Source: Vulcanimicrobiota bacterium
GTDB taxonomy: Bacteria > Vulcanimicrobiota > Vulcanimicrobiia > Vulcanimicrobiales > Vulcanimicrobiaceae
NCBI GenBank assembly: GCA_963795855.1
Contig: CAWCIZ010000001.1
Span: forward strand, 352,001-416,000
Reading direction: 5' to 3'
DNA: 64,000 nt
The position numbers were made by a program, and so were the translations under genes. The notes beneath the pieces were generated by a model that saw only the letters and a list, made by a program, of their open reading frames with translations, did not search any database and was not told the origin of the DNA. Of this stretch, positions 1 through 64,000 are shown piece after piece. Position 1 is the first letter of the stretch; every line of letters starts with the position of its first letter.

Positions 1-2
1 CC

Positions 3-1667
3 GAGCAGTTTTTCTTACAATGCGACGCCGCGCTCCAAGGCGTTCTGCTCGATCTTTGCGTATTTGCCACCGTCGACGAACAGATCGCCGCGTTGGCGCC
101 GTGGCGCGATGCGTGGCCGCAACTGCAGCGTCTCGCTCGAGACGGTCAACTGCTCCTCATGCGGCAAGACGGTTCCATTCAGTTGCGCGAGGTGTTCCGC
201 CAATTTCTGGACGGCCGCCTGGCCCTGCGCGGTGAAGCCGCAGTGCGGCAGGCGTGTTCCGCCGCCGCGCACGTGCTCGAGTCGGGAGGGCGCGTCGCCG
301 AAGCGCTTCGCCTCTACGCGCGCGCCAAAGACGACGCGAAAATTCTCGAACTCTGCGAGGAACACGGCTTCGCGCTCGTCGACGAAGGGCGAATCGAAGA
401 TCTACTGCAGCAACTCGCGGTCATCGATCCGAAGGCGGCGAGCGAGCATCCCGCCGCGCTCTCGATCCACGCTATCGCCGAATCCAACGCGGGTCGCGAC
501 GACATCGCCGAGTCGTGGTATCTGCTCGCGATCGAGCGCGCCGACACCCCGCAATTGCGCGCAAAAATTGCGTACCGGTACGGGCTCGAATTGGTGCGGC
601 ACCGCCGCATGGACGGCGTCGCGATCCTCGAGCGCTACGTGGGCGCGGCACTCCCCGCGGACTTGGATGCATCGCTGCGCTCGACGCTGGCGACGGCGTA
701 CGTGTTGGGCGAACGCTTTGCGGACGCGGGGCGCATGATCGCGACGGCGCTCGCGCTGCTGGATGGGTCATCGTCGAGCCAACTGCGCGCCAAGGTGCTC
801 CACCACGCCGCGTGGGTGGCGCTCTTTACCGGAGAGGTTCAAGCCGCGAAAACGCAGGCGTCCGAAGCGGTGCGATTGGCTCTCGAGTGCGATATGTACG
901 AAATCGCGGCGCGCGCGTATTCCGTGCTCTACAACATTTCGTACGACGTCGAAGACGATCCGGAGCGCACGCGCGAAACGCTCGATCGCATTTGGGACTG
1001 CGGCCTCAAAGCGGGCAGCGCGCAGATGCGGTGGTTCGCCCTGCTCGGCAACATCGACATTTGCGCCGAGATGGGCGATCGCAGCGGCCTTGCGGGGATC
1101 GAAAAAGTGCTCGCGGCTCACGGCGTCGATTACGCCGAGCGCGGAACCAGCGAAGCGCTGTTGCCGGCGGAGGCGCTGATGCTTGCCGCGCGCGGCGAAT
1201 TCGCGCACGCGTACGAGATTATTTTTCCGACCGGCGAGCGGCAAGTCACTCCCGATCGGCGCGCGCTGCGTTTCTCGGAGATCGCGTTGTACGCTTCGGC
1301 CGCCGGTCTGGACGAGAAAGCCGATGCGGCGCTCAAAGAAGTGCAGGCCCAACTCCGCGAATGCGACGCTTCGTCACGCCGGGCGATCCGGGCGCAGCTG
1401 AATCGCGCACTAGCCGTGTACCTCGCCGGACGTCGCGCGGAAGCCGCCGAGATCATCGATTACGTCGGGCAGTTCTGCAACGAGATGTCTCCGCGGCTGC
1501 GCGCGCTGTACGACGCGGTTTTAGAGATATTCGCCCACTGGGATGGTGCCGAGAACTACGACCGCGTGTACGATACGCTCGCGCGCCTCAAGGCCGCGCA
1601 CTTCGGCGGCGTCGCCGCGGCGATCGCCGCGCTTCCATGCAGCAGAGAGCAGGTGTCGGTTGCATAA
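3..1667 (+). CDS. MalT-like regulator, winged-helix plus TPR-like helical region (5'-truncated; no C-terminal LuxR HTH)
   Basis: Frame is open from the window edge. EQFFLQCDAALQGVLLDLCVFATVD...LQRLARDGQLL...LREVFRQFL resembles the MalT/STAND post-ATPase segment and is followed by Ala/Leu-rich TPR-like repeats. Confidence 0.65.
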   Translation, partial: EQFFLQCDAALQGVLLDLCVFATVDEQIAALAPWRDAWPQLQRLARDGQLLLMRQDGSIQLREVFRQFLDGRLALRGEAAVRQACSAAAHVLESGGRVAEALRLYARAKDDAKILELCEEHGFALVDEGRIEDLLQQLAVIDPKAASEHPAALSIHAIAESNAGRDDIAESWYLLAIERADTPQLRAKIAYRYGLELVRHRRMDGVAILERYVGAALPADLDASLRSTLATAYVLGERFADAGRMIATALALLDGSSSSQLRAKVLHHAAWVALFTGEVQAAKTQASEAVRLALECDMYEIAARAYSVLYNISYDVEDDPERTRETLDRIWDCGLKAGSAQMRWFALLGNIDICAEMGDRSGLAGIEKVLAAHGVDYAERGTSEALLPAEALMLAARGEFAHAYEIIFPTGERQVTPDRRALRFSEIALYASAAGLDEKADAALKEVQAQLRECDASSRRAIRAQLNRALAVYLAGRRAEAAEIIDYVGQFCNEMSPRLRALYDAVLEIFAHWDGAENYDRVYDTLARLKAAHFGGVAAAIAALPCSREQVSVA

Positions 1668-2589
1668 CGAGTTGCTGCGCGAGAAAATCTCGCGCCGCGC
1701 GTTGTCTCGCGCGCTTCCGCCCGAGCACCGCTCCATTCTCGCCGAAGTCGTTGCGAAGCGCACTGCCGACCGTATCGTCGCATGGACGTCCGACAAGGAC
1801 GTGAGCCGCGTATTTTCATGGGTGGACTCGGTGCTGCACGATCATCCGCAGCAACGGCGCCTCTACGGCCTGCTATCGTCGACCGTGAGCGCCGCGCTGG
1901 ACGTTCTCTCGGAAGAAACCCGCGTTCCGGTGCAATTACGCTCGAATCTCACGAGCCTGCAGCAGCGCATCGACATACATGTCGGCGCGTACTGCGTGCA
2001 GAACCACGACGGCGTCCTGCAAACCGTCGACCCGGTCGACGCGCGAATCGACGAGTTGTTGCTGCGCTTGTCGACTCAGGACACGCTCACCGCGGAGCAC
2101 TCACGCTCGGTCGGCATGTGGTGCTGGCGCGTGGCCAAACGTCTCGACCTTTCGCGGAGCGAATCGTACATCGTGACGCGCAGCGGTTTGCTGCACGACA
2201 TCGGCAAGACGCTGACCCCGCTCGAGATCCTTATCGCGCCGCGCGCGCTCACCAACGATGAATGGGAGATTATGCGCCGCCACGCCGCCGAGGGCGAGCA
2301 GATGGTGCGGCAGTCGGCCGAACTGCATACGTTCGCGCCCGCAGTGCGCTCGCATCACGAGCGTTTCGACGGCCGCGGTTATCCGGATGGATTAGAGCGC
2401 GGCTCGATTCCATTCTCCGCGCGCATCGTTTCCGTGGCGGATGCATTCAATGCGATGATTGCCCGGCGTCCCTACCGGGCGCCCTTGCCCCCGACGCATG
2501 CCATCGAGGAGCTCAAACGAAACAGCGGGACCCAATTCGATCCCGCTGTCGTCGAAGCTATGATTGACGTGGTGCTTAGTGGCGGATAA
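1660..2589 (+). CDS. HD-GYP domain protein (putative c-di-GMP phosphodiesterase)
   Basis: Motifs EHSRSV, LLHDIGK, HHERFDGRGYPDGL, VADAFNAM, GTQFDP. TTG start overlaps the upstream stop. Confidence 0.9.
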   Translation: MHNELLREKISRRALSRALPPEHRSILAEVVAKRTADRIVAWTSDKDVSRVFSWVDSVLHDHPQQRRLYGLLSSTVSAALDVLSEETRVPVQLRSNLTSLQQRIDIHVGAYCVQNHDGVLQTVDPVDARIDELLLRLSTQDTLTAEHSRSVGMWCWRVAKRLDLSRSESYIVTRSGLLHDIGKTLTPLEILIAPRALTNDEWEIMRRHAAEGEQMVRQSAELHTFAPAVRSHHERFDGRGYPDGLERGSIPFSARIVSVADAFNAMIARRPYRAPLPPTHAIEELKRNSGTQFDPAVVEAMIDVVLSGG

Positions 2590-2893
2590 CCGACGAAATC
2601 CACCGCAAGTCGATCATCATCGGCGGAAGTCCCGCAACGCCGCTGATCATGACGAGCTTCGGAACGGCGCTCACGCTGTCCATCGGCTGAACTTTCGGCA
2701 CGGCACTGACGCTGTCCATCGGCTGAATCTTCGGCACGGCGCTGACGCTGTCCATCGGCTGAACTTTCGGCACGGCACTGACGCTGTCCATCGGCTGAAT
2801 CTTCGGCACGGCGCTCACGCTGTCGGCCATTGCCGGCGCTGCGGCGCAGACAACCGCGATTGTTCCAAAAATGAGGGTGCGATACGAAGTCAT
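2576..2893 (-). CDS. Small secreted tandem-repeat protein / putative peptide precursor (105 aa)
   Basis: GGAGG SD at 2899-2903. Sec-type signal MTSYRTLIFGTIAVVCAAAPAMA, then DSVSAVPK(I/V)QPM x4 plus DSVSAVPK. Repeat differences are mostly synonymous in this frame. Confidence 0.8.
   Translation of the reverse strand: MTSYRTLIFGTIAVVCAAAPAMADSVSAVPKIQPMDSVSAVPKVQPMDSVSAVPKIQPMDSVSAVPKVQPMDSVSAVPKLVMISGVAGLPPMMIDLRWISSVIRH
2657..2824 (-). repeat. 36-bp coding tandem repeat, 4 full units plus a 24-bp partial unit, alternating I/V variants
   Basis: GACAGCGT(G/C)AG(C/T)GCCGT(G/T)CCGAA(G/A)(A/G)TTCAGCCGATG repeated on the minus strand. Confidence 0.97.
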
Positions 2894-3009
2894 AACGGCC
2901 TCCCAGAGCAGCAAGAGCCAATTACTGAAATCGTAGCGGTTCAAGGGCGAAACGGCATCTCGCATGACGATCAGAAGTTTGCTTGCTATCGGGAGAGAAT
3001 CTATCAGAA

Positions 3010-3579
3010 ATGCTAGATAGAGCCCACGCTCTTGAAGCGGAAGATCAACGCGCTCCACTGCTTCCCGAACAAGCAGCAGTTCTTGCGCGGCGCGCCACGC
3101 CGACGCTGTTCGTCGTGGACCGTCAGTTGCGTGTGCTGTATTGGCGCGCCGATCCGTCGGAGAGGCGCAAGGACCTGCTGCCGCTCGAGAACGGCGGTTT
3201 GCCGCCACTGCTCGAGTACTCGCTGCTCAAGCTCTTCGCTCACGAGCATGCGAGCGCCGACGGCGTGCGCCGCGCCGGCGTGACCGGTTCCGTGGCGATC
3301 CGCGTGCTGGAACTCTGCGGCGGCGGCTCGGGAGCAGCCTATGCGGTTCTCGTCGAGCGCATCGGGGTTCGCGATCAGTTGCTCGCCGTCGCCTCCCGCT
3401 ACGGACTTTCGACGCGCGAACGGCAAGTGCTCAACCTCGTGGTAAAAGGGCTTCGGAACGAGGAGATCGCCGAGCACCTGTGCATCTCCAAATCGACTGC
3501 CATCTTTCACGTGAAGCAACTTTTGATCAAGACCAAGTCCCGGAACCGGACGGAGGTCGTCGCGAAGATCATTGGCTAG
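3010..3579 (+). CDS. LuxR-family HTH transcriptional regulator
   Basis: C-terminal LSTRERQVLNLVVKGLRNEEIAEHLCISKSTAIFHVKQLLIK. No receiver domain. Confidence 0.9.
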   Translation: MLDRAHALEAEDQRAPLLPEQAAVLARRATPTLFVVDRQLRVLYWRADPSERRKDLLPLENGGLPPLLEYSLLKLFAHEHASADGVRRAGVTGSVAIRVLELCGGGSGAAYAVLVERIGVRDQLLAVASRYGLSTRERQVLNLVVKGLRNEEIAEHLCISKSTAIFHVKQLLIKTKSRNRTEVVAKIIG

Positions 3580-4255
3580 CGCCGTTCGCGCGATCGGCTT
3601 CGACTTCGACCACACGCTCGGGATTGACAACAAACTCGAGCGTGTCGCATTTTTGCGGTTGCTCGAGCGCGCGTGCACGATAGGCGGACGCTGCATCGGA
3701 ACGCTCGCGGACGAAATCGTTCGCATCGACGCACTGCTGGCACGACAGCGTTCCGGCGGCTTTACGATAGAAGATGCCGTGCAACGCTTCGTAAGCGAGC
3801 GCGGCGTGAGCGATCCACGCCCGTTCGTTGACGAATACAAACGCATGGCGGTGCAGATGGTCGACTCGTTCGTCATACCCGAGCCGGGCGCGCCGGAAAT
3901 CCTTGCGGAGTTCCGCGCCCGCGGCATTCCGTGCGCCATACTGACGAACGGGTGGTCTCCGCTTCAGCAGCGCAAGGCGCAGCGGGTCGGATTCGAGGGG
4001 CCTGTGCTGGTGAGCGCGGACCTCGGCGTGCAAAAGCCGGATGCGCGCGCCTTCGCGCTCCTCGCGCAGACGCTCGAAACGCCATCGGAGTGCGTCGCCT
4101 ACGTCGGCGACGCGCCGGACACCGACGTCGCAGCCGCACTTGCGGCCGGAATGCGCGGCGTGTGGTTGGACGCGGAAGGCGCGGCGTATCCGCCTCGGTT
4201 GCCGCCGCCCTCGGCCGTCATACACGGTCTCACGGAACTTTCGGCACTCGTGTAG
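3572..4255 (+). CDS. HAD-family hydrolase
   Basis: FDFDHTL motif I, LTNG, KPD, YVGD...TDV. Confidence 0.88.
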   Translation: MASAVRAIGFDFDHTLGIDNKLERVAFLRLLERACTIGGRCIGTLADEIVRIDALLARQRSGGFTIEDAVQRFVSERGVSDPRPFVDEYKRMAVQMVDSFVIPEPGAPEILAEFRARGIPCAILTNGWSPLQQRKAQRVGFEGPVLVSADLGVQKPDARAFALLAQTLETPSECVAYVGDAPDTDVAAALAAGMRGVWLDAEGAAYPPRLPPPSAVIHGLTELSALV

Positions 4256-4266
4256 AATGGCCGCGC

Positions 4267-4815
4267 GTGCCGAAGATCACTGGTGGAAACTTGGGCAGCC
4301 GCAAGCTGAAGTCACCCAAGGGAATGAACGTGCGCCCGACTCCGGGCCGGGTCAAAGAGTCGCTATTCTCGATTCTGCAAACGCGAATCGCGGGTTCGCG
4401 GTTCCTCGATCTGTTTTCCGGCACCGGCGCGATCGCGTTCGAAGCGGCCTCGCGCGGCGCCGCCAAGGTGGTGTGCGTCGAAGGCCACCGCGAAACCGCT
4501 GAAGCCATCGGCGAGGCCGCCGAACAGTTCGGCGTGGCCGATCGCATTGAAGTCGTCTCGGCGCCGGTCGACCGCGCGCTCTATCGTCTGGACGGCCGGT
4601 TCGATATCGTGTACGCCGACCCGCCCTATGCGCAAGAGATTCCGCTGCAGATGTTCCGTCTGCTGCTCGAGCGCAAGTTGCTCGCGGAAGACGCCTTGGT
4701 CATCTTCGAACATAGCGCTCGCACGATTCTTCCGGAGATACCGGGGTACCGCGGCGTTCGTGAAGAAGTCTACGGCGATGTCGCTTTGGCATTCTTCACT
4801 CCCCAACGCGTATAA
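4267..4815 (+). CDS. rsmD: 16S rRNA m2G966 methyltransferase
   Basis: ITGG...RPT..RVKESLF, LDLFSGTGAIAFEAASRGA, DPPY. Lies upstream of coaD. Confidence 0.92.
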   Translation: MPKITGGNLGSRKLKSPKGMNVRPTPGRVKESLFSILQTRIAGSRFLDLFSGTGAIAFEAASRGAAKVVCVEGHRETAEAIGEAAEQFGVADRIEVVSAPVDRALYRLDGRFDIVYADPPYAQEIPLQMFRLLLERKLLAEDALVIFEHSARTILPEIPGYRGVREEVYGDVALAFFTPQRV

Positions 4816-4828
4816 CACGTTGGGCCGC

Positions 4829-5317
4829 GTGCCTCGCGCCATCTATCCCGGCTCGTTCGACCCTCCCACGAACGGCCATCTCGACGTGATCGAACGCGCG
4901 TCGAAGTATTTCAGCGAGTTGATCGTCGCCGTCGTCGTCAACCCGCAAAAGCGCGAACCGATGTTTACGCTCCGAGAGCGTGAGGAAATGATTCGCGAAT
5001 GCGTGGAACGGCTGCCCAACGTCCGCGTCGAGAATTTTCGCGGATTGCTGGCGGACTACGTGAAAGCTCAGGAAGCGGACGTCATCGTCAAAGGCCTGCG
5101 CGTCGTCTCGGATTTCGAAAGCGAGATGTCGACGGCATTGATGAACCGGGCGCTGTCCAACGTCGATACGATGTTTTTGATGTCCGATCAAAAATATTCG
5201 TTCGTCAGTTCGAGCATCGTCAAGGAAGTGTTCTTCCTTGGCGGAGACGTCGGGGCGCTGGTCCCCGATCCGGTCATGCGGGTCATGGCTACCAAACGAG
5301 AGACACTGCGAAAGTAA
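4829..5317 (+). CDS. coaD: Pantetheine-phosphate adenylyltransferase
   Basis: AIYPGSFDPPTNGHLDVI, KGLRVVSDFESE, SSSIVKEV. Confidence 0.96.
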   Translation: MPRAIYPGSFDPPTNGHLDVIERASKYFSELIVAVVVNPQKREPMFTLREREEMIRECVERLPNVRVENFRGLLADYVKAQEADVIVKGLRVVSDFESEMSTALMNRALSNVDTMFLMSDQKYSFVSSSIVKEVFFLGGDVGALVPDPVMRVMATKRETLRK

Positions 5318-5345
5318 GCGAACTATAAACGGGAGGCTACAGCAC

Positions 5346-5905
5346 ATGTCGGTTTATCGCGTTCTGGAAAAGCTCGAGGGTTACGTGCAGGAAGGCACGT
5401 GGCTGCCCGCAGGCTACCGCATTTTGAGCGAAGAGCGGCTCGTCGAGTTCATCGAGAAAATCCGCGCCTCGCTTCCGGAGGAAGTGGGACGAGCAAGATT
5501 ATCGCCAAGGATCAAGAGCGCATGATTCGCGCCGCGCAAGAGAAGGCGCAAGCGATCGTCACGGAGGCGACGTCGAAGCATCAGGAACTCGTCGACGATC
5601 ACGAGATCGTGGATCGCGCGCGTAAAACTGCGGACACGGTACTTCGCGAAGCGGAAGAACGCGCGCGGAAAGTGCGCGAAGGCGCCGATCAGTACGCGAC
5701 GCAGTTGCTCGGCGAGCTCGAGGCGCGCCTATCCGGCGCGCTCGGATCCGTGAGAAAAGGGCGAGAAGCGCTCGCTCCTCGACCGCCCGCGTCCCGTCCG
5801 CCGGCGCCGCTCGCCGAAGCTGCTGCTAAAAGCAAACGAGCCGCGTTCGATGCACAGGCCTCGGAAGAAACGGCCGCTCTGGAGTCGGTAGAACTGGTAC
5901 AATAG
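5346..5905 (+). CDS. Coiled-coil DivIVA/ATPase-subunit-like protein typical downstream of coaD (frameshift near 5490)
   Basis: MSVYRVLEKLE...IRASLPEEV continues in another frame as KIIAKDQERMIRAAQEKAQ...GADQYA. Confidence 0.7.
5895..5903 (+). promoter_or_regulatory. Extended -10 promoter element (TGGTACAAT), likely leaderless transcript
   Basis: TGn-TACAAT lies 6 nt upstream of the GTG at 5910, with no SD in between. Confidence 0.5.
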
Positions 5906-5909
5906 CGGT

Positions 5910-6890
5910 GTGACGCGACTCACGCCGGCTCGTAACCGGTTTCGCCTTTACGTTGCGGCCGCCGTGTTGGCGGCCGTGGCGTCGTTCGCGCCGACGCCGT
6001 ATTCGCTGATGCTGCCCGGGCGCGCGGTCGATTTGCGCGGCGTCGTCAGCGTCGCGCGGCACGCCGCCCCGCGAACGCCGTTTTTCCTGACCGACGTTCG
6101 GTTCGCATCGCACGTAACGCCGTTGCAACTGCTTGCCGCGATGCTTCCCGGCGCCACGATTCTGCGCACGCAGCAGATCGTGCCCGGCAGCATGACCGCC
6201 GTCGAGTATGAAGGCGTCGAACGCGAAGCGATGAGCGAGAGCCAGTCGATCGCGGCGGTCGTCGCCGAGCGCGCCGCGGGACTCAAAGTACCGTATCCGC
6301 GATCGCGCGTGCTCGTCGTGTATTTTTCACCTGCGTCTCGCGCGTCCAAGGCGCTCCGGCCGCTCGACATGCTCGTTGCGCTCAACGGGCATCCAATCGC
6401 TTCGAACGTCGACGTGATTCACGCGCTCGCAGGCGTGCGTCCCGGTACGGACGTGCGCATGACCGTGGTCCGCCGCGGAAACGATCTCGTGGTCAATGTG
6501 CCGACCATGCGTTACGGCGATCGCACGGCGCTCGGCGCATACCTCACGACCATTTACCAGCGTCCGCAGATTCCGGTCGCGGTAACGTTTCATCTTCCGG
6601 ATGTTTCCGGCAGCTCGGGGGGACTGATGTTTGCCCTGGACATTTACCGGCGCCTTCGCCCCCACGTGCTGCACGTTGCCGAACCCGTCGCCGGCACCGG
6701 CACGATCGCGTATGACGGCAGCGTCGGCCCCATTGAAGGCGCGCCGCAAAAAGTTATCGCCGCGCGGCGCGCGGGCGCGAAAATCTTTCTCGTGCCGCGG
6801 GAGAATTACAACGAAGTCGCGCGCACTAGCGGGATTCGCGTCATCCCGGTCGCGACGTTCCGGCAGGCGCTGCGCGCGCTCGATCGTTAA
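5910..6890 (+). CDS. YlbL-like PDZ/Lon (S16) protease
   Basis: N-terminal TM, PDZ-like middle, SGSSGGLMFAL, AGTGTI...VGPIEG..QKVIAA. Confidence 0.88.
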   Translation: MTRLTPARNRFRLYVAAAVLAAVASFAPTPYSLMLPGRAVDLRGVVSVARHAAPRTPFFLTDVRFASHVTPLQLLAAMLPGATILRTQQIVPGSMTAVEYEGVEREAMSESQSIAAVVAERAAGLKVPYPRSRVLVVYFSPASRASKALRPLDMLVALNGHPIASNVDVIHALAGVRPGTDVRMTVVRRGNDLVVNVPTMRYGDRTALGAYLTTIYQRPQIPVAVTFHLPDVSGSSGGLMFALDIYRRLRPHVLHVAEPVAGTGTIAYDGSVGPIEGAPQKVIAARRAGAKIFLVPRENYNEVARTSGIRVIPVATFRQALRALDR

Positions 6891-7835
6891 ACGGGCGGTG
6901 CTTGAACGTTCTGCGCAAACGCGTCCAAGCGGGCGCGATCGATCGCTTTGACGCGGCCGCGATCCAACTCTACCGCGCCGGCGTTCTTCAGACGCAGTAA
7001 AGCGCGAGCGGCCATGTCGCGCACGGTGCCGGCGGCAGCCGCGATTTGCGCCTGCGAAAGATTTTCGACGCCCGGAAGGCCGCGCGTCATCCCGACGGAC
7101 GCGCGCGCGTAGCCGAGCAAGAACTTCGCGACGCGCTGCAGCACGTGCGCGAACGCCAAATCGGAGATCGTATCGATGGAACGGCGGCGCCCCTGCGAGG
7201 CGGCCGCCAAAAATCCGAGGGCGAGTTCGGAGTCGTTGCGGCACGCGTGCAGCACCGCTTCGCTGGGAAGCGTGACGATCGTCGCGTCGGTAAGCGCTTC
7301 CGCACGCGTGGTAGCGCCGCCCTGATCGAACGCGCCGGAATCGTTGAGCATGTCGTGCGTGAGTCGCTCGCCTAGCGTGTGCGTTTTTCCGTCCGGGGAA
7401 AGCAGCGTGAGAATCGCTTTGCCGTGCTTGACGATGCCCAGGTACGGCCACATCTCGCCTTCGTCGAAGATCGTTTCGCCGGCTTTGAACGTTCGTTCGC
7501 TCATCTGCCCGGCGAGATCGCGCGTGGTGCTGCTCTTCGCGGTCGCAAACGGCGGAACGTGCTGCGAGAAACGCCTCGCCTTCCGCGTTTTCGTCGATCC
7601 GTTCCAAGCGGACCGTCCAGCGGTTCGAACCCAAGTTGCGCGCATCCCACGAGAACTTGCCGGGGCGCAGCTGCGTGATTTCGTTTCGAAGCGCGCGCGG
7701 ATCGGTCTCCTCGTTGATTTCGAGGACCGCGCCCACTGTCAGTTTGTCGAAGGCGTCGAGAATCTGCTCGGTCTTGGTCGCAGGCGGAAGCGAGCGGGCA
7801 TCAAGCGTGATGGCCGCGGGACGGTTCATAGGCAT
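6887..7835 (-). CDS. Crp/Fnr regulator with N-terminal DUF2249-like domain (frameshift near 7570)
   Basis: N-terminus LDARSLPPATKTEQILDAFDKL...DPRAL. The cNMP-binding domain and HTH (LSQAQIAAAAGTVRDMAARAL) are in a second frame. Confidence 0.8.
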
Positions 7836-7897
7836 CGGGCCGTTGGTTCCCTGCGGGAGCGGGAAACCCCGCCTGACCCGGCGATAGTTGTAATCCC

Positions 7898-9109
7898 ATG
7901 TCCATCCCCATTTCCGACACCGACGTAGTCGTCATCGCCGGCGCCCGCACGCCGTTCGGCAACTTCGGCGGCGTGTTGTCAAGCCTTTCGGCCACCGACC
8001 TTGCGGTGCATGCGGCGCAAGCCGTTCTCCAGCGGAGCGGCGTTCCGAAAGAGCGCATCGACGACGTCGTCTTCGGCAACGTCATGCAGACCAGCGCCGA
8101 CGCGATCTATCTCGCGCGGCATGTGGGTCTTCGGTCCGGCATCCCGATCGGCGTTCCCGCGCTTACGTTGAACCGTTTGTGCGGCAGCGGGCTGCAAGCG
8201 ATTCTGACTGCAGCGAATGCGCTGCGTTTGGGTCAGAGCACGTACGCGCTCGCGGGCGGCACCGAGTCGATGAGCCAAGCGCCGCACGTCGTGCGCGGTG
8301 CGCGGAACGGCTTCCCGCTCGGCTCGAGCGTGAAATTCGAAGACACGCTGTGGGAAGCGCTGACCGACTCGTACAACGGCTTGCCGATGGCGATCACCGC
8401 GGAAAACCTCGCGGAACGCTATGCCGTGCCGCGTGAAGCGTGCGATGAGTTTGCGCTGCAATCGCAAGAAGGCGCGCTGCAAGCGCAAGGCGACGGCTAT
8501 TTCGCCGAAGAGATCGCTCCAATCGAGATCAAAGATCGAAAAGGCGCAATCACTGCAATCGATCGCGACGAAGGACCGCGCGCCGGTTTATCGATGGAAA
8601 AACTTTCGAAACTGCCGCCCCGCTTCCGTAAGGACGGCGTCGTTACGCCGGGCAACGCGAGCGGTATCACCGACGGTGCGGCAGCCGTCGTGCTTACGAC
8701 GGTGAAGCAAGCCAAAGCGGATGGATTGACGTGGATCGGCCGGCTCGCGGGCGCGAGCGTCGTCGGCGTCGATCCGGACGTCATGGGCATCGGCCCCGCC
8801 GTCGCGATTCCGAAAGCGCTGCAGGACGCAAACGTGAAATTGAACGACGTGAAGGTCATCGAAATCAATGAGGCTTTTGCGCCGCAAGTGCTCGCATGCC
8901 TCAAGGAAATGAGAATCGCGCGGGGCGACGGTGCGCGAATCAACCCGCACGGCGGCGCGATCGCTCTCGGGCATCCGCTCGGCGCGTCCGGTGCGCGGAT
9001 CGCGTATACGGCGATGCACGAGTTGCGGCAAAACGGCGGCGGCTTCGCAGTCGCGTCCGCCTGCATCGGAGGCGGCCAAGGCATCGCGGCGGTCTTCACC
9101 GCGGAGTAA
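7898..9109 (+). CDS. Acetyl-CoA C-acyltransferase (thiolase)
   Basis: NRLCGSG, NEAFA, GHPLGASG, CIGGGQG. Confidence 0.96.
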   Translation: MSIPISDTDVVVIAGARTPFGNFGGVLSSLSATDLAVHAAQAVLQRSGVPKERIDDVVFGNVMQTSADAIYLARHVGLRSGIPIGVPALTLNRLCGSGLQAILTAANALRLGQSTYALAGGTESMSQAPHVVRGARNGFPLGSSVKFEDTLWEALTDSYNGLPMAITAENLAERYAVPREACDEFALQSQEGALQAQGDGYFAEEIAPIEIKDRKGAITAIDRDEGPRAGLSMEKLSKLPPRFRKDGVVTPGNASGITDGAAAVVLTTVKQAKADGLTWIGRLAGASVVGVDPDVMGIGPAVAIPKALQDANVKLNDVKVIEINEAFAPQVLACLKEMRIARGDGARINPHGGAIALGHPLGASGARIAYTAMHELRQNGGGFAVASACIGGGQGIAAVFTAE

Positions 9110-9110
9110 C

Positions 9111-9650
9111 ATGAACGATCGACCCTCCAAGCGGCCATGGTTCACGCTTTCCCGCGCCTTGGATGCTCTCGCCGTGCTCCTCGTGCTGTTCGTGGCGTAC
9201 CGGATCTTCGTCGCGCCGCGGTATCTGAGCACTCGCAACGCGCACCCGGCGCCGCGTGTCGTCTATCAAACGCTGGACGGAAAGCCGTTCGCGCTCGCGC
9301 AGCAGCACGGACGCGTCGTGTTTCTCGATTTCTGGGCGTCTTGGTGCGAGCCGTGTAAGCTTTCGCTGCCGATGGTCGAAAAGTTCGCCCGTTCTCATCC
9401 GAAAGTGGAGGTCGTTCCGGTCGACGTCGGCGAGCCGCGGGACGTGGTCGCCGCATTTGCGCGCTCTCACGCCATGCAAAACGTGGCGCTGGATCCCAAG
9501 ACGCTTTCACAAGGCTTTTTTCAAATCGAAGGCTTCCCGACGATGGTCGTGATCGATCCGCAAGGCCGCATCCGCGCAACCTGGACCGGCTTCAATCCGG
9601 CCATCGCCGCGAACATGGCGCACGCCGAACGGGTTCTTTCATCGTCGTGA
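9111..9650 (+). CDS. TlpA/ResA-like thiol-disulfide oxidoreductase
   Basis: N-terminal TM, FWASWCEPC, GFPT. Confidence 0.9.
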   Translation: MNDRPSKRPWFTLSRALDALAVLLVLFVAYRIFVAPRYLSTRNAHPAPRVVYQTLDGKPFALAQQHGRVVFLDFWASWCEPCKLSLPMVEKFARSHPKVEVVPVDVGEPRDVVAAFARSHAMQNVALDPKTLSQGFFQIEGFPTMVVIDPQGRIRATWTGFNPAIAANMAHAERVLSSS

Positions 9651-10630
9651 ATGTTCCGAAAGCCGAGATCCACATCCATTTGGAAGGCGCCACGAGCGCC
9701 GAAACCTATTTCGAAATAGCAAGACGCAACGGCGTGGAGTTGCCCGCACACGACCTGCCGCAGTGGCGGGATTTTTTTCATTACGACGACTTCGATCACT
9801 TCATCGAGGTGTACGTTACCTCGACGAAACTCTTGCGGCGCGCCGAGGATTACGAATTCATCGTGCGGCGGTTCGGCGCTCGGCAAGCCGCGCTGAACGT
9901 GCAGTACACCGAAGCGTTCGTGAGCTGTTCGCTCGTTCCGTCCGGCGTCGCTGCGGAGGAATTTCTGGACGCGCTGCGCCGCGGGAGCGAGTCGGTGGAA
10001 CGCGATCACGGAGTCCGCGTCGCCTTCATCGGCGACATCTCGCGCGAGCTTCCGGACAGCCGCCATCGCGTCGTGGATCTGGTCAGCCAAGGACGCAAGC
10101 GCGGCACGTTCATCGGTTTGGGACTCGGCGGTCCGGAAGTCGGCTTTCCGCCCGAGCTCTTCGAAGACGCGTTCGCGCGAGCGAGAGCCGCAGGCTTGCG
10201 CGTCGTCGCGCATGCGGGAGAAACCGGCGGCGCCAAAAGCGTGCGCGGCGCGCTGGATTCCCTGCGCGCGGAGCGCATCGGGCACGGCGTGCAGAGTTTG
10301 CAAGACGAAGCGCTCGTCGAGCGGTTGCGCGGCGAGGGCGTTCCACTCGAAATCTGCCCGCACAGCAATTACCGGCTCGGCGTCGTCGCGCCGGGCGAAC
10401 CGCATCCGATACGCGCGCTATTCGACGCAGGCGTCCGATGCACGGTGAATTCCGACGATCCGGCGATGTTCGAAACGGACATTAACCGCGAATACCAGCT
10501 GCTGGAGGAGCAAGGCTTTACCGCCGAAGAGCTGCGTCGCCTGAATGCGTGCACGCTCGATGCAACGTTTCTCTCCGATGCGGACAAACGCGCGCTGCGC
10601 GACCAGTGGGGCCTTACCGCGAACCTTTGA
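9647..10630 (+). CDS. add: Adenosine/adenine deaminase
   Basis: PKAEIHIHLEG, HAGE, RIGHG, NSDDP. Confidence 0.92.
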   Translation: MNVPKAEIHIHLEGATSAETYFEIARRNGVELPAHDLPQWRDFFHYDDFDHFIEVYVTSTKLLRRAEDYEFIVRRFGARQAALNVQYTEAFVSCSLVPSGVAAEEFLDALRRGSESVERDHGVRVAFIGDISRELPDSRHRVVDLVSQGRKRGTFIGLGLGGPEVGFPPELFEDAFARARAAGLRVVAHAGETGGAKSVRGALDSLRAERIGHGVQSLQDEALVERLRGEGVPLEICPHSNYRLGVVAPGEPHPIRALFDAGVRCTVNSDDPAMFETDINREYQLLEEQGFTAEELRRLNACTLDATFLSDADKRALRDQWGLTANL

Positions 10631-11591
10631 TGTCGCCGTCGATTTCCGCCATCAGCGCTTGACCGGGCACGAGCGTAAAGGCGGGCAGCATGAAATGCAG
10701 CGTGTTGTCAAAGATGGTTCCGAAGATCATTCCCGATGATTTGCCGGCGCTGAAGAAGCTCAGATTGTAGCGCAGCTGGTCGTCCAAGACGAACGGAAAC
10801 CAGACGTCGACGATCGTTCCCGCCGCAAAGGCGATCGGCTTGGAGCCTCCCGCTTCGAGATCGAAGTAGCACACCGCATCGGGACCGCCCCAACCCGGCG
10901 CGGGCGCATGGCTCGGCGCGAATTCCGCCTGGGTCGGCGGCCGAGCGAAGAAACGCGTCAGACGAGCATCCGGCGTCGCGTCGTTGGGCGAATACGTAAC
11001 GGTGAAGTCGTATCCGCTGGTAAATGCGCGAACCGGCGGATGAATGGTTCCGCCGCCGTTTCGAAAGCGTACGTCGGCACTAACGGCGTAGACCTCGCCG
11101 GAGCAGCTGCGCGAAGCCCCCGAGTTTCGAACGTCCGTATTATGTGCGCCGGCTGCGGCAACGAGGTCCCGATGCATGCCGGCATTCGCGAGCGTTTCGG
11201 GAGTCGGCGGCCGCATGAAAGATGGCGGCGCGTACGCGTCCGGATACGACGTGGTGGGAACCAGCGGAAACGCCGTTTGGCGATACCAACAGCCAGAGTA
11301 GAACGTCATGTCCAAGGCATCCCACCAGCGATCGTTCTGCACGACGAGCCCCATGATGCCGTGCTGCTTCCCGGAATTCCACGAGAGCAGCGCTTGATCT
11401 CCGGCAACGACGACGTCGCTGACGGGGACGTTTTCCGGCTGTGCGCCGGATTGCCGCACGCGCCGCGCGAGAAGGCGACGCGCGTTCGACCGCACGGTGG
11501 AAACGGCACCGTGCGCTCCAAAGTCGTCGGCGCGCGCGCATAGCGGGACGAACATCAGCACTATTGCCGGTAAGATCCCCAGCACTTTCAT
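10614..11591 (-). CDS. Hypothetical secreted protein
   Basis: Signal peptide MKVLGILPAIVLMFVPLCARA. Long ORF with globular composition. Confidence 0.65.
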   Translation of the reverse strand: MKVLGILPAIVLMFVPLCARADDFGAHGAVSTVRSNARRLLARRVRQSGAQPENVPVSDVVVAGDQALLSWNSGKQHGIMGLVVQNDRWWDALDMTFYSGCWYRQTAFPLVPTTSYPDAYAPPSFMRPPTPETLANAGMHRDLVAAAGAHNTDVRNSGASRSCSGEVYAVSADVRFRNGGGTIHPPVRAFTSGYDFTVTYSPNDATPDARLTRFFARPPTQAEFAPSHAPAPGWGGPDAVCYFDLEAGGSKPIAFAAGTIVDVWFPFVLDDQLRYNLSFFSAGKSSGMIFGTIFDNTLHFMLPAFTLVPGQALMAEIDGDIKGSR

Positions 11592-11668
11592 CTCGGCGGG
11601 ACGTTCGACGGACGCGCGCGCGAACGCTACCGAAGGAAGGCCCGCAGTGCGAAACAATACTGCAGGGT

Positions 11669-12634
11669 ATGGTTGTTCGCAGGCGACCCGCTCGCGTATC
11701 CCGCCCGGCCCGCGTGGGGTTGGCGGCGCTCGCGTTCGTCATCGGTGCGGCCGTTCTGCTGTACTTTTCCGCGCGCGCATTGCGCGGCGGTTCCGGATAT
11801 CAAATCGGCGTGCGTTTTCCATCGGCGGCCGGCGTCAATCCTGGGGCGCAAGTCTTTCTGAGCGGTGTCGACGTGGGCACCGTCAGCAAAGTAATCATAT
11901 TGCCGGACGCAAGCGTCGACTTCATTCTTACGATCTTCCGCAACACGGACATCTCGCGCAGCGCGAAATTTTCGGTGCAAACGTCATTGACGGGATCTCC
12001 GAGCGTCGCCATCACGCCGCCGATTCTGCGCCTAGCGGCGAATCAGACGCCGGGGCCGGTGCAGCGGAGCGAGGTGCTGCCGAAGTACGTGCTTCCGGTG
12101 GCGGAGCAGCCCGTCGGCGTGACGCCCTTGACGCTTGAAGCGATCATGGGCCAAGGAAAAGCACTCGGGAACCGCGCTTCCGCGGTATTGGCGCTTGCAA
12201 AACCGTACGGGGCGCGCCTGCAGCGCCATCTGCAAAACGCGCGCGCAAACGGCGCTGCGACGGCGCAGGAGTTGCAGGGAGTGCGGCCCGCACTGATGGG
12301 CGGCCTGCAATCGACGATCGCGCGCGCTAAAGCGAACGCAGCGCAAGCGCAGACGATTCTGCGGCAGCGCGACCAAGGAAAGCTTACCGCAGTTGCGGCG
12401 GCGTTTACGCGAACGGCGGGGGACATGAAGCGCACGGCGGCGTCGCTGGATGCGATGAAACGCGATCCGCAGTTGCGTGCGAGCGTGCAATCCGCGCAGG
12501 TGCAATTACGCTCGGCGACCGCGAATCTCGCGAAACTCTCCGTGGATTTGCAGCGGATTGCGGGCAGCGCGCAGACGAAAGCGGAACTGCGCGATGCGGG
12601 TGCGCGGCTGCACGCTATTCTTCAGCGTCTGTAG
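11669..12634 (+). CDS. MlaD/MCE family protein
   Basis: TM, then FPSAAGVNPGAQVFLSGVDVGTV (MCE domain) and a helical tail. Confidence 0.85.
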   Translation: MVVRRRPARVSRPARVGLAALAFVIGAAVLLYFSARALRGGSGYQIGVRFPSAAGVNPGAQVFLSGVDVGTVSKVIILPDASVDFILTIFRNTDISRSAKFSVQTSLTGSPSVAITPPILRLAANQTPGPVQRSEVLPKYVLPVAEQPVGVTPLTLEAIMGQGKALGNRASAVLALAKPYGARLQRHLQNARANGAATAQELQGVRPALMGGLQSTIARAKANAAQAQTILRQRDQGKLTAVAAAFTRTAGDMKRTAASLDAMKRDPQLRASVQSAQVQLRSATANLAKLSVDLQRIAGSAQTKAELRDAGARLHAILQRL

Positions 12635-12638
12635 GCGG

Positions 12639-13433
12639 CTAATTCCGCTTCCATTCGGCTTTGCGCTTTTCCAGGAAGGCGCTCGTGCCTTCTTTGAAGT
12701 CGTTCGTATTCACCAGCGTGCCGAATTCCAGCGCTTCGAGTTCGAGCGCATCCGCCAGCGGCAGATGCGCTCCGCCGTTGATGGCGCGCTTGCACGCCGC
12801 GACCGCAAGCGGCGCTTTCTGCGCGATCGTCGCGGCAAGTTTTTTTGCGGCGGGCAGCAGTTCGTCTAGCGGAACGACGCGTTCGACGAGTCCGATCTCT
12901 TTCGCCGTCTGCGCGTCGATCAGCTCGCCGCTCAGGCAGAGAAACATGGCCATCCCTCTGCCGGCAAGACGCGTCGTGCGCTGCGATCCGCCGTAGCCCG
13001 GAATGAGGCCCAGGTTTACTTCCGGCTGCCCGAAGCGCGCGTTTTCACTGGCGATGCGTATGTCGCCGGCCATGGCGAGTTCGCACCCGCCGCCCAAAGC
13101 GAAACCGTTTACCGCCATGATCACGGGTTTACTCAGGCGTTCGATTTGCAGCGTAAGCGCTTGTCCGGCGCGCGCTTTTTGTGCGCCTTCGACCGCGTTC
13201 GCAAGGGCGTTCAGTTCACCGATGTCGGCGCCCGCGGCAAACGCTTTGGTTCCCGCGCCGGTGAGGATGATGCATCGCACGGCGTCGTCGTCATCCAAAT
13301 CCGCGAGTGCCGACGCCAGTTCGGCGAGCAGTTGCGCATTCAGCGCGTTCAAAACGCTCGGCCGGTTTAGCGTGACGACCGCGGTCGGCGCCTCAACCTC
13401 GACGACGATCGTTTCGTACGTTCTAACCGGCAT
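12639..13433 (-). CDS. crt: Enoyl-CoA hydratase (crotonase)
   Basis: AFAAGADI, GFALGGGCELAM, FGQPEVNLG. Confidence 0.92.
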   Translation of the reverse strand: MPVRTYETIVVEVEAPTAVVTLNRPSVLNALNAQLLAELASALADLDDDDAVRCIILTGAGTKAFAAGADIGELNALANAVEGAQKARAGQALTLQIERLSKPVIMAVNGFALGGGCELAMAGDIRIASENARFGQPEVNLGLIPGYGGSQRTTRLAGRGMAMFLCLSGELIDAQTAKEIGLVERVVPLDELLPAAKKLAATIAQKAPLAVAACKRAINGGAHLPLADALELEALEFGTLVNTNDFKEGTSAFLEKRKAEWKRN

Positions 13434-14280
13434 AGTCGTAGAAGCCCTTTCCGCTCTTGCGTCCGAAATGGCCGGCGAGCACCATGCGTTTGAGCAGCGG
13501 GGGCGCCGCCATCATCGGATCTTTGAATTCGTCGAACATGATTTGCGCGATGTAATACGTTGTGTCGAGGCCCACGAAGTCGAGGAGTTCGAGCGGTCCC
13601 ATCGGATAGCCGCAGCCGAGCTTCATGCCCTTGTCGATGTCTTCTTTGCTCGCAAGGCCTTCTTCGTACACCTTGATCGCATAGAGCAGATACGGCACGA
13701 GCAGGCGGTTTACGACGAAACCGGTGGTGTCTTTGGCGAGGATCGGCTCTTTCCCCAATTTGCGGGCGAAGTCGAAGAGCGAGTCGACGACGTCTTGCGC
13801 CGTCGCGATCGTTTTGACGACCTCGACGAGCTTCATGATCGGCACCGGGTTGAAGAAATGCAGGCCGGCGACGCGGTTGGGCCGTTTCGTTTTCGCCGCC
13901 AATTCGATGACGCACAGGCTCGACGTGTTCGTACAGATGATTCCATGCGGAGCCAACAGATCGTCGAGTTGCCGGAAGAGCTGCACTTTTGCCTCGACGT
14001 TCTCGACGATCGCTTCGATGACGAGGTCGCACTCGCGCAGATCCGCCACGCTGGTCGTCGCGGTGATGCGTCCCAGAATGGCGTCGCGGTCCGCAGCGGC
14101 AAGCTTTTGCTTCTCGACGAACTTCTCGAGCGATTTCGCAATGCTCTGCATGCCGCGCTGCAGCGGTGCGTCGGCGACTTCCATCAGTACCACATCGAAC
14201 CCGGCGGCTGCGCAGGTTTGCGCGATGCCGTTGCCCATCAATCCGGCGCCGCAGACGCCGACTTTACGTATTTCGTTCAA
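13423..14280 (-). CDS. hbd: 3-hydroxybutyryl-CoA dehydrogenase
   Basis: GAGLMGNGIA, TNTSS, HFFNPVP, GFVVNR, PMGP. Confidence 0.93.
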   Translation of the reverse strand: MNEIRKVGVCGAGLMGNGIAQTCAAAGFDVVLMEVADAPLQRGMQSIAKSLEKFVEKQKLAAADRDAILGRITATTSVADLRECDLVIEAIVENVEAKVQLFRQLDDLLAPHGIICTNTSSLCVIELAAKTKRPNRVAGLHFFNPVPIMKLVEVVKTIATAQDVVDSLFDFARKLGKEPILAKDTTGFVVNRLLVPYLLYAIKVYEEGLASKEDIDKGMKLGCGYPMGPLELLDFVGLDTTYYIAQIMFDEFKDPMMAAPPLLKRMVLAGHFGRKSGKGFYDYAG

Positions 14281-14320
14281 AACCTACTCCTCCAGGTAAA
14301 ACCGCGCTCAAGTTGTCTAA

Positions 14321-14350
14321 TTGCGTGAGCGGAACCTTTGCGGCTATACT
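14321..14350 (+). promoter_or_regulatory. Putative sigma70 promoter for phoU
   Basis: TTGCGT-N18-TATACT, followed by an AAGGAGG SD. Confidence 0.45.
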
Positions 14351-14377
14351 GGTAGGCTGAAAGGAGGGTGTCCCGAC

Positions 14378-15014
14378 TTGCGCACTGCTTATCACGAGGC
14401 ACTTGAATCCACCCGCTTAGACGTCGTTCGCCTCGGAGCGCTCGCCGGAGACGCCATCCGTCTCGCCGTTGAGGCGCTGGAGCGCCGCGACTCCGCCGCC
14501 GGAGCGCGCGTGGTGGCGGGGGACGACGTTATCGACGACTTACGTCGCAAGATCGAGTCCTCGTGCATCGAGCTCATTTGGCGTCAGCAGCCGGTAGCGG
14601 GAGAACTGCGCGAAATTGCCGCCATGCTGGAAATCGCCACCGATCTCGAACGCGTCGGCGACTACGCCGTCGACATTGCCAAGCATGCAATCAAGACTTG
14701 CGGACGTGACGCTTCGGCCCGCACGCGTCGAAATCGATCGCATCGCCAGCGTCGCTCACGCGATTCTGCTCGATGCAATGCGCGCGTATACCGAGCGCGA
14801 TGCGGATCTCGCGGAACGCGTCATCGAGGAAGACGACGAAGTCGACCGTCTCTACAAGCGCGGCGTCAAGGCGCTTCAGGAAGAAATGGCCTCCGATCCG
14901 GAAATGGTCAAGGCCGGCACGCGCATGCTGTTCGTGCTCGCGGCACTCGAGCGCGTCGGCGATCGCGCCAACAACATCGCTTGGCACACGAAGGAAATGA
15001 TCGGAACGGCTTGA
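14378..15014 (+). CDS. phoU: Phosphate signalling protein PhoU (frameshift near 14697)
   Basis: Two PhoU repeats (QQPVAGELR...DLERVGDYA and DDEVDRLY...LERVGDRANNIA) are split between frames. Confidence 0.88.
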
Positions 15015-16162
15015 CGACACCGCTTCCACGCGATCTCTTCGCGGTTACCGAACAGTACACGTATCTGAATCACGCCGCCGTCGGAATCCTCGCACGCCCG
15101 ACGCGCGAAGCGCTGCACGCGTTTATCGACGCGCACGCGCGCGAAGGCGTGTTGGGCGTCTTTCCATACGAACGGCGGATGGAAGAGTATCGCGCGCAGA
15201 TCGCGCGTTACATCGGCGCGCAGCCCGGGACCATCGCCGTACTTCGAAATACCGGCGACGGCGCAAACGCGATCGCGGGCGGCTATCCTTGGCAGCCCGG
15301 TGACGAAGTGCTTCTGCCGGACAACGAGTTTCCCGCGAACGCACAACCCTGGCTTGCGCTGCGCGAGCAAGGCGTCAACGTGCGGTTCGTCGAGACCGCG
15401 CTCGAGCGGCTGACGCCGGACGTGCTGCGCCGCCGCATTAGCGCCCGAACGAAAGTGGTTACCGTCTCGTGGGTGTCGTTCGCCGACGGGTACCGCCACG
15501 ATCTCGCGGCGCTGGCGGAAATCGCGCACGAACGCGGCGCAATCCTGGCCGTCGACGGCATTCAGGGCCTGGGCGCCTTTCCCATCGACGTGCAAGCGCA
15601 CGGTATCGACGCGTTTTACTGCGGCGGTGCGAAATGGATGCTCGCGCTGCAAGGCGTGAGTTTCTTGTACGTGCGGCCCGAGCTCGTCGAACGCTTGCGT
15701 CTGGCTGCGCCGGGATGGCGATCGGTTGCGAACATATGGGACTTTTTGGACTACGACCAGCCGCTCGCTCCGGATGCCTCCAAGTTCGAGGGCGGCACCC
15801 CCAACTTCATCGGCGCGTTGTCGCTGTCCGAATCGATCGCCGTTTTCCAAGAAGCGGGAACCCGGCGCATTGCCGAACACGTTCTTGCGCTAACGGACCG
15901 GCTGGCGGAGAACCTGCAGTCGGCCGGGGCAGAAATTGCCGGAGTTCGCGGGTCGAACGAATCGTCCGGAATCCTCACGTTTACACTGCCCGGAAGCGAT
16001 GCGGTCGCGCTCGGCAAAGCGTTGCAGCGTGAGGGGTTCGTGACGACGTATCGTTCGAACGGCGTTCGCGTTGCTCCGCACGGTTACAACACGTTCGCCG
16101 AGATGGACGCGCTCGTCGACGCCGTCAGGCGCTATAGAAAGGAAGTTCCATGCTCCCGCTGA
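15011..16162 (+). CDS. Class V PLP-dependent aminotransferase / cysteine desulfurase-like
   Basis: YLNHAAVG, VDGIQGLG, GGAKWML, FEGGT. Confidence 0.9.
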   Translation: MTTPLPRDLFAVTEQYTYLNHAAVGILARPTREALHAFIDAHAREGVLGVFPYERRMEEYRAQIARYIGAQPGTIAVLRNTGDGANAIAGGYPWQPGDEVLLPDNEFPANAQPWLALREQGVNVRFVETALERLTPDVLRRRISARTKVVTVSWVSFADGYRHDLAALAEIAHERGAILAVDGIQGLGAFPIDVQAHGIDAFYCGGAKWMLALQGVSFLYVRPELVERLRLAAPGWRSVANIWDFLDYDQPLAPDASKFEGGTPNFIGALSLSESIAVFQEAGTRRIAEHVLALTDRLAENLQSAGAEIAGVRGSNESSGILTFTLPGSDAVALGKALQREGFVTTYRSNGVRVAPHGYNTFAEMDALVDAVRRYRKEVPCSR

Positions 16163-16794
16163 TTCTCGCCGCGGCGATGTCCACGCCCGCGCCCGCGAAC
16201 GGAACGTACACGTACGTGATGTCGATGAACGGCACGCAGGTGGAAAAAACCGCCGTGACGGTAACCCGAGACGCCGCCGGCAACGTCGTGCTGAACGAAA
16301 ACGCTACCGGAAACATGAACGGCCGGACCGGAGCGGTGAAGGACACGCTGACGCTCGACGGCGCGCTTTCGCCCGTCGGATACTCCGCGGATGCGTCGAT
16401 CGCCGATTCGCGTTCGATGAAGGCAGCGCTCGCGTTCGAGAACGGCGAGGCCAGGCAAAGCGGCGACGTTACGAAAACCTACGATCTCGTCGCGGACGCG
16501 AAACATTTCGTCGTGCTCGATTTTGGGCCGTTCAGCGGGTATTTCGCCCTTCCCGCGCAGATGCAGGCGTGGAACGACCAGCCGGTGATCGCGATCGTGC
16601 CGATGTACGCACAAGGCGTCCCGCTAGCGGTCGACAAGACGTTCGCGCCCGATCGCCCGAAGAACGTCCCTGCCGGCGACGTGCAGATTTCGGTGAAAAC
16701 GCCGGTGCAATTCACCGTATGGTACGACCCGAAGACGCTGGTCGTCGATCAAATGAACGTACCGGCCGAAGGCGTCAACGTCACCCGCGAATAG
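16150..16794 (+). CDS. Hypothetical secreted beta-rich protein
   Basis: Short signal-like N-terminus; overlaps the upstream stop. Confidence 0.65.
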   Translation: MLPLILAAAMSTPAPANGTYTYVMSMNGTQVEKTAVTVTRDAAGNVVLNENATGNMNGRTGAVKDTLTLDGALSPVGYSADASIADSRSMKAALAFENGEARQSGDVTKTYDLVADAKHFVVLDFGPFSGYFALPAQMQAWNDQPVIAIVPMYAQGVPLAVDKTFAPDRPKNVPAGDVQISVKTPVQFTVWYDPKTLVVDQMNVPAEGVNVTRE

Positions 16795-16812
16795 GTCTGC
16801 TCCGGCGGGTAT

Positions 16813-17223
16813 ATGTCGCTCATGAAAATGCTGTACATCGGCGTCGCGCTCGCCGTTGCATTGACTGCATGCGGCGGCGGCAAGAGCCAATCGACGAACG
16901 CCAACACCTACGGCCGGACGACCACCAATAACTCCGCGAACGGTGGAAGCACGGCCGGCACATCGACTGCGGCGGTGCCCTCGAGTCTGCATTGCGGAGC
17001 GGTTTCTCCCGTGTGGGCCAACGAACGCACCCACGTCTACCACGTCGCGTCCGATCCGTATTACGGCCGCACCAAGCACGGCGCGTACATGTGCCCGCAG
17101 CAAGCGGCTCGAGAAGGGTATCACGCCGCCGGCGCGAGCGGCAGCGGCTCGATGCACGGCGGCCATCATCGCAAGCGCAACTCGATGCAGGCGCAGCCTT
17201 CGCCGTCGCCCGCTTCACCCTAA
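16813..17223 (+). CDS. Hypothetical lipoprotein
   Basis: Lipobox LTAC, Ser/Thr linker, small Cys/His domain (VWAN..THVYH...YGRTKHGAYMC). Confidence 0.75.
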   Translation: MSLMKMLYIGVALAVALTACGGGKSQSTNANTYGRTTTNNSANGGSTAGTSTAAVPSSLHCGAVSPVWANERTHVYHVASDPYYGRTKHGAYMCPQQAAREGYHAAGASGSGSMHGGHHRKRNSMQAQPSPSPASP

Positions 17224-17227
17224 CGCG

Positions 17228-17959
17228 CTAAAGAATATCGAGGCGGCCGCCGTCCACGACGAGCGTCGTACCGTTGACGAACCGCGCTTCGTCCGAGGCG
17301 ACGAAGCAGATTGCGGCCGCCAAGTCCTCGGGTTTCCCGACTGCGCCTTCGATCTTTTCGGCGCCGCTCTTGACGTTCGGGTTGTTCCAGAGCATCGGCG
17401 TATCGACTGCGCCCGGCGCGACGGAGTTGATTCGAATCTTGCGCTGCTCCATTTCGATGCTGAAGCCGCGCGTGAAGGCTTCGATCGCTCCTTTGGATGC
17501 GGCGTACGGCACGACGTTCGCCGTCGTTTCGTGCGCGTGCACGGAGCTGATGTTGATGATGACGGAACCCGGCGGCATGTGCGGCACGCCGTACTTCGCG
17601 AAGAAGAACACCGACCCCAGATTCGTGTCGATGACGCGAAAAAACTCCGTTTCGGCGATGTCGACGATCGGCGTGAACGTCATCATGGCGGCGTCGTTGA
17701 CGATCACGTCGAGCGATCCGTAGGTCTGCACGGCCTTTGCTATCGACGCTTGCACCTGAGTGGAGTTTCCGACGTCGACCGCAACCGCAATCGCTTGGCC
17801 TTTTGCGGCGACTATTTCATCTACCGTCGTTTGCGCCGTTTCTTCGTGCAGATCGGCCACGACCACGCGTCCGCCTTCGGACGCCATGCGTAGGGCCGTC
17901 GCGCGCCCAATCCCGGAACCCGCCCCGGTGACGAGGCATGTTTTCTCGCTGAATCGCAT
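17228..17959 (-). CDS. SDR family oxidoreductase
   Basis: TGAGSGIG, YAASK, VDGG. Confidence 0.93.
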   Translation of the reverse strand: MRFSEKTCLVTGAGSGIGRATALRMASEGGRVVVADLHEETAQTTVDEIVAAKGQAIAVAVDVGNSTQVQASIAKAVQTYGSLDVIVNDAAMMTFTPIVDIAETEFFRVIDTNLGSVFFFAKYGVPHMPPGSVIINISSVHAHETTANVVPYAASKGAIEAFTRGFSIEMEQRKIRINSVAPGAVDTPMLWNNPNVKSGAEKIEGAVGKPEDLAAAICFVASDEARFVNGTTLVVDGGRLDIL

Positions 17960-17998
17960 GGAAAGCGGCTTCGGCTCGCCGCGTCGAAACCCCGCGCG

Positions 17999-20116
17999 AT
18001 GCAGCGTTCATTTCGTTTCGGCGTCGCAACCGCGGACCATCAGTGCGAAGCCTACAACGGACAAGACGACATTCGCGACGTGTGGGAACGCGTTCGGGGT
18101 CTGACGCAACGCGGCCGCGCCACCGACTTCTGGAACCGCTACCGCGAAGACGTCGACCTCGCCAAAGGTCTTGGATGCACCGCGTTTCGCCTTTCGCTTT
18201 CGTGGGCGCGCCTCGAACCGCAGGCCGGCGTGTGGGACGACGATGCGTTCGAGCATTACCGCGCCGTGCTGCAATACATGCGCGATTCAGGCATGATGAC
18301 GGTCGTGACGCTGCACCACAATACGTGGCCGCTGCACGTCCAGGCAGCCGGAAACGGCGCGGGGATGCTGGACGAGGAGTTCCCGCATCGCATGGAACTC
18401 TATGCCGAGCAGATCGCGCGGCGGCTGGGCGATCTCATCGATCACTACGTGACGATAAACGAGCCCAATCAACTCGTCTACGGGTTCATCAAAGGTTTTT
18501 GGATGCGCGCCTACCCGATGCCGCCGGGACTGCCGCCATTCGCCAGCTCCGAAGAGCAGATGGACGCCGTGCTTCGTTTGATTCCGAATCTGTTTCGTTC
18601 CCACGCACGCATGCGCGCGGCGATTCAGCGCCTGCGGCCCGGCGCGATGGTCGGAGCGAATCCGCTCATTCTCGGCTTGCCGCGCTGGCTGCAGCACATG
18701 ATCGATCGGAATGCCACACGCTTGAAAACTCCCGCGCATGCGCGCATGCAGGCGCGGCGTCTGGCGCAGCGCTCGCTGATCGATTCAGGCGCCGTCGACG
18801 TCTCGCTCGCGCAGCTCACGATGACGCACGAACGCATGCAGCACGTGCTGTTTTCCGAAGCGTATCTCGTCGCACATCCGGCCGTGCTGCACGATGCGTC
18901 GGTTGCGCTGCCCCAATCGTTCGATGCCTGGAGAGGCCGCGTCGGCGTTTTACGAGACGCGCCGATGGCGCAGCAGGCCGCGGGTTTTTTTCCGGATGCG
19001 GCGATCGCGTTCTATCCCGACGCCGGGCACGCGGTCGACGCGCTCGTTCGAGGCGAGTGCGACGTGATTTTCGACGACGACGTCATTCTGCGCCAGCACG
19101 CGAACGGAAAACTGACGTTGACGCCGATACCGGGCAACGAGCAGCCGTTTTGCGCGGCAATGGCGCTGGGCAGCCGCGCGCTGCTCAACGCGGTCGACCG
19201 CGCGCTGCGCGCGTTCAAACGGCAGCATCCGGATTTGCCCACAACGCACAACCGGAAAACCGTCGCCGACATCGGTGCGGCATCGGAACCGGCCGGCGCC
19301 GTGCCCGATCTCGACGACTCGCTGAAGAAGATCCGAAAGCGCGGCGTGCTGCGCGCAGGCATTTATCCCGGCGTCGAAGGGTTGTGCATGGCCGACGGCA
19401 AGGGCGGCTATAGGGGACTCGAACCGGATCTTGCCCGCGCAATCGCGCGCGAGGTGTTGGCAACGCCGGACGCGCGGGTCGAATTCGTTCCGCTTACGCG
19501 CGCCAAGCGCCTTACGGCAACACGCTCTCCGCTGCGCGCGTTCGACAACGTGCGAAAAGCATTTGCGATGTTCGGCACGCTCGTAGGCACGAACTGGTGG
19601 AATCTGGGGATGGCCGGGAAGCTGCCGCAGTTCCTTTGTCCGCCGGAATGCGCGGGAACGCTCGACTACGTCGGACTGGATTATTACTGGGGCGTTCCAT
19701 CGATTCGTCCGGGGCAGATCCAGCGGCTGCTGTCGGCGGCTGAATCGCGGTACGGCAACGCGCCGGTATGGCCGAACGAATTGGAGAGCATCCTCGAAGA
19801 AGCGCAAGAGCAATTTCCGGGCAAGCCGATCGTCGTCATCGAAAACGGCTGCGTCACCAGCGCGGACGGTTTCACGCGCGCGCAATATCTGGATGCGCAC
19901 GTCAAACAGGTGGATCGCGCACTCGAAAAGGGGCTGCCGATCGAAGCCTATCTGTGCTGGAGCATCACGTCAAACCGCGAGTGGGGCCTGCAGTTCGACG
20001 ACAACAGCGACTTCGGGCTCTATCACATCGACTTGGATCGCGATCCCGAGCTTCGGCGCGTGCCTACCGAAGCCAGCGCGCGCTACGCGGAAATCATCGC
20101 GGCTCACGACGGCTAG
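17999..20116 (+). CDS. Glycoside hydrolase family 1 with an inserted, circularly permuted SBP family-3-like domain
   Basis: GH1 motifs FGVATADHQCE, RLSLSWARLEP, TLHH, TINEP, GLDYY, IENG, WS...N.EW...FGL. A ~250-aa insert resembles amino-acid-binding proteins. Confidence 0.85.
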   Translation: MQRSFRFGVATADHQCEAYNGQDDIRDVWERVRGLTQRGRATDFWNRYREDVDLAKGLGCTAFRLSLSWARLEPQAGVWDDDAFEHYRAVLQYMRDSGMMTVVTLHHNTWPLHVQAAGNGAGMLDEEFPHRMELYAEQIARRLGDLIDHYVTINEPNQLVYGFIKGFWMRAYPMPPGLPPFASSEEQMDAVLRLIPNLFRSHARMRAAIQRLRPGAMVGANPLILGLPRWLQHMIDRNATRLKTPAHARMQARRLAQRSLIDSGAVDVSLAQLTMTHERMQHVLFSEAYLVAHPAVLHDASVALPQSFDAWRGRVGVLRDAPMAQQAAGFFPDAAIAFYPDAGHAVDALVRGECDVIFDDDVILRQHANGKLTLTPIPGNEQPFCAAMALGSRALLNAVDRALRAFKRQHPDLPTTHNRKTVADIGAASEPAGAVPDLDDSLKKIRKRGVLRAGIYPGVEGLCMADGKGGYRGLEPDLARAIAREVLATPDARVEFVPLTRAKRLTATRSPLRAFDNVRKAFAMFGTLVGTNWWNLGMAGKLPQFLCPPECAGTLDYVGLDYYWGVPSIRPGQIQRLLSAAESRYGNAPVWPNELESILEEAQEQFPGKPIVVIENGCVTSADGFTRAQYLDAHVKQVDRALEKGLPIEAYLCWSITSNREWGLQFDDNSDFGLYHIDLDRDPELRRVPTEASARYAEIIAAHDG

Positions 20117-21555
20117 TTGCCGTCGGGTTTCGCCATGCACGGCGCCATAACGGCGTCCGTCATGCCGTGGATCAGCCGTTTGTCCGCCGGCGCGACGGTC
20201 GCGAGAACTCCGCCGACGTGCACGGTTTCGCCGGTGACGAAATAGTACGGGCACAGCCGCACGCGCCCGTCGAACGTGCGAATTTCATCGTGCTCGGGAT
20301 CGTAGTATTCCTGGCGGACGCGCTTGCCTTTGTGGAACCGCTGTAGGATGCGCGGCGTTTTCTCGTACTCGCCCGTCGCTTCCCGAAGCGTCGCAATCCA
20401 TTCGTCTTTGGTGAGATCGTTCGCGACGCGAACGCCGCGCGACCCCCATGCGAGCTCGGAGAAGCCGGAAGGTTTGACGACGTAGTCGCGCTCGCTCTTG
20501 CCCAAATCGGCGAGCTGCATCCAATCGGACACCGGTGCTCCGCCCGCTTCGAGACCGCCGATCACGCCTTGCGGCGGAAGCGGACGCGGATCGATCACCC
20601 AAGTCTGCGGAAACAACTGCTGCAGCCGCGCGTAGATCGCTCTGCCATCCTTGCCGAGTTCGGATTCCCAAAGTTTTCGCAGCGCCGAGTGATGGAATAG
20701 CGCGAAGCTCAATTTCTCCTCGAGCTGTGCTTTCGGCGGCGGCGTCATCTCGACGCGTTTGTGGCGTGCCGCGTACAGCATCAATTCCTGTTTCGGAACG
20801 TTCAGCAGATCGAAAAGTTCGAAGTTGCGGTAGATCGCATCGATCTTTTCTTCGCGGCCGCCCTCGAAGCGGACGAAAAGCGCGTCTTCGGTGAAGACGA
20901 TGTCTTGCGGTTTGCACACGTACGCGCTCAGGACGTTCAGCTTGCGCAGCGACTCCGCAAGCCATTGCAGTTCGGGACGGTAGTCGCCGGATTCGTCCGA
21001 AACGACGATCGCGACGGCGGAACGTTTTTTACCGGTCGCCGCGTCGAGCATCGCTCCGAATTGTTTCGGAATCCCGTCGGCTCCGCCGACGCTCTCCATG
21101 CCCAAACGGCAATACGCTTGCGTCATCGCGCCGACGAAGCCCATGCCGCCGGGAACGCTGTCGAGTTCGCTCGCGATGAATCCGCCGTCGGTGAGAATCA
21201 AGTCGGGACGCATGATGCCCGGAAGTTCTTGCTTGAACCGGTTCTGCCGGGAGAGACGCACGATGTGCTCGGGTTTGCCCTGATCTAAATACTCCGCGAT
21301 GAACGCCGGGGCCGAGCCGCGCGCGCTGCGGTTGTACAGTGCGTTGAGCGCCCGGTAGAACGCGAGCAGGTCGTTGCCGACGCCGGTGATTTTTTGGATG
21401 GTCGCATCGGACAATGCAAACGGCTCGGGGCTGACGCGCCAGGGGATCCGTTCGTCCAGGTTCTCCACCTTGAAGAGACCGGGCGGGATCGCTTCGTAGA
21501 GGAAGCGCGCTTGCTCACGAGCCGTGAGGTTGGGGGCGAAAGCCGAACAGGCCAT
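20113..21555 (-). CDS. Circularly permuted ATP-grasp / glutathionylspermidine-synthase-like ligase
   Basis: MRPDLILT, SELDSVPGGMG, YVVKPSGFSELAWGSRGV, RVRLCPYY. Start codon uncertain. Confidence 0.65.
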   Translation of the reverse strand: MACSAFAPNLTAREQARFLYEAIPPGLFKVENLDERIPWRVSPEPFALSDATIQKITGVGNDLLAFYRALNALYNRSARGSAPAFIAEYLDQGKPEHIVRLSRQNRFKQELPGIMRPDLILTDGGFIASELDSVPGGMGFVGAMTQAYCRLGMESVGGADGIPKQFGAMLDAATGKKRSAVAIVVSDESGDYRPELQWLAESLRKLNVLSAYVCKPQDIVFTEDALFVRFEGGREEKIDAIYRNFELFDLLNVPKQELMLYAARHKRVEMTPPPKAQLEEKLSFALFHHSALRKLWESELGKDGRAIYARLQQLFPQTWVIDPRPLPPQGVIGGLEAGGAPVSDWMQLADLGKSERDYVVKPSGFSELAWGSRGVRVANDLTKDEWIATLREATGEYEKTPRILQRFHKGKRVRQEYYDPEHDEIRTFDGRVRLCPYYFVTGETVHVGGVLATVAPADKRLIHGMTDAVMAPCMAKPDGN

Positions 21556-21819
21556 TGAAAAGCTACAATCCTCCCAGTCGATAGCGACCATGGATGGCCG
21601 CACGCCGGGCGCGACGGGAAGTCGCACCGGCCGGCCAACCGTCGGGGATTTTTGACATGCCGAAGGCGATGTATCGGCGCCGCATCAGCCCCTAGAATAC
21701 CCCAAATGGCGTCGAAGTTGCAGCTTGCTCCGCCCGGCAATGCCCTACAAAAAAATGAGCCGTCCAGCCTAAGGTGAACCTAAAATAATGACGTAAGTCA
21801 TTTTTGGAGGTACCACCAC

Positions 21820-22323
21820 ATGACCAAGTTAGCGATCGCCGCGGCGGTATGCGTAGCGTTCTTTGCCGGCATGCTGACGCCGCATACGTTCGCAGCAGTG
21901 AGCGCCGCACCGGTTTCCGCCGTCTCGCCGGCTCAGGGATGGAACCTGCACATCGACGCGGAGAAGCATTTTGATGCCCACCCGGCTGAGATCGCGCACC
22001 ACTGGTGCAAAGCCGTCGCAGATTCGATGTTGGAATGCCAGATTTACGACAGCGACGCACCCAACGCGCACCTCGTGGCCGTCGAAACGATTGTGAATCC
22101 GGCCGCGTATCGAAGCTTCCCGGCCGAGGAACAGGCGCTGTGGCACTACCACAAGACGGAAATCCCGAAGGTCAATGCCACCCTTCCCGGCCTCTCGCCG
22201 GCACAGCAGAAACAGGTCGTCGAGCAGATCAGCGACACGTATGGGAAGATTTGGCTGCTCTACGACCCGCTCGCTACCGGCGGAATGCCCACCGGACGGC
22301 CGACGGTAACGGTCCTGAAGTAG
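21820..22323 (+). CDS. DUF1264/OBAP-like secreted protein
   Basis: GGAGG SD, signal peptide, AHHWC...CQIYDSD...LVAVE...LWHYHKTE...YGK. Confidence 0.75.
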   Translation: MTKLAIAAAVCVAFFAGMLTPHTFAAVSAAPVSAVSPAQGWNLHIDAEKHFDAHPAEIAHHWCKAVADSMLECQIYDSDAPNAHLVAVETIVNPAAYRSFPAEEQALWHYHKTEIPKVNATLPGLSPAQQKQVVEQISDTYGKIWLLYDPLATGGMPTGRPTVTVLK

Positions 22324-22326
22324 CTC

Positions 22327-22719
22327 CTACTTCACCGTAATGGCGCCCGGCGTGAGCATGGCGCTGTCGACGCGCACCGTTCCGCCCTGCAAAAGCAGGG
22401 TCAGGTGCAGCACGCCCTGCATTCCGAGGCGCTCGAGCGGCAGATCTTGGATGGTGCGCGACGCCTCTTCGCCGGCGATGAATTGCAGCGTTGCGTCCTG
22501 ACTGACGGACCCGTGCGCCGTGGAGAACCGCTCGCTGACCCGGATCGGTAAATCGCGGCCTGGAGCCGCCGTGGCGGCGCCGGAAACGCAGTATGTCGCG
22601 GCCAGCGGCGTACCGCGGACGTTCAGCGTCTCGTGCGTGCAACGCACTGCGGGCTGCGCCTGCGCGGCGCCTCCGAGGGACAAGGCAAGCGCGGTTGCCA
22701 GGGCTATTCGGCGCTCCAT
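22327..22719 (-). CDS. Hypothetical secreted protein
   Basis: Signal peptide ending AAQA; one Cys pair. Confidence 0.65.
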   Translation of the reverse strand: MERRIALATALALSLGGAAQAQPAVRCTHETLNVRGTPLAATYCVSGAATAAPGRDLPIRVSERFSTAHGSVSQDATLQFIAGEEASRTIQDLPLERLGMQGVLHLTLLLQGGTVRVDSAMLTPGAITVK

Positions 22720-22834
22720 GTTCTTATAACGTTACGCACGGGACTTTTGACTCCCGCCGGTCGTTCTGCCGACATAGTAAGAGTAGACACTCTTGCGGAC
22801 GCGCGGATTTGACGCGGGGTATACCATGTACGTG

Positions 22835-23650
22835 ATGCCTTTTGACCTCATTGCACTCGATCTCGACGGCACGCTCCTGAATTCACGCGAAGACATTTCG
22901 CCGCGCAACCGCCGCGCAATCCGTGCGGCGCTGGATGCCGGCATTCGCATCGTGCTCGTCACCGGTCGAGGCGTCGATACACCCATCCGCATCAGCAAAG
23001 AGCTGGGCTTGAATTTGCCGATCATCTGCGCGCACGGCGCGCTCACCAAAGATTTTTTGGCGAACAAGACGCTCGGCCACGTGCCGGTCCCGCTGCAATA
23101 CGCCAAACCGATGGTCGAATTCGCCGAGCGTAACGGCCTGTCGATCGCGCTGTATTCCGAAGAGTTCTTTTACCGGCTCGAAGGCTCGAGGCTGTACATG
23201 GACGACATGACCGGCCCCGCATGGCGGGAGGTCAAAACGTTTGAAGACGTCATGCGCGCCGCGCCGACGTTCGTCCGCTTTCTCGGCAAGGAATCCGTCG
23301 AAGCGATGCAGCGCGAGTTCGGCGATTTGCCGCTGCATTTCAAGATCGAGCATTGGCTCGATTTCGTCGAATGCGCCGTCACGAGCCGCGATGCCACCAA
23401 ACAGCGCGCGCTCGCGCGGCTTTGCGCCGACTTCCAAATTCCGGCGGAGCGCGTGCTCGCAGTAGGCGATTCGCGCAACGACGTGCCGATGCTGCGCTGG
23501 GCGGGCATGGGCATTGCGATGGGCAACGCGCTCCCGGAAGTGCGTCAGTCGGTGGGCCACCTCACGGCTACGAACGACGAGGACGGCGTGGCGCTGGCGC
23601 TGGAGCGGTTCGCGCTTCCGCCGCCGCGCATGCAGAAGAAACCCGCCTAG
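22835..23650 (+). CDS. Cof-type HAD-IIB hydrolase
   Basis: LDLDGTLL, TGR, GDSRNDVPML, NDEDGVA. Confidence 0.92.
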   Translation: MPFDLIALDLDGTLLNSREDISPRNRRAIRAALDAGIRIVLVTGRGVDTPIRISKELGLNLPIICAHGALTKDFLANKTLGHVPVPLQYAKPMVEFAERNGLSIALYSEEFFYRLEGSRLYMDDMTGPAWREVKTFEDVMRAAPTFVRFLGKESVEAMQREFGDLPLHFKIEHWLDFVECAVTSRDATKQRALARLCADFQIPAERVLAVGDSRNDVPMLRWAGMGIAMGNALPEVRQSVGHLTATNDEDGVALALERFALPPPRMQKKPA

Positions 23651-23652
23651 CA

Positions 23653-23910
23653 GTGAATCAACCCCCGCCCAGTCCGGAATACGAAGCGCGGCTGCGCGCG
23701 ATACTGACCGATCGCGACTGGGAAGCGCTGCGCGAATTTTCACGCGAGCAAAATCAAATCCCCGACGACATCTACAACAAGGACCGGCACTTTTGGGAAG
23801 TGCTGATGCATAAACTGATCTGCAATCGCATCGATACGCTGGGATTGCAGGAAAGTTCGCGCCAATGGCTGGCGGACAACGGGTACACCGCGGACCTGGG
23901 AGACGTGTAG
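23653..23910 (+). CDS. Hypothetical protein
   Basis: Short helical ORF that exactly fills the gap between cof and moaD. Confidence 0.6.
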   Translation: MNQPPPSPEYEARLRAILTDRDWEALREFSREQNQIPDDIYNKDRHFWEVLMHKLICNRIDTLGLQESSRQWLADNGYTADLGDV

Positions 23911-24159
23911 ATGCTCGTGCGGGTACTCGCATTCGCGCGCATGCGCGAACTGCTCGGAGGCGCGTCGCACGACCTGCAGATCGAGGACGGTGCGACGGTC
24001 GCGGACGTGTGGGATGCGCTTGCCGCAGGCCACGACGCGATCGTACCGCTGATCGGCTCTACCCGCATCGCGCGCAACGGGCGCGTCGTCACGGATTCCA
24101 GCGAACTGGTGCGCGACGGCGACGAGCTCTCGCTCTTGCCGCCGGTCGGCGGCGGCTGA
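23911..24159 (+). CDS. moaD: Molybdopterin synthase sulfur carrier subunit
   Basis: Ubiquitin-like fold ending LPPVGGG. Confidence 0.92.
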   Translation: MLVRVLAFARMRELLGGASHDLQIEDGATVADVWDALAAGHDAIVPLIGSTRIARNGRVVTDSSELVRDGDELSLLPPVGGG

Positions 24160-24599
24160 TGTTCGAGATTACCGCCGGCGCGATCGATGCGGCTTCCGTA
24201 GAGCAGCGGGTTCGTTCGCGGGCGAACGGAGCCGTGGTAACCTTCTCGGGTATCGTGCGCGAAAAATCGGACGACGACCGGCTCGTTACGGGACTTTCGT
24301 ACGAGGCGCATGCGTCGATGGCCACTGAGGAATTTGCGCGGATCGCGGACGAAGCGCGGGAGCGTTTCGGCGCATGCGACGTTGCGGTCGTGCATCGCAC
24401 CGGCGACTTGCAGGTCGGTGAAATCGCCGTGGTTGTTGCCGTTGCCGCGGCGCACCGCGCAGCAGCGTTCGACGCATGCGAATACGTCATCGACGAACTC
24501 AAACGCCGAGCGCCGATTTGGAAGAAGGAACGGTACGCCGACGGCGGCGCGGGTGTTTGGAAGTCGAATGAATGTAACGCTGCATCGCATCAGCGCTGA
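24159..24599 (+). CDS. moaE: Molybdopterin synthase catalytic subunit
   Basis: GAVVTFSGIVR, HRTG, AHR..AF, PIWKKE. Confidence 0.94.
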   Translation: MFEITAGAIDAASVEQRVRSRANGAVVTFSGIVREKSDDDRLVTGLSYEAHASMATEEFARIADEARERFGACDVAVVHRTGDLQVGEIAVVVAVAAAHRAAAFDACEYVIDELKRRAPIWKKERYADGGAGVWKSNECNAASHQR

Positions 24600-25284
24600 G
24601 AACAATCCGGTCGCGATACTCGAATACGAGCCGCGGCGTTCGCGCGGCGTTACGGTCGTCGCGGGCCACGGCTACTCGAGTTCCAAACACAATTTGGATT
24701 TTCTCTGCAATTTTTTAGCCGGCCACGGGTACGCGCTTTTCAGTCTGGATTTTCCCGGACACAAACTCGGCGCCGGCGGCGGAACGCTTCGCGGAATCGA
24801 GGACTTGACCGATGCGATGGGCGCGGCCGTCGCGTTCGCACGGTCGCATACCGATGGGCCGCTGTACGTCATGGGACACAGCATGGGCGCGATGACGGCG
24901 CTGTTCACGGCGGCCGCGGATTCCTCGATCGCCGGAACGATTGCGATTACGACCGGCTACGGCCGGCCGAGCGCCATAGACGCGTTGCGGGGAAAGGGCG
25001 TTACGGATTTTCGCTCGGCGTACGTCGACGGTGTCGCACTTCCGGAATTGGTCGAAGGCGTGGACGAACGTTTCGCGCAGGCGCTGCCGCGTTTGGCTGG
25101 GCGCCCGCAGCTGTACGTTGCCGCGCAGCGCGACGCGATGGTCAGCCGGCGCAGCGTCGAAGACCTCTATCACCGTGCGCCCGAACCGAAAACTTTCGTG
25201 CTCATCGACAGCGATCATACGTACGCCGGCGACAACGCGCGAGGCCAAGTGCTGCAATGGCTGAACGGCTTGCATCCCCGCTGA
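24568..25284 (+). CDS. Alpha/beta hydrolase
   Basis: HGY, DFPGH, GHSMG nucleophile elbow. Confidence 0.88.
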   Translation: MNVTLHRISAENNPVAILEYEPRRSRGVTVVAGHGYSSSKHNLDFLCNFLAGHGYALFSLDFPGHKLGAGGGTLRGIEDLTDAMGAAVAFARSHTDGPLYVMGHSMGAMTALFTAAADSSIAGTIAITTGYGRPSAIDALRGKGVTDFRSAYVDGVALPELVEGVDERFAQALPRLAGRPQLYVAAQRDAMVSRRSVEDLYHRAPEPKTFVLIDSDHTYAGDNARGQVLQWLNGLHPR

Positions 25285-26377
25285 TCGCGGGACTTCGACG
25301 GTACAGCAGGCACCTGCTCATTCCGGAAGTCGGCGTTGCGGGACAAGAGCGGCTCGCGTCCGCGCGGGTGCTCTGCATCGGCGCGGGCGGATTGGGCTCG
25401 CCGGTGCTGCAGTACTTGGCGGCCGCGGGAGTCGGGCGTATCGGCGTCATGGATGACGACGCCGTAGACGAAAGCAATCTCCAGCGCCAGACGATATTCG
25501 CAACCTCGGACGTCGGCAAGCCGAAAGCGCAAGTCGCCGCGCAGCGCGTGCGCGAGATCAACCCTTTGGTTGCCGCGGATCCCATTCAGCTCGATTCGAC
25601 GCGGCGAATGCGCGCGAACTCGTGCGGTTGTACGACGTCGTCGTCGACTGCACGGATCGTTTCGAAACGCGATATCTCGTCAATGACGCATGTGCGCTCG
25701 AAGATACGCCCGACGTCTATGGATCGATCTTCCGGTTCGACGGCCAAGTCAGCGTTTTCGCGCGCGGCCGCGGGCCATGTTACCGCTGTTTATTTCCGCA
25801 GGCGCCGCCCGCCGGCACGGTGCCGACGTGCGCCGAAGGCGGCGTTCTCGGCGTTTTGGCCGGCATCGTCGGCACCATGCAGGCGAATGAAGCGCTCAAA
25901 CTGGTGCTGGGTATCGGCGAACCGCTCATCGGGCGACTGCTGCTGGTCGACGCACTCGGCGCGCGAATGCGCGAGGTCACGATCGAGCGCGATCCGGCGT
26001 GTCCGCTCTGCGGAACGCAGGCGTCCATCACCAGCGTCGTAGCGGAGCCGGCGGAAGATGAACCTTCCGACGTGGATGAGATCGAGGCCGCACTGCTCGA
26101 CGACGTCTTGCGCGACGCGGTGCTTCTCGACGTGCGTGAACCGCACGAAGCCGCGCTCGGCACGGTGGAACGGTCGGTGCACATTCCCGCCTCGCAGCTT
26201 CCCGGGCGGCTGCACGAATTGAACTCCGCTAACCGGTACGTCGTCGCGTGCCGCGTCGGACAAAAATCGCTCTGGGCAGCCCGCTTGCTGCGCGACGCGG
26301 GATTCCGGCGTATCCTGCACCTGCGCGGCGGATTGCTGGCGTATGCCGCGCAGCACGATGAATTCGCGTTCTTTTGA
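25257..26377 (+). CDS. moeB: MoeB/ThiF adenylyltransferase with C-terminal rhodanese domain (frameshift near 25600)
   Basis: RYSRHL, GAGGLG, SNLQRQ in one frame; PCYRC, CPLC and the rhodanese domain in a second frame. Confidence 0.9.
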
Positions 26378-26378
26378 G

Positions 26379-27227
26379 ATGCAAACCAAACCGTTCGGAC
26401 CCGGTCGCGTGGAAGTCGCGACGATCGGCCAAGGCACGTGGGATATTCCGGAAAGCGGTGCTCGGCGCTCGGAGGCGATTGCTGCGCTGCGGCGCGGGAT
26501 CGCGCTCGGACTCACGCACATCGACACCGCGGAAATGTACGGCAGCGGCGGCGCCGAGGAGATCGTCGGCGAAGCCATTGCCGGCATTCCGCGCGAATCG
26601 CTGTTCGTTACGAGCAAGGTGCTGCCGAGCAACGCGAGCTACAAAGGTACGCTCGAGGCCTGCGAGCGCTCTCTGCGCCGCATCGGCACGGCGTATCTCG
26701 ATCTCTACTTGCTGCACTGGCCGGGTTCGCATCCGCTCGAGGAAACGATGCGGGCTTTGGAAACGCTCGTCGAACAAGGCAAGGCGCGCTTCATCGGCGT
26801 GAGCAATTTCGACGTCGACGACGTGCGCGAGGCCCAGTCGTACCTGCGCACCGTTCCGCTCGCGAGCGACCAGGTGCTGTATCATCTGCGCGAGCGCGGA
26901 CCCGAAGCGCAACTGGTGCCGTACTGCGCGCGCGAACGCATCGCGCTGGTCGGATATACGCCGTTCGGCCGCGGACGATTTCCGCGAACGCAAGCGCAGC
27001 CTGACGGCGTGCTCGGGCGCGTCGCTGCCGCATGCGGCAAGACGGTCCGGCAAGTCATTTTGAATTTCCTCACGCGCGAACCGCATGCGTTCGCGATACC
27101 GAAAGCTTCCCGCGTCGAACATGTGGAAGAGAATGCCGGCGCGAGCGGGTGGACGCTGAGCGCAGAGCAAGCCGCAGCGATCGACGCTGCATTTCCGGTG
27201 CATGCGGGACCGCTCGCAAGCCTCTGA
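26379..27227 (+). CDS. Aldo/keto reductase
   Basis: IGQGTW, DTAEMYG, YLLHWP, GVSNF, IPKA. Confidence 0.94.
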   Translation: MQTKPFGPGRVEVATIGQGTWDIPESGARRSEAIAALRRGIALGLTHIDTAEMYGSGGAEEIVGEAIAGIPRESLFVTSKVLPSNASYKGTLEACERSLRRIGTAYLDLYLLHWPGSHPLEETMRALETLVEQGKARFIGVSNFDVDDVREAQSYLRTVPLASDQVLYHLRERGPEAQLVPYCARERIALVGYTPFGRGRFPRTQAQPDGVLGRVAAACGKTVRQVILNFLTREPHAFAIPKASRVEHVEENAGASGWTLSAEQAAAIDAAFPVHAGPLASL

Positions 27228-28382
27228 TCCGGAGGCGATAAAACGTCTGGCATGCCGAGCCGCGATCGAACTCGGAGCGGCGGACGTGCGCGTGGCACCG
27301 GCGCATACGGATGAAACGGCGCGCCAAGCGATGCGCGCCGCGTTCGCTCGCGGCGACTTCACGACCTGGCGCTACGACGACGACTACGCGCGAAAAGCGT
27401 CTGCTCCGGAACACGTACTCGTAGGCGCGCGCAGCGTCATCTGCATTGCGATGCCCTATCGCACCGGCGAACCCGATCGCGCGCCGCTTTCGGGCCGCGT
27501 TTCGAACTATGCGTGGTCGGCCGATTATCACCGGCGCGTGAAAGCACTGCTCGCGGAAGTTGCGCGCCGCATCGACGAGGCCGCCGGCGCGAACGTTACG
27601 GCGATCGCGTGCGACACTAAGCCCCTTGCGGAGCGCGCTTTCGCTGCGCGCGCGGGACTCGGATGGGTCGGCAAACATACGAATCTCATCAATCCTCGAG
27701 CGGGCTCGTTCGTATTCTTGGGTGAGATCGTCACCACGATCGCGCTTGCGCCCGATACGCCGCTCAAGAAGTCTTGCGGGAGCTGCTCGCGTTGCGTCTC
27801 CGCGTGCCCGACCGGGGCGCTGCGCGGCGATTACACGATCGACGCGACGCGGTGTATCGCCGACCTCACGCAGCGCACCGATGCAATTCCGCGCGAGATG
27901 CGCGGACTCGTGGGGACGTGGGTGTGGGGCTGCGATCTCTGCCAAATCGCGTGCCCGCCGAACGATCGGCGCATCGGTTCGCGCCGGCGAAAGCAACCGG
28001 CCGCTCTGGGCGGACGCCGCGACGCCCTCGCTGATAAGCCTGCTCCGCCTGCGCAGCGGCGACTTCAAAAGGACGTACGCGAAAACGGCAATGGGTTGGC
28101 GCGGTGCCGCGGTTTTGCGCCGTAACGCCGCCGTCGCATTAGGCAATACGCTCGATCGCAGCGCCGTTCCGGCGCTTGTTCGCACAATAACCGAGGATCC
28201 GCATGCGATGGTGCGCGGGCACGCGGCATGGGCGCTCGGCCGCATCGGCGCGCAACGCTGCGATCGAGCGCTTGCGCGCAGCTCTGCAAATGGAACCGGA
28301 CGAGAGCGTCCGCTCCGAGATAAGGGCGGCGCTCGATGACGCCGGAACCACGCACGACGCGTGCGCGTTACAGCGGGTATGA
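27202..28382 (+). CDS. queG: Epoxyqueuosine reductase with HEAT-repeat tail (frameshifts near 27970 and 28255)
   Basis: YAWSADYH, GWVGKHT, CGSCSRCVSACPTGA, GCDLCQIACP, then RRNAAVALGN, HAAWAL, EPDESVRSE in successive frames. Confidence 0.9.
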
Positions 28383-29029
28383 AGCGAATCGTTTCGGCGG
28401 CTGCCGCGCTGGTTTTCGCTTGTGCCGCCGCGGCCGTTTCGCTCGTGCCGGCGCACGCGGCCAATCCGGCAATCGCGGATCTGGTCAAACGCATGACCGC
28501 GGCCGACGACCTGCGCAGCTACACGGCGAGCGTTCACGCGGACATTGCGATGCATTCATTTCCGTATTTGAGCCCTTCGCTCGACGGCACGTATTATCAC
28601 AAAGAGCCGAGCAAAAATAAGATCGTTTTCACCAGTGGACTGCCGTTCATTGCCCAACAGTTCAGCAAAGTGTACCCGCAGGTCGAAAGCCCGGCGCGCT
28701 GGGACGCGGTTTATGACATGGCGGTCGAGAGTACGGACGGATCCTACACGACGTTGAAACTGGTGCCGCGCAAGCACGGGCGCATCGATCACATCGACGC
28801 GAAGATCGACGACCGCACCGCCGATCTCGTTCAACTGCGCTGGAATTACAACGACGGCGGGTACGCGACGCTGGATCAGAGTTACGGCGTCGTCGACGGC
28901 CACCGGCTGGTCACGCAGCAGACGGGGCACCTGGACGTTCCGCACTACAACGCGGACCTGAAATCGACGTTCAGCGCCTTCAAACTCAACGCCGACATCC
29001 CGGATTCGATCTTCGCTGATAACGGCTAG
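28379..29029 (+). CDS. Secreted LolA-like / lipoprotein-sorting-fold protein
   Basis: Signal peptide, beta-rich body, terminal LNADIPDSIF. Confidence 0.6.
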   Translation: MKRIVSAAAALVFACAAAAVSLVPAHAANPAIADLVKRMTAADDLRSYTASVHADIAMHSFPYLSPSLDGTYYHKEPSKNKIVFTSGLPFIAQQFSKVYPQVESPARWDAVYDMAVESTDGSYTTLKLVPRKHGRIDHIDAKIDDRTADLVQLRWNYNDGGYATLDQSYGVVDGHRLVTQQTGHLDVPHYNADLKSTFSAFKLNADIPDSIFADNG

Positions 29030-29065
29030 CGCGGGGGAAGCTGCGCGTTCGCGGGAATAAGCGCA

Positions 29066-30086
29066 GTGATGGCCGCTCCAATCCTCGACCTGACGCGCGA
29101 ACTGCTCGCGGATCAGTTCAACCGGCCCGTTACGTACGTTCGCATCTCGGTCACGGACAAGTGCAATCTTCGCTGCGTGTACTGCATGCCGGAGCACGGC
29201 CTGCCCTGGCTGCCGAAGAGCGACATCCTTTCGTACGAGGAGATCGCCCAGCTCGGTACGGGCTTTCGCATCGGCGGGCGTGCGCAGCATCCGCTTATCC
29301 GGCGGTGAGCCGCTGATACGCAAGAATCTGGCCCGCCTCGTTGAGGAAATTTCCGCAATCGACGGTATCGACGACATTTCGCTCTCGACGAACGCGCTGC
29401 TGCTGGAAGAGCATGCCGACGCGCTGGCTGCGGCGGGATTGAGGCGCGTAAACGTTTCGCTGGACACGCTTCGCGAAGAGCGCTTTTTCGAAATCGCTCG
29501 GCGCCCCGGGCTCGACCGCGTCATCGCCGGAATCGATGCGGCGATCGCTCGCGGCCTCGAACCCGTCAAAATCAATTGCGTGGTCATGCGCGGCGTCAAC
29601 GACGATGAGATCGAAGCGTTCGCGCAGTGGACGCGCGAGCGCGCGGTCTACGTGCGCTTCATCGAACTGATGCCGGTTCAAGAGAATCTCGGCATCCAGC
29701 GCGACGCGTATATGAGCGCGGACGAAATACTCGAGCGCGTTGCACGCATCGGCGAATTGCAGCCGTCCGCCGGACCCGGAGGTAATGGTCCGGCGCGCTA
29801 TTTCGCGTTCGCGGGCAGCGCAGGCGCCGTCGGCGTCATCAGTCCGCTCTCGCACGATTACTGCGAGCGGTGCAACCGGGTGAGATTGACGGCGGACGGC
29901 CGGCTGCGGCTCTGCTTGTTCGGCGACCACGAAATCGATCTGCGAACGCCGCTGCGGGAAGGCGCCTCGAGTGAAGAGCTGGCGAGCATGCTGCACGCGG
30001 CAATGCTGATAAAACCCGAACGGCACCATCTCAGACTCGGCGAGGCGGCTTCGCGCATGCGCGCTTTCAGCGAAATCGGCGGCTGA
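29066..30086 (+). CDS. moaA: GTP 3',8-cyclase (frameshift near 29255)
   Basis: [31 protein letters not shown]-terminal IGG. Confidence 0.94.
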
Positions 30087-30149
30087 CCGGCCGAGGGGGC
30101 CGTCACACCGCGCCGAACCTCGACGTTACAAGGCAAAGGGGGCCAGGAC

Positions 30150-31799
30150 GTGGAGCAGGTCTACCTCATAGCCAGGGAAGCACCGGCGGCACACGCGCGC
30201 GTGGAGGCGCTGGTCCGCGAGCATCAGGTGAAACTTGCCCGCTACGTGCGCCGCATGGTCGGGGATGCCGACGTTGCGCTCGACATCGTGCAAGACGTCT
30301 TTTTCGCGGCGTACCGGACGCTGCAGGCGGACGCGGCGCGGCCGCTCACGGCAGGCTGGCTCTACAAGACCGCCACCAACACCTCGATATCATTTTTACG
30401 GAGGAAGAAGATTCTGCGATTCATGCCGCTCGAGCGCGATCCCGACGTGCGTTCGCTGCGCATCGACGAGCGCAGTGCCGCATCGCTCGATCTGCAGGCG
30501 GCTATGCAGCGTCTTCCGGCCGATCAGGCCGCCGCAATCATGCTCACCAGCTACGCCGGGTATTCATCGGCGGAAGCCGCGGCCATCCTCGGCACGACGG
30601 CGGATGCGGTGCGGCAGCGTGTCTGCCGCGCGATGCGCACGCTGCGGGCGGTAATGGCGGAGAGTGACGTGAAATCGAATCTGCACGATCGCATCGAAGC
30701 GATCGCCGGCGCTATAGCGCTCGGTGAAGCCGCCGACGAAGAACGGCGGCATTATCGCGAGCACATCGCCGCGTGCGCGACGTGCCTGCGCGCCTTGGGC
30801 GGTGAGCGCGAGATCGAACGCGTCGCGAGCACCGTTGCATTCGCGCGCGACGAAGAGATTTGGGAGCCGAACCTCGGCGACGTGGTTGGCGCCCGTGCGC
30901 GCGGGCGAGCCCGCGCGCTGCGCTGGAGCGCCGGCGCCGCCGGCCTCGCGATAGCCGCCTCCTTCGGCATCCACCTCGTCTTCGCGGCCGCGGTACCGCG
31001 CATGAACCCCGCGCTCGGTGCGCCGGTCGTCATCAACGCGGGCCCGACGCGCATCGTTCTGGAGCAAAACACCGCCGCGCAGAAACCCGCTCCGCCGGCT
31101 CCGGCTACGCAGCGCCGTATGATCGTAACGCACAATGTGGTACAGATTGGGCGCGCGCCGGATGTCGCGCCGATTGGTGAATCGACGCTCTCCGCAAGAG
31201 TCGAAAGCAAACCGCGCGCGCTCGTGGCAATCACGGTGCATCCCGATCCGACGGCCGCACCGCCCGCGGCTCGCGACAACGTTCCGCCGTGGCGCCGCAA
31301 CAGTGCGTCCTGGCACACGGTTGCGCGAACGACGACCACCTCGGTTACCGAAACTGCGCCGCAAAGCCTGATGCACAGCGCCGAGTCGTTACAACTCGCC
31401 GCGCCTTACACCACGCGCGAAGTCGCGCCGGTCGGCGGCGACGCGGCAATCAATCCGCAGCCGCCGATGATCGCGTATGACGAAGGGGCGGAAGGCACGA
31501 CGGTGTTCGAAGTGCTCGTCGACGAACGCGGCATGCCGACGAAGTGCGTCATTACGAAGCCCGCGGGGTATCCGATTCTCGACGACGCGGTGTGCAAAGC
31601 CGCAATGAAAGCGCGCTATACGCCGAAGCTGGTCGACGGGCGTCCCGCCGCCGGCGTGTATCACGATGCATTCACGTTTCACATGAGCGATCAGGCCTCG
31701 TCCAACATCAACGGCGTGCGATCGCCGATTCCGGACCAAATGCTTCCGCAGCGCCCGCGCACGCCGGGGAGCGATCCAGGCGGCAATCCGGGCGGTTAA
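30150..31799 (+). CDS. ECF sigma factor in frame with a zinc anti-sigma (HxxxCxxC), TM and TonB C-terminal domain (possibly two genes)
   Basis: Sigma region 2 (DIVQDVF..WLYKTA) and region 4, EHIAACATC, TM, Pro-rich linker, EGTTVFEVLVDERG...LDDAV..AAMKARYTP. Confidence 0.8.
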   Translation: MEQVYLIAREAPAAHARVEALVREHQVKLARYVRRMVGDADVALDIVQDVFFAAYRTLQADAARPLTAGWLYKTATNTSISFLRRKKILRFMPLERDPDVRSLRIDERSAASLDLQAAMQRLPADQAAAIMLTSYAGYSSAEAAAILGTTADAVRQRVCRAMRTLRAVMAESDVKSNLHDRIEAIAGAIALGEAADEERRHYREHIAACATCLRALGGEREIERVASTVAFARDEEIWEPNLGDVVGARARGRARALRWSAGAAGLAIAASFGIHLVFAAAVPRMNPALGAPVVINAGPTRIVLEQNTAAQKPAPPAPATQRRMIVTHNVVQIGRAPDVAPIGESTLSARVESKPRALVAITVHPDPTAAPPAARDNVPPWRRNSASWHTVARTTTTSVTETAPQSLMHSAESLQLAAPYTTREVAPVGGDAAINPQPPMIAYDEGAEGTTVFEVLVDERGMPTKCVITKPAGYPILDDAVCKAAMKARYTPKLVDGRPAAGVYHDAFTFHMSDQASSNINGVRSPIPDQMLPQRPRTPGSDPGGNPGG

Positions 31800-31809
31800 C
31801 GAACCCGAT

Positions 31810-32337
31810 CTAGTCGACGGACTTCCGGAAGAACGCGAGCATCTTCTCGGGTTCGGGCATGATTCTGAACTCTTCGAACCCCCACGTTTTCGCCTGACGA
31901 AGCGCGCGATTGTCGTTCATCGGCAAGAGAAACGTGAGCGTCTTCACGTTGCGTTTGGCGGCGATGCGCTGCACTTCTTCGACCAGACGGTTTCCGACTT
32001 CGGGCGGCGCTCCCTGACGCAGGCGTAAGCCTTCCATCATCGCAACGTCCATGCCGTTCGCCGCTTCCGCATCTTGGTAACCCGGAGGGAACGCGAACAC
32101 GAGCTGAACCATGCCGAGAATGCCGGTGTGATCTTCGGCGACGACGATGACGCGCCGTCCGGCCTGTTGTTCCGACAGCCATTTCATGATGCGCTGCGGC
32201 CAAGTTTCGCGTTTGGGCTGCGGGCCGGTAATGACTTGCCCGCTGAGCAGACGCTGCGCGTCCGACTGCTGAGCGAAGCGCAGATAGATTTTGCTGGTCG
32301 GCACATCGGTTTGTTTGCCAAGTGGGGAGAAATGCAC
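31810..32337 (-). CDS. GNAT-fold acetyltransferase-like protein
   Basis: VIVVAED..ILGMVQL...VGNRLVEEV...NRAL...WGF. Alternative start GTG at 32304. Confidence 0.65.
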   Translation of the reverse strand: MHFSPLGKQTDVPTSKIYLRFAQQSDAQRLLSGQVITGPQPKRETWPQRIMKWLSEQQAGRRVIVVAEDHTGILGMVQLVFAFPPGYQDAEAANGMDVAMMEGLRLRQGAPPEVGNRLVEEVQRIAAKRNVKTLTFLLPMNDNRALRQAKTWGFEEFRIMPEPEKMLAFFRKSVD

Positions 32338-32394
32338 CTTTCCCCGCGGATCCTCCGGCAGTTATTCCGACGTTCGATGGCAAATCGCGGGCGA

Positions 32395-32742
32395 ATGTCG
32401 CTTCGCACTGCGGTCGCCTTGCTGGCCTTGCTCGCGTCGGCCTATGCCCTCGCGGATTGCAGCCGGCACGCTTCGCGCTCGCCATCGCCCGTTGCGAGCG
32501 TCGCCGGCGCAAACCTCGTTCGAGGCAAAGCGGTTTACGAGCTGCAATGCGCGGCGTGCCACGGCGAACGCGGCGTGCACGGTCCGGTCGGGCCGCCGCT
32601 GCGCAACGAAGCGCTTCACAAACGGTATCGGCAGGTGTACGCGATCGTGGCCGATCCCGCGCCGCCGATGCCCAAACTCTATCCCAGCCGCATGAGTGAA
32701 AGCGACGTGCGCGACGTAAGCGCGTACGTGGAGTCGCTCTGA
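32395..32742 (+). CDS. Monoheme c-type cytochrome
   Basis: Signal peptide, CAACH, GP.L, distal PMP. Confidence 0.88.
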   Translation: MSLRTAVALLALLASAYALADCSRHASRSPSPVASVAGANLVRGKAVYELQCAACHGERGVHGPVGPPLRNEALHKRYRQVYAIVADPAPPMPKLYPSRMSESDVRDVSAYVESL

Positions 32743-34184
32743 TGGCGATTGCGATTCACCGGTTTGCGCGCGATTTGCGCCTGGACGAACACGCGGCTCT
32801 CGCGGCCGCCGCATCGCATGGCGAAGTGCTTCCGGTGCTGATTGTGGATCGCTCGCTGCAAACGCGGCTCTCCGCGTCGCCGCGGCGCGCCGCATTCTTT
32901 TGCGGCGCCGTTGCATCGCTCGACGCCGCGCTGCGGGAACGCCGAGCGAAACTCATCGTGCGGCGCGGCAGCACGGGACGGATTCTACGCAAACTGGCGC
33001 GGGCGTGCGGTGCGCACGCCGTAACGTGGAGCGCGAGTTTCGATCGCGCCGGTATGGAAGCGGATCAGCGGCTCCAGTCGGAATTGGAAGAGCACGGGCT
33101 GCGCGCGTTGTCCGTTCCGGACGCCACGGCGCTCTCGCCCGAGGAAACGACGGCGGCGCGTCCGTCCGCGGGTGACGGTTACCGTGCGTTCGTGCCGTAT
33201 CACGAGCTGTGGCGCTCGCTGGAACCGCCGTCGTACGAAGTGCCGTTGCTGCTCTCGTTCGCGCGAAGCGAGGTGGAAAGCGAGCCGCTTCCGCAGCCGT
33301 CGGAATTCGGCAGCAGCGTTTGCGCGATCGCCGCCGGCGCGATGCAGGCGGCGAATCGGCTCGATACGTTTCTGCGCGGCGACGCGCTGCAGTACGCGTT
33401 CGCGATGAACGTCCCCGCGGACGATCGCACCTCGCATCTCGCGGCCGACCTTTCGTTCGGAACGATTGCCGCGCGCACCGTCGCGCGGGAAGCGCGTAAG
33501 CGCCTCGACGATCCGTTTCTGCTCGCGGAAGAGCGGAATTCGCTCAAGCTGTTTCTGCGATCGATCGCGATGCGCGATTTCTTTTTGCAGCTGTCCTGGT
33601 ACAACCCGCATACGGACGGCGCGCCGCTGCAGGAGAAGATGCGCGATTTTCCGTTCGCGCGGAACCACGCGTCACTGCAAGCGTGGCGTGAAGGGCGAAC
33701 GGGCTATCCGCTCATCGATGCGGGGATCCGGCAATTGCGCGAGACCGGTTGGATGCACCCGCGCGTGCGGTCCATCGCCGCGTCGTTCTTGTGCTTCGAT
33801 CTCGGCGTCGATTGGCGCGCCGGACTCGAAGAATGGGATCGGCATCTGATTGAAGACGATCTCGCGCTGGCCGTAGGAAACTGGCAATGGGTCGCGGGCG
33901 TCGGTGCCGACCTGGCCGCATATCCGCGCATCTACAATCCGCAGAAGCAGGCACGTCGATTCGACCCCGACGGCGTGTACGTGCGCGCGTGGATCGACGA
34001 ACTCGCGCACTTGCCGGCCGCCGCGATCGGCGCGGTGAGAACCGCGAGCGCGCAAATCGAGCTGCCGCTCTACAGCGGGCAGCCCTATCCGCAACCGGTT
34101 GTCGACCACGAACGCGCGGCGCGCGAATTCTTGGCGAAGTATCAGACGTTCATGCAGGCATCCGATCGTCCAGCCAGTCGCTGA
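32742..34184 (+). CDS. phrB: DNA photolyase/cryptochrome family protein
   Basis: RDLRLDEH, W.EGRTGYPLIDAGIRQL..TGWMHPRVR, GNWQW, FDPDG.YVR.W. Confidence 0.9.
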   Translation: MAIAIHRFARDLRLDEHAALAAAASHGEVLPVLIVDRSLQTRLSASPRRAAFFCGAVASLDAALRERRAKLIVRRGSTGRILRKLARACGAHAVTWSASFDRAGMEADQRLQSELEEHGLRALSVPDATALSPEETTAARPSAGDGYRAFVPYHELWRSLEPPSYEVPLLLSFARSEVESEPLPQPSEFGSSVCAIAAGAMQAANRLDTFLRGDALQYAFAMNVPADDRTSHLAADLSFGTIAARTVAREARKRLDDPFLLAEERNSLKLFLRSIAMRDFFLQLSWYNPHTDGAPLQEKMRDFPFARNHASLQAWREGRTGYPLIDAGIRQLRETGWMHPRVRSIAASFLCFDLGVDWRAGLEEWDRHLIEDDLALAVGNWQWVAGVGADLAAYPRIYNPQKQARRFDPDGVYVRAWIDELAHLPAAAIGAVRTASAQIELPLYSGQPYPQPVVDHERAAREFLAKYQTFMQASDRPASR

Positions 34185-34740
34185 TGATCGGAACGCGCAC
34201 GTCGTCGCCGTGCCACGCTTTGATTCCGTAGTAAACGCTCATCACGATGAAGACCGGCAGCACGAACGCGAGCATCAAACCGGCGCTTAGTCCGAGCAGC
34301 GGAATGCCCGCGAGCAGCATCAGCACGCCGTAAAGCGCGGCCATGCCCACGTTGAAGCCGAGCGCCTGATATGCGTGGCGCCGCAGACGGCGGGATTGCT
34401 TGCGATCGAAGAGCGAGAGCAGCGCGAGCGGCCAAAGCGGATAGCCCAGCGCGACGAGTGCTCGCGATTCGACGGGATCGTCCGCTTCCGCTACGGTCGC
34501 GCGAGCCTGCGGTGCCGGCTGCTGGGTTTGCTGCGGACCGGCCTGCCACCACTGCTGCCGGGGACGCGGTGGAACCTCGCCCGCCACCGCTTTCTTGGTC
34601 GCGCCCGCCGCTTCCATCTTCGCCGCTAAACGACAGCTGGGGCAGGTACCGGCGTTGTCCCGGCACGTCGCGCAAATCGGTTTGCCGCAGTCGGTGCATG
34701 CGGAGACGGACGGAACGTTTGAATGAAAGTAGCAATCCAC
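34150..34740 (-). CDS. B-box-like zinc finger plus DUF4870-like membrane protein
   Basis: CYFH..C..CGKPIC..C...C..C followed by three TM helices. Confidence 0.7.
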   Translation of the reverse strand: MDCYFHSNVPSVSACTDCGKPICATCRDNAGTCPSCRLAAKMEAAGATKKAVAGEVPPRPRQQWWQAGPQQTQQPAPQARATVAEADDPVESRALVALGYPLWPLALLSLFDRKQSRRLRRHAYQALGFNVGMAALYGVLMLLAGIPLLGLSAGLMLAFVLPVFIVMSVYYGIKAWHGDDVRVPIISDWLDDRMPA

Positions 34741-34826
34741 GTTGTTTCTCCCGGTTGGCCTTCTCTCCAATGTACCGGAAAGGCGCCGAGAGGTTTCAGG
34801 GCGCTGCGGCGGCAAGGCAATCGCCG

Positions 34827-36563
34827 ATGACCGCCCGAGGAATTCTCGCGCGCCTCGCGCGCGATGCGCGTCCTTACTCCGCGACGCTGGCAATCGCCAT
34901 CGCTCTCGGCACGGTCGCCGGCCTCTCGAATTTGGTTGGGCCGTGGGGGTTCAACCAAATCATCAACCGCGTCATCACCGCGAAGCATCCGGATCTGCAC
35001 GTGCTCTACGTTGCGCTCTTTGCGATCTTCTGCGCGATGATTCTGGGTGCCATCGCCACCTACGGGCAGTCCTATTTGATGGCCTGGAGCGGGCAGCACC
35101 TAATCGCGCAGATGCGCGCACGCTTGTTCGAACGCATCCTGCGCTTGCCGCTCGGAGAGTTCGCGAAGTGGCGGCCCGGCGATCTCATCGCACGTTTCAA
35201 CAGCGACCTGCAGATCATGACGGACGCCGTCACCATCTCGCTGCCGCAGCTGCTCACCAACACGGTGACGTTCGTTTCGTCATTCGTGCTGATGGTGTAT
35301 ATGGATTGGCTGCTGACGTGTTCGCTGATCGTCGTCGCGCCGATCGTTTCGTTCGCGGTTTCGCGCTTTCAGCGGCTGATCTCCACCAACACGACGCGTT
35401 CGCAGCAGCGCATCGCCGATCTCTCCTCAACGCTGACGGAAGCGCTCACGGGCCAGCGGATCATCAAAGCATTCGGGCGCGAAAGTTACGAAGCGGAGCG
35501 GTTCGGACGGCGCAACGATGAGTATTTCGGCGTCTACATGAAACTCACGCAGTTCATCCAGACGCAGCCGCTCGTGCTTTCCGTCCTGATGACGACCGCG
35601 GTGGTGGGCATCATCTGGCTCTCGACGCGCGAGGTGGTGGTCGGGCGGCTCAACGTCGGCGAACTCTTTCAGTATTGGGCGCTGCTCGCGAATCTGATCA
35701 ATCCGATGAATCGCTTCGCTGCGTTCGTCGGAGACTTGAGTAAGGCGGTCGTCGGCGCGGGACGCGTCTACGAAGTGCTGGACCTCCCCGTGGAACGCGC
35801 CGACAAACCCGGCGCGCTGCCGCTCCAGAACGTGCGGGGGCGGATCGTGTTCGAAGACGTCCGTTTCGCGTACTCAGCGAACGAGCCGCCCGTCCTCGAC
35901 CAGTTCAGCGCCGAAATCGAAGCGGGCGAGATCGTCGCGCTGGTGGGACCGTCCGGCGCGGGCAAGACGACGATCGTCAATCTCGTGCCGCGCTTCTACG
36001 AGCCGCAAAACGGACGCATCACGATCGACGGCGTCGATTTGGCGCAGGCGCGGCTAGCAGATCTGCGCGCGTCGATCGGCATCGTCCCGCAAGAAGCGCA
36101 GCTGTTCCGTGGCACCATTCAGGACAACATTCGGTACGGCCGGCTCGAGGCTACCGACGAAGAGGTCCGCAGCGCCGCGCGGGAAGCGAACGCCGAGGAA
36201 TTCATCCTCGGTTTTCCGGACGGGTACGGCACCGAAGTCGGCGAACGCGGGATGCGCCTTTCCGGCGGCCAGCGTCAGCGTATCGCCATCGCGCGCGCGA
36301 TCTTACGCGATCCGCGCATCCTGATTCTGGACGAGGCGACGAGCGCGCTGGACAGCCATTCGGAAGCGCTCATCGAGCAGGCCCTCGACCGGCTCCTGCC
36401 GGGGCGCACCACCCTCATCATCGCGCACCGGCTCTCGACGATCCGCAGGGCGCACACCATCCTCTATATTGAAGCGGGGCGCGTGGTCGAGATGGGATCG
36501 CACGAGTCGCTGCTGGCCAAGGGCGGCGCGTACGCGCGCCTGCACGCGACGCAGTTCGCTTAA
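34827..36563 (+). CDS. MsbA-like ABC exporter (TMD plus NBD)
   Basis: Six-TM domain, GPSGAGKTT, LSGGQRQR, ILDEATSALD. Confidence 0.93.
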   Translation: MTARGILARLARDARPYSATLAIAIALGTVAGLSNLVGPWGFNQIINRVITAKHPDLHVLYVALFAIFCAMILGAIATYGQSYLMAWSGQHLIAQMRARLFERILRLPLGEFAKWRPGDLIARFNSDLQIMTDAVTISLPQLLTNTVTFVSSFVLMVYMDWLLTCSLIVVAPIVSFAVSRFQRLISTNTTRSQQRIADLSSTLTEALTGQRIIKAFGRESYEAERFGRRNDEYFGVYMKLTQFIQTQPLVLSVLMTTAVVGIIWLSTREVVVGRLNVGELFQYWALLANLINPMNRFAAFVGDLSKAVVGAGRVYEVLDLPVERADKPGALPLQNVRGRIVFEDVRFAYSANEPPVLDQFSAEIEAGEIVALVGPSGAGKTTIVNLVPRFYEPQNGRITIDGVDLAQARLADLRASIGIVPQEAQLFRGTIQDNIRYGRLEATDEEVRSAAREANAEEFILGFPDGYGTEVGERGMRLSGGQRQRIAIARAILRDPRILILDEATSALDSHSEALIEQALDRLLPGRTTLIIAHRLSTIRRAHTILYIEAGRVVEMGSHESLLAKGGAYARLHATQFA

Positions 36564-36587
36564 GAAGCGGCCGCTCGCGGCCGATAG
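36561..36587 (+). promoter_or_regulatory. sigma28 (FliA/SigD)-type promoter of flgB
   Basis: TAAG-N15-GCCGATAG. Confidence 0.7.
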
Positions 36588-36593
36588 TCTAGG

Positions 36594-37031
36594 GTGATGA
36601 GCGACATCAACGCCGTCTCCTTCGGTCAAACGGTCGACACGCTGAACAATGCGATCGCCGGCTCCGATCTGCAGCAAACGGCCATCGCGCAGAACATCGC
36701 CAACGTGAACACGCCCGGATATTTGCGGCAAAGCGTTTCGTTCAAGGACGCCCTGGCCGCGGCAGAAGGCGATTCGACCGGCGACGATTTAGGCATGGCG
36801 ACCGACAGCGACCGGCAGTTCGCGCTGGGTTCGCAAGCCGCGCCGCAGCCGTTCGACCCGCAAGTGCAAGTGGACGCGACGGACAAGATGCGCGTGGACG
36901 GCAGCAACGTCGACGTCGATCAAGAGTCGGCCGAACTGGCGCAAAACTCCGGCTATTCGCAGACGATGTCGCAGCTGCTGCAAGTGCAATTCATGCGCCT
37001 GCGTGAAGCGATCACGGAGCAACCGCGATAG
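36594..37031 (+). CDS. flgB: Flagellar basal-body rod protein FlgB
   Basis: IAQNIANVNTPGY, DGSNVDVDQE. Confidence 0.93.
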   Translation: MMSDINAVSFGQTVDTLNNAIAGSDLQQTAIAQNIANVNTPGYLRQSVSFKDALAAAEGDSTGDDLGMATDSDRQFALGSQAAPQPFDPQVQVDATDKMRVDGSNVDVDQESAELAQNSGYSQTMSQLLQVQFMRLREAITEQPR

Positions 37032-37475
37032 ATGGGGTTCTACAACTCGGTCGAGATTAGCGCGTCCGGCCTCTCCGCCGAACGCCTCGCCATGGACGTC
37101 ATCGCGAACAACATTGCCAACGCGAATACAACGCACACGCCGGGCGGCGGCGCGTTCAAACGCCAACTAGTCGTGTTCGGACAGAAATCCGGCGTCGCCG
37201 GCGAAACCGCCGACGGCGACGGCGCGACGGCCAACGGCGGGCAAGACGGCGTGCAGGTTCTGGGCATCGTACAAGATCAGACGCCCGACCGCCTCGTCTT
37301 CGATCCGAGCAATCCCGATGCGGACGCGCGCGGATACGTGCACTATCCGAACATTTCGGTCGTCAAGGAAATGGTCGACATGATGGCCGCCTCGCGCGCA
37401 TATGAAGCGAACGTTTCGGCAATGCAGGAAGCGCGCAACATGACCAACGCCGCGCTCAGAATCCTCCAGTCGTAA
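37032..37475 (+). CDS. flgC: Flagellar basal-body rod protein FlgC
   Basis: ISASGLSAER..NIANA, YPNI..EMVDMMAASRAYEAN. Confidence 0.95.
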   Translation: MGFYNSVEISASGLSAERLAMDVIANNIANANTTHTPGGGAFKRQLVVFGQKSGVAGETADGDGATANGGQDGVQVLGIVQDQTPDRLVFDPSNPDADARGYVHYPNISVVKEMVDMMAASRAYEANVSAMQEARNMTNAALRILQS

Positions 37476-37485
37476 AGGGGAATCC

Positions 37486-37830
37486 GTGGATATCAATTCG
37501 TCGTACGACGCAGCAATGCGCAGCGCCATTCCGGGCACCTTCGTGCCCGACATCGGCAGCGGAAACGACGTCAAAACCGAGGCGATTCCGGGCGGCGCCG
37601 CAGTCGGCGCTCCATCGTTCAAGGATACCGTCAAGTCGTTCTTGTCGGACGTGAACGACAAGGTAACCTCGTCGGATCAGCTCTCGCGCGATTTGGCCAG
37701 CGGCCGCACGAACGACGTCAGCAAAGTGGTCACGTCGGTGGAAGAAGCGAATTTGGCCATGCAGTTCACGCTCGCGATCCGCAACAAACTGCTGGACGCG
37801 TACACGCAAGTCTCACAAATGCAGGTCTGA
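37486..37830 (+). CDS. fliE: Hook-basal body protein FliE
   Basis: IRNKLLDAY...QMQV. Confidence 0.92.
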   Translation: MDINSSYDAAMRSAIPGTFVPDIGSGNDVKTEAIPGGAAVGAPSFKDTVKSFLSDVNDKVTSSDQLSRDLASGRTNDVSKVVTSVEEANLAMQFTLAIRNKLLDAYTQVSQMQV

Positions 37831-37885
37831 CCCCTTCCCGGCGCCTATGAAGTAACGCGCCGGTGAAAGGGGTACGAGACCAAGC

Positions 37886-39458
37886 GTGTTACTTGAGCGC
37901 CCGATGCGGGCCGAGCATGGAGAGGTCCGGACCCAGGCGCAGGGGCGCGTCCTGGCGCGCTACATCCCTTGGATCGCAGCCGGCTTAACGCTGGCCCTGC
38001 ACGTAGGAGGCAACCCGCACTACGGGTTCTTCCGCGACGAGATCTACTTCATCATCTGCGGCTTTCGTCCGGACGTCGGTTACGTCGATCAGCCCTCGCT
38101 CGTTCCGCTGCTCGCCGCGTTCTCGCAAGGATTCGGGGTCTCGCTCTTCGCGCTGCGCGTCATGCCCGCAATCTTTGCAGCGCTCACGACGTTCGTCGCG
38201 GCGCGGCTTGCAATCGAGTTCGGCGGCGGCCGCTTCGCCATCATCATCGCGGCGCTCGTGACGACGTTCGCACCGGAGATGCTGGCGTTCGGATCGCGCC
38301 TTTCGCCCGACACGATCGAAATGGCGGTTTGGCCTTTGATGGCGCTGGTCGCGTACCGCATCGTGCGCGGCGGAGACGAGCGATTGTGGCTGCTCTTCGG
38401 GCTGCTCACGGCGTTCGGCTGGTGGAGTAAGTACAGCGTCGCATTTTTCGCGGCGGCGCTCGTGATCGGACTGCTGCTCACCCCGCAGCGCCGCGTCTTG
38501 CGTACGCCATGGTTCGGCGTATGGACTTGCGTTGTGCGCGCTCCTGATCGCTCCGAACGTTTGGTGGCAATGGCACTACGATTTCCCGATGCTGCAGCTG
38601 CTGCACAACGACTACGACAAGTTCATGCTCAAATGGCCGCCGTTCCCGCTGCAGCAAATCATGGTGATGAGCCCGCTGCTCTCCATCGTTTGGCTGATCG
38701 GCCTCGGATGGCTGTTCGCCAATGTGCGCACGCGGTTTCTGGCATACGCATACGCGGCGTTGATCGCAATGATGTGGGCCGGCGATGCTAAGGCGTATTA
38801 CCCTGCACCGGTTTATGCGTATCTGATCGCGGCGGGCGCCGTGCCGATCGAGCGCTGGACCGGCATCCGGCACGGATGGCGCGCGGCAATCGTCGCCGTG
38901 GTTATCGCGTTCGCAATTCCGTCCACGCCGTTCGTGCTGCCGATCGTGCCTATGACCACATACATAAAATATCAAGTGGTGCTCGGCAATCTCTTCCATA
39001 TCAATTTTCACGTCGGCGACGCCGGCAATGCGACGCCGATTCAGTACTACGCCGACATGACCGGCTGGCCGCAGCTCGAACAGCGAGTCGCGGACGTTTA
39101 CCGCGGTTTACCGCCGTCCGAACGCGCCGGCGCCGCGATCTACGCGCACAACTTCGGTGAGGCTGCGGCGATCGATCTGTACGGCGCCGCCGAGAAACTT
39201 CCGCCCGCGCTGAGCGGCAACAACAACTACTGGCTTTGGGGCACGCATGGGTACACCGGCGCCGTCGTAATCGACGTCAACGGGCGCGAACTGCTGCCGT
39301 ACTACCGTTCCGTGCAAAGCGTCGGCACATTCTACAACCCGCTGGCGATGCCGTACGAAAACAATCTCCCGATCTGGATCCTGCGCGACCCGAAAGTCCC
39401 GCTTTCTGCAATCTGGCCCCATCTCAAGAACTATTCCTACGCTTTCGGCGGCCTGTGA
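37886..39458 (+). CDS. GT39/ArnT-like membrane glycosyltransferase (frameshift near 38520)
   Basis: FRDEIYF, GYVDQP, SKY, PNVWWQ, NFGEAAA, SGNNNYWLWG; multi-TM. Confidence 0.85.
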
Positions 39459-39462
39459 TGTG

Positions 39463-39698
39463 CGCTCGTATGCCGTCGCGTGCGGGTGGGCAGGCGACAT
39501 GTTGAGGCGGGAACATGGCCCGATCGACCTCCTGTCGAGCGGGCCATTCAGGACATCCGGATTTTTTCGAAAACAAGTTTTGTAACGGACCTCCTGTCCG
39601 GCGAAAAAATCCGGAACGTCCCGCCTCAACACGCCGCCCGCCCACCCGCACGCTGCGGCACACTCGCTTGGTGGTGAAGCGCAGAAACGTTCCGAACC
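39463..39698 (-). ncRNA. Putative structured sRNA 1 with two AGGAG hairpin loops (candidate CsrA sponge)
   Basis: A 33-bp stem (39480-39512 with 39619-39651) has three mismatches, all G-U pairs on the minus strand. Inner hairpins have AGGAG loops at 39529-39533 and 39591-39595. A sigma28-like promoter lies upstream. Ends are approximate. Confidence 0.7.
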
Positions 39699-39704
39699 CT
39701 CTTG

Positions 39705-39731
39705 TAGTCGGCTTGTCACGCGTTGCACTTG
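39705..39731 (-). promoter_or_regulatory. sigma28-like promoter pointing into sRNA 1
   Basis: Minus strand CAAG-N15-GCCGACTA. Confidence 0.55.
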
Positions 39732-39897
39732 CTCGCGGGTTTTCTTCATTGTTTTTGCTCTCCGCTCTAACCGCGCTCATTCAAAAAAAGACGTCTCCGT
39801 AGTGATTGCGCGTTCGGCCATTCTTCATTTTGCAGGCTCCGTTATTTGTAAATTTTCTTGAACGGAACATCGATCGGCATGTGGGCACCGCTTGGCG

Positions 39898-40168
39898 TGG
39901 GGCGCACGTCTCGAGTCGCAGCGGTTGAACGGCGCGGCCTCGCTTTCGTAGCGAGCGCGACGTCCGACGTGGGAGGGATGACCGGGCGCTGCGGGACGTT
40001 CCGGATTTTCGGCCCAGCCAGGACGGCTGTTTCAAATCTTTGATTTGCCGAAAATCCGGATGTCCTGAATGACGCGCTCGACAGGACGTCGATCGCGGCA
40101 TGCTCCCGCAGCGCTCGGTCATCCGTCTCACGCCGAGACGAAACCGCTGCGTTAGCCCCCGCGCCCCA
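39898..40168 (+). ncRNA. Putative structured sRNA 2, homolog of sRNA 1, with two AGGAC hairpin loops
   Basis: Core 39991-40109 is homologous to the reverse complement of 39507-39624 with compensatory stem changes. Closing stem 39961-39996 pairs with 40104-40140. Loops at 40020-40024 and 40083-40087. Ends are approximate. Confidence 0.7.
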
Positions 40169-40201
40169 TCGACGCAGCACCCCAGCCGCGGGCGAGAAGG
40201 C

Positions 40202-40228
40202 TAAAGTCAAGCAACCACATGCCGATAG
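40202..40228 (+). promoter_or_regulatory. sigma28 promoter of the flgF operon
   Basis: TAAA-N15-GCCGATAG, near consensus. Confidence 0.8.
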
Positions 40229-40355
40229 ATTGAAGTGAACGCGGCTGGACTGCCTCTCGCACGGGCGGGAGCCGCGGCGGAACCTGATTGATTGACGGTT
40301 TCGCGGTGCGCGGCGGATGCGCCGAGTACGACCCGATCGTGCGGAGGTTTTACTT

Positions 40356-41138
40356 TTGGTACGTGGACTTTATACTGCGGCATCGGGAGCGCTGGTAGCA
40401 CAGTCGCAGGCGGACGTGATCGCCAACAACCTGGCCAACGTAAACACGAGCGGGTTCAAGCGTACGCTGCTGCAGGTGCAGGCCGGCCCGGAGATGGGCA
40501 TTTATCGCCGCCAGACCGATCCCGGCAATCCGCGCGGCACGTCCAGCAGCGATTTCGTCGGCGCGCTCGGTTCCGGTGCGCAAGTGCTGGATACGCCGGC
40601 GGTGTTCGAACAAGGCACGCTCGGCCAAACCGGAAATCCGCTTGACCTTGCGATTCAAGGCAACGCGTTTTTTGCGATTCAAACGCCGCAGGGCGTTCGT
40701 TACACGCGCGACGGACAGTTTTCCGAAGATCCCAACGGCCGTCTCGTTACCATGGACGGCGACGCCGTGCTCGGCGCCAACGGTGCGGTGCAACTGCAGC
40801 CTACCGGCGGAGCCGTGCAGGTCGACGAAAGCGGCCGCATCACGCAGAACGGCCGGCTCGTCGATTCGCTCTCGCTGGTGCAATTCGCGAATCCCGCGCA
40901 AGTGCGCCCCGAAGGCGACAATCGTTTCGTCGCGACGAACGCCGCGCTGCCCGCGGCCGCGACGGCCGGTTCGACGGTTCACCAAGGTTTTCTCGAGCGA
41001 AGCAATGCGAACGTCGTGCGTTCGATGGTCGATTTGATCACGGCGCAGCGCTGGTTCGAAGCAAATCAAAAAGTCATGCAAACACAAGATCAGGCCAACG
41101 GCTGGGCGATCGAAACGGTCGCCAACAGCCAGAAGTAA
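40356..41138 (+). CDS. flgF: Flagellar rod protein FlgF
   Basis: GGAGG SD, TTG start, GLYTAASG...NLANVNTSGFK, YTRDG, LERSNANVV. Confidence 0.88.
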   Translation: MVRGLYTAASGALVAQSQADVIANNLANVNTSGFKRTLLQVQAGPEMGIYRRQTDPGNPRGTSSSDFVGALGSGAQVLDTPAVFEQGTLGQTGNPLDLAIQGNAFFAIQTPQGVRYTRDGQFSEDPNGRLVTMDGDAVLGANGAVQLQPTGGAVQVDESGRITQNGRLVDSLSLVQFANPAQVRPEGDNRFVATNAALPAAATAGSTVHQGFLERSNANVVRSMVDLITAQRWFEANQKVMQTQDQANGWAIETVANSQK

Positions 41139-41156
41139 AGGAGCCCGGACACCGCC

Positions 41157-41945
41157 ATGATGCGAGCACTCTATAGCGCGGCCAGCGGAATGGAAGCGCA
41201 GCAATTCGCGATGGACACCATTTCCAACAACCTGGCGAACGTCAACACGACGGGCTTCCGCCGGAACGAAGCGCGCTTTCAAGACCTGGTTTATCAGGAG
41301 ATGCGCGCACCCGGTTCGCCGGTCGGTGCGAGCGTCGTGCCGGTCGGTCAGGAAGTCGGTTTGGGCGTGAAGGTCGGTTCGTCGGAAAAGATTTTCACCC
41401 AAGGCAACCTGATGCAGACCGACAACCCGCTCGACATGGCCATCCAGGGCGACGGTTTCTTCCAGGTGACGATGCCCGACGGAACGGCCGCGTACACGCG
41501 CGACGGATCGTTCAAGCGCGATGCCAACGGCGCAATCGTTACCGCGGACGGGTACTTTCTGCAGCCGCAAATCACCGTTCCGCAGAACGCGCAGCAACTC
41601 TCGATTGGTGAAGACGGAACGGTATCGGCGCTCGTGCCCGGTTCCGCCGTGCCGCAGCAGCTCGGGCAGATTCAGCTCGCGCGGTTCGTGAATCCCGCCG
41701 GCCTTTCACCGGTCGGCGGTAAGAATCTCTACACGGAAACCGCCGCTTCCGGCGCGCCCGTCGTTTCGCAAGCCGGATTGAACGGCACGGGAACGCTGCA
41801 AGCGGGTTACCTGGAAAACTCCAACGTGCAGGTCGTTCAAGAGATCGTGAACATGATCGTTTCGCAGCGTGCCTTCGAGGCGAATTCGAAGTCGATCACC
41901 GCTGCCGACGAGATGCTGCAGACCGCGAACCAGATTATCCGGTAA
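41157..41945 (+). CDS. flgG: Flagellar distal rod protein FlgG
   Basis: AASGMEAQQ, FQDLVYQ, LENSNV..V.E.V.MI..QRAFEANSK. Confidence 0.95.
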   Translation: MMRALYSAASGMEAQQFAMDTISNNLANVNTTGFRRNEARFQDLVYQEMRAPGSPVGASVVPVGQEVGLGVKVGSSEKIFTQGNLMQTDNPLDMAIQGDGFFQVTMPDGTAAYTRDGSFKRDANGAIVTADGYFLQPQITVPQNAQQLSIGEDGTVSALVPGSAVPQQLGQIQLARFVNPAGLSPVGGKNLYTETAASGAPVVSQAGLNGTGTLQAGYLENSNVQVVQEIVNMIVSQRAFEANSKSITAADEMLQTANQIIR

Positions 41946-41946
41946 G

Positions 41947-42672
41947 ATGACGCGCCTGCCGATCGCCGCCCTGGCAGTTCTCTCGCTCGCACCGATCGGT
42001 GCGAGTGCTCAGAACTTTGCTGCGCCGGCGCAGACGGTGCAGCACGTGAGCGGCCGCCGCATCGCGCAAGCGGCTTTACGCGAAATCGACACTCTGGCGC
42101 AGGACGCGGATCACCGGTACGTTGCCGTGAGCGCCGTTCCGGACCAAGTCGTAACCGGCGATCGCGTAGCCGTGCACGCTGGAGCGGCTGTCGGGACAGC
42201 GTCGTTCGTGAACGTTCCGGTCGCGATCGACGTCGACGGCAGGCTCGATCGAACGATTTACGTCGGCTATCGCATGCAGCAGTACGTCGAAACGGCGGTT
42301 GCGGCGCACGACCTCGTATCGGGGACCGTCCTTTCGGCCGATGATTTGACTATGGCACGCATCGCCTACACAGGCCGCCCCGGCAACGGCATCGACGCGC
42401 TGGTCGGACGCAAATTGAACGGCACCGTCCTCGAAGGCCAACCGGTAGCGATTGCGGCGACCGCGGTGAACCAAATCGTCAAAGCCGGTGCAACGGTCGT
42501 GCTGGTCGTCAAAGATTCGGGCGTTCAAGTGACCGCGGACGTCATCGCGCGCACGAGCGGCGGCCTGGGCGATGAGGTTTCGGTTTACAATCCGTCGACC
42601 AACAAAGCGCTTTCCGGCACCGTCACCGCGCCCGGCACCGTCGAACTCGACATTTCGGGAGGCGATGAATAA
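41947..42672 (+). CDS. flgA: P-ring assembly chaperone FlgA
   Basis: Signal peptide, SAF-like region, GGLGDEVSVYN; position between flgG and flgH. Confidence 0.85.
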   Translation: MTRLPIAALAVLSLAPIGASAQNFAAPAQTVQHVSGRRIAQAALREIDTLAQDADHRYVAVSAVPDQVVTGDRVAVHAGAAVGTASFVNVPVAIDVDGRLDRTIYVGYRMQQYVETAVAAHDLVSGTVLSADDLTMARIAYTGRPGNGIDALVGRKLNGTVLEGQPVAIAATAVNQIVKAGATVVLVVKDSGVQVTADVIARTSGGLGDEVSVYNPSTNKALSGTVTAPGTVELDISGGDE

Positions 42673-43296
42673 ATGCGTCACGGCTTTGTGAAAGGCGTTG
42701 CGGTTTGCATAGCGCTGGCGCTCCTGCCCGCGGCGGCATTCGCGGACACGCTCTACGTCGCTCCGCCGCCGGCGGTCGGACCAGGCCACCCGCTGCGGCT
42801 CGGACCCGATCATCGGGCCGGGCAAATCGGCGATCTGCTGCACATTCAATTCAATTTCACGGTGCAAAGCAATAGCAGCGACGTTTCGGCCGACAGCAAA
42901 CAGTTCAATCTGGGATCGTCGAGCGGCTCGACGAGTTCGAGCAGCGGTATTCGGCTTCTCGGCGGCCTGATCAACGTGCCGACCTCGCTGGGCGGGAATA
43001 CCGGCACGCAGAGCTCCCGCACGGAAACCGGCGTCACGTCGTTCGTCAGCGACATGATGGCGACGGTCGTGAACGTCCTGCCGAGCGGCGTGCTGCAGAT
43101 CGCCGGCGATCAGCGCATGCTCGTCAACGGCGAAACGCAGACACTGCATATTACCGGATTCGTTCGGCCGGAAGACATCGACAGCAGCGACACGGTGCTC
43201 TCTTCGCGCGTCGCGGACGTCGAGGGCAGCTTCAACGGCAACTTCCAAGAGAAGCACGTCGGCATCCTCCGGCGCGTTCTCGGCTGGCTGTTCTAA
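42673..43296 (+). CDS. flgH: Flagellar L-ring protein FlgH
   Basis: DHRA.QIGDLL, VLPSG.L.I.G, GFVRPEDI, SSRVAD. Confidence 0.9.
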   Translation: MRHGFVKGVAVCIALALLPAAAFADTLYVAPPPAVGPGHPLRLGPDHRAGQIGDLLHIQFNFTVQSNSSDVSADSKQFNLGSSSGSTSSSSGIRLLGGLINVPTSLGGNTGTQSSRTETGVTSFVSDMMATVVNVLPSGVLQIAGDQRMLVNGETQTLHITGFVRPEDIDSSDTVLSSRVADVEGSFNGNFQEKHVGILRRVLGWLF

Positions 43297-43298
43297 GG

Positions 43299-44423
43299 AT
43301 GACGATGAAGAATCTCCGGCGCTCGACCGTTCTCGCGCTGTCAACCTGCCTGCTGGTCAACGCGTTTGCCGCGATGCCGGCGCGGGCGACGAGCGTGTTC
43401 GTCAAAGACGTCGCGCACGTGCAGGGCGTAACCGGTAATCAACTGGTCGGCTACGGCATCGTCACGGGCTTGAACGGGACGGGCGATTCGACGTCGGTGA
43501 TCTTCACCAGCCAGACCATTCAAAACGTGCTGCAGTCCTTCGGTGTTTCGACCACGAGCAACGAAGTGCGCACGCGCGACGTCGCCGCCGTAATGGTTAC
43601 GGCGACACTGCCGGCGTTCGCGCATTCGGGCGACAACGTCGACGTAACGGTTTCGGCGATGGGCGATTCGAGCAGTCTGCAAGGCGGAACGCTGATTCTG
43701 ACCGAGTTGAAAGCGGCAAACGCTCTGGTCTACGCGACCGCTCAAGGGCCAATCTCGATCGGCGGCTTCACCGCCGGTTACGACGCAACCAGCACGACGA
43801 AGAACCATCCCACGGCGGGACGCATTCCGAACGGGGCCGTCATCGCGCGCGATATGATCACGCCGATCCAAAACGGCGACGGGTTCAACTACGTCGTCAC
43901 GACTCCGGACTTCAAGACCGCCGCGAATCTGGCTAGCGCGCTAAACCGCCGTTTCGGCGGCGGCACCGCGGGCGCGCTCGATGCGGAGACCGTACACGTC
44001 ACGCTTCCGCCCGCGTATCACAACAATCCGGTGCAGTTTCTGGCCGACGCAAGCGACGTCTCACTCGTGCAGGACGAACTCGCCAAGGTCATCATGAACG
44101 AGCGTACCGGGACCATCGTCTTTGGCGGCGACATCAAACTCGCGCCCTGCGCGATTGCGCACGGCAACCTCTCGATCACGATAACGCAGGAGCAGAAGTA
44201 CGTTCCTTCGCCGTTCAGCACGAACGGCGGCGGACTGCAAACGAATACGCGCGTGACCGCACAAGAGGAGAAGCGGCGGCTCACGTTCATCTCGGGGGCA
44301 GCAACGCTCTCGTCCGTCGTGCGCGCGCTCAACACGATGGGCGTCTCGCCGCGCGACCTCATCGCCATCGTGCAGGCGCTGCGCCAAGCCGGCGCGCTGC
44401 AGGCCGATTTGGAGATTCAGTAG
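43299..44423 (+). CDS. flgI: Flagellar P-ring protein FlgI
   Basis: NQLVGYGIVTGLNGTGD, SLQGGTL, NERTGTIV, AGALQADL. Confidence 0.95.
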   Translation: MTMKNLRRSTVLALSTCLLVNAFAAMPARATSVFVKDVAHVQGVTGNQLVGYGIVTGLNGTGDSTSVIFTSQTIQNVLQSFGVSTTSNEVRTRDVAAVMVTATLPAFAHSGDNVDVTVSAMGDSSSLQGGTLILTELKAANALVYATAQGPISIGGFTAGYDATSTTKNHPTAGRIPNGAVIARDMITPIQNGDGFNYVVTTPDFKTAANLASALNRRFGGGTAGALDAETVHVTLPPAYHNNPVQFLADASDVSLVQDELAKVIMNERTGTIVFGGDIKLAPCAIAHGNLSITITQEQKYVPSPFSTNGGGLQTNTRVTAQEEKRRLTFISGAATLSSVVRALNTMGVSPRDLIAIVQALRQAGALQADLEIQ

Positions 44424-44758
44424 TGGACGGCGCAAAGACCGCAGCGGTCACCTACACGCCGGCGCAGCAGCAAGCGCTGCAGCATCTGCACACGGCGGCG
44501 ACGCAGCTGGAAGGCGTCTTCATGGACATGCTCTTCAGCGCGATGCGCGAGACGGTTCCGCAGCAATCCATCTTCGGCAAGGAGTCGAGCGCCGAGCAAA
44601 CGTTTCAAACGATGCTCGACGAGCAGCGCTCGCAGCAGATGGCGCAGACCGGTTCCATCGGTATCGCGAAGGTGCTCGAGGAGCAATTGAAGCAAAGCGT
44701 GCTCGCCGATGCGGGCCGCGAAGCCAAATCACAAGTGCCGCGGGAGTTGGAGCCGTGA
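44423..44758 (+). CDS. flgJ: FlgJ-like rod-binding protein (no muramidase domain)
   Basis: AATQLEGVFMDML.SAMR...MLDEQ...GIA..L..QL. Confidence 0.82.
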   Translation: MDGAKTAAVTYTPAQQQALQHLHTAATQLEGVFMDMLFSAMRETVPQQSIFGKESSAEQTFQTMLDEQRSQQMAQTGSIGIAKVLEEQLKQSVLADAGREAKSQVPRELEP

Positions 44759-45264
44759 TAGCCGCCGCACCGAAAACCGCGCCGAAATCCGATTCGTGGG
44801 AAGCCTTCGGCACTGCGCTGCACGAGGAATCCGCAGCGCTGCAGCGTCTCAACGCCGCCGCCGTGCACCTCACGCAAATACTGGTTGACGGATCGCCCGA
44901 TGCTATTCTGGAATCGGATCGCGCGCTCAACGCGGCGCGCGTCGTGCACCAAACCGCTTGCGGCAAACGCCGCGGCATGCAGGCGCGCGGCTTCGGCGCG
45001 ATGACGCTCGAGCAAGTCTGCCGGTACGCGCCGCGCCACATCTCGCCGTATCTGCACAAGACGCTCGCCGAGATCACGTACGGATCGATTTCTCTGGGCA
45101 TAACGATTTCGAACAACAAGTCCCTAATTGTAGCCGGCCTGCAGCGACTCGTCGACGTGACGCACAAACTGCAGGAGCATGCGACGGAGCGCACCGGCAT
45201 TTACAAGCGCCGAGGTTACGTCGCACCTCCCGGCGCCAGCGTTCTAGTGAGCAGCAAAGTATGA
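44755..45264 (+). CDS. FlgN-like export chaperone
   Basis: Helical protein upstream of flgK, NNKSLI, C-terminal Y..RG motif. Confidence 0.6.
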   Translation: MIAAAPKTAPKSDSWEAFGTALHEESAALQRLNAAAVHLTQILVDGSPDAILESDRALNAARVVHQTACGKRRGMQARGFGAMTLEQVCRYAPRHISPYLHKTLAEITYGSISLGITISNNKSLIVAGLQRLVDVTHKLQEHATERTGIYKRRGYVAPPGASVLVSSKV

Positions 45265-45526
45265 AAATGGAATTTCAGCCACGACGGTGCACGCGCCGCG
45301 TCTTGGGGGCCCCACTTTGTGGGGGGCGGCGGAGCCAGGCGGAGCGCCTTTCAAACTCCCGGCGCCAGCGTTCTAGTGAGCCGCAAAGTATGAAAATGGA
45401 ATTTCAGCTGGAGCGCCCTTCACGGCGCCCTCGGGGAGAGTCTGAACCGGCACGACGGTGCACGCGCCGCGTCCTGGGGGCCCCACTTTGTGGGGGGCGG
45501 CGGAGTCAGGCGGAGCGCCTTTCAAA
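45227..45526. repeat. Tandem direct duplication (129 bp; second copy carries a 42-bp insert) including a REP-like palindromic element
   Basis: 45227-45355 vs 45356-45526 differ by 3 substitutions plus insert 45409-45450. Hairpins CCCCAC-TTT-GTGGGG and AGGCG-GAG-CGCCT. Confidence 0.92.
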
Positions 45527-47666
45527 ATGAGTGGGTTAGGCAGTTTCTTCGGCCTCGGCGTGCTGGGCAACGCGCTCGACACCTTCCAAAACGCGGCGGA
45601 CGTCACGTCCGACAACATCGCCAACGTGAACACACCCGGTGCATCGCGGCAGGTGGTGAACATTCAGCAGGTGGATCCGGTCGCGGGCTCGCCGTTCGCC
45701 GACGCGCATTTCGCGGGAACGTTCGGCAACGGCTCGATGGTCGCAAGCGTTCAGCGCATCCACGACGATTCGTACGACTCGCTGTTCCGCGGCGCGTCCG
45801 GCTCGCAGAACTACTATTCGATCGAGCAGAATCAGACTGCAGGCGCTGCAGGCGACGCTCGGAGAGCCGAACAACGGCATCAACTCATACTTCACGGCGT
45901 TTCAAAGCGCGGTCGGCCAGCTCGTCGATCAGGTCGGCACCGGTTCGACCAGTTCGCGCGCGAACGTGCTCTCGGCGGCGCAAGCGCTGACGCAGGCGCT
46001 CAATGCGGGTGCGAGCGCGATCGCTCAGCAGAAGAGCCAGGTCGTGCAGCAGGCCGGATCGGCGGTTGCGGCCGTCAACGGGATTCTCGACAAAATCGCG
46101 TCGCTGAACGGTCAGATCCGCGCATCGACGGCGGTCGGCGACAATCCGAACACGTATAAAGACGAGCGCGATCAACTGATCGATCAACTCTCACAGTATA
46201 TTTCGACGCAAACTTCGGTTCAGCCCGACGGTTCGACGCTCGTGACCGTGAACGGACAAGCCCTGGTCAACGACAACGTCGCGTACCATTTGTCGCAGCC
46301 CGTCGTCGGCGTTGCCTCGAACGGCGCGCCCACGTTCAAAATCGATTTCGCGACCACGCCGCCGGCGTCGCTCAGCGCGCCCGGCATTCCGCTCGGCAGC
46401 GGCCAGCTCGCCGCGTTCGCGGATCTGTACAACAACAAGTTGACCGCTTATGGACAGCAGCTCGACGACTTTGCTTCAGCGACGGCGAACGAGGTCAACC
46501 GCATTACGCAAGCGTCCTACGACCAGAACGGCGTCGCGGGAACGGCGCTGTTTCAGCCCATCGTTTCCTCCTTGCCGATCTCGGCGGGCAACATCAAGGT
46601 CGGCATCAGCAATCCGTCGCAGCTTCCCGCCGCTCTGGCTTCCACCGCGGCCGGTTCGCTCGTCACGAATTTGAACTCGGCCAACAACCTGGTCGACACA
46701 TCGGCAGCGATGAACGGCAGCGGCGCCCTCGCGAATCCGCCGGCCGCCGGCGGCATCAGCGGAACGCTCACTGTGACGGTGGACGGCGTTGCGCAAGCCT
46801 TCACGTACGATACGAACACGACCGATACGTCGATCGACGCGTTCATCAGCCATTTCAACAGCCAGCACTTCGGCGTGACCGCCTCCTTCGACGCGTCGGG
46901 CCAGCGGATCGTGTTCACGCGCGATCCGATGAACGCGGACTTGGTGCATCGCGCGGCGCAAGGCGCGACGCCGACCGATCCCACGTTCACGATAAGCGAC
47001 AGCAACAATCCGGCCGTTGCGGGTTCTTCGCTGCTCGGCGCGCTCGGCGCCGGCGCGATTCAAGGCGTCACGCAAAACAGCGGCAACGCATTCGGCGCGA
47101 ACGACAACGGCGGTGCAAACGCGCTGATGACCATGTTCGCGGCAGACGTCGGCGTGCCGGCGCTGCAAACCGCCAGCGCCGCAGCGATCGCCGCCGGCCC
47201 GCAAACCGTCGCTTTGCCTGCGGGCGTCACGAACGTTCAGGTGGGTGACGTGCTGACGGTCGACGCGACCGTTGGCGGCGGCGCGCCGCAGGAGAACGTC
47301 GTCGTCTCTGCAGTGAGTTTCAATCCCGCGACCGGCGTCGAGTCGTTCACCGCGACGTTCAAAAACGCGCACGCGGCGGGAGCGTCGATTACGTCGGCCC
47401 AAACGCAAACGCTCAGCCAGTACTACGGGCAAACGGTTTCGCAGATGGGCGTCGACACCCAGACGGCGATCACCGGCACCGCTTCGCAGACCACCCTCTC
47501 CAGCAACATCGACAAAGTGCGGCAAAGCGTCGACGGGATCAACATCGACGAAGAGACGCAGAACCTCATCAAGTTCCAAAACGCGTATCAGGCCACTGCC
47601 CGCACCATCAACGTGCTGGACTCGATGCTCAGCACCGTCATCAACTCCCTCGGCGCCGGACATTAG
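45527..47666 (+). CDS. flgK: Hook-associated protein FlgK (frameshift near 45837)
   Basis: NIANVNTPG.SRQ, DERDQLIDQLS, GINIDEETQNLIKFQNAYQA. Confidence 0.93.
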
Positions 47667-47684
47667 CAAGGAGGCTGAATCCAC

Positions 47685-48980
47685 ATGCGCATCGCGACAT
47701 CGACCATCTACGACTCGCAATCGAACTCGATCGACAATCTGGTATCGCAGCAGCAGCAGCTCGGTCAGACGTTGTCGTCCGGCAAGCAGATCAATGCGCC
47801 CTCGGACGATCCGACGCAGATCGCGGAAGATCTGGCGGTCCGCACCGCCATAGCGCAAGAAACGCAAGGTTCGACGAACATTCAAAACGCGACGTCGCAA
47901 CTGACGACGGTCGACGGCGCGCTTTCGAACCTCACGAACATTCTCCAAAGCGCGCGTTCGATCGCCGTTCAAGCCGGCTCGGGTTTCACGAATTCGACGC
48001 AGCAGGAAGCTTTGGCGTCGCAAGTCGACGGTCTGCTGCAGGAAGCGATCGGCGTCGCGAACACCAAGTATGCCGGTAAATTCGTATTCGCGGGCACCGC
48101 GGGACCGTACACCCCGCCGGTAACCGCGAACGGTCAGCCGATTTCGAGCGTGACGTTCAACGGCAATTCCGGCGGCCAAACCGAGCAGATGTACAACGGC
48201 GAAGCCGTCAGCACCGGCGTGACGCTGCAGCAAGCCTTCAATTACGGTTCTCCCAACGGCTCTCCGGACGTTTTCCAGACACTCATCACGCTGCGGAACA
48301 CGATCGAAAAGGGAACGGTCGTTTCCGCCAGCGCGAGCGGCGTGAACAGCGCGAATACTGCGCTGACGGCGGCGAGCCCGATCAACGCGGCCGGCGTGCT
48401 TTCGACTGCGCTCGCACCGGATGCGAGCGGTAACGTCAACGTCGTCATTACTTCGTCGAAGACGGGCGCCGCGGGCGTTACGGTAACGATTCCGGCAGGC
48501 TCGTCGATGACGGCAGTGCTCGCGGCGATCAACGGCGCGAGCGGCGCGACCGGTATTACCGCCGGTTTCGATTATCAGCAGCAACGGCTCAGCCTCACGT
48601 CGTCGACCGGTGCGTTTCAAATCGCGGATTCGCCGACGACGCCGGGAACCGCCGCTGGCAATTTCGTCGAAGCGTTCGGCCTGCAATCGCAAGCCAACCT
48701 CGTTTCGAACGTTTCTCGGCAACTCGGCGACGTCGACAACGTGATGCAGACGCTGCTCACCACGCGCGCGACGGTCGGCGCGAACATTCAAACGCTCTCG
48801 GCTCTCGGCACGGCGACCGATTCACAGGCAGTTAACGATACCAAGGTGCAGTCGGGCATCGAGGATGCCGATATTGCAAAAGTAATCTCGCAGTTCTCGC
48901 AGACGCAAACCGCCCTGCAGGCCGCGTACGGCACCACAACGCGCTTGGAGAGCAAGACGCTCTTCGACTACTTACAGTAA
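47685..48980 (+). CDS. flgL: Hook-associated protein FlgL
   Basis: MRIAT, SSGKQINAPSDDP, FVFAG, TLFDYL. Confidence 0.94.
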   Translation: MRIATSTIYDSQSNSIDNLVSQQQQLGQTLSSGKQINAPSDDPTQIAEDLAVRTAIAQETQGSTNIQNATSQLTTVDGALSNLTNILQSARSIAVQAGSGFTNSTQQEALASQVDGLLQEAIGVANTKYAGKFVFAGTAGPYTPPVTANGQPISSVTFNGNSGGQTEQMYNGEAVSTGVTLQQAFNYGSPNGSPDVFQTLITLRNTIEKGTVVSASASGVNSANTALTAASPINAAGVLSTALAPDASGNVNVVITSSKTGAAGVTVTIPAGSSMTAVLAAINGASGATGITAGFDYQQQRLSLTSSTGAFQIADSPTTPGTAAGNFVEAFGLQSQANLVSNVSRQLGDVDNVMQTLLTTRATVGANIQTLSALGTATDSQAVNDTKVQSGIEDADIAKVISQFSQTQTALQAAYGTTTRLESKTLFDYLQ

Positions 48981-48996
48981 AGGGAACCGCAGGAGG

Positions 48997-49485
48997 ATGG
49001 AAAGCACGATGGAGTCCACGCAGACGATGACGGTCGTCACGAACCGCTTCGGAAAAGTGACGTTCACCGAATCGGACGTGTTCGTGTTTCCGTGGGGTCT
49101 GCCGGGCTTTTCGGACCTGCGCCGTTTTCTCGCGCTCTCGCTTGCCGAACAGCCCAATTTCGTGTGGCTCCAGTCGCTCGAGGATCCCAACATCGCTCTT
49201 CCCGCGGCGGATCCGTGGCAGCTCTTTCCGGACTATGAGCCGCGAATGCCGTCCTACGCGACCGAAGCGCTCGAACTGCACAGCGCCGAGGACTTCACGA
49301 TCCTTTGCATCGTGGTGGTGACCAAAGACGCCGAAGAGATGACGATGAACCTGATGGCGCCGGTCGTGCTGAATCTGAAGACGCGCCGCGCCCGTCAGGT
49401 GATGCTGGAAAATTCCGCCTATTCGGTCCGGACCGCTCTTCCCCGAAAGCCCGTGGAGGCACAAGGCACCGCCCAGCCGGCGTAG
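48997..49485 (+). CDS. fliW: Flagellar assembly factor FliW (CsrA antagonist)
   Basis: RFG...FPWGLPGF...WLQS...DP...Y...TMNLMAPVVLN. Confidence 0.93.
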   Translation: MESTMESTQTMTVVTNRFGKVTFTESDVFVFPWGLPGFSDLRRFLALSLAEQPNFVWLQSLEDPNIALPAADPWQLFPDYEPRMPSYATEALELHSAEDFTILCIVVVTKDAEEMTMNLMAPVVLNLKTRRARQVMLENSAYSVRTALPRKPVEAQGTAQPA

Positions 49486-49515
49486 AAACCAGCAAAAAAG
49501 CCAAGGAGGGCGCAT

Positions 49516-49788
49516 ATGCTAGTCCTGAGCCGGAAAGTCAACCAGTCCATCATGGTGGGCGACAACGTCCGCGTGGTGGTCGTCGCTGTCGACCGCGACC
49601 AGGTCAAACTGGGCATCGAGGCGCCGCGTGAAATCGCGGTCCACCGGTCGGAAATCTACGAAGAGATTCAGCGCACCAACCGTTCCGCCGCAGCCGGTGA
49701 AGCGCCGTCCGCCGCGTCGGGTCCGGTCGTGACGCGCGCCACGCTGCAGCCCCGAAAAAAATCTTCCAAACCGGCAAAGAACCGCTAA
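49516..49788 (+). CDS. csrA: Carbon storage regulator CsrA
   Basis: MLVLSRK.NQSIMVGD...VKLGIEAPREIAVHRSEIY..IQ..N; has the C-terminal extension typical of FliW-regulated CsrA. Confidence 0.96.
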   Translation: MLVLSRKVNQSIMVGDNVRVVVVAVDRDQVKLGIEAPREIAVHRSEIYEEIQRTNRSAAAGEAPSAASGPVVTRATLQPRKKSSKPAKNR

Positions 49789-49812
49789 ACTCGCACACCC
49801 TGCGACCGATAT
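49786..49812 (+). promoter_or_regulatory. sigma28 promoter of flagellin
   Basis: TAAA-N15-ACCGATAT. Confidence 0.8.
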
Positions 49813-49816
49813 ACAG

Positions 49817-49880
49817 ATGGAAGGGGACAGGACGTCTCCCTCGACTAGTCATTAGCACACGCGTGTTAATCATGGAGGAA
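49817..49880 (+). promoter_or_regulatory. Putative CsrA-binding sites in the flagellin leader
   Basis: Hairpin GGGGAC-AGGAC-GTCTCC (49823-49839) and ATGGAGG overlapping the SD (49872-49878). Confidence 0.7.
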
Positions 49881-49882
49881 AC

Positions 49883-51134
49883 ATGCAAGGTCTCAGTATC
49901 GCCAACAACCTGTTGGCCAACAGCGTTCAGTACAACCTGAACAACAACCAAGAAGCCCTTCGCAACACCGTTACGCAGTCTGTCCAGCGGTCTGCGCATC
50001 AACAGCGCTGCGGACGATCCGTCCGGTCTTGCGATCGCGACGAACCTGCAGACGCAAGTCGACGCGTTCCAGCAGGCCTCGCAGAACGTTCAGGACGCCA
50101 ACAACGCGGCGCAGGTTGCCGACGGCGCCCTCGCAACGGAAACCGACATTCTGCAGCGTATCCGCAGCCTCGCGGTGGAAGCGTCCAGCTCCATCAACAG
50201 CGCTTCGGACAATGCCAACCTGCAATCGGAAATCTCGCAGCTGCTGCTCGAGGTCAACCGCATTTCGCAGAACACGAACTTCAACGGCCAGGCGCTGCTC
50301 GACGGCAGCCATTCCGGCTTCCAGCCCTACACGAACGCGTCGTACACGGTCAGCTCGAACTCCGTTCTCGCTTCGGCGGGCGCAGCCGCGCTCTCGAAGA
50401 GCGGCGTTGCGGCCGGCGACCTCGTCGCCAGCGTGAGCACGACGGCGAACTTCAACACGACGGCCGCAGGCGGCGGCGTCGACGGCACGATCGAACTGCA
50501 GGTCATCAACACCAGCAGCACGACCGTGGCCGTTCAGGTTTCGTTCTTCTCGAGCAGCAACTCGAGCACGAGCGCGACCGCCAAAGTCGTGGCTGCCAAT
50601 GCGGGCGCGAACACGAAGGTCACCGTTGACGGCTTGACCATCACGGTCGGAAACGTGTCGCTGCAAGATGCCGGCACGACGGCCTACGTCAAAGTCAGCC
50701 AAGCCGTTGCTGCCAGCAGCTCGGCAGCAGGCCCGCTGACGATTCAGTCGGGCGCGAACGAAGGCGACACGGTCGCCGTCGGCATCCAGGCCACGAACGC
50801 GCAGACCCTGCGCATCTCGAACATCAACGTCGCCAACACGGCGTCGGGTGTTCTCGCGGCGGAAGACGCGGTCGGACAAGTCACCAACGCGCTGGACACG
50901 CTGCTCTCGCAGCGCGCACAGCTCGGCGCGGTCATCGTTCGCCTCAACGAAGATGCGAACAACGACAACGTCGCATCGGTGAATCTGCAGGCGTCGGAAT
51001 CCGCGATTCGCGACCTCAACGTCGGCCAGGCGACGACGCAATTCACGAAACTGCAAGTTCTCGTGCAAGTCGGCACCTCGGTCTTGGCGCAGTCGAACGC
51101 GAACGCGCAGTCGGTCCTCGGCCTCTTCCGTTAA
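49883..51134 (+). CDS. fliC: Flagellin (frameshift near 49979)
   Basis: The N-terminus joins LSSGLRINSAADDPSGLAI in a shifted frame; LQRIR.LA, TNFNG, ESAIRD, VLAQSN...VLGLFR. Confidence 0.95.
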
Positions 51135-51172
51135 CAAACGCGGGTCCCCATGGGGACTCGAGGTCGGTAAAG

Positions 51173-51207
51173 CAAAAGCCACGATTACGGTCGTGGCTTT
51201 TGTTTTT
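51173..51207 (+). terminator. Rho-independent terminator after fliC
   Basis: CAAAAGCCACGA-loop-TCGTGGCTTTTG followed by TTTTT. Confidence 0.85.
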
Positions 51208-51220
51208 GGGCGCCGGCTCT

Positions 51221-51247
51221 TAATCAGAGGCTCCTTGGAGCCGAATA
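51221..51247 (+). promoter_or_regulatory. Possible sigma28 promoter of the glycosyltransferase operon
   Basis: TAAT-N15-GCCGAATA, 8 nt before the ATG at 51256. Confidence 0.5.
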
Positions 51248-51255
51248 CTAGACGG

Positions 51256-53251
51256 ATGCCCATACGCGTCGTCTCACGTCGTGCTCCGCGGGTTGCCCCG
51301 CCCTTCGGCCTGCCCGTTCCCCCGCCCGGCTGGGAGCAGCGTCCGGCCGGCATCAGCCTGTGCATGATCGTCAAAAACGAAGAGCGCTTCCTCGAGCAAT
51401 GCTTGTCGAGCGTCGCAGGCGCCGTGGACGAGATCAACATCGTCGACACGGGCTCGACCGACCGTACGATAGAAATCGCGCAGCGCTTCGGGGCGCGCGT
51501 GCAGCGCCGAGAGTGGCGCGACGATTTCGGCTGGGCTCGGAACGAAGCGCTGAAGATGGCGACGAAGCGCTGGGTGTTCCAACTGGACGCCGACGAGCAA
51601 CTGACGCCCGAATCGAAAGCGGCGCTTCGCGACGTCGCGGCCGCGCCCGCGCATCTGACCGGCGTGTGGATTCGGTGCTCGAACGCCTCGGACAAGTACC
51701 GCGGCGGAGGGAGCGTCTCACATGCGATCGTCCGAATCTTTCCGAATCACGAGCGCGTTCGCTTTTACGGCGCGATTCACGAGTTCCCGAGCGTCGACGG
51801 CTCTTCGATCAGCATCGACGCCGTGCATTCGCCGATCAAGATCCTGCATCACGGGTATTTGAACGACGTCGTCGATCATCGCGACAAATACGCGCGCAAC
51901 ATGCAAATCGTCGAAGCGTCGGTGGCAGCGGAGCCGGAAGATGCATTCGGCTGGTACAACTACGGCATGACGGCACATCTGGGCGGCGATCAGGATCGCG
52001 GCGTCGCCGGGTTTACGCGCATGTGGGAGCTTTGCCGCAAACACGGCATGCGCGCGTTTACCCCGAACGGCCTGCAAACGCTCGCCGACATCTACACCGA
52101 GATGAAAAACGAGCCGGAAAAAGGGCTCGAGTACGCGATGGAAGCGCTCCGTCTCGCGCCGCGCTACGCGAACGCGCATTTCTCCGCCGGCAAGGCGTAC
52201 TTCGCGATGAAGCGCTTCGAGGATGCGCGAGCGATGTATCGTCAGGCGGTGGAAGACGGACCGTTTACGAGCGCGCAGTTCGTCGTCGACGACGAGGTGC
52301 CGCTGTGGAAGGCGCAGTGCGAGATCGGCAGCACCTTCGTCGAAGAAGGCGACGACGCGCAAGCGCTGGAGTGGTTCGAATGCGGACTCCGCAATCGCCC
52401 GAAAGTGCAGCCGCTCCGCATCAACTACGGCAGCGCGCTCGAACGTTTAGGGCGTTTGAGCGAAGCGGAGGCCGTGTTCCGATCGATCTACGAAGATTTC
52501 GGCGACGAGCAGTCCTGTCTGCAGTACGTGAACTATTTGCTCCGTCACGCCAAAGAACGCGAAGCCATCGCTGCGATCGACCGCTCTTGCGGGAATTTAT
52601 CGCCGGAAGCGGCGGAGTCCGCACTGCTTGCGTGCGCCTCGCTCTTGCAAAAGAACGCGTGGGGCGACGGCGAGTCGTATCTTCTACGCGCGCAATCGAT
52701 CGCGCCCAACTCCGCGCAGGTCGCTGCGGCGCTCGACGCGGTGCGCAAAAACCGCGGCGAGGTCGGCGCCAAAGCCGCAGTCTGCGAATGCGGCAATCGC
52801 TGCCGGCCGCTTCGAAGAAGCGCTCGCGCTCGCGTGTGAGGGACTTGCGCTTGCGCCCGGACACGGCTTGCTGTCGTATTACGCTGCGCTTGCGTGCGCG
52901 AATCTGCAACGGAAGGAAAGCGCGCTCGGCTTTCTCGATGGGGCCGCCGATTCGCTCGGCGGCGAAGGTCCGGCATTCTTAAAAGCGGCGCTGCTGCGCG
53001 AAATGAACCGGCCGCAAGAAGCGCTCGATGCGATTCAGGCCGTTCGCGCGCAAAACCCGGCGAACGTCGACGCGGTGATCGTGCAAGCCGGTCTGCTGGA
53101 AGCGCTTGGCCGCGTCGATCGGGCGGAAGAGGCGCTGCGCTCGCTGTTGCCCGCCGAAAGGCGACGCATTGGCGTCGAACTGGCCGGCTTGTTTTTGCGC
53201 AACGGGCGCGTTGAAGACGCCAAGCGCATCGCGGAAGAAGCGTTGGCGTAA
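51256..53251 (+). CDS. GT2 glycosyltransferase with TPR repeats, likely flagellin glycosylation (frameshift near 52780)
   Basis: SLCMIVKNEE, VDTGSTD, DDFGWARN, LDADE, IHE, HHGY followed by TPRs. Confidence 0.9.
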
Positions 53252-53260
53252 GGCGGCTGT

Positions 53261-55823
53261 ATGGATTACTCGATCGTCATTCCGGTATTCAACAAAGCCG
53301 CTTTGACGCGGCGCTGCTTGGAGACGCTGCAGTCCTCGCTCGCCGGTGCGGGCGAAGGTGAAGTCATCGTCATCGACAACGCGAGTTCCGACGAAACGCC
53401 GCAGATGCTGACGGCGTTTCCGTGGATTCGCATGGTGCGCAATGAAACGAACCTGGGATTCGCGGGCGCGAACAATCAAGGCGCGGGGTTGGCGAGCGGC
53501 GAGTTTTTGGTGCTGCTCAACAACGACACGGAGCCGAAACCCGGCTGGCTCGCGAGCATGCTGCAAACCGCGCGCGCGCGCGGCGCCGGCGCAGTAGGAG
53601 CGCGGCTGCTCTTCCCGTCGGGCAAGATCCAGCACGCCGGCGTCGGCATCGGGCCGCTGCGTTTAGGACGCGCGAGCTTCCTGCCGTATCACGATTTGTA
53701 CGGGGCGCCCGGCGACGACGCGCACGCGCGGGAAGTGACGGAGTATCAGGTCGTCACGGGCGCGTGTTTGCTTACTCCGCGCGAGTTGTACGTGCGCCTG
53801 GGCGGTCTGGACGAAGGCTACTGGAACGGATACGAAGACGTGGATTACTGCTTCAAGGTGCGCGAAGCGGGATTCCCCGTCGTGTACGACGGGCGCGCCG
53901 CGCTCACGCACTTCGAATCCCAGTCCGGACCGCAGCGGTTCCGCAAAGCGGCATGGAACACCGATCGGCTTGCCCGCCGGTGGAACGGACGGATCGCGTA
54001 CGACGACCAGACGCATCTGCTGCGCCGCGGCGCAATTCGCCGGTTCGTTCGTCTACCGCGAGGCACCGAGACGAACGGTTCGCTGGCGATTCCCGACGTT
54101 ACCATTTTCTGTCACGGCGATCTCGGCAAACAAACGGACGCGCGCTTCGTCCAGTCGCTGCACGCCAATACCGTGCCGGTCGGGCGCGTGCTGTGGTGCG
54201 CGCAAGAGCATGCCGTCAACGCGGCGCGCGAAGAAATGGAACGTCGCGCCGATCGCTACGTCGCATTTGTGGACGCGCGATGCGAACTGCGCGAGGGATG
54301 GCTCGATGAACTCGTATGTCAAGTGGAGTGGGGCCCATCGGTTGCGGCAGACTGCGTACGCGCCCGAAATTGGCGCTCGAACCGACGGCGTGGTGTATGA
54401 TGCCGGTGCCAGGTGCACGCTGCTCTCACTGCGCAAATTTCCCGCGCACGAGCGATTGACCGGCCAGGCTTCGCTGCACGAATCCGTTTCGGACTTCCTC
54501 AATCGCGCCGTCACGCTTCGCGCGTTTACGCGCATCGCGAGCCGCGATCTTGCCGTGCTTCCGGCCGTACCGGCCGGTGCAGTGCCGACCGCGCGCGAAG
54601 ACCTGTTCGAGGCTGCGCTCGCGAAGGGGCCGAAACGCCGGCCCGGCCTCGTGTCGATCGTGATGCTCAGTTGGAACGCGGTGCGTTTCACAAAGATGGC
54701 GCTGGAATCGATTCGAGCGCACACCAAAGGCGAGTACGAGATCGTCATCGTCGACAACGGCTCCGGCGAAGAAACGGTCGAGTGGCTTCGCACCCAAACC
54801 GACGTGCGCGTCATCTACAATTCGTCGAACCGCGGTTATGCGGGCGGCAACAATCAAGCGATGGCTGCAGCGCGCGGGGAGTACGTCGTTCTGCTCAATA
54901 ACGACGTGATCGTCACGGAAGGGTGGCTCGACGGTTTGCTCGCCGCGTTCGATCGCGTTCCCGCGCTGGGCGTATCGGCGGTTCGCAGCAATAAAATCGC
55001 CGGCGATCAAGTCGTTACCGATGGAACGTATCAGAATATCGAGGAAATGCACGCCTATGCCGCGCAGCGGCGCGAGCGCTTCCGCGAGAGCGGGTATATG
55101 ACCGATCGCGCGATCGGATTATGCCTCTGCATCGATCGCCGCGTCATCGAAGAGGTGGGCGGCATCGACGAGCGCTTCGGCGTCGGCAATTTCGAAGACG
55201 ATGATTACTGCCTTCGGGTCCGTGCTGCCGGCTATCGCATTCACGTGTGCGACGACGTGTTCATCCATCACTTCGGCTCGCAGACGTTCGCGGCCAACAA
55301 CGTCGACTGGAATGCGACGATGCGTGAGAACTGGAGCAAGTTTGCGGCGAAGTGGGGATTGCCGCGCGAATTTACGGGTCAAGGCTACGATCCGGCTCCG
55401 CTCATACGGCGCGGCTTCGATCGCGCGCAGCACTACGTCGCGCTTCCGCAGATCGCTGCCCAAGCCGATGAGGCACGCACGTATGAACTCGTGTTCTTCG
55501 CCGAGGTAAACGGCGAGCGCGATTGGAGCGAGATTGCGGCGTTTGCGCGCCGCTACGTGCGGGCCTTTAGCGCGGAGCAGCCGGTGCTGCTGGCTCTGGC
55601 GGCGACCGGCGAAATCGACGCGCGCACGATCGGCGGTCGCATCGAACGGCTGGCGCAGCGCGAAGGCATCTCGGCCGATCGCGTGGCCGACGTAGAGATT
55701 TCCGACGAAACCTCGACCGAAGCATGGATGGACGCGCTTCCGAACGGAGCTCGCACGATAGCGTCGATTGAAGACCGCAGTCCAAGCGCGCTGCGCCGCC
55801 TGCTCGAGGTACAGCCCGTATGA
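53261..55823 (+). CDS. Tandem GT2-domain glycosyltransferase (frameshift near 54350)
   Basis: Two GT2 domains (DNAS, GFAGANN, LNND, EDVDYC; DNGS, LNND, FEDDDYC). Confidence 0.88.
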
Positions 55824-57815
55824 AGACGCATCGTCAGCACGAGGCTTTTACGAGTTGGCTCGACGTCGCACTGCTGCGCGACATGCTTTCCGCACAGACG
55901 CTGGCCGTTGCGCGCCTGGAACCGATCACGAATATCGCGCGCGGCGGCGCGTTTTTGGACCTGACCTTCGTATCGAACGGCGCGGTCGCCGTCGTACCGC
56001 TGCTCCAGGTTGCGGGCGAAATGATCGAAGATCGGGAAGAGCTCGCCGTTCCTGTGGCCGCACGCCGTCTCCCGCGCCATCTCGCACGAGCGCGCCACGG
56101 AGATCGAACGCGCGCTGCTGCCGTGGGTGGAAGCGAATGCGGGCGCGAGGCCGCTGAGCGAGGAGAAGATCCGATTCTTCGAAGAGCGTGACGTTCGCGA
56201 TTTGTTTGAGCAGGCGCGGGAGGCGCGATTCATCGGTGCGGCTTCGTATGACGCGGTTCTCGCGGATGCGGCGCCGTACGTCTACGCAGCGCGCTTCGCG
56301 CGCGACAAACGCGTTGCGATTCGCGATCCGCACGGTGCGCTCGGCGCCGCAATGTTGGCGCGGCACGCCGTTTCGATTCAGGCGGATTTGGGCGCGGACA
56401 ACAATGCAGCGGCTCACCGCTGGTTCGGCAAAGACTTGTTCCGCCGCCTCGACGGCGAACACGATGTGGATATCGCAGCAAAAGGAACGCCGATCGGTAG
56501 CGCGCCGGTTCGGCTAGTTCTCGACGCAGAGCAGGGCGAAAGGGTAGTGCGAGTCGCGACGCCGGTTCCCTCCGAGATCATGGTGTCGTTCGATCCCGAC
56601 GACGCTCCGCCGGTTCGTTCGTTCGCGGTCGAATGCGACGTTCGCCGTCCGGGGCGGGGAACGCGCGGCGGAAGAAGTTTCTCGCAAGGCGGAAGTTCGG
56701 GGCGCGTTCTCATTTTGGTGCGCGACGACGCGCGGCGGTCGCCCGACTCCGACGTGGAAGACGCAGACGAGTTGGCGCGCCTGCTGAGCGGCGAAGGTTT
56801 TGCCGCAGACGTGCGCGCTGCATCCACTGCAGTCGATCCGGCTTCATACGATCTCGTGCATGCATTCGTCGGTATGCGTCCGGGAGAATTCTGGCCGGCG
56901 CTTTCGGCGGCGCGCCGTGACGATGTGCCGATCGTCGTCACCGCGTGCATCGAAGACGTTGCGGTGCAAGGCGTGTGGGGAAGCGGCATCGTTCCGGTCG
57001 CGCTGTCCATGAGCGCATACGAAGCGCAGCTCGCTGCGAACCTCGATATGCTCGAAGCGCGCCGTTTGGAAGCGGACGGTCTGCATCCGCAGTACCAAGA
57101 GCCGTTCGCGCAATTCGGCGCGGCTTTGCGTGAGGTATACGCGCTCGCCAGCGCGGTTATCGTCAGCGGGCCCGAAGAAGAAGCCTTGCTGCGCCGCTAC
57201 GCGTATACCGGACCGGTATCGTACGTTCAGGCGTACGCCAACACGATGATCGAGCCCGCGCCGGTGGAGCATTTATGCGGAACCTCCGATTACGCGTTGC
57301 TGCACGGGCCCGTTGAAGGGCGCTCGAATCAGTTCATGGCCGTGCGGGCGGCTGTGGCAAACGACGTGCCGCTGGTGCTCGCAGGACCGATCAACGACGC
57401 CTCCTATTATCATGCGCTCATGGCCTGGGGAAACGAACGGGTCCTGTTCGTCCCGAACCCGAGCCAGGCCGAACTGGCCGGCCTCTATCGCGGCGCGCGC
57501 GTTTTCCTGGACGTCGCCTGGATACGGTACGGCCTGCGCCGCATCGCGCAGGCGGCGCTTTCGGGCTGCGCGCTCGTCGCGGCGTCGCGCGGATATGCGC
57601 CGGCACTTTGGCGGCCCGGCCTGATGGAGGCAGACCCGGGCAGCGAGCGCGGCATCACGCGGGCGCTGGGCGACGCGTGGTTCCATGCGCTCGAACGCCG
57701 CGCGGACATCGACGCGTGCGCGGAACGCGTCGCCGCCGCGTGCGACCCGCGGGCAGCGCTGGTCGCGACCGTTCAGGCCTACGCAGACGTATCGGCGCCC
57801 CGGGTGGGCGCCTAA
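55820..57815 (+). CDS. Degenerate methyltransferase-like plus GT4-like fusion protein (frameshift near 56050)
   Basis: YVYAARFARDKRV...GAAMLARHA (MTase-like); GPVEGRSNQ, PLVLAG, LAGLYRGARV, AALSGC (GT-B-like). Confidence 0.6.
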
Positions 57816-57840
57816 ACTGCCGCGCTCGGAAAGCCGAAAT
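57813..57840 (+). promoter_or_regulatory. sigma28-type promoter of flaG-fliD-fliS
   Basis: TAAA-N16-GCCGAAAT. Confidence 0.65.
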
Positions 57841-57862
57841 ACCAATGAGCAGGAGGCCGAAC

Positions 57863-58216
57863 ATGGACGTTCGAGTTGTGGGAGCCGCTGACGCCGCTCC
57901 GCAGCAAACGCCGACGGTAGGACCGCTACCGGACGGCCAAACTAACGCGGCACCGCCGGTGCCTCAAGCTTTACCGCACGCGGACCCGGGCGTTCTTTCG
58001 CCTGTGGTCGCAAAGCTGTTCGGCCAGGACGGAATTCCGAAGCCGGTTGCGGTCAACGTCAGCTATCGCGTCGAGCACGATCCCAACATGATCGTAACGG
58101 TGTTCACCGATCCGCAGACGGGCCGCGAAATCGCGCAAATGCCGGCTGAAATTCTCGTACAAATCGCGCAATTTTTCGACAAGCAAAGCGGCGTCACGCT
58201 CGATCGGAGCGCTTAA
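57863..58216 (+). CDS. flaG: FlaG family protein
   Basis: AGGAGG SD; V.FTDPQTGREIAQMPAE.L...G..LD; upstream of fliD. Confidence 0.8.
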   Translation: MDVRVVGAADAAPQQTPTVGPLPDGQTNAAPPVPQALPHADPGVLSPVVAKLFGQDGIPKPVAVNVSYRVEHDPNMIVTVFTDPQTGREIAQMPAEILVQIAQFFDKQSGVTLDRSA

Positions 58217-58221
58217 CACCC

Positions 58222-60240
58222 ATGTCAAGCATCTCCAGCTCGAGCGGCGCCCTCGGCACCAACGTCCCACCAGTTTCCTTTCCAGGCATCGCATCCGGCA
58301 TCGACTATAATTCGATCATCACCAGCTCACCTCGATGACGCTCGCGCCTGCGGTTCAGCTCAGCCAGCAAGTCGCGACGCTGAACGCTTCAAACGCCGAA
58401 CTGATCAAGATCAACGGCATGCTCGCCTCCGTGCAAGCATCCTTGAACGCGCTCTCGCAGACGAACTTGTACAATGCCGTTTCCGCAACGTCGAGCGACA
58501 CGACCGCAGCGACCGCCCAAGGCATAAGCGGCGGCAACGCGACGCCCGGCACCTACACGATCGATGGAACGCAGCTCGCGACGGCCACCCAAGTCGCGGG
58601 CGCTGCAGCCATCGGACATACCGAGCTCGACGTCGTTCCCGGAACCACGGCGAACGGGTTGAACGTTCCGCTCGTCGATTCGTGGGCCGCAATCACACCG
58701 ACGAACGGCGGCGGCGCGCAAGGTTCGATCACGATCAACGGCGTGACGGTCGACTACGACGTCACGACGCAATCGGTCAACACCATCCTGGCGAACATCA
58801 ACACCGCTCTTCACGCGGCCGGTGACGCAACGTTCAACATCGGATTGGTTGCCGGCACCGATACGGTTCAAATGGCGGACAGCGCACGCCAGATCTCTCT
58901 GGGCGCTCAAAGCGATCAAGGCAACCTCCTGCAAGTGCTTCGCCTCGATCAGGCGCAGGTCGTCAACGGCGCGGGAAGCGGTTCGGTCACGGGCACCGCC
59001 GGCATCGGCGGCGTGAACCAGGCGCTCGAGTTCAATTCCGTCAACGGCTACAATGCAGCGTCGGATGCGAACTATCTCACGCCCGTCACGTCGGGAACAT
59101 TCACCATCAACGGCGTGAAGATCAGCATCGACGCGACGATGGACAACATGGCGTCGATTCTCAAACGCATCAACGCTTCCGGCGCGGGCGTCGTTGCGGC
59201 GTACAACACCGCCACCGGACAGATTACGCTGACGGCGACGAAAACCGGCCCGCAAAGCATCGTCGTCGGTTCAGGCTCGGACACCAGCAACTTTTTGACC
59301 GCGACCGGGCTGACGACAGCAGCGGGCGCAACCTCGACCGTCGGAAAACAGGCCTCCGTAACGCTGCAAAACCCGGACGGCTCGACGCAAACGATCTACA
59401 GCGACAGCAACACCGTTACGACGGCGATACCCGGCGTTCAACTCAATCTGCTCAGTGCGACGCCCAACCCGTTCCAGATTACGGTCGGCCAAGACAGACT
59501 CGCAACTCGTCAAAGCCGTGAATACGTTCGTGTCCGCGTACAACGCGGCAATCAATGAAATCAACACTGCGACTGCGCCGCCGGTCGTTCCCACATCGCC
59601 CATCGGGTCGTCCGTCGGAGCGACTCCACAGACGCCCGTCGGAGGCGGCCTGCTCTTCGGCAACGCCGACGTCGAGATGATAAAGGAGCAGTTGGTCAAC
59701 GAAGTCACGGCCATCATGCCGAACAATTCGGGCTACACGTCCCTCTCGCAGGTCGGCATCAACCTCACCGATTCGTTTACCATGCTGCAGCAATCGTCGG
59801 GAAGCGGCGCCACCGGAGCGCAGAACGCGCAGGTCACGGCGAAGCAGATGCAGGGTACGGACGGTCAGCTGCAAGCCGTCGATGCCTCCAAACTCGCCGC
59901 AGCGCTCGCGGCAAACGGATCTGCGGTGCAGAGCCTGTTCAACGGCGCGCAAGGCCTGGTGACGCAGATGGGGACGTATTTGACGGGCGTTACCGGCCTG
60001 CCGACGCAAACGGCGAGCGGCCTGCTCGGCAACATCCCGACGATTTCGCTGATGCAAGGTTTCGAAAACGGCAACACCGACGAGATCACCTCGATACAGC
60101 AGCAGATTTCACAGATCCAGAACAACGCCAATCAGCAGGCCGACTCGCTGCGCGCCGAGTTCGTCAATACCGAAGCCACGATAGCGCAGTTTCAAGCGCT
60201 TCAGCAACAGCTGGGTTCGTTCTTCAAGGGAGGCTCGTAG
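58222..60240 (+). CDS. fliD: Flagellar filament cap FliD (frameshifts near 58325 and 59490)
   Basis: PGIASGIDYNSII, SNTVTTAIPGV.L.L, FVSAYN, LSQVGI, C-terminal LRAEF..TE. Confidence 0.9.
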
Positions 60241-60246
60241 CGCCGC

Positions 60247-60687
60247 ATGAAACGGTCCGCCGAGCAAAAATATTTGGAAACGTCCATCGCGACGGCATCG
60301 AAAGAAGATCTGATCGTCAAGATCTTCGACATTCTCGTGCTGGCGTCGACCCAGGCGCTCGAAAAGTTGCAGCACCAGCGCGACGACATCGAAGGAATAC
60401 ACAAAACGCTGCTCCGCGCACAGCGCGCGCTCGCGCTGCTGATGGGCTCGCTGGACATGGAGATCGGCGGAGAGATCGCGCGCAATCTTTTCCGCGTCTA
60501 TGAATTCTGGCATCACGAACTCGTGATGGCCAATATGCAGAAGGATCCGGCGCGGGTCGAGCGCTTGCTGCCGAACTTCATAGATTACCGGCAGATGTGG
60601 GCGCAGGCCATCTCCGAATTCAAGGCGATGCAGCGCGAACGGAGCGCGCAAGCCGCGGCCGGAGCCGGATTTGCCGCCGTCGGCTAA
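60247..60687 (+). CDS. fliS: Flagellin export chaperone FliS
   Basis: Y....TASKEDLIVKIFD...LDMEIGGEIARNL..VY...AN. Confidence 0.92.
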   Translation: MKRSAEQKYLETSIATASKEDLIVKIFDILVLASTQALEKLQHQRDDIEGIHKTLLRAQRALALLMGSLDMEIGGEIARNLFRVYEFWHHELVMANMQKDPARVERLLPNFIDYRQMWAQAISEFKAMQRERSAQAAAGAGFAAVG

Positions 60688-61066
60688 GCCGGTGCAGCTG
60701 CCCGCGTCGGTCGAAGCTCCGCTCCGCGAGCTGGAAGATCTGTGCGGCCGTATCGAGCGGGCGCTGATGCACCGCGATTGGAGCGACCTGAACGGCGCCA
60801 TCGCGGATTCCCGCAGGATTACGCACGCGCTGCAAAATGCGATGGACGACTCGGGCGCGATTGGCGACGGCGACCTCGCCGAGCAGATTGGACGCCGGGT
60901 TCATTACGTCCAAGCGATACGAGATAATCAACTGACGCGTCTGCAGTATTACCACAATGCGGTCGGCGACCGGCTCAAACTGCTGGCACGCTGGAAGACT
61001 GCGCTCAAATCGCTCGCATCGCGCACGCGTGCGCGCGGCCTAGCGGCTCTCGATCAACTGACCTAA
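60671..61066 (+). CDS. Hypothetical helical protein (FliT-like position)
   Basis: Helical ORF directly after fliS. Confidence 0.5.
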   Translation: MPPSAKPVQLPASVEAPLRELEDLCGRIERALMHRDWSDLNGAIADSRRITHALQNAMDDSGAIGDGDLAEQIGRRVHYVQAIRDNQLTRLQYYHNAVGDRLKLLARWKTALKSLASRTRARGLAALDQLT

Positions 61067-61071
61067 GGTCG

Positions 61072-62604
61072 CTAAAAAAGCGCCGTCAGCGCGGCGACGA
61101 GCGATCGCGCCGAGGCGTCGAGCGTTTCGTCGTTCGCGAACAGCAAACCCGTCGTGCGATCGATGCGCATGCGTACGAAAAAACGCTGCAACTGCGTAGC
61201 GGAAGTTTGCGCGTACGCGCGAAGCGCCGTTTCGGCCGCATCGATGCGTTCCCGGGGCGCGCGTGCGTTGATGCGGCGCGCTTGCAGCGCGAGCGTCAGC
61301 TGGCGGGCCTTCGTGAAATCCCAACGCGCGCTATCCTCCTGCATTTTGCTTAGCACGCCGAGCGTCGGCGTTTCGAGTTCCACCTCCAGCACGATTGCGT
61401 TCGGATCGTCCGCTGCCGAAGTATCGGTAACCGGAGTAGGCGCGAACTGGTCCACGCGCGCGAGCATCTTGCCGGCATACTCGACGATGGGCTCCTTCTT
61501 GCCGATTTTCTCGTGCAGAACGGCGCGCTGCAGCAGCTGGCCCTGCGCTTCCAGGTGCGCTTTGAGACCGGCAACGTCCTCACCGTTTGCGGAACGCGTG
61601 CACGCCAGCGCTCCGCTCAAGATGAAGTGGTTGAGCAGCGTCGGCGGTTTCGCTCCCGTGAAGATTCGCTCGAAATACGCGATCGACGGGCGGTCTAAGC
61701 GCCCGTAGAGCATGACTGCTTCGCGAATCGGTGCGGCTTGCGCGGCAGGCTCGACGTCGGGCGGTTGCGCAGGCGGCTCCGGCTCGAAGGGCTCCGGCTC
61801 CGGGACGCCCGGCTCCGGAACCGTTTCCGGCTGGCCCGGCGGCGGAATCTGCTCGGGCTGGTCCGGCGGCGGCACCGGTTGCTGCGGCGGTTCCGCAGGC
61901 GGCCGGTATTCGGAAAGCGCGGCTGCGCCGGCTTCGTGCTCGATCGTCTCCTCTTCGTCGAGTTCGTAGATCGGCAGCTCGTCCAGCGTCTTGTCGTAGA
62001 GCGCGCGGTCGTAGCGCTGCACCTCGGTCGCAAAACCGGTTTGCGTATCCGCTTTGCGCGAAACCACGACCGGGTGAGCCCCCAGGACGGCGCTCTCTTC
62101 CGCAGTGACGATCGGAGCGATCACGAGCGGCTTATTCCCTAACCGAACGCCGATCTTCCAGACGAAGGTCGCGCGCGAGCCGGCGAGGATCGGGCCGACG
62201 ACGGTGCCGGCACCGAAGAATTCGTCGGCCGCGTCGTCGAGCAGCGGCCGGCCGTCGCGCACGAAGGAACCGTTGCGATAGCTCGCGCCGCCGGGAAGCG
62301 GCACGCAAACCCGAACTTCGCGGGCCGGTACGGCCCCTTCGTTCGCAACGCTGAGCGCCAGCGTCACGATGGCGCCGGGAATGACGTCCGATGGCGGGGT
62401 CGCGCTCGCTTCGACTGCGAGAACCGCGCTTTCCAGCCGCTGCGCAGGTTCCGGCTCGACCGTTCCAACCTCGGTCTGCACGTCGGATTCCCAGGTGGGA
62501 CGCTCCGGGGGCGGTACGCCCAGTTCGGCCCGCTGCAGGCCGACGAGCCGCATGTCGGCGCTTTCTTCGAAGTCCGGATCCTTCGGCCGAGAAGCGGCGC
62601 TCAC
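61072..62604 (-). CDS. DUF11-like Ig domain protein with a Pro/Glu-rich linker
   Basis: PGAIVTLALSVANEG..A..V....LP.G.SY, PEP-rich linker, helical C-terminal domain. GTG start overlaps the upstream TGA. Confidence 0.65.
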   Translation of the reverse strand: MSAASRPKDPDFEESADMRLVGLQRAELGVPPPERPTWESDVQTEVGTVEPEPAQRLESAVLAVEASATPPSDVIPGAIVTLALSVANEGAVPAREVRVCVPLPGGASYRNGSFVRDGRPLLDDAADEFFGAGTVVGPILAGSRATFVWKIGVRLGNKPLVIAPIVTAEESAVLGAHPVVVSRKADTQTGFATEVQRYDRALYDKTLDELPIYELDEEETIEHEAGAAALSEYRPPAEPPQQPVPPPDQPEQIPPPGQPETVPEPGVPEPEPFEPEPPAQPPDVEPAAQAAPIREAVMLYGRLDRPSIAYFERIFTGAKPPTLLNHFILSGALACTRSANGEDVAGLKAHLEAQGQLLQRAVLHEKIGKKEPIVEYAGKMLARVDQFAPTPVTDTSAADDPNAIVLEVELETPTLGVLSKMQEDSARWDFTKARQLTLALQARRINARAPRERIDAAETALRAYAQTSATQLQRFFVRMRIDRTTGLLFANDETLDASARSLVAALTALF

Positions 62605-63524
62605 TTCGCAAACCGCAGGCGCGCGAAGAAGCGTTCCAGCAGGCTCGGAGCGGGTGCGCCCGTTTGAGATCCGGCGGCCGACGGCGGCGGCGCGGCGGCG
62701 GGTTCGGGTAAACCGCGCGCCGTCAGCGCGGCACGTACGTGATCTTCGCGCACCAGGGTGCTTGCGCGGTCGGCGGCTTCCTCCATCGAAAGATGCGCCA
62801 GCATCGTCAAACGCCGCGGCAGCCCCGCAGCGGCGCGAATCAGCAGCGCGCGCGCTTCCGGCGCGGCGACGGGCTGTCCCGGCGGTTGTCCGGCGCGTGA
62901 GAGACGAAAGTCGAGTATCGCGCCCGCCATCGCTTCGTCGAGCGTCTGCAAGCGTATCCACGAATCGACGCGATCGACGAGGTTGTGCTTGGCGTTGAGG
63001 CGCTGCTCGAGTTCGCTTTGGCCGAACAGCAGGATGTTGAGCAGTTTCTTCTGCGGCACGTGATAGTTCAGCAGCAGCCGCAGCGCTTCGAGGTTTTCGT
63101 CGCTGAGATTTTGCGCTTCGTCGATGATGAGAACCAGCGTGCGGTTCTCCAGCACCGCCGTCTCGAAGAAGAAGTTCTTGAGCGCATTTTTGAGCGCGGC
63201 GCTCGATCTCGGCGGCAGGGCGAGTCCGAAAACGCGGCCCACCGCAATTAAAAACTCGACCTCCGTCGCGAACGTCGGATCGAGAATCTTACCGAGTACG
63301 ACGCGGTCGTCTTGAAGCAACTCTTGTTCGAGCGCGCTGGAAAGGCTCGTCTTTCCGGTCCCCGGCTCGCCGAGGACGACGGTCAGGCCGCGCGATTCGT
63401 CGACGCAGGCCGCCAAGCGATCCTTCGCCTTGCGCAGCGCGCCGAGTTCGCAATAAAAATACGGATCCGCCGTGTCTAAAAACGGGTCGCGTTCAAGCCC
63501 GAAGTAGCGGAAATACTTCGACAT
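62601..63524 (-). CDS. ExeA/GspA-family AAA ATPase
   Basis: YFGL..DPF, GEPGTGKT, LIIDEAQNL, LFGQSEL, GLPR. Confidence 0.88.
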   Translation of the reverse strand: MSKYFRYFGLERDPFLDTADPYFYCELGALRKAKDRLAACVDESRGLTVVLGEPGTGKTSLSSALEQELLQDDRVVLGKILDPTFATEVEFLIAVGRVFGLALPPRSSAALKNALKNFFFETAVLENRTLVLIIDEAQNLSDENLEALRLLLNYHVPQKKLLNILLFGQSELEQRLNAKHNLVDRVDSWIRLQTLDEAMAGAILDFRLSRAGQPPGQPVAAPEARALLIRAAAGLPRRLTMLAHLSMEEAADRASTLVREDHVRAALTARGLPEPAAAPPPSAAGSQTGAPAPSLLERFFARLRFAK

Positions 63525-63571
63525 CGACTGCTCAGATTGGCCTCCGGCGTCAAAAGTCTTTGCAGCCGCGG

Positions 63572-64000
63572 TCAAGTTTTGGTCGGGCCTGCCTCTACAG
63601 ACCGCATACGCTCGCGAGCCACCAATTCGTTGGCGTGATACAGGCTTTCGAACTGGCCTGCGTCGGTCCACCAGCCGTCCAGGATGTCGTAATACAAGTC
63701 GCCCTCGCGAATGTACGCGTTGTTCACGTCCGTGATTTCCAGTTCGCCGCGTTCCGAGGGTTTCAGGTTGCGGCAAAAATCGAACACGCGGCGATCGTAC
63801 ATGTAGATGCCCGTGACCGCGTACCGGCTCTTCGGCGATGCCGGCTTCTCCTCGATGCGCACGATGCGCTCGCCATCCAACTGCGGACATCCGAAACGCT
63901 GCGGATCGTCGACGTCTTTGAGCAAAATACGCGCGCCCGAGTCCTGTTCGTCGAACTTGCGCACGTAAGGCGTAATGTCATCCTGTATGATGTTGTCGCC
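63572..64000 (-). CDS. Glucose-1-phosphate thymidylyltransferase-like nucleotidyltransferase (5'-truncated)
   Basis: GDNI, IEEKP..PKS.YAVTGIYMYD, SERGELEITDVN, WTDAG. Confidence 0.9.
   Translation of the reverse strand, partial: GDNIIQDDITPYVRKFDEQDSGARILLKDVDDPQRFGCPQLDGERIVRIEEKPASPKSRYAVTGIYMYDRRVFDFCRNLKPSERGELEITDVNNAYIREGDLYYDILDGWWTDAGQFESLYHANELVARERMRSVEAGPTKT

What the first reader, a model, noticed from the sequence alone, without database searches (positions are those of the whole stretch)
39463..40168. Divergent pair of homologous structured ncRNAs inside the flagellar cluster, each with two AGGA loops: candidate novel CsrA-sponge sRNAs
Seen in sequence: the ~900-bp non-coding gap holds a ~118-nt core twice in inverted orientation (39507-39624 minus; 39991-40109 plus). 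Both fold into the same multibranch structure: a long closing stem, a TCCGGATTTT/AAAATCCGGA stem and two hairpins with AGGAG or AGGAC pentaloops. Stems differ by compensatory changes (CGGAC/GTCCG vs CAGCC/GGCTG; ATGGCCCG/CGGGCCAT vs ATGACGCG/CGCGGCAT) while the AGGA loops are kept. The outer closing stems are unrelated in sequence yet both pair. In copy 1 all three stem mismatches are G-U on the strand that displays the GGA loops. Established: CsrA/RsmA dimers bind two GGA hairpin loops, and CsrB/RsmZ-type sponges are characterised in Gammaproteobacteria, whereas fliW-csrA lineages such as Bacillus subtilis rely on FliW. Inference: these are sRNA antagonists of the CsrA encoded ~9 kb downstream, coexisting with FliW. 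Their rigid two-site architecture is unlike CsrB.
Basis: partly seen in the sequence, partly recalled or inferred. Interest (0 to 1): 0.9.

Follow-up and report, generated by a model that had tools for sequence, protein, structure and literature searches.

The report
Dispersed structured RNA repeat with CsrA-like loops
The two mirror-image folded elements between flagellar genes are real, but they are two of at least eleven copies of a scattered repeat family found only in one bacterial family, whose two hairpin loops look like docking sites for the regulator protein CsrA.

Summary
Two about 120-nt cores (39503-39628 minus, 39987-40113 plus) are 81% identical. Each sits inside its own long closing helix, and each has two hairpins with AGGAG or AGGAC loops.

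They are not flagellar-cluster-specific sRNA genes. A covariance model finds 11 copies in this genome and 1-38 copies in 28 of 61 genomes of the same taxonomic family. It finds none in 76 genomes of 20 other families of the phylum. The named relatives are Eremiobacterota of the family Baltobacteraceae. Copies lie between housekeeping genes in either orientation, differ in position among congeners, and have no conserved promoter or terminator.

The structure is nevertheless under selection:
- 41 of 44 pairs covary.
- In the outer helix, G.U outnumbers A.C 64 to 9 on the GGA strand.

Both loops carry CA(N)GGANG, the CsrB/SELEX-type CsrA motif. The same motifs sit in this genome's flagellin leaders.

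My best reading is a dispersed CsrA-binding RNA module; binding and expression are untested. The outer helix arms are unique to each copy even when the cores are 98% identical. I cannot explain this.

The parts
39468..39663 (-). Copy 1, whole element: a 45-bp outer closing helix P1 (arms 39468-39512 and 39619-39663) around the core.
   Evidence: I3, 87% complementary; fold, z -13.0; 4 G.U, 1 C.A, 1 A.G
39503..39628 (-). Copy 1 core as matched by the covariance models. It comprises inner P1, P2, P2a, P2b and P3.
   Evidence: R1, E 1.8e-21; 100.4 bits; R2, 85.4 bits
39556..39615 (-). Copy 1 P2. The A/U-rich stem TCCGGATTTTTTCG/CGAAAAAATCCGGA encloses P2a (39586-39600, loop AGGAG on the minus strand, motif CAGGAGG) and P2b (39569-39582, CAAAAC-UU-GUUUUC).
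   Evidence: I8, 14 nt 100%
39515..39547 (-). Copy 1 P3 hairpin. The loop is AGGAG on the minus strand (motif CAGGAGG).
   Evidence: I9
39965..40135 (+). Copy 2, whole element: a 32-bp outer closing helix P1 (arms 39965-39996 and 40104-40135) around the core.
   Evidence: I4, 88%; z -9.7
39987..40113 (+). Copy 2 core as matched by the covariance models.
   Evidence: E 1.3e-21; 100.9 bits
40000..40060 (+). Copy 2 P2. The stem encloses P2a (40015-40029, loop AGGAC, motif CAGGACG) and P2b (40033-40047, CAAAUC-UUU-GAUUUG, which is compensatory relative to copy 1).
   Evidence: I7, 14 nt 100%
40069..40101 (+). Copy 2 P3 hairpin, loop AGGAC (motif CAGGACG).
39664..39964 (.). Spacer between the two divergently oriented copies. 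It is less G+C-rich and has no Pfam-matching ORF. It is absent from the congener with the minimal gap.
40202..40228 (+). Sigma-28-like box TAAA-N15-GCCGATAG upstream of flgF. It lies downstream of copy 2, so it does not drive copy 2. The consensus is recalled, not taken from a call.
   Evidence: 1 match in the window, 0.28 expected by chance; conserved position in the congener's short gap
49516..49788 (+). csrA (90 aa), directly after fliW (48997-49485). It is the proposed protein partner.
   Evidence: PF02599, 87.6 bits
49823..49879 (+). Flagellin leader. It holds the hairpin GGGGAC-AGGAC-GUCUCCC (49823-49840) and CAUGGAGGA over the Shine-Dalgarno (49871-49879). These are the same motif types as the element's loops.

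Best explanation
The two elements are members of a lineage-restricted, genome-dispersed family of structured RNA modules.

Architecture of one module:
- A long closing helix P1, about 20-58 bp, with arms that are locus-specific in sequence.
- A three-way junction.
- An A/U-rich helix P2 that carries a small hairpin P2a and a mini-hairpin P2b.
- A second hairpin P3.
- P2a and P3 each present CA(N)GGANG in the loop.

What is shown: the fold is conserved by compensatory change, and selection acts on the strand that displays GGA.

What is inferred:
- Each module binds one CsrA dimer through its two GGA hairpins. The modules would then act as decoys or titrators embedded in many transcripts, or as local CsrA recruiters.
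- They would work alongside FliW. They mimic the two CsrA-type sites in the flagellin mRNA leader.
- The long P1 helix could serve as a stabilising clamp or as an RNase III processing site that frees the module from its host transcript.

The pair in the window is one instance of a recurrent divergent-pair arrangement. It is not a flagellum-specific invention.
For: Family and structure:
- Model R1 finds 11 copies in G000, and copies in 28 of 61 genomes of the same family.
- In the phylum sample, 25 of 44 genomes of the same family have matches and 0 of 76 genomes in 20 other families do.
- On 45 aligned copies, 90.4% of cells pair against 61.3% in shuffles and 36-49% when partners are slid. 41 of 44 pairs show changes on both sides. 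On the MAFFT-only alignment of 13 copies, 27 of 31 pairs do.

Strand:
- The test used the outer P1, which lies outside the model, with symmetric scoring. In 50 copies there are 1045 Watson-Crick pairs, 64 G.U, 9 A.C and 26 transversion mismatches. The binomial p for 64 against 9 is 2.4e-11.
- The bias holds both for copies antisense to both neighbours (16:2) and for copies sense to the upstream gene (15:3).

Motif:
- CA(N)GGANG occurs 76 times on the GGA strand and 3 times on the other strand in 50 copies. It is at the P2a loop in 39 of 50, at the P3 loop in 35 of 50, and at both in 26 of 50.
- Two diverged relatives that the models miss keep the long P1 and two GGA-loop hairpins.
- The review PMC7652899 (passages read) gives the CsrB repeat as CAGGA(U/A/C)G, the SELEX consensus as RUACARGGAUGU and ANGGAN loops.

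Internal mimicry: the window's flagellin leader has a GACAGGACGUC hairpin and CAUGGAGGA over the SD. A second flagellin leader has ACAGGGA and CACGGAGGAAG.

Partner genes: csrA and fliW are present.
Against: - No transcript evidence: no RNA run holds the stretch.
- No conserved promoter or terminator flanks the copies.
- Roughly half of the copies lie antisense to both neighbouring genes. My crude calls give AA 12, SS 6, SA 5, AS 0 and 27 partial or unknown. The GGA strand would then need antisense transcription.
- 11 of 50 copies lack the strict motif at P2a and 15 of 50 lack it at P3. Some P3 loops read CGA instead of GGA.
- P3 stems are longer than the 4 bp or fewer typical of SELEX ligands.
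- csrA presence does not track element presence. csrA is found in 22 of 28 genomes with the element and 28 of 33 without it.
- One genome (G060, 94% complete) has fliW abutting flagellin with no csrA, yet has 2 copies.
- The G.U excess would also fit a folded single-stranded DNA intermediate.
Confidence: 0.5

Rival explanations
1. A REP/ERIC/MITE-like selfish or structural intergenic repeat. It would spread at the DNA level, perhaps through a single-stranded intermediate of the GGA strand. At most it would act as a generic RNA hairpin (mRNA 3'-end protection, insulation or termination). The GGA loops would serve its own mobilising factor or some other protein, not CsrA.
For: - It is dispersed and multi-copy, with a patchy distribution: 27 of 60 genera, 1-38 copies.
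- There are presence/absence polymorphisms among congeners at greA-lysS, holB and namZ.
- Copies lie in either orientation relative to neighbours and none lies between divergent genes (AS 0).
- Core pairs in one genome are up to 98% identical, which points to recent copying or gene conversion.
- Close pairs are always minus-then-plus: 11 pairs in 6 genomes among the matches listed.
Against: - No Y1/RAYT transposase in G000 or in five copy-rich genomes that are 93-97% complete.
- The outer inverted repeats are not shared between copies, unlike the terminal repeats of a MITE.
- No clear target-site duplication.
- The near-invariant CA(N)GGANG in both loops across subfamilies, and in diverged relatives, is left unexplained.
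- No U-tract terminators.
Confidence: 0.3
2. Shine-Dalgarno mimics. The loops would pair with the 3' end of 16S rRNA and sequester or load 30S subunits.
For: Some loops read GGAGG. CAGGAGG or CAUGGAGG make up 12 of 76 motif instances, and both loops of window copy 1 are of this kind.
Against: - Most loops read GGAUG or GGACG, which are poor SDs: 64 of 76 instances are not GGAGG.
- The conserved flanking CA and G fit the CsrA consensus rather than an SD.
- No start codon or ORF follows.
Confidence: 0.05
3. One reading: two dedicated, independently transcribed sRNA genes of the flagellar regulon that sponge CsrA.
For: - The location is inside the flagellar cluster, and 3 of about 15 family members in G000 lie in flagellar loci.
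- A GCCGATCG box resembling the flgF sigma-28 -10 element lies on the minus strand at 39869-39884, upstream of copy 1 (I5).
Against: - Most copies are elsewhere.
- One congener lacks the whole insert and another has a single copy.
- There is no -35 TAAA for that box, no terminator, and no conserved flanking motif across 47 copies.
Confidence: 0.05

Closest known systems
CsrB/CsrC/RsmX/RsmY/RsmZ CsrA-sequestering sRNAs (Gammaproteobacteria)
   Same: Both have hairpin loops that carry CAGGA(U/A/C)G / ANGGAN motifs, the form CsrA binds (review passages). Two sites per module would suit one CsrA dimer.
   Different: - No Rfam match.
- Exactly two sites on a rigid three-way junction closed by a 20-58-bp helix, instead of many loosely linked hairpins.
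- No promoter or terminator of its own.
- 11 or more dispersed copies per genome rather than 1-3 dedicated genes.
- The host lineage has FliW.
REP/BIME, ERIC and Correia-type intergenic repeats
   Same: These are also dispersed intergenic copies, often inside operons, in either orientation, variable between relatives and folding as hairpins in RNA.
   Different: - Here only the inner core of about 118 nt is shared. The outer 20-40 bp of the hairpin is different at every locus.
- No RAYT gene.
- Both loops carry a protein-binding-type motif.
- A strong G.U over A.C asymmetry marks one functional strand.
Flagellin mRNA leader of FliW-CsrA systems (B. subtilis hag, C. jejuni flaA)
   Same: Two CsrA-type sites, one in a hairpin loop and one over the SD. 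The C. jejuni flaA mRNA is reported as dual-function; I saw the title and the start of the abstract of PMC4894983 in a search listing. This genome's flagellin leaders carry the same motif types as the elements.
   Different: The elements are non-coding, dispersed and closed by a long helix. Neither GGA site overlaps a ribosome-binding site.

Membership tests
CsrB/Rsm-type sponge sRNA | Match to a curated Rfam model of the Csr/Rsm sRNA families | tested here: not met
   In window 38500-41000 at E<=10, cmscan gave only miRNA-hairpin noise and one weak leader hit. Ten other family loci gave 0 matches at gathering score.
CsrB/Rsm-type sponge sRNA | GGA motifs exposed in hairpin loops | tested here: met
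   Both window copies have two CAGGA(G/C)G loops. Across 50 copies there are 76 motif instances on the GGA strand against 3 on the other strand.
CsrB/Rsm-type sponge sRNA | Independent gene with its own promoter and intrinsic terminator | tested here: not met
   No promoter-like site upstream of either copy and 0 terminator-like sites in 39300-40400. No shared k-mer or motif in the 120 nt flanking 47 copies.
CsrB/Rsm-type sponge sRNA | Binds and sequesters CsrA | not testable with these tools
   Needs EMSA, ITC or CLIP with the CsrA encoded at 49516-49788.
REP/REPIN with RAYT | Many dispersed intergenic copies | tested here: met
   11 (R1) or 13 (R2) matches in G000, and up to 38 in a relative.
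REP/REPIN with RAYT | A Y1 (RAYT) transposase gene in the genome | tested here: not met
   PF01797 gave 0 matches in G000 (86% complete) and 0 of 5 in copy-rich genomes that are 93-97% complete. The controls gave matches.
MITE | Terminal inverted repeats shared by all copies | tested here: not met
   Outer P1 arms are unrelated between copies whose cores are 93-98% identical: local alignment score 5-9 for arms of 27-34 nt.
MITE | Target-site duplication at filled versus empty sites | tested here: inconclusive
   The holB site has GGTAGG on both sides of the insert, overlapping a stop codon. The namZ site shows none. The greA site shows a possible 8-10-nt direct repeat.
Intrinsic terminator | G+C-rich stem followed by a U tract | tested here: not met
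   0 terminator-like sites in 39300-40400. No T runs after the 3' arms.
FliW-CsrA-flagellin partner-switch module (context) | fliW next to csrA, next to a flagellin gene whose leader carries GGA sites | tested here: met
   FliW (PF02623) is at 48997-49485 and csrA at 49516-49788. The flagellin starts at 49883, with a leader hairpin AGGAC loop and CAUGGAGGA at the SD.

The most novel reading that the evidence does not exclude
A distributed CsrA sponge. Dozens of dual-site decoy modules would be scattered through housekeeping and flagellar transcripts of a FliW-bearing lineage. Each would be cut out or stabilised through a long, sequence-free helix. CsrA availability would then be coupled to bulk transcription rather than to one or two dedicated sRNA genes.

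Linked to this is a way of spreading in which a core of about 118 nt arrives at a new locus and ends up flanked by a new, locus-specific perfect inverted repeat of 20-40 bp. No known transposition mechanism produces that.
Probability: 0.2. Interest if true: 0.85.

Novelty: new variant of a known kind. Interest (0 to 1): 0.62.

Why it matters
RNA antagonists of CsrA are characterised in Gammaproteobacteria, while FliW-type lineages are thought to rely on a protein antagonist (review passages; listing abstract of PMC4894983). If this repeat family binds CsrA, it would be a new architecture for titrating a global regulator: many small dual-site modules embedded in other transcripts. It would also show RNA antagonists and FliW coexisting, in a largely uncultured phylum.

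Apart from CsrA, the family is an undescribed structured RNA with strong covariation. It accounts for every long inverted repeat found in this genome: 8 of 9 are model hits and the ninth is a diverged relative. The combination of near-identical cores with unrelated flanking helices raises a concrete question about how such elements are copied.

Tried and rejected
- Rfam: no family matched.
- RNA evidence: no RNA holder was listed for window 39300-40400.
- csrA co-occurrence was inconclusive. Six genomes have the element but no csrA hit. In four of them the contig ends 0.8-4.5 kb after flgI, so the fliW-csrA stretch is simply not assembled.
- Promoter and terminator scans, and k-mer enrichment in the flanks of 47 copies, found nothing shared.
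- P1 arms as guides or spacers: the arms of the 11 G000 copies have no second match in the genome beyond shuffled controls (best mean 28.5 against 26.9 bits). Two 24-nt arm stretches have no exact match in viral contigs.
- Core pattern in viral contigs: 8 exact hits, and 0 of 8 match model R2, so they are chance. Likewise 0 of 5 tested pattern hits in other phyla match. The pattern is expected about 35 times by chance in that collection.
- Pre-existing palindromes as insertion targets: G000 has no long inverted repeat (score >=20, spacer <=260) other than the elements.
- Transposon cargo between paired copies: the 2.3-kb interval C3:1056416-1058850 holds what I read from the translations as nuoE and nuoF (no Pfam scan). 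Short pairs enclose 100-600 nt, and by my reading of the printed sequence some of these look like small housekeeping genes.
- Earlier notes of this scan: none for this genome or sequence.
- I considered hammerhead and twister ribozymes, ANTAR targets, retron msr/msd and attC sites by eye. I dropped them because their defining motifs or partner genes are missing. No formal test was run beyond Rfam.

Full report
OBSERVATION

The gap between a PMT_2 glycosyltransferase ORF (ending at 39458) and flgF (starting at 40317) is 858 nt. It holds two inverted copies of a core of about 118 nt.
- The repeat finder reports arms 39507-39576/40040-40109 (84% complementary) and 39575-39624/39991-40040 (78%). 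BLAST gives 81% identity.
- Each core is enclosed by its own long inverted repeat: 39468-39512/39619-39663 (45 nt, 87%) and 39965-39996/40104-40135 (32 nt, 88%). The two are unrelated in sequence.
- The GGA-displaying strands fold into the same multibranch shape far better than shuffles do (z -13.0 and -9.7).
The TCCGGATTTT stems are exact. The pentaloops are AGGAG (copy 1) and AGGAC (copy 2). The three mismatches of the inner 35 bp of copy 1's closing stem are all G.U.

CONTEXT

The window carries flgB, flgC, fliE and the glycosyltransferase, then the gap, then flgF, flgG, flgA, flgH, flgI, a rod-binding protein, flgK, a flagellin-family gene, fliW, csrA and a flagellin. A sigma-28-like box (consensus recalled) lies at 40202-40228, downstream of copy 2.

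NOT A PRIVATE PAIR

BLAST found only these two copies plus one partial relative in the genome. It did find relatives in congeneric genomes at unrelated loci: gltX/methylmalonyl-CoA mutase, holB, dxr-cdsA, namZ/pilZ, fliP-fliR, greA-lysS, uppP and argG.

I built a covariance model (R1) from 13 copies.
- R1 finds 11 matches in G000 and matches in 28 of 61 sampled genomes of the same family, with 1-38 per genome.
- In a phylum-wide sample, 25 of 44 genomes of the same family have matches, against 0 of 76 in 20 other families.
- A second model, R2, built from 45 aligned copies, gives 13 matches in G000.
- Two further diverged relatives are missed by both models. They have a long closing helix and two GGA-loop hairpins but no P2b. 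They lie at the gltX gap and at C2:642431-642582.

A pattern scan of named genomes returns mostly Candidatus Eremiobacterota / Vulcanimicrobiota, Baltobacteraceae and Ca. Cybelea records. The scattered hits in other phyla are chance: about 35 are expected, and 0 of 5 tested match the model.

In G000 the other copies lie beside recA, an MgsA-type ATPase, an acyl-CoA dehydrogenase, a P450, between the E1 and E2 dehydrogenase components, between lipB and lpd, beside sufBD, between greA and lysS, and after fliP. Two more flank genes that I read from the translations as nuoE and nuoF.

The tallies include genomes flagged as unpublished. L059, from one of them, is 1 of 45 rows in alignment A2.

THE GLYCOSYLTRANSFERASE-flgF GAP VARIES AMONG CONGENERS

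- One congener has about 37 nt between the stop codon and the sigma-28-like box (about 62 nt between the aligned flanks).
- One has 291 nt with a single copy, on the flgF strand.
- One has 622 nt with a DUF4760 ORF.
- Two have about 2 kb with a 556-aa ORF of no known family.

A REAL STRUCTURE, ON ONE STRAND

- On the MAFFT-only alignment, 27 of 31 RNAalifold pairs show compensatory change.
- On the model-fitted alignment of 45 copies, 90.4% of cells pair, against 61.3% in shuffles and 36-49% with slid partners. 41 of 44 pairs have changes on both sides. That alignment leans towards the model.
- An independent test uses the outer part of P1, which lies outside the model, scored symmetrically. 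In 50 copies there are 1045 Watson-Crick pairs, 64 G.U, 9 A.C and 26 transversion mismatches (binomial p 2.4e-11).
- The excess holds for copies antisense to both neighbours (16:2) and for copies sense to the upstream gene (15:3).
- Neighbouring copies in one operon have opposite orientations.
- A bias tied to replication or to host-gene transcription is therefore an unlikely cause. A folded single-stranded DNA of that strand would give the same signature as RNA.

THE LOOPS

- CA(N)GGANG occurs 76 times on the GGA strand and 3 times on the complement in 50 copies. It is at P2a in 39, at P3 in 35 and at both in 26.
- The commonest forms are CAGGAUG and CAUGGAUG.
- The CsrA review (passages read) gives CAGGA(U/A/C)G as the CsrB repeat, RUACARGGAUGU as the SELEX consensus and ANGGAN as the bound loop.
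- This genome's own flagellin leaders carry the same words. One has a GGGGAC-AGGAC-GUCUCCC hairpin and CAUGGAGGA over the SD (49823-49879). The other has ACAGGGA and CACGGAGGAAG.
- The modules therefore look like copies of the flagellin leader's two CsrA-type sites, mounted on a rigid scaffold.

AGAINST THE CsrA READING

- There are no transcript data.
- There is no promoter or terminator.
- Orientation relative to neighbours is mixed, and none of the copies lies between divergent genes (crude gene calls).
- A minority of loops read CGA.
- csrA is nearly universal in the family (50 of 61 genomes) and does not track the element: it is found in 22 of 28 genomes with the element and 28 of 33 without.
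- Four of the six genomes with the element but no csrA hit have contigs ending just after flgI, so that absence is uninformative.
- In G060, fliW abuts flagellin with no csrA, and two diverged copies with intact loops remain.

THE CLOSING HELIX IS THE ODD PART

- P1 totals about 12-58 bp (median about 33) and is unique at each locus.
- In one copy-rich genome, cores are 93-98% identical over about 118 nt. Homology stops sharply and symmetrically at the base of the core, and the outer arms (27-38 bp, nearly perfect) are unrelated.
- In G000 the only long inverted repeats in the genome are these elements: 8 of 9, the ninth being a diverged relative. There are therefore no empty palindromes that could serve as insertion targets.
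- At filled versus empty sites (holB, namZ, greA-lysS), both arms belong to the insert and neither resembles the flanks.
- The fliP-fliQ spacer is occupied in two congeners by copies of opposite orientation with unrelated arms.
- The gltX spacer is occupied in three congeners by three different subfamily members.
- Gene conversion of cores between old scaffolds, or a copying mechanism that builds a new inverted repeat, would both fit. I cannot tell them apart.
- No RAYT-type transposase is present.
- Among the matches listed, every two copies less than 1.3 kb apart (11 pairs in 6 genomes, including the window's) are ordered minus-then-plus. In several pairs of one genome the two P1 helices resemble each other (by eye).

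VERDICT

The pair belongs to a new, lineage-restricted, dispersed family of structured elements that act on the GGA strand. The idea of flagellar sRNA genes is rejected. The CsrA-binding idea survives at the level of the family, supported by motif identity and by mimicry of the flagellin leader, and remains untested.

No paper on such elements turned up in four searches. These covered CsrA/FliW/sponge/small RNA; Eremiobacterota/flagell; CsrA/repetitive extragenic/GGA; and Baltobacter/noncoding RNA.

Noticed in passing
window 37886-39458: The PMT_2 glycosyltransferase region reads as two overlapping ORFs (37886-38791 and 38532-39458). Only the first matches Pfam. This could be a frameshift or two genes.
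   Followed up: no
window 49883-51100 (G000:C1:401932-402309): The flagellin gene after csrA is read through one TGA in the genome search. The listed ORF 49883-50629 goes out of a flagellin-like frame after about 40 residues. This looks like a frameshift or an assembly error.
   Followed up: no
window 39468-39512 (minus) and 39965-39996 (plus): The 5' arms of both closing helices carry four G3 tracts each, for example GGGAGGGAUGACCGGGCGCUGCGGG. Across 50 copies the 5' arms are G-rich (714 G against 428 C). A G-quadruplex alternative to the helix is conceivable.
   Followed up: partly
window 39869-39884 versus 40215-40230: A 16-nt inverted repeat (94%) places a copy of the flgF promoter's CCACATGCCGAT box on the minus strand, upstream of copy 1, but with no TAAA at -35. 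GCCGATC also occurs in the spacers of 3 other divergent pairs (by eye).
   Followed up: partly
L194 (G003 greA-lysS spacer): At the site where G000 has a family member, this congener has a different hairpin of about 110 nt after the greA terminator. It has neither the core nor GGA loops.
   Followed up: no
L020:1290-1440 (G007 namZ-pilZ spacer): A tandem array of roughly three 35-nt units (TTCGATACCTCAGC...) lies directly upstream of the element and is absent from the empty site in G000.
   Followed up: no
L253 (G060:C28): fliW is followed after one base by the flagellin start codon, with no csrA between them. No csrA was found in that 94%-complete genome.
   Followed up: partly
L094, L102, L113, L134, L124: MAG records titled Candidatus Babeliales and Candidatus Acidiferrales carry strong matches to the element (81-101 bits) at 57-60% G+C. 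Their labels or binning may be wrong.
   Followed up: partly
L046, L047 (G007 and G004 glycosyltransferase-flgF gap): A 556-aa ORF with no Pfam match, on the strand opposite flgF, fills the same gap in two congeners. A DUF4760 ORF fills it in a third.
   Followed up: partly
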